NCBI GenBank assembly: GCA_029858565.1
Contig: JAOUEV010000076.1
Coordinates: 1 to 13,206 of the forward strand
Direction: 5' to 3'
Source of the DNA: Nitrospirota bacterium
GTDB taxonomy: Bacteria > Nitrospirota > UBA9217
DNA length: 13,206 nt
In this document: positions 1 through 13,206 of the stretch, in pieces
Layout: every line of letters starts with the position of its first letter
How positions within the stretch are numbered: position 1 is the first letter of the stretch
Made by a program: the position numbers and the translations under genes
The notes under the pieces: model-generated
Databases searched by the model: none
What the model was told of the DNA's origin: nothing
The model's input: only the letters and a program-made list of their open reading frames with translations

Positions 1-1
1 T

Positions 2-3000
2 GCCGAGCCGCCGCCGTTGCCGGCAGGAACGACCGCGCCCATCGACATTACCCAGCCGGTGCCGCTCATCCCGGCAGCGCAGCTGCACATGGGCGACCCG
101 ATCTTCCTCCGCCTGACCGACGGGGACCAGAACAACGATCCCGCTGCGGCGGAAACGGTCCTGGTGACCCTTCGCGACCCCGGGACCGGGGACGTCGAGG
201 TGGTGCGGTTGACCGAGACCGGTCCGAACACCGGTGTGTTCACGGGATACATCGAGACCGACGACCAGGCCGCGGCGATCGGGAACGGCGTGCTGAACGT
301 TGCCGTCGAGACCAGCATCGTCGCCAACTACATCGACTCGGCGGACGCAACGGATACAGAGGTCACAGCGGTGCTCGTGGATCCCTATGGCATGGTGTTC
401 AACAGCTCGACCGGCGCGCCGGTGGACGGGGCGATCGTGTCCCTACTGGACGTCAATACGGGAAACCCGGCCACGGTCTTTGGCGATGACGGTGTCAGCG
501 CCTATCCGGCCAGCGTCACCACCGGCGGGACCGTGCAGGACAGCAGCGGCAGGACCTACACCATGACGCCGGGCGGCTACCGGTTCCCCTTCATCCGGCC
601 CGGACAGTACAGTTTCCAGATCGTCCCGCCCGCGGGCTACCGGGCGCCGTCGCAGGTCTCTGACGCGGCGCTGCAGCAGCTTCCGGGCGCGCCGTTCGCG
701 CTGGTCACCCCGGGTTCGCGGGGCGAGAACTTCACGGTCAATCCCGGGCCGGCGATCCACATCGATATCCCGATCGACCCCACGGGCAACCGGCTCTACC
801 TGATCAAGACCGCGGGCAAGCAGACCGCGGCGATCGGCGATTTCGTGCCCTACCAGCTGATCGTGGAGAACATCGACCCTTCGGGGCCGGTGCCGGCGGT
901 GACGATCACCGACCTCCTGCCCCCGGGCTTCCGCTACCGGAAGGGTTCGGCGCGCTTGAACAGCGCACGCCTGGCCGACCCCGCGGTCTCCGCGGACGGC
1001 AGGAGCCTCACCTTCGCGATCGGCGACCTTGCCGCGTCCGCGAAGGCCGAGGTGCGGTACGTTGCCGAGGTCGGCGCGGGCGCCCGTCCGGGCAGGGCGG
1101 TCAACTCGGCCGTTGCCCAGGGCGACGGCGGCGTGACGTCGAACACGGCCACGGCCACGGTGGTCGTGACCGAGGACCTGGTGCGCGGCAAGTCGTTCAT
1201 CGTCGGACGGGTGTTCGACCGATGCGGCGACGCGGGCGGCGGCGTGGCGGGCGTGCGCATTTACCTTGAGGACGGGACCTACACGTTGACCGACAGGGAC
1301 GGCAAGTACCACTTCGAGGCCCTGCGTCCGGGCGCCCATGTGGTGCAGCTCGATACGGAGACCGTGCCCTCGCAGTATGAAGTGCAGACCTGCGAGGAGA
1401 ACACGCGGTTCGCGGGCAACGCCTTCTCCCAGTTCGTCGATCTTCAGGGCGGCACGCTCTGGCGCGCTGATTTTCATCTCGGCCTTAAACCCAGGATGGT
1501 CGGCGAGGCGGGCATCGAGCTCAGGAGCAGCCTGACCCAGACCGTTCCGTTCACGCCGGAGAACATCGGAACACAGAAGGATACGCTGATCAACTATGCG
1601 GTGCCTATCCACATCGGGTCCGTGCCGGTACGGAACCCGCGGCTGACCATCCTGCTCCCCGGGGGAGTGACCTACCTGGCCGGCAGTGCACGGCTCGATG
1701 CCGCGGCACACAATGATCCCGAGATCTCCGGCGGCGCGCTCACCTTCCGGCTGACGGACCTGCCGGGCGACTGGGAAGGGACCCTGCGGTTCGACGGACT
1801 GGTGCCCCTGACCGGCGCGAGCGGCGATCTGGTCACCAAGGCCATACTGACCGTGGACACTCCCCAGGCAGCGAACTCGCGTACCCCGGTGGTGGACAAC
1901 CTGCTGGTCAGGGAATCGAAGGAGGAGCGGCGGGCGGTGCCGGACATCGTGATCCATCCCCGGTTCGCAACGCTCAGCGCGGAGCTGACCAGCCGGGACA
2001 AGAAAGAGATCGACCGGGTTGTCAAGAACCTCGAAAAACTGTACTTGGACCACATCACCGTTACCGGCCATACGGACTCGCAGCAGATCCGCGGAAGGGG
2101 CAGGAAAAAGTTCAGCGACAACTATGTGCTTTCGCAGGCCCGGGCCCAGGCCGTGGCCGATTACCTCGCGCCGAAGCTCAAGCTCACGCCCGAACAGGTG
2201 ACGATCATCGGCAAGGGGCCTGACGAGCCGGTGGCGGACAACAAGACCGCGAAGGGCAGGGCGCGGAACCGCCGCGTGGAACTCCAGGTCGCGACGCAGA
2301 CCCTGCTGCTCTGGTCGGATATCAGGAACCTGAAGGGCTCGAGCGGAATGACCGCGGTGGCCACCGAGGGCCTGCGGCCCGGAGAGGAATGGGGCGGCGC
2401 GGCGGAACAGAACGGGACGGGCAACGGGTCCGGAAAGACCATGCCGGAGTACGATACTGCGTGGGCCAACCGGGCGCAGCCGGGCCTGGAGTGGCTCTGG
2501 CCGGGCGAGGGACATTCCCCGCCCATCCCGACCATCAAGCTCGCGGTCAAGCACGATCCGAACAGGACCCTCACGGTGCTGCTGAACGGCCAGGAGCTGG
2601 ACGCGATCTACCTTGACGGCACGGTGCGGAACCAGATCGGGACCGTGGCGGTCAGCATGTGGCGCGGCGTGCATATCCTCGAGGGCGACAACATCCTCGA
2701 CGCCGTGGAGCGCGACGAGAGCGGGGCGGAGACCGGCAGGGTCACGCGGGTCGTGCACTGCTCCCGCTCGCCGGTCAATGCCGTGCTGGTCCCGAAAAAG
2801 TCGCGGCTCGAGGCGGACGGCAAGCGGCCGCCGGTGATCGCGGTCCGCCTGACGGACAAGGACGGCCATCCTGCCCGTGAAGGCATGCTGGGCGAATATT
2901 CCGTTGATCCGCCCCATCTGCCGCGCAGGCGCGTCGAGGACCTGCAGCAGTCGCCGCTCATCGAGTCGGCCAGCAGGCGTCTCAAGTACGAAGTGGGCGA

Positions 3001-5560
3001 CGACGGCGTGGCGCTCATCGAGCTGCAGCCGACCATGCAGTCCGGCGAAGCAGTGGTCCGGTTCCCCTTCATGACCGGCGAGCAGGAGGTGCGCGCCTGG
3101 CTCAAGCCCGAGGAGCGCGACTGGATCCTCGTGGGACTGGCAGAAGGCACCTACGGATACAACGTGGCGACCGGGAACATGGTGTCCCTGGGCGCCGCGG
3201 GAGCGGACGAGCACTTCTACGACGAAGGCCGCGTGGCCTTCTACGCCAAGGGAAAGATCAAGGGCGAATGGCTCCTGACCATGGCCTACGACAGCGCCAA
3301 GGCGACCACCGACGGCCGACCGAGCATGTACCAGACCATCGACCCGAACAAGTACTACCTGCTCTACGGCGACGCCACGGAGCAGCGCTATGACGCGGCC
3401 AGCGCCAAGAAGATCTATGTCAAGGTGGAGCGCGACCAGTTCTACGCCCTCTTCGGCGACTTCAGCACCGGCCTGACCGTGACCGAGCTGTCCAAGTACA
3501 GCAGGAACCTGACGGGCGTGAAGTCGGAAATGAAGGGCGAGAATTTCGAATACAGCGTCTTCCTGAGCGAGACCACCCAGGCGTTCGTGAAGGACGAGAT
3601 CCGCGGCGACGGGACCTCGGGCCTCTACCGGCTGTCCCGGAAGAACATCGTGCTCAATTCGGATGCCGTGACGATCGAGGTCCGGGACCGGTTCAAGAGC
3701 GAGGTGGTCCTGTCACGCCAGCCCCTTGCGCGGTACCTGGACTATACCATCGACTATGACTCCGGGACCATCTGGTTCAAGACCCCGGTCTACAGCCGCG
3801 ACGAGAACTTCAACCCCATCTACATCGTGGTGGAATACGAGGCATTTGACGCGGCGGACAAGGCCTATACCTACGGCGGCCGGGGCGCCGTGAAACTGAT
3901 GGACAATAAGGTGGTGGTGGGCGCCACGCACGTGCATGAAGGCAGGACCGGAGGCGAGGGCGACCTGAACGGCGTTGACGCCACGGTGCAGGTCACGCCG
4001 ACGACCAGGATCAAGGCCGAGGCGGCGACGACCCGGACCGATCAGCCCGGCGGCGGCACCGCGGACGGATCGGCCTATCTGGCGGAAGTGCAGCACCGGT
4101 CCGAAAAAATCGAAGGCAAGGCCTATGTGCGCGGCCAGGGAAACGGCTTCGGTCTGGGACAGCAGAACGGAAGCGAGACCGGCACGCGCAAGACCGGCGG
4201 CGATATCATCTACCGGATCAACACTCCCTGGAGCGCCGGAGCGGAGGTGTTCCGGCAGGAGACCCTTTCCACGGGCGCAACGCGGGACATGGCCGAGGTC
4301 CGCGGACGGTACGTCCTGCCGCGGTACGAGGCCCGGCTCGGTGTCCGGCACGCCGAGGACAGGCTGGGCACGGGCGAGGCCTACACCTCGGACCAGGTCT
4401 TCGCCTCCAGCCGGTACCAGTTCACGGACCGCCTGGCCGGACGGGTGCAGCATGACCAGTCGATCGGCTCGGGCGACAGCGCCGACTTCCCGACCCGGAC
4501 CACCCTGGGCCTCGATTACCGGCTGAACAACAGCGCCACGCTCTTCGCGGACCAGGAGTTCACGCACAGCGCGGCCCAGGACACGGCGACCTCCCGCATC
4601 GGCGTCAAGGCCTCGCCCTGGACCGGCGGTCAGCTCAGCTCCACCATGGAACAGCAGACGACCGAGTCCGGCGTGCGGCTCTTCTCCACCACAGGCCTCA
4701 AGCAGGGCTGGCAGATCAACAAGCAGTGGAGCGTCGACGGCGGCCTTGACCGCTCCGCCACGATCCGGAATACCGCCGCGCCCACGGTCAATACGAACGT
4801 GCCGCCCGCGTCGGGCGATTCCGAGGACTTCACCGCGGTCAACCTCGGCGCGGGATACCGCCAGCCGAAGTGGTCCTGGACCGGCAGGGTCGAGCAGCGG
4901 ATGGCCGAGAGCGAGGACAAGTTCTCGACCTTCAACGGCGCAAACGGCGAGGTGAGCGAAGGCCTGGCGCTGGCCGCCGGGCTCCAGACCTTCCGCACCC
5001 TTGCCGTGACCGGACTCACGCGCTTCAACGGCGATCTCCGGATTGGCGCGGCCTACCGGCCGCTCCAGACGCGGTTCATCATCCTCGACCGCTTCGACCT
5101 GATCGAAGCACGGCAGCAGGGATCTGATTTCAACTATGACAACTGGCGCGTGGTGAACAACTTCGTGATGAACATGAAGCACGAGACCCGGACCCAGGCG
5201 TCGCTCCTCTACGGCTCCAAGTACGTGAAGGAGAAGATCGATGAGAACGATTACCGCGGATACACGGACCTGCTGGGTCTTGAGGGCCGGTACGACATCA
5301 CGAAGCAGTGGGACATCGGCCTGCGCGGGCTCAGGCTCCATTCCTGGGCGATCGGCCAGACGAGCTACGGCGCCGGGGCGTCGGTGGGCTTTAACGCGGC
5401 AAAGAACCTCTGGGTCAGCCTGGGCTACAACATCACGGGATTCACGGACCGCGATTTCTCCAATGCCGACTTCACGACCCAGGGCCCCTTCATCAAGCTG
5501 CGCATGAAGTTCGACCAGGTCTCGGTCCGCGAGGCCGTGCGCTGGATCACGGGACAATAG
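2..5560 (+). CDS. Giant outer-membrane/envelope protein, 5'-partial: Ig/SdrD-B-like domains, DUF11 domain(s), OmpA-like peptidoglycan-binding domain and long C-terminal putative beta-barrel
   Basis: ORF of at least 1847 aa. The frame is open from base 2 (GCC GAG CCG CCG CCG TTG), so the TTG at 17 is probably not the true start. DUF11-type motif LIKTAGKQTAAIGDFVPYQLIVEN...ITDLLPPGFRY from ~794. SdrD-B-like IVGRVFD...GVAGVRIYLEDG...TDRDGKYHF at ~1200-1320. OmpA C-like motif VTGHTDS...NYVLSQARAQAVADYL...GKGPDEPVADNKTAKGRARNRRVEL within ~1955-2290. From ~3119 to the end, many G/Y/W-rich alternating amphipathic strands. Stop TAG 5558-5560. Confidence 0.85.
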   Translation, partial: AEPPPLPAGTTAPIDITQPVPLIPAAQLHMGDPIFLRLTDGDQNNDPAAAETVLVTLRDPGTGDVEVVRLTETGPNTGVFTGYIETDDQAAAIGNGVLNVAVETSIVANYIDSADATDTEVTAVLVDPYGMVFNSSTGAPVDGAIVSLLDVNTGNPATVFGDDGVSAYPASVTTGGTVQDSSGRTYTMTPGGYRFPFIRPGQYSFQIVPPAGYRAPSQVSDAALQQLPGAPFALVTPGSRGENFTVNPGPAIHIDIPIDPTGNRLYLIKTAGKQTAAIGDFVPYQLIVENIDPSGPVPAVTITDLLPPGFRYRKGSARLNSARLADPAVSADGRSLTFAIGDLAASAKAEVRYVAEVGAGARPGRAVNSAVAQGDGGVTSNTATATVVVTEDLVRGKSFIVGRVFDRCGDAGGGVAGVRIYLEDGTYTLTDRDGKYHFEALRPGAHVVQLDTETVPSQYEVQTCEENTRFAGNAFSQFVDLQGGTLWRADFHLGLKPRMVGEAGIELRSSLTQTVPFTPENIGTQKDTLINYAVPIHIGSVPVRNPRLTILLPGGVTYLAGSARLDAAAHNDPEISGGALTFRLTDLPGDWEGTLRFDGLVPLTGASGDLVTKAILTVDTPQAANSRTPVVDNLLVRESKEERRAVPDIVIHPRFATLSAELTSRDKKEIDRVVKNLEKLYLDHITVTGHTDSQQIRGRGRKKFSDNYVLSQARAQAVADYLAPKLKLTPEQVTIIGKGPDEPVADNKTAKGRARNRRVELQVATQTLLLWSDIRNLKGSSGMTAVATEGLRPGEEWGGAAEQNGTGNGSGKTMPEYDTAWANRAQPGLEWLWPGEGHSPPIPTIKLAVKHDPNRTLTVLLNGQELDAIYLDGTVRNQIGTVAVSMWRGVHILEGDNILDAVERDESGAETGRVTRVVHCSRSPVNAVLVPKKSRLEADGKRPPVIAVRLTDKDGHPAREGMLGEYSVDPPHLPRRRVEDLQQSPLIESASRRLKYEVGDDGVALIELQPTMQSGEAVVRFPFMTGEQEVRAWLKPEERDWILVGLAEGTYGYNVATGNMVSLGAAGADEHFYDEGRVAFYAKGKIKGEWLLTMAYDSAKATTDGRPSMYQTIDPNKYYLLYGDATEQRYDAASAKKIYVKVERDQFYALFGDFSTGLTVTELSKYSRNLTGVKSEMKGENFEYSVFLSETTQAFVKDEIRGDGTSGLYRLSRKNIVLNSDAVTIEVRDRFKSEVVLSRQPLARYLDYTIDYDSGTIWFKTPVYSRDENFNPIYIVVEYEAFDAADKAYTYGGRGAVKLMDNKVVVGATHVHEGRTGGEGDLNGVDATVQVTPTTRIKAEAATTRTDQPGGGTADGSAYLAEVQHRSEKIEGKAYVRGQGNGFGLGQQNGSETGTRKTGGDIIYRINTPWSAGAEVFRQETLSTGATRDMAEVRGRYVLPRYEARLGVRHAEDRLGTGEAYTSDQVFASSRYQFTDRLAGRVQHDQSIGSGDSADFPTRTTLGLDYRLNNSATLFADQEFTHSAAQDTATSRIGVKASPWTGGQLSSTMEQQTTESGVRLFSTTGLKQGWQINKQWSVDGGLDRSATIRNTAAPTVNTNVPPASGDSEDFTAVNLGAGYRQPKWSWTGRVEQRMAESEDKFSTFNGANGEVSEGLALAAGLQTFRTLAVTGLTRFNGDLRIGAAYRPLQTRFIILDRFDLIEARQQGSDFNYDNWRVVNNFVMNMKHETRTQASLLYGSKYVKEKIDENDYRGYTDLLGLEGRYDITKQWDIGLRGLRLHSWAIGQTSYGAGASVGFNAAKNLWVSLGYNITGFTDRDFSNADFTTQGPFIKLRMKFDQVSVREAVRWITGQ

Positions 5561-5565
5561 ACCGC

Positions 5566-5595
5566 GTTCGCGTATGCTCTGTTCGCGTATGCTCT
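5566..5595. repeat. Perfect 15-bp tandem direct repeat (GTTCGCGTATGCTCT)x2
   Basis: 5566-5580 and 5581-5595 are identical. The last T is the first base of the TTGACC -35 element. Confidence 0.9.
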
Positions 5596-5623
5596 TGACC
5601 AATCGGGATTTATCGGGCATACT
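5595..5623 (+). promoter_or_regulatory. Sigma70-type promoter for the 59-aa gene
   Basis: TTGACC (5595-5600), 17-bp spacer, CATACT (5618-5623). Confidence 0.65.
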
Positions 5624-5684
5624 ATGAACAGGGATGCAGTCTATCCTGAGAGGGAGCGCTAATTCAAGAACAACGGAGGACACC

Positions 5685-5864
5685 ATGAAGATCGAGCTGG
5701 AGGGATCGCTGCTGAAATTCATACCCGAGAACGCCCGGGAGAAGGACGAGCTGAATCAGCTCTGGAACATCGTGATCGACTGCGTGAAGGAGAACCGGAA
5801 GCTCGTGCCCGTGGGGCAGTATATCCCCGGCATGAAGGAAGTGGCGACGTTCAATATCGAGTAG
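5685..5864 (+). CDS. Small hypothetical protein, 59 aa (MKIELEGSLLKFIPEN...ATFNIE)
   Basis: GGAGGA RBS at 5675-5680 precedes the ATG at 5685, which I prefer over the ORF-track start at 5634. Codons show the same G/C third-position bias as neighbouring genes. Flanked by a promoter and a terminator. Confidence 0.8.
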   Translation: MKIELEGSLLKFIPENAREKDELNQLWNIVIDCVKENRKLVPVGQYIPGMKEVATFNIE

Positions 5865-5889
5865 GCGGATGGTTCATAGCGGAAACAGC

Positions 5890-5930
5890 ACAAGGCCCGG
5901 GATACTCCCGGGCCTTGTTGTATTTTATTT
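5890..5930 (+). terminator. Intrinsic terminator between the convergent small gene and tRNA-Leu, possibly bidirectional
   Basis: Perfect 13-bp stem ACAAGGCCCGGGA (5890-5902) / TCCCGGGCCTTGT (5906-5918) with loop TAC, followed by TGTATTTTATTT on the + strand. Confidence 0.75.
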
Positions 5931-6016
5931 GGTGCCGGCGGTCGGAATCGAACCGACATGGAGTTGCCCCCGGAGGATTTTGAGTCCTCTGCGTCTACCA
6001 GTTCCACCACGCCGGC
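5930..6016 (-). tRNA. tRNA-Leu (anticodon CAA)
   Basis: Reverse complement reads GCCGGCG TG GTGGAACTGGTAGACGC A GAGGA CTCAAAA TCCTC CGGGGGCAACTCCAT GTCGG TTCGATT CCGAC CGCCGGC A CCA. It has a 7-bp acceptor stem, CAA anticodon, long variable arm, TTCGA T-loop, A discriminator and encoded CCA; 87 nt. Confidence 0.97.
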
Positions 6017-6025
6017 ACAGACGAA

Positions 6026-6054
6026 AACTTACCCGAAACGAGCCCACGCGTCAA
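6026..6054 (-). promoter_or_regulatory. Sigma70-type promoter of tRNA-Leu
   Basis: On the minus strand: TTGACG (6054-6049), 17-bp spacer, TAAGTT (6031-6026), ending 9 nt before the tRNA 5' end. Confidence 0.6.
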
Positions 6055-6064
6055 GCAAAAAGGC

Positions 6065-6093
6065 TTGAAACACCGGGACCCCGTCTGTATAAT
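6065..6093 (+). promoter_or_regulatory. Near-consensus sigma70 promoter for the downstream gene run
   Basis: TTGAAA (6065-6070), 17-bp spacer, TATAAT (6088-6093). Confidence 0.75.
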
Positions 6094-6103
6094 ATAGTTC
6101 TCT

Positions 6104-6586
6104 ATGCTAACGGGCTATAACACGGATTTCAAGTTCCAGGGCAGGGTCTATCACTGCCAGACCGAGGACGGCGGGATCCATAATCCCTTCATCACCTCGC
6201 TGATGTACCATCAGGGCGCGATCCTCGCCCGCCGCAAGACGAGCTACGAGGACATCATCAAGGCTGACTGCCTCGATGACGTGGTCCGCGAGCTCATGAT
6301 GGAACAGCACAAACAGATGATCCGCGACCTGATGCAGGGCAAGCTCGACGTGAACGCGAACGCCGCGGCCGCGGACCTGGCGCCGATGCCGCTTCCGAAG
6401 GTCGCACCAGCGCCCGCGCCGGCCCCTCCGGCACCCAAACCCGCGGCGCCGAAGCCGGTGGCCCCTCCTCCCCCCCCGCCGCCCCCCAAACCGGCGCCTC
6501 CGCCTCCGAAGGAGGAGCCCAAGGAGAAGAGCCTCGACGACATCATCCTCGAGTTCCTTGCATCGGAAGACGACAAGAAAAAGTAA
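6104..6586 (+). CDS. Hypothetical protein with globular N-terminal domain, Pro/Ala-rich linker and C-terminal SLDDIILEFL motif (probable RomY-like protein)
   Basis: 160-aa ORF. N-terminus TGYNTDFKFQGRVYHCQTEDGG..NP.I...GAILARRKTSY...VVRELMMEQHKQM, then a Pro-rich segment, then EKSLDDIILEFL. The CDS is well supported. The RomY resemblance is from memory of the myxobacterial family and is unverified. Confidence 0.8.
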   Translation: MLTGYNTDFKFQGRVYHCQTEDGGIHNPFITSLMYHQGAILARRKTSYEDIIKADCLDDVVRELMMEQHKQMIRDLMQGKLDVNANAAAADLAPMPLPKVAPAPAPAPPAPKPAAPKPVAPPPPPPPPKPAPPPPKEEPKEKSLDDIILEFLASEDDKKK

Positions 6587-6649
6587 AGAAGCGGACCGGG
6601 GCGGAAAACCCCGAGCAGCATATCAGCAAAGGTCAGGAGGACCAGGGCA

Positions 6650-7483
6650 GTGAATGAAGAGACATTGAAGACGCTGAGGGACCGGGCGCGCAGGATCCGG
6701 ATCGATATCCTCAAGATGCTGCATGGCAGCGGCTCGGGCCATACCGGCGGCAGCCTGTCGGCGACGGACATCATGACCGCGCTCTATTTCTACAAGCTGA
6801 AGCACGATCCCAAGAATCCGGACTGGAAGGGCCGGGACTGCTTCATCCTGTCCAAGGGACACGCCGCGCCGGTGCTGTACACCACGCTGGCGCACGCGGG
6901 ATACTTCGCGACCGACGAGCTCTGCACGCTCCGGAAGATCGGGTCGCGGCTCCAGGGCCATCCGGACAGCAAGTACCTTCCGGGCGTCGAGATCTCCACG
7001 GGCTCGCTGGGCCAGGGCCTGTCCGTTGCCTGCGGCGTCGCGCTGGCGCACAAGCTCGACAAGGCCCCGAACCGCGTCTACGCGGTGCTGGGCGACGGCG
7101 AACTGCAGGAAGGCCAGATCTGGGAAGCGGCAATGACCGCGGCCCATTACAAGCTGGACAACCTCTGCATCCTCGTGGACAACAACGGACTGCAGATCGA
7201 CGGGCCGGTCGCCAAGGTCATGGGCGTGGAGCCCATTGCGGACAAGTGGCGCGCCTTCGGCTGGGACGTGCAGGACATCGACGGCCACGATATGGCGCAG
7301 CTGGTCGCGGCGCTCGACAAGGCCGAGACCGTGAAGGCTAGGCCCACGGCCATTGTCTGCCGCACGGTCAAAGGCAAGGGTTCCAAGTGCTTCGAGGGCA
7401 AGGTGGAGTTCCACGGAACCACGCCGTCCAAGGATGAGCTGGAAACGGCGCTGAAAGAACTCGATGAAGCCGTTTGTAAATAA
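6650..7483 (+). CDS. Transketolase, N-terminal (TPP-binding) subunit of a split enzyme
   Basis: GTG start after GGAGG (6636-6640). Motifs GHTGGSLS, ILSKGHA, LQGHP, STGSLGQG, TPP-binding GDGELQEG...DNN and TVKGKG...FHG. Confidence 0.95.
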   Translation: MNEETLKTLRDRARRIRIDILKMLHGSGSGHTGGSLSATDIMTALYFYKLKHDPKNPDWKGRDCFILSKGHAAPVLYTTLAHAGYFATDELCTLRKIGSRLQGHPDSKYLPGVEISTGSLGQGLSVACGVALAHKLDKAPNRVYAVLGDGELQEGQIWEAAMTAAHYKLDNLCILVDNNGLQIDGPVAKVMGVEPIADKWRAFGWDVQDIDGHDMAQLVAALDKAETVKARPTAIVCRTVKGKGSKCFEGKVEFHGTTPSKDELETALKELDEAVCK

Positions 7484-7507
7484 CGAATACAAAATCAAAA
7501 TCTTTTC

Positions 7508-7578
7508 TTGACGGGATTGCAGGATAAACGTCTGATTGATCCGAAGTCAACAACCTGTAGATCCTGGTATCCTGTCAA
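7508..7578. repeat. Long imperfect inverted repeat with internal ATCCTG units of 8-9 nt
   Basis: TTGACGGGATTGCAGGAT (7508-7525) pairs with ATCCTGGTATCCTGTCAA (7561-7578): 16 of 18 positions, including one G-T. Inner stem TTGAT/GTCAA (7536-7550). Confidence 0.75.
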
Positions 7579-7596
7579 AGGTCTTTTGGAGGAAAC

Positions 7597-8550
7597 GTGA
7601 GTCAGCCACAACAGAAGATAGCTACACGAGACGCATACGGCGACGCTTTGGTCGCCCTGGGCAAGAAACGGGACGACGTGGTGGTGCTGGACGCGGACCT
7701 GTCGGGGTCCACGAAGACCTCGAAGTTCGCCAAGGCTTACCCGGACCGGTTCTTCAACATCGGCATCGCCGAACAGGACATGATGGGAACGGCCGCGGGG
7801 CTGGCAATCGGCGGCAAGCTGCCCTTCGCGAGCACCTTCGCGGTCTTCGCCACCGGACGCGCCTGGGAGCAGATCCGGCAGTCCGTCTGCTACCCGAACC
7901 TGAACGTCAAGGTCGTGGCGAGCCACGCCGGCGTCACCGTGGGCGAGGACGGCGGGTCCCACCAGTCCCTGGAGGACGTGGCCGTGATGCGCGTGATCCC
8001 GAACATGACCGTGATCGTGCCGGCGGACGGACCGGAGACCCAGCAGGCCATCGAGGCCGTGGCCGAATATAAAGGCCCCTGCTACGTGCGCGTGGGCAGG
8101 AACAAGGTGCCGACCATCTGCCCGGAGAACTACCGGTTCAAGATCGGCAAGGCCCACGTGTTCCATGAAGGCAAGGACGTCTGCATCATCGCGACCGGCC
8201 TCATGGTGGCGGAGGCGCTCAAGGCGCGCGACCTGCTCAAGGCCGAGGGGATCGACGCCGGGGTGATCAACATGTCCACGATCAAGCCGCTGGACAATGA
8301 CGCGGTCATCGCCGCGGCAAAGCGCTGCGGCGCCATCGTGACCGCGGAAGAGCACTCCATCATCGGCGGTCTGGGCGGCGCGGTGGCCGAGGCGCTGTCC
8401 GAGTCCGCTCCCGCACCGCTGGTGCGCATCGGCACCCGGGACCAGTTCGGCACGTCAGGCGATCCCGACGGCCTGCTGAAGCACTATAAACTTTCGGCGG
8501 AAGACATCCGCGAAGGAGCGAAGGAAGCGGTAAAGAAAAAGAAGCGGTAA
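7597..8550 (+). CDS. Transketolase, C-terminal subunit (pyrimidine-binding and C-terminal domains)
   Basis: GTG start after GGAGG (7588-7592). Motifs TRDAYG, LDADL, NIGIAEQ, GEDGGSHQ, GPCYVR, TIKPLD and TAEEHSIIGGLG. Confidence 0.95.
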   Translation: MSQPQQKIATRDAYGDALVALGKKRDDVVVLDADLSGSTKTSKFAKAYPDRFFNIGIAEQDMMGTAAGLAIGGKLPFASTFAVFATGRAWEQIRQSVCYPNLNVKVVASHAGVTVGEDGGSHQSLEDVAVMRVIPNMTVIVPADGPETQQAIEAVAEYKGPCYVRVGRNKVPTICPENYRFKIGKAHVFHEGKDVCIIATGLMVAEALKARDLLKAEGIDAGVINMSTIKPLDNDAVIAAAKRCGAIVTAEEHSIIGGLGGAVAEALSESAPAPLVRIGTRDQFGTSGDPDGLLKHYKLSAEDIREGAKEAVKKKKR

Positions 8551-8619
8551 GGGGTCAGGGGTAAGGGGTAAGGAAAGATCCACACATCACCCGTTACTCC
8601 TCACGTCCCGCCTCTCATG
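8546..8619. repeat. Heptamer tandem repeat (GGTMAGG)x4 followed by degenerate complementary heptamers
   Basis: GGTAAGG GGTCAGG GGTAAGG GGTAAGG at 8546-8573. Then CATCACC CGTTACT CCTCACG TCCCGCC TCTCATG at 8585-8619; the first three each match the reverse complement CCTTACC at 5 of 7 positions. Confidence 0.7.
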
Positions 8620-8626
8620 GTAATTC

Positions 8627-9336
<710 letters not shown>

Positions 9337-9340
<4 letters not shown>

Positions 9341-10224
9341 GGGGCTACGGACCGATCTTCTACCTGCTCGAGGCCTACCGGGGCCTGCGTTCCAACAGCC
9401 TGGTCAACGCGCTCGCCCTGGGCACGATCTGCATGGCCATGCTCATTGTCGGCTTCTCCCTCCTGGTGTTCCTGAACCTCACTACCGCTGTGCGCGCCAT
9501 GGGCGACCGTCTCGAGATGTCGGTTTTTCTAAAGGACGGCCTTTCCCCGTCGGACCGGGACCTGTTGCTGACGCGGCTCAAGTCCGAGTCCGGGGTGCGC
9601 AAGGCCGCGCTGGTGACAAAGGACCAGGCGCTGACGCAGCTCATCCGCGACATGAAGGGCCAGGAAAAGCTCTTCCAGTCCCTGGGCGAGAACCCGCTCC
9701 CCGATTCCTACGAACTGACCATCGATCCGGCCTATGCCGGTGACGGGAAGATGGAAGGCATCGCGAAGCGGATCGCGGGATTCTTCGGGGTGGAGGACGT
9801 GTCCTACGGCAAGCAGGGCGCCGAGATGCTCGGCAAGCTTCTGCGGCTGGTGACCTACGGGGGGATGTTCCTCGCGGTCCTGCTCGGCGTGTCCGTGGTG
9901 TTCATCATTTCCAACTCGGTGCGCCTGGCGCTCTATTCGCGGGGCCAGGAGATCGAGCTCATGCAGTGGATCGGCGCCACCCGGTGGTTCGTCACCGCGC
10001 CCTTTCTGGTCGAAGGGATCCTCATCACCACGCTCGGCGCGTCCCTTGCCGTGGGCATCCTCGCAGGATTGTTCCACGCCCTGCCCGGGGACGCCATGCT
10101 CTTCCTTTCCGGTCCCGGCGGATTCCAGTTCCTGCCGACGGGCGTGATCGTGCTCATGATCGGCGGCTGCGGCCTGCTGGGGCTGGCGGGCGGGCTGGTG
10201 TCGGTGAACAAGTTCCTGGATTAG
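9337..10224 (+). CDS. ftsX: Cell division permease FtsX
   Basis: One N-terminal TM segment, periplasmic loop with ENPLPDS, three C-terminal hydrophobic segments, and motif ISNSVRLALYSRGQEIELMQWIGATRWFVTAPFLVEG. Confidence 0.93.
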
Positions 10225-10235
10225 AACGTTTTCCC

Positions 10236-10339
10236 GACACTGAGGACACTGAAAGTGCGTTGACACAGAAGAGGCGGATGAACTTTCTGAAAAGGCATGA
10301 TCAGGATTTTTCATAGGTTCTTTCAGAGTCCTCAGTGTC
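10236..10339. repeat. 104-bp element with 20-bp terminal inverted repeats made of 9-nt tandem units (MITE/REP-like)
   Basis: GACACTGAGGACACTGAAAG (10236-10255) versus CTTTCAGAGTCCTCAGTGTC (10320-10339): 19 of 20 complementary. A third degenerate unit GACACAGAA lies at 10262-10270. Confidence 0.85.
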
Positions 10340-10364
10340 AAAAAAGTAAGTTTCTACCTCCTCG

Positions 10365-11531
10365 ATGCTACAACGAACCTCCATACTCATCTTCTCCCTG
10401 CTCGCCCTGCTGACCTTTTCGCCGGCATTGGCCGGGGACGACGACGCCAGGCAGCAGGAGCTCAAGCGCATCAAGCAGGAGATGGCCGAGAAGAAGAAGA
10501 AGCTCAAGCGCGCGGGGCGCAAGGAGCGGTCCACCCTGTCGGAGCTCGAGAAGATCGACCGGGCGATCCACGCGGGCGGGGCGGAGCTCGCGGAGCAGCA
10601 GATCAAGCTCCGCGAAGCCGAGACCGCGCTTGCGGGCATGGAGCAGGACCGCGAGAGGATCGCCGGGGAGATCGGACGCCTCAGGCCGCTCTTTGCGGCC
10701 CGGCTCCGCGCCCTGTACAAGGTCCAGCGGAGCGGGGGATTCGCGCTCGCCCTGCTGTCGTCGGAGAACATCGATACCGCCACGCGGCGGGCGCGGGCGC
10801 TGGCCGTGATCGCGAACCGGGACCAGCGGCTGATCGCCGAATACCAGGAGACCCTGCGGCGTCTTGAGACGACCCGGGAGGAGCTCAAGGACCGGCAGGC
10901 GGAGATCCGCGGCCGCACCGAAGCGGTCGCGTCAAAGCGCGCTTCCCTTGAGGAGCGGCGCAAGAAAAAGCGGACCCTGCTCGCCTCGATCAAGCAGGAG
11001 AAAAGCTCCTATGAAGAGACGCTCCGGGAGCTCGAGGAATCGTCGATCAACCTCTGGGCCATGATCCACGAGGCGGAAAAGGAGCGTGCCGCGGCCGCCA
11101 GGCGGAAGCAGGAGGCGCCGCAGCCCCGGGTGTCGGGACGCGGTGCCCTTCCCTGGCCCGTCCAGGGACCGGTGCTCACGCGGTTCGGCACGCAGCGCCA
11201 TCCCCAGTTCGGCACGGTGGTCTATCGCCGGGGGATCGAGATCCAGGCGCAGGAAGGCGAGGAAGTGCGGACCGTGTCAGCGGGGCAGGTCGCTTTCGCG
11301 GACTGGTACAAGGGATACGGCAGGCTCGTGATCGTGGACCACGGGGACGGCCTCTACACGCTCTACGGCCACCTGTCGGTGCTGAACACGTCTGCGGGCG
11401 ACCGGGTGGAGCGGGGCCAGGTGGTCGGCCGGGCCGGGGACACGGGCAGCTTCGCCGGCCCGCGGCTCTACTTTGAGCTGCGCAGGAACGGAGTGGCCCA
11501 GGACCCCCTGCTCTGGCTGGCAAAACAGTGA
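10365..11531 (+). CDS. envC: Murein hydrolase activator EnvC family (coiled coil plus degenerate M23/LytM domain)
   Basis: Signal peptide ending SPALA, long charged coiled coil, then M23 domain LPWPVQG...GIEI...GQVAFADWYKGYGRLVIVDHG...LYGHL...LYFELR. Zinc ligands are degenerate. Lies directly after ftsEX. Confidence 0.88.
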   Translation: MLQRTSILIFSLLALLTFSPALAGDDDARQQELKRIKQEMAEKKKKLKRAGRKERSTLSELEKIDRAIHAGGAELAEQQIKLREAETALAGMEQDRERIAGEIGRLRPLFAARLRALYKVQRSGGFALALLSSENIDTATRRARALAVIANRDQRLIAEYQETLRRLETTREELKDRQAEIRGRTEAVASKRASLEERRKKKRTLLASIKQEKSSYEETLRELEESSINLWAMIHEAEKERAAAARRKQEAPQPRVSGRGALPWPVQGPVLTRFGTQRHPQFGTVVYRRGIEIQAQEGEEVRTVSAGQVAFADWYKGYGRLVIVDHGDGLYTLYGHLSVLNTSAGDRVERGQVVGRAGDTGSFAGPRLYFELRRNGVAQDPLLWLAKQ

Positions 11532-11537
11532 CCGCCG

Positions 11538-11546
11538 TGGTATTAT
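11538..11546 (+). promoter_or_regulatory. Possible extended -10 promoter for ctpA
   Basis: TGgTATTAT in an AT-rich spacer. Only a weak -35 (TGGCAA, 11518-11523) at 17 bp. Confidence 0.45.
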
Positions 11547-11602
11547 AGTGAAAATCATTTTACGGAGCGTTCGCTATGACGATGGATCCGGAGGAGAAAG
11601 AC

Positions 11603-13030
11603 ATGATCAAGTTGAACAAGAAGCGGCTGCTGGTCACAGCCCTGATCCTGGTCGTGCTCGGCACGGTAACGCTGTTCACGACCGGTTTCGTGGTCGGGCA
11701 CAAGGTGGCCCATGCCAAGACCGACGCCTACGAGGACCTGCGCGCGTTCACGCGGGCGCTCGAGCTCATCAAGAGCAATTACGTGGAGGACCCGAGCACC
11801 AAGGAACTGATCCAGGGCGCGATCCGGGGCATGGTCTCGAGCCTGGACCCCCACTCGTCCTACATGACCGAGCGGGCCTTCAAAGAGATCAACATGGACA
11901 TCAAGGGCGAGTTCCAGGGCGTGGGCATCCAGATCGGGATCAAGAACCAGCAGCTCACGGTGATCTCGCCCATCGAGGACACGCCTGCGGACCGGGCAGG
12001 GCTCGCCGCGGCCGACAAGATCATGAAGATCAACGACGAGTGGACCAAGGACATGTCCATAGAAGAGGCCGTGGACAAGATGCGCGGGCCCAAGGGCACC
12101 CAGGTGCGGCTCCTGATCTACCGCGAGGGCTGGGACAAACCCAAGGAGTTCAAGATCACCCGCGACGTGATCAAGGTCGCGAGCGTCAAGTCCCGGATGC
12201 TTGAAGGCGACATCGGCTATGTCAAGATCATCCAGTTCCAGGGCAGGACGTCCCAGGACGTGGAAGCTGCCATGAAGAAGCTCGAGGACAAGGGCATGAA
12301 GCGCCTGGTGCTTGACATGCGGAACAATCCCGGCGGACTGCTGGACCAGTCGGTGGACGTGAGCAGCCTCTTCCTTCCCAAGGACAAGCTGGTGGTCTAT
12401 CTCCAGGGCAGGAAAAAGGACGACCGCAAGGACTTCCTGGCAACAGGAGACTTCACGGTCCGCGACTATCCCGTGGTGGTGCTCGTGAACACCGGTTCGG
12501 CCAGCGCCTCGGAGATCGTAGCCGGGGCCCTGCAGGACTCGAAGCGCGCCGTGGTGGTCGGCACCCAGACCTTTGGCAAGGGCTCGGTCCAGACCGTGTT
12601 CCCCCTTGACGGCGGCACGGGCATCCGTCTCACGACCGCCAAGTACTACACGCCCAGCGGCCGGTCGATCCAGAACGTGGGCATCACCCCGGACGTCGAG
12701 GTGAAGCTCCCGAAGGTCAACGGCAAGAACGGCGAGAACGCCCACATCGTGGTGCGCGAGAAGGACCTGGAGCGGCATCTCAAGAACGAGACCGTGAAGG
12801 AGCCCGAGAAGAAGACGGATAAGAAGCAGGAATCGGGCGAGGACGAGCTGGTGATGGAGGCGGTGCCCAAGGACGACAAGGAGGATATCCAGCTCCAGAA
12901 GGCGATCGCCCTGCTCAAGACCGGCGACATATTCAAGAACCTGCCGCCGAAGAAGGAGCAGGAGGCGAAGAAGGAAGAGAAGAAGGAAGAGAAGAAGGAA
13001 GAGAAGAAGGAAGAGAAGAAGGAAGAATAG
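11603..13030 (+). CDS. ctpA: Carboxy-terminal processing protease (peptidase S41A) with PDZ domain
   Basis: ATG 11603 follows GGAGGAG and is preferred over 11576. N-terminal signal/TM segment, SLDPHS, PDZ GVGIQI...PADRAGL, DMRNNPGG, catalytic SASASE and FGKGSVQ, and TTAKYYTPSGRSIQ..GITPD. Confidence 0.95.
   Translation: MIKLNKKRLLVTALILVVLGTVTLFTTGFVVGHKVAHAKTDAYEDLRAFTRALELIKSNYVEDPSTKELIQGAIRGMVSSLDPHSSYMTERAFKEINMDIKGEFQGVGIQIGIKNQQLTVISPIEDTPADRAGLAAADKIMKINDEWTKDMSIEEAVDKMRGPKGTQVRLLIYREGWDKPKEFKITRDVIKVASVKSRMLEGDIGYVKIIQFQGRTSQDVEAAMKKLEDKGMKRLVLDMRNNPGGLLDQSVDVSSLFLPKDKLVVYLQGRKKDDRKDFLATGDFTVRDYPVVVLVNTGSASASEIVAGALQDSKRAVVVGTQTFGKGSVQTVFPLDGGTGIRLTTAKYYTPSGRSIQNVGITPDVEVKLPKVNGKNGENAHIVVREKDLERHLKNETVKEPEKKTDKKQESGEDELVMEAVPKDDKEDIQLQKAIALLKTGDIFKNLPPKKEQEAKKEEKKEEKKEEKKEEKKEE
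12967..13026 (+). repeat. Perfect 12-bp tandem repeat (GAAGAAGGAAGA)x5 encoding (KKEE)5 at the CtpA C-terminus
   Basis: Five identical units start at 12967, 12979, 12991, 13003 and 13015. The tract is all purine. Confidence 0.95.
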
Positions 13031-13070
13031 GAATAGTTGCCGCACAGGGCGGAAACCTATGAGATGTGAT

Positions 13071-13106
13071 AAGGAGCAGGGCTTGATGCCCTGCTCCTTT
13101 TTTATT
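13071..13106 (+). terminator. Rho-independent terminator downstream of ctpA
   Basis: Stem AAGGAGCAGGGC (13071-13082) / GCCCTGCTCCTT (13088-13099), loop TTGAT, T-tract TTTTTTATT (13098-13106). Confidence 0.9.
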
Positions 13107-13206
13107 GTGCGCCCAGCATGGGCGCACTCCTATGGGTGCAAGTCCCATCGTAAGTTGATCACGACGAACGAAGCGAAGCGCAACTGCATGAGGGCGACCG
13201 AGTGTG
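13107..13206 (+). mobile_element. 5' end (domain I) of a group II intron, probably class IIC; runs off the window
   Basis: Starts with the canonical GUGYG (GTGCG), in the IIC-type context GTGCGCCCAGCATGGGCGC. Followed by hairpin ATGGG-TGCAAGT-CCCAT and a GG-GCGA-CC GNRA tetraloop (13192-13199). Lies immediately after a terminator stem and T-tract, the characteristic IIC target. Confidence 0.82.

Follow-up and report, generated by a model that had tools for sequence, protein, structure and literature searches.

The 13,206-nucleotide stretch of DNA analysed here (the window) opens within the gene of a giant protein of 2010 aa. We regard it as the subunit at the base of a surface fibre held together by strand complementation and possibly by covalent bonds; it would also anchor this fibre and probably act as its export pore. 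We put the probability of this reading at roughly 0.55. The gene is the last and largest of a cassette of five genes on the same strand, which probably builds and anchors this fibre. The preliminary description of the window had recognized a large Ig/DUF11/OmpA protein, and this holds true: 1852 codons of the gene lie within the window, and DUF11 and OmpA domains were matched over the Pfam cut-offs. The frame (2..5560, +) is open from the first base of the window onward, and it is the end of the contig rather than the edge of the window that interrupts the gene. The missing 5' end (first 164 codons) lies on contig C37, the reverse complement of which overlaps the start of the window by exactly 20 nt and in frame; the complete length was obtained by joining the two. 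All features are compiled in Table 1.

Table 1. Features of the giant protein and of the sequence flanking its gene. Positions refer to the window unless stated otherwise; aa numbers count from the start of the window except in the first two rows.
Feature	Position	Strand	Basis
First 164 aa of the giant	contig C37, L002 493..2	-	20-nt in-frame overlap with the window
Giant residues 159-2010 (1852 aa, stop included)	2..5560	+	ORF and contig overlap
N-terminal stalk, Ig-like and prealbumin-like modules (aa 1-266)	2..799	+	conserved in homologues
DUF11 / CLIPPER domain, complete (aa 267-387)	800..1162	+	Pfam, profile positions 4-114 of 114
CarboxypepD_reg / SdrD_B-like prealbumin-fold domain (aa 400-467)	1199..1402	+	Pfam, sub-cut-off
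Second DUF11-like Ig domain (aa ~495-640)	1484..1921	+	alignment with the DUF11 domain
OmpA C-like peptidoglycan-binding domain (aa 655-757)	1964..2272	+	Pfam
Gly/Glu-rich linker, predicted disordered (aa 767-810)	2300..2431	+	pLDDT < 50
Two Ig-like beta-sandwich domains ahead of the barrel (aa 811-931, 936-1046)	2432..3139	+	AlphaFold2, pLDDT mostly 85-94
Six amphipathic strands ahead of the insert (aa 1079-1191)	3236..3574	+	AlphaFold2
Inserted beta-sandwich, ~75 aa (aa 1193-1266)	3578..3799	+	AlphaFold2
32 consecutive long strands, 8-17 residues each (aa 1272-1835)	3815..5506	+	AlphaFold2
Short C-terminal helix past the last strand (aa 1839-1850)	5516..5551	+	AlphaFold2
Terminator-like hairpin closing the cassette, 13 pairs then T run	5890..5918	+	
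Promoter-like site ahead of the next gene	6065-6093		

According to PMC12617251, DUF11 ('CLIPPER') domains make up the extracellular stalks of fibrillar adhesins and are isopeptide domains, with Lys, Asp and Asn as the triad. In the DUF11 domain of the giant (PF01345, aa 267-387; E 1.6e-8, 35.3 bits against a cut-off of 24.6), the triad positions hold Lys (LIK), Asp (ITD) and Asn (AVN), with a spacing that, by sequence comparison with K715/D748/N806 of the Acinetobacter adhesin 9IFR, appears to be the expected one. The stalk ahead of it (aa 1-266) had no Pfam match above cut-off and only a weak one of the Dioxygenase_C type (aa 129-197), and the CarboxypepD_reg and SdrD_B-like matches behind it (aa 400-461; E 1e-6 and 3e-5) both remain under the curated cut-offs. 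The second DUF11-like domain, without a Pfam match, lacks the Lys and the Asp. The OmpA C-like domain (PF00691, aa 655-757; E 4e-16, 59.6 bits against a cut-off of 27.2) contains GHTD, LSxxRA and NRRVE, which we take to be motifs of the peptidoglycan-binding type; such domains sit in the periplasm. When the profile of alignment A2 was searched against the PDB, the best 60 of 90 matches were all peptidoglycan-binding chains of the OmpA/MotB/PomB/YfiB type, and NCBIfam contributed OmpA-type and DUF11-repeat models only.

The C-terminal part of the giant is predicted to form a very large outer-membrane barrel of 32-38 strands. All six strand motifs that had been singled out as evidence of a barrel (LGLDYRL, WSVDGGLD, LGAGYR, LEGRYDI, LWVSLGYN and FIKLRMKF) are present in the translation, and the barrel-like region, thought to start at about position 3119, coincides with a conserved block that begins at aa 1039 (nt 3116). 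Residues 767-1852 (~1090 aa) match no family in Pfam or NCBIfam (each at E <= 0.1). At E <= 10 they also have no sequence match in the PDB, and the matches listed by a profile search of the PDB went no further than OmpA. The AlphaFold2 model of these residues (53-row alignment; mean pLDDT 78, pTM 0.69) is all-beta, and its 32 long strands after six amphipathic ones bear out the proposal of an unusually large barrel. Read from the order of secondary-structure elements, the six (aa 1079-1191) probably open the barrel; it is at model residues 310-318 that FimD, SprA and SlpA start to align. The last strand, GPFIKLRMKF, is beta-signal-like with its terminal Phe, and a paralogue also terminates in Phe.

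As the preliminary description had surmised, Pfam, NCBIfam, PDB sequence, Foldseek and structure alignment searches matched the protein to no characterised family from end to end. Structure searches yielded generic outer-membrane barrels only, with FimD, TonB-dependent transporters, SprA and SlpA tied at Z 11-16, so that no single family stands out. All 288 Foldseek matches against the PDB at E <= 0.001 had TM <= 0.23, which leaves no end-to-end match. LptD and TonB-dependent transporters lack a Pfam or NCBIfam match on the giant and reach Z 13-14.6, tied with porins, usher and TamA, while the nearest ESM Atlas clusters consist of outer-membrane proteins of ~850 aa without names. As for the resemblance to an usher suggested earlier, FimD tops one list (Z 15.8) and is colinear with model residues 310-801, comprising 24 strands and the insert (Z 13.5-15.8, rmsd 9-13 A), but it is tied with unrelated barrels. 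The Usher HMM (PF00577) had no match on the giant at E <= 0.1 and, in the whole genome at E <= 10, found only a separate gene (G000:C41:62463-63728).

Ushers are 24-strand barrels with a plug domain between strands 6 and 7. The giant likewise carries a beta-sandwich inserted after its sixth strand, at the usher-plug position; it shows the highest conservation within the family (EIRGDGTSGLY...) and, modelled alone, has a core pLDDT > 90. We regard it as a candidate gate or plug, whose possible location in the lumen is read from the secondary-structure order of the model. When the insert was folded alone, its top matches were to domains of phage tails and fibres (Z 8.5-7), and no usher is among the best 50 matches listed, for which reason the label 'usher plug' was dropped. 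A SprA domain aligns to the insert over 65 residues (Z 6.3, rmsd 1.7 A, 22% identity).

Signal-peptide-bearing DUF11 proteins, whose presence upstream had been suspected, are indeed encoded directly ahead of the giant: besides a 1543-aa DUF7933/DUF7507 protein, the cassette specifies secreted DUF11-like proteins of 362, 164 and 411 aa. The gene of the 164-aa protein occupies L002 1845-2339; a 189-aa frame at L002 1792-2361 is its high-GC shadow, and the long antisense ORFs 443..3214 and 3713..5722 (-) are regarded as shadows of the same kind. Genes downstream of the terminator-like hairpin (transketolase halves, FtsE, FtsX, an M23 peptidase and an S41 protease) were rejected as partners because they are housekeeping genes beyond this element. 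Genes of the LytTR, sigma-54 and histidine-kinase types are also found adjacent. A Pfam scan of the cassette proteins identified no two-domain PapD-like chaperone, the sole small partner being the 164-aa protein with its single DUF11-like domain. The conserved cassette contains no other secretion genes, and no energy source for export is evident in it. In 13 of the 14 informative related loci (L003, L005-L014, L017 and L018), a giant is accompanied by at least one extension-bearing subunit as well as by a p164-like protein, which substantiates the assumption of conserved partner genes; the exception, L016, encodes a related giant without recognisable partners, and L004 and L015, interrupted by contig ends, were left out of this count.

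In the subunits of 1543, 362 and 411 aa, the last DUF11/CLIPPER domain stops after strand F, so that Lys and Asp are kept and the final two strands are absent. When the subunits were aligned to an HMM built from the complete DUF11 domains of the giants (226 sequences, 132 positions), even the longest matches stopped at positions 93-95, where the proteins themselves end, and the 362-aa protein covers only positions 13-82 of 114 in Pfam DUF11. Both Lys and Asp are retained in all C-terminal domains of p411-like (11/11), p362-like (8/8) and tip proteins (7/7), and in p164-like proteins the Asp position holds Asn in 8/13 and Asp in 3/13. At the other end, the mature N-termini of the secreted subunits and of the giant share an extension motif, G-T-x-I-x-N-x-A-x-x-Y, then S-N-x-x-x-V-T. 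Of 16 giant N-termini, 11 contain the strict pattern and most of the remaining ones a close variant of it, and G85, T86, I88, N90 and A92 are invariant in 10/10 giants of the 10-row alignment A4. The strict pattern occurs in 0/14 N-terminal extensions of p164-like proteins (one match lies inside a domain) and in 0/7 tip proteins of close relatives. Judged by sequence, the missing strands, including the bond-forming Asn, seem to have their counterpart in the extension that the next subunit, and also the giant, carries at its N-terminus; the extensions match the last strands of the DUF11 HMM weakly, below significance (E 0.15-25), and in two registers.

What the analysis shows is how the domains are ordered, that a barrel is predicted, that the genes are syntenic and that truncated domains and conserved motifs occur. 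Strand exchange, a covalent bond, threading through the barrel and a role in export are inferred. The five-gene cassette would build a cell-surface fibre in a double-membraned bacterium, a member of the Nitrospirota to judge from its closest named relatives, using the 1543-aa protein as tip and the secreted 362- and 411-aa proteins as further subunits. The two missing strands would be supplied by the mature N-terminus of the next subunit, joining the subunits head to tail by strand complementation, and a spontaneous intermolecular Lys-Asn isopeptide bond might lock each junction. The giant has the extension but no acceptor domain that is truncated, which would make it the terminal subunit at the foot of the fibre. 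Its OmpA-like domain would fasten the fibre to peptidoglycan, the barrel of 32-38 strands being placed in the outer membrane. With the extension and the stalk expected outside and the OmpA domain in the periplasm, the giant's chain would most likely pass through the lumen of its own barrel; we know of no solved precedent for a chain threaded in this way with a peptidoglycan-binding domain behind. The barrel would probably double as an export channel for the growing fibre, in an usher-like manner and with the inserted sandwich as a possible gate. The 164-aa protein, which has neither an extension nor catalytic residues, would act as a chaperone or cap that binds donor strands without a covalent link. 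We also considered a more specific version: a sortase-free pilus independent of the chaperone-usher pathway, built by split-CLIPPER strand donation with a Lys-Asn lock and ending covalently in a self-threaded 2010-aa terminator, anchor and pore of up to 38 strands. It is put forward tentatively, as possible but on balance improbable; if it were true, the giant's barrel would exceed all single-chain barrels known so far, SprA with its 36 strands included.

Among known fibres, the cassette can be compared with chaperone-usher pili, which comprise an usher (FimD/PapC), donor-strand pilins, a tip adhesin (FimH/PapG) and a terminator (FimI/PapH). As proposed here, the cassette shares with them subunits with an incomplete last Ig domain, an N-terminal extension on all but the tip, a last subunit that ends the chain and an outer-membrane barrel encoded within the operon. 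In contrast to that system, the cassette builds its subunits from DUF11/CLIPPER domains that have an isopeptide triad and lack two strands, 32-38 strands instead of 24 are predicted for its barrel (32 of them after the insert), and pore and terminator would be united in a single chain, separated there by an OmpA domain. The chemistry proposed for the cassette, in which the bond is hypothetical, would be the same as in two other fibres: the 'exchange and lock' fibres of C. perfringens BsaA (TasA family), reported to combine strand exchange with an intermolecular isopeptide (bioRxiv 10.1101/2024.11.04.621531), and the threads of the archaeon Sulfolobus, in which an N-terminal segment is described as complementing the neighbouring subunit head to tail before an intermolecular isopeptide forms (PMC9715654). 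However, neither fibre shares a fold with the cassette subunits or includes a barrel, and neither organism, one a Gram-positive bacterium and the other an archaeon, has an outer membrane; in the threads, moreover, the bond is stated to link Asn to an N-terminal amine (PMC9715654). CLIPPER adhesins such as Acinetobacter B9T28_05395 (PDB 9IFR), with a CLIPPER stalk and an OmpA-like anchor, share domain family, triad, stalk use and anchor type with the giant. As described, though, they are single chains with intramolecular isopeptides and no giant barrel past the OmpA domain (PMC12617251), whereas the last domain of the cassette subunits appears from the sequences to be divided between two proteins. 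SprA, the type 9 secretion translocon, is also a single-chain barrel of more than 30 strands and gave the longest structural alignment with the giant (466 residues, Z 13.1, rmsd 13.2 A), the Z being tied with unrelated barrels. The SprA_N HMM (PF14349) had no match on the giant at E <= 0.1, the analysis came upon neither PorV/Plug-type partners nor C-terminal sorting domains, and SprA belongs to other taxa; Bacteroidota DUF11 adhesins, for their part, are described as bearing T9SS sorting domains (PMC12617251).

Several other explanations have to be weighed against a fibre base that doubles as a pore. The giant could be base subunit and outer-membrane/peptidoglycan anchor and nothing else, with the subunits exported and the array brought to the surface by other routes. 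A barrel without sequence match to ushers or SprA, a cassette without a PapD-type chaperone, and an OmpA domain combined with a beta-signal-like last strand would all suit a plain anchor. We nevertheless consider this unlikely, as the model has at least 32 strands with short loops on both sides, far above the needs of an anchor, the cassette offers no alternative secretion genes, and the giant's N-terminal extension and the secreted subunits must meet on one side of a membrane. The preliminary description had instead placed the N-terminal Ig/DUF11 array in the periplasm, under the barrel. On this version the array, tethered to peptidoglycan, would recruit separate DUF11 proteins for a barrel acting purely as usher or translocon, and the giant itself would not belong to the fibre. 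The N- and C-terminal domains of ushers are periplasmic Ig-like domains, the OmpA domain is periplasmic as established for its family, a class-2 paralogue is split into separate Ig-array and OmpA-barrel proteins, and FimD occupies the first row of one structure list, albeit tied with unrelated barrels. Yet DUF11 is portrayed as an extracellular stalk domain (PMC12617251) and the giant shares the subunits' extension motif, invariant in the 10/10 aligned giants and needless for a mere recruiter. The periplasmic placement is thus doubtful; that the array belongs to the fibre is likelier than that it hangs in the periplasm, and a pure translocon seems improbable to us.

Two explanations remain. 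As a self-contained adhesin of the autotransporter kind, it would export only its own stalk and the neighbouring DUF11 genes would encode independent adhesins. Stalk domains followed by a C-terminal barrel are reminiscent of type Va, and stalked adhesins with OmpA-like anchors are known, for example Acinetobacter B9T28_05395 (PMC12617251). However, the giant has no Pfam match to the autotransporter domain (PF03797), AIDA-I and EspP barrels align to the model over ~190 residues at Z 10.9-11 only, and type Va has a 12-strand barrel with a helical linker, about a third of the strands predicted here (at least 32). The fixed gene order with truncated-domain partners in 13/14 informative loci and the complementary pattern of extension and truncation argue for a joint system and make independent adhesins very unlikely. 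Least probable, in our view, is a structural tether between outer membrane and cell wall or a large porin, similar to SlpA or OmpM. Deinococcus SlpA of the S-layer deinoxanthin-binding complex (SDBC) also unites a peptidoglycan-binding domain with a very large barrel, of roughly 30 strands, on one chain, and SlpA/SDBC chains align over 439-450 residues (Z 11-12; Foldseek TM ~0.2). It differs from the giant in its SLH domain and coiled coil, its trimeric state and the lack of an adhesin stalk, an extension motif and a subunit cassette. A mere tether would also leave the tight linkage to the subunit genes unexplained, and the patchy occurrence of the giant gene in the phylum (61/401 genomes sampled) is unlike that of an essential envelope tether.

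The fibre-base reading would concern a large family. Among 8000 scored candidates, 2179 match the giant at E <= 1e-3, as do 3450 of 1.84 billion 50%-identity representatives (1440 of these at E <= 1e-30), and the conserved block is therefore not a chance resemblance. The family is distributed over Nitrospirota as well as Deltaproteobacteria-type and Acidobacteriota-type assemblies, every sequence being derived from metagenome-type assemblies. A full-text literature search retrieved no paper on the protein family of the giant or on the cassette; the 'DUF11' mentions in the tafi paper refer to DUF1102.

If the proposed mechanism is true, bacteria of the Gram-negative type would possess a further route to surface fibres beside chaperone-usher, type IV, type V and curli systems, with a single polypeptide of the outer membrane serving as pore, terminator and cell-wall anchor at once. 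They would also use a covalent lock by split isopeptide domains, for which the only reports so far concern one Gram-positive bacterium and one archaeon, and which would amount to a natural SpyTag/SpyCatcher-like reaction. The split domains are a possible source of new protein-ligation tags, and a barrel of 32-38 strands could serve as a test for ideas on how BAM folds very large barrels. Since the family is large and spread over assemblies of several types, it may matter for biofilm formation and aggregation among environmental bacteria.

The reading frame of the giant outer-membrane protein (2..5560, plus strand; hereafter the giant) is open from the first base of the window and encodes 1852 residues. 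As contig C50 begins with the first base of the window, the gene is truncated there by the end of the contig. Its missing 164 codons lie on the minus strand of contig C37 of the same genome and run off the contig start, as found by tblastn with the N-terminus of the homologue P0003, which is 81% identical to the giant. The end of C37 (reverse complement) and the start of the window overlap by exactly 20 nt in frame, and therefore the whole giant has 2010 residues, in agreement with homologues of about 1950–2060 aa. Besides the Pfam domains listed in the table below, NCBIfam contributed only OmpA-type and DUF11-repeat models. In the giants, a long conserved stretch lies ahead of the signal peptide's hydrophobic core, with R27 invariant in 10 of 10 aligned N-termini (C37 region L002, 2-493, minus strand); it is reminiscent of the extended signal peptides that very large secreted proteins carry. 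Two antisense frames across the gene (443-3214 and 3713-5722, minus strand; 923 and 669 aa, rich in Arg, Gly and Ala) were rejected as genes, being typical shadows in DNA of 65–69% G+C.

Features of the giant (residues of its 1852-aa window part), of the window and of the upstream region on contig C37 (L002)
Feature	Position	Strand	Remarks
DUF11, full profile	residues 267-387		Pfam, E 1.6e-8, over cut-off
CarboxypepD_reg / SdrD_B-like	residues 400-461		Pfam, below cut-off
OmpA C-like	residues 655-757		Pfam, E 4e-16, over cut-off
Disordered linker	residues 767-810		structure model
Two Ig-like sandwiches	residues 811-931 and 936-1046		structure model
Six amphipathic strands	residues 1079-1191		structure model
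Compact six-strand insert	residues 1193-1266		structure model; about 75 residues
32 consecutive strands	residues 1272-1835		structure model; 8-17 residues each, short turns between
Short helix	C-terminal end		structure model; after strand array
Terminator-like hairpin	window 5890-5918		13 pairs; between giant and downstream genes
Promoter-like site	window 6065-6093		11/12; precedes 160-aa protein gene 6104-6586 (+)
Tip, 1543 aa	C37 cassette		DUF7933 x3, DUF7507 x2
p362, 362 aa	C37 cassette		DUF11 protein
p164, 164 aa	C37 cassette		single DUF11-like domain
p411, 411 aa	C37 cassette		related to p362
LytTR DNA-binding protein, 181 aa	L002 7978-8523	minus	directly upstream of cassette
Sigma-54-dependent response regulator, 456 aa	L002 8689-10059	minus	upstream of cassette
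Hybrid histidine kinase, 855 aa	L002 10190-12757	minus	7TM sensor; upstream of cassette

The C-terminal 1086 residues were folded with a 53-row alignment of homologues (36–81% identity), giving a mean pLDDT of 78 and a pTM of 0.69. The preliminary description had proposed a C-terminal barrel of no known family. All six strand motifs that it quoted occur in the translation, and in the model this part is an outer-membrane barrel of consecutive long strands. As modelled, the closed barrel has at least 32 strands and, counting the six amphipathic ones ahead of the insert, as many as 38; that these belong to it is suggested by the alignments to FimD, SprA and SlpA, which start at model residues 310–318 (numbered within residues 767-1852). 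The last strand, GPFIKLRMKF, carries a terminal Phe, and a paralogous class of giants ends directly in ...VVAAF, as outer-membrane proteins usually do.

Against PDB sequences, residues 767-1852 had no match at E ≤ 10, and the best 60 of 90 matches of the family profile were OmpA/MotB-type peptidoglycan-binding chains only. Foldseek returned 288 matches to the barrel model at E ≤ 0.001, SlpA/SDBC, SprA and LptD among them, with TM ≤ 0.23. When this list was realigned with VIA-align, FimD came first (Z 15.8, rmsd 9.6 Å, 341 residues, model 312-801), followed within 1–2 Z units by TonB-dependent transporters, PgaA, porins and TamA. In a search of 48,161 representatives OprC ranked first (Z 14.6), with FimD at Z 13.3, SprA at Z 13.1 (466 residues) and SlpA at Z 11.2 (450 residues). 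No known family stands out in these searches and none spans the barrel end to end, so that this second part of the earlier proposal also holds.

Ushers have 24 strands with a plug after strand 6, and the FimD alignment is colinear with six strands, the insert and 18 further strands of the giant, which equals the usher count. The insert folded alone is confident (core pLDDT > 90) and most resembles phage tail and fibre domains (Z 8.5–7.0); one domain of SprA also matches it (Z 6.3, rmsd 1.7 Å, 65 residues, 22% identity), and no usher is among the 50 matches listed. The giant gives no hit with the Usher HMM. The sole usher of the genome is a separate gene (C41:62463-63728, plus strand; E 2.4e-28 with this HMM, 1012-aa open frame), and as a genuine homologue it indicates that a classical or archaic chaperone-usher system coexists with the cassette.

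The partner genes expected upstream were indeed found: they lie on C37 in the orientation of the giant and encode the tip, p362, p164 and p411. Conservation was assessed by comparing the ORFs of 16 regions of other genomes and two named loci with this cassette. A giant of the same class occurs in 16 loci; in two of them, L004 and L015, the contig ends at the gene, which leaves 14 informative ones. Of these, 13 combine a p164-like protein with a giant and one or more extension-bearing subunits (see below), and the gene order is almost always tip, p362, p164, p411, giant. L003 and L005–L009 have the full set of four partners, L010, L011, L012 and L017 lack one or have one that escaped detection, and L013, L014 and L018 hold distant variants; L016 has a giant without recognisable partners. 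The giant of L003 (6535-12547) and the p411-like gene of L006 (8101-9201) are broken into several frames, either by sequencing frameshifts or as decaying copies. The three regulatory genes beyond the cassette may control the fibre genes. A cytochrome c554-like multihaem protein of 486 aa (L002 13590-15050, minus strand) is encoded at the other end of C37.

The genes downstream of the giant are unrelated to it: a split transketolase, FtsE, FtsX, an M23 peptidase and an S41 protease. The transketolase halves are the N-terminal TPP-binding part (6650-7483, plus strand) and the pyrimidine-binding plus C-terminal part (7597-8550, plus strand). The 160-aa protein has no Pfam match, and its second half is almost pure Pro, Ala and Lys (PAPAPPAPKPAAPKP...PPPPPPPKP). 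The S41 carboxy-terminal protease (11576-13030, plus strand) has a C-terminal tail built of EEKK repeats (KKEEKKEEKKEEKKEEKKEE). On the minus strand, the DNA repeat behind this tail also gives rise to shadow ORFs rich in leucine or in serine.

After the signal peptide, p362-type and p411-type proteins and giants start with the motif (A)G-T-x-I-x-N-x-A-x-x-Y, here termed the extension, with S-N-x-x-x-V-T some 15 residues further on. The strict pattern is present in 11 of 16 giants and most of the remaining ones carry variants of it; G85, T86, I88, N90 and A92 are invariant in the 10-row alignment of giant N-termini. As an N-terminal extension it occurs in none of 14 p164-like proteins (one match lies inside a p164-like domain), and the seven tip proteins from close relatives lack it. 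The subunits end in a DUF11-like domain, the putative acceptor, that is cut short: p362 aligned to positions 13–82 of the 114 in the Pfam profile, and with an HMM built from the complete DUF11 domains of giants (226 sequences, 132 positions) the subunits align at most as far as positions 93–95, where the protein itself ends. The absent part holds G-K-A-V-N-T-A-V-A and T-S-N-T-A-x-A-T-V. Extensions of several proteins aligned to HMM positions 92–129 in two registers, at E-values of 0.15–25 that were never significant.

DUF11 has recently been characterised under the name "CLIPPER": fibrillar adhesins use it as a stalk domain, it is CnaA-like, and a Lys-Asp-Asn triad forms an isopeptide bond within it (K715/D748/N806 in PDB 9IFR; PMC12617251); the periplasmic placement of the N-terminal array in the preliminary description is thus probably wrong. 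The giant's complete DUF11 domain has Lys, Asp and Asn at matching spacing. The truncated acceptors retain Lys and Asp (11/11 p411-like, 8/8 p362-like and 7/7 tip proteins) without the last strands, and hence the extension, in which the Asn is almost invariant, would need to supply it. The p164 of this genome has no Lys at the aligned position, and 8 of 13 p164-like proteins carry Asn at the Asp position.

Most likely, the subunits would be joined by strand complementation in trans, possibly with a covalent lock, and the giant would serve as base subunit and anchor and probably also as pore. Judging from topology, its chain may pass through its own barrel, which would be the export route, with the insert as gate. 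Chaperone-usher pili have the same polarity, with a tip lacking and a base bearing the extension. Archaeal threads (PMC9715654) and BsaA of C. perfringens (bioRxiv 10.1101/2024.11.04.621531) are precedents for the proposed chemistry, and the membrane-anchored last subunit of haloarchaeal tafi (PMC11821415) is an analogy for the giant.

The family is widespread. The last 853 residues of the giant match 2179 of 8000 scored candidates at E ≤ 1e-3, named only "OmpA family protein", "TIGR01451 repeat protein" or "hypothetical protein", from assemblies of Nitrospirota, Deltaproteobacteria, Thermoanaerobaculia and Proteobacteria. Among 1.84 billion representatives at 50% identity, 3450 reach E ≤ 1e-3 and 1440 of them E ≤ 1e-30, and the barrel module lies at the C-terminal end in most of the 150 matches listed. 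At E ≤ 1e-20, 61 of 401 sampled genomes of the phylum match, and 39 of 63 within the window's own family. The paralogous giants (1400–4600 aa) share only residues ~1035-1350 with the window protein and have the classic terminal Phe (L019 952-12971, L020 2-12991). One of them, in a complete genome, is encoded by two genes that overlap by 4 nt: the Ig array is a protein of 2582 aa, and a second protein of 1424 aa has a signal peptide of its own, the OmpA domain and the barrel. A full-text search, most subscription journals being outside its reach, found no paper on the giant family or the cassette. The finding is of high interest because the cassette appears to represent a class of fibre assembly not yet described, known here by computation alone.
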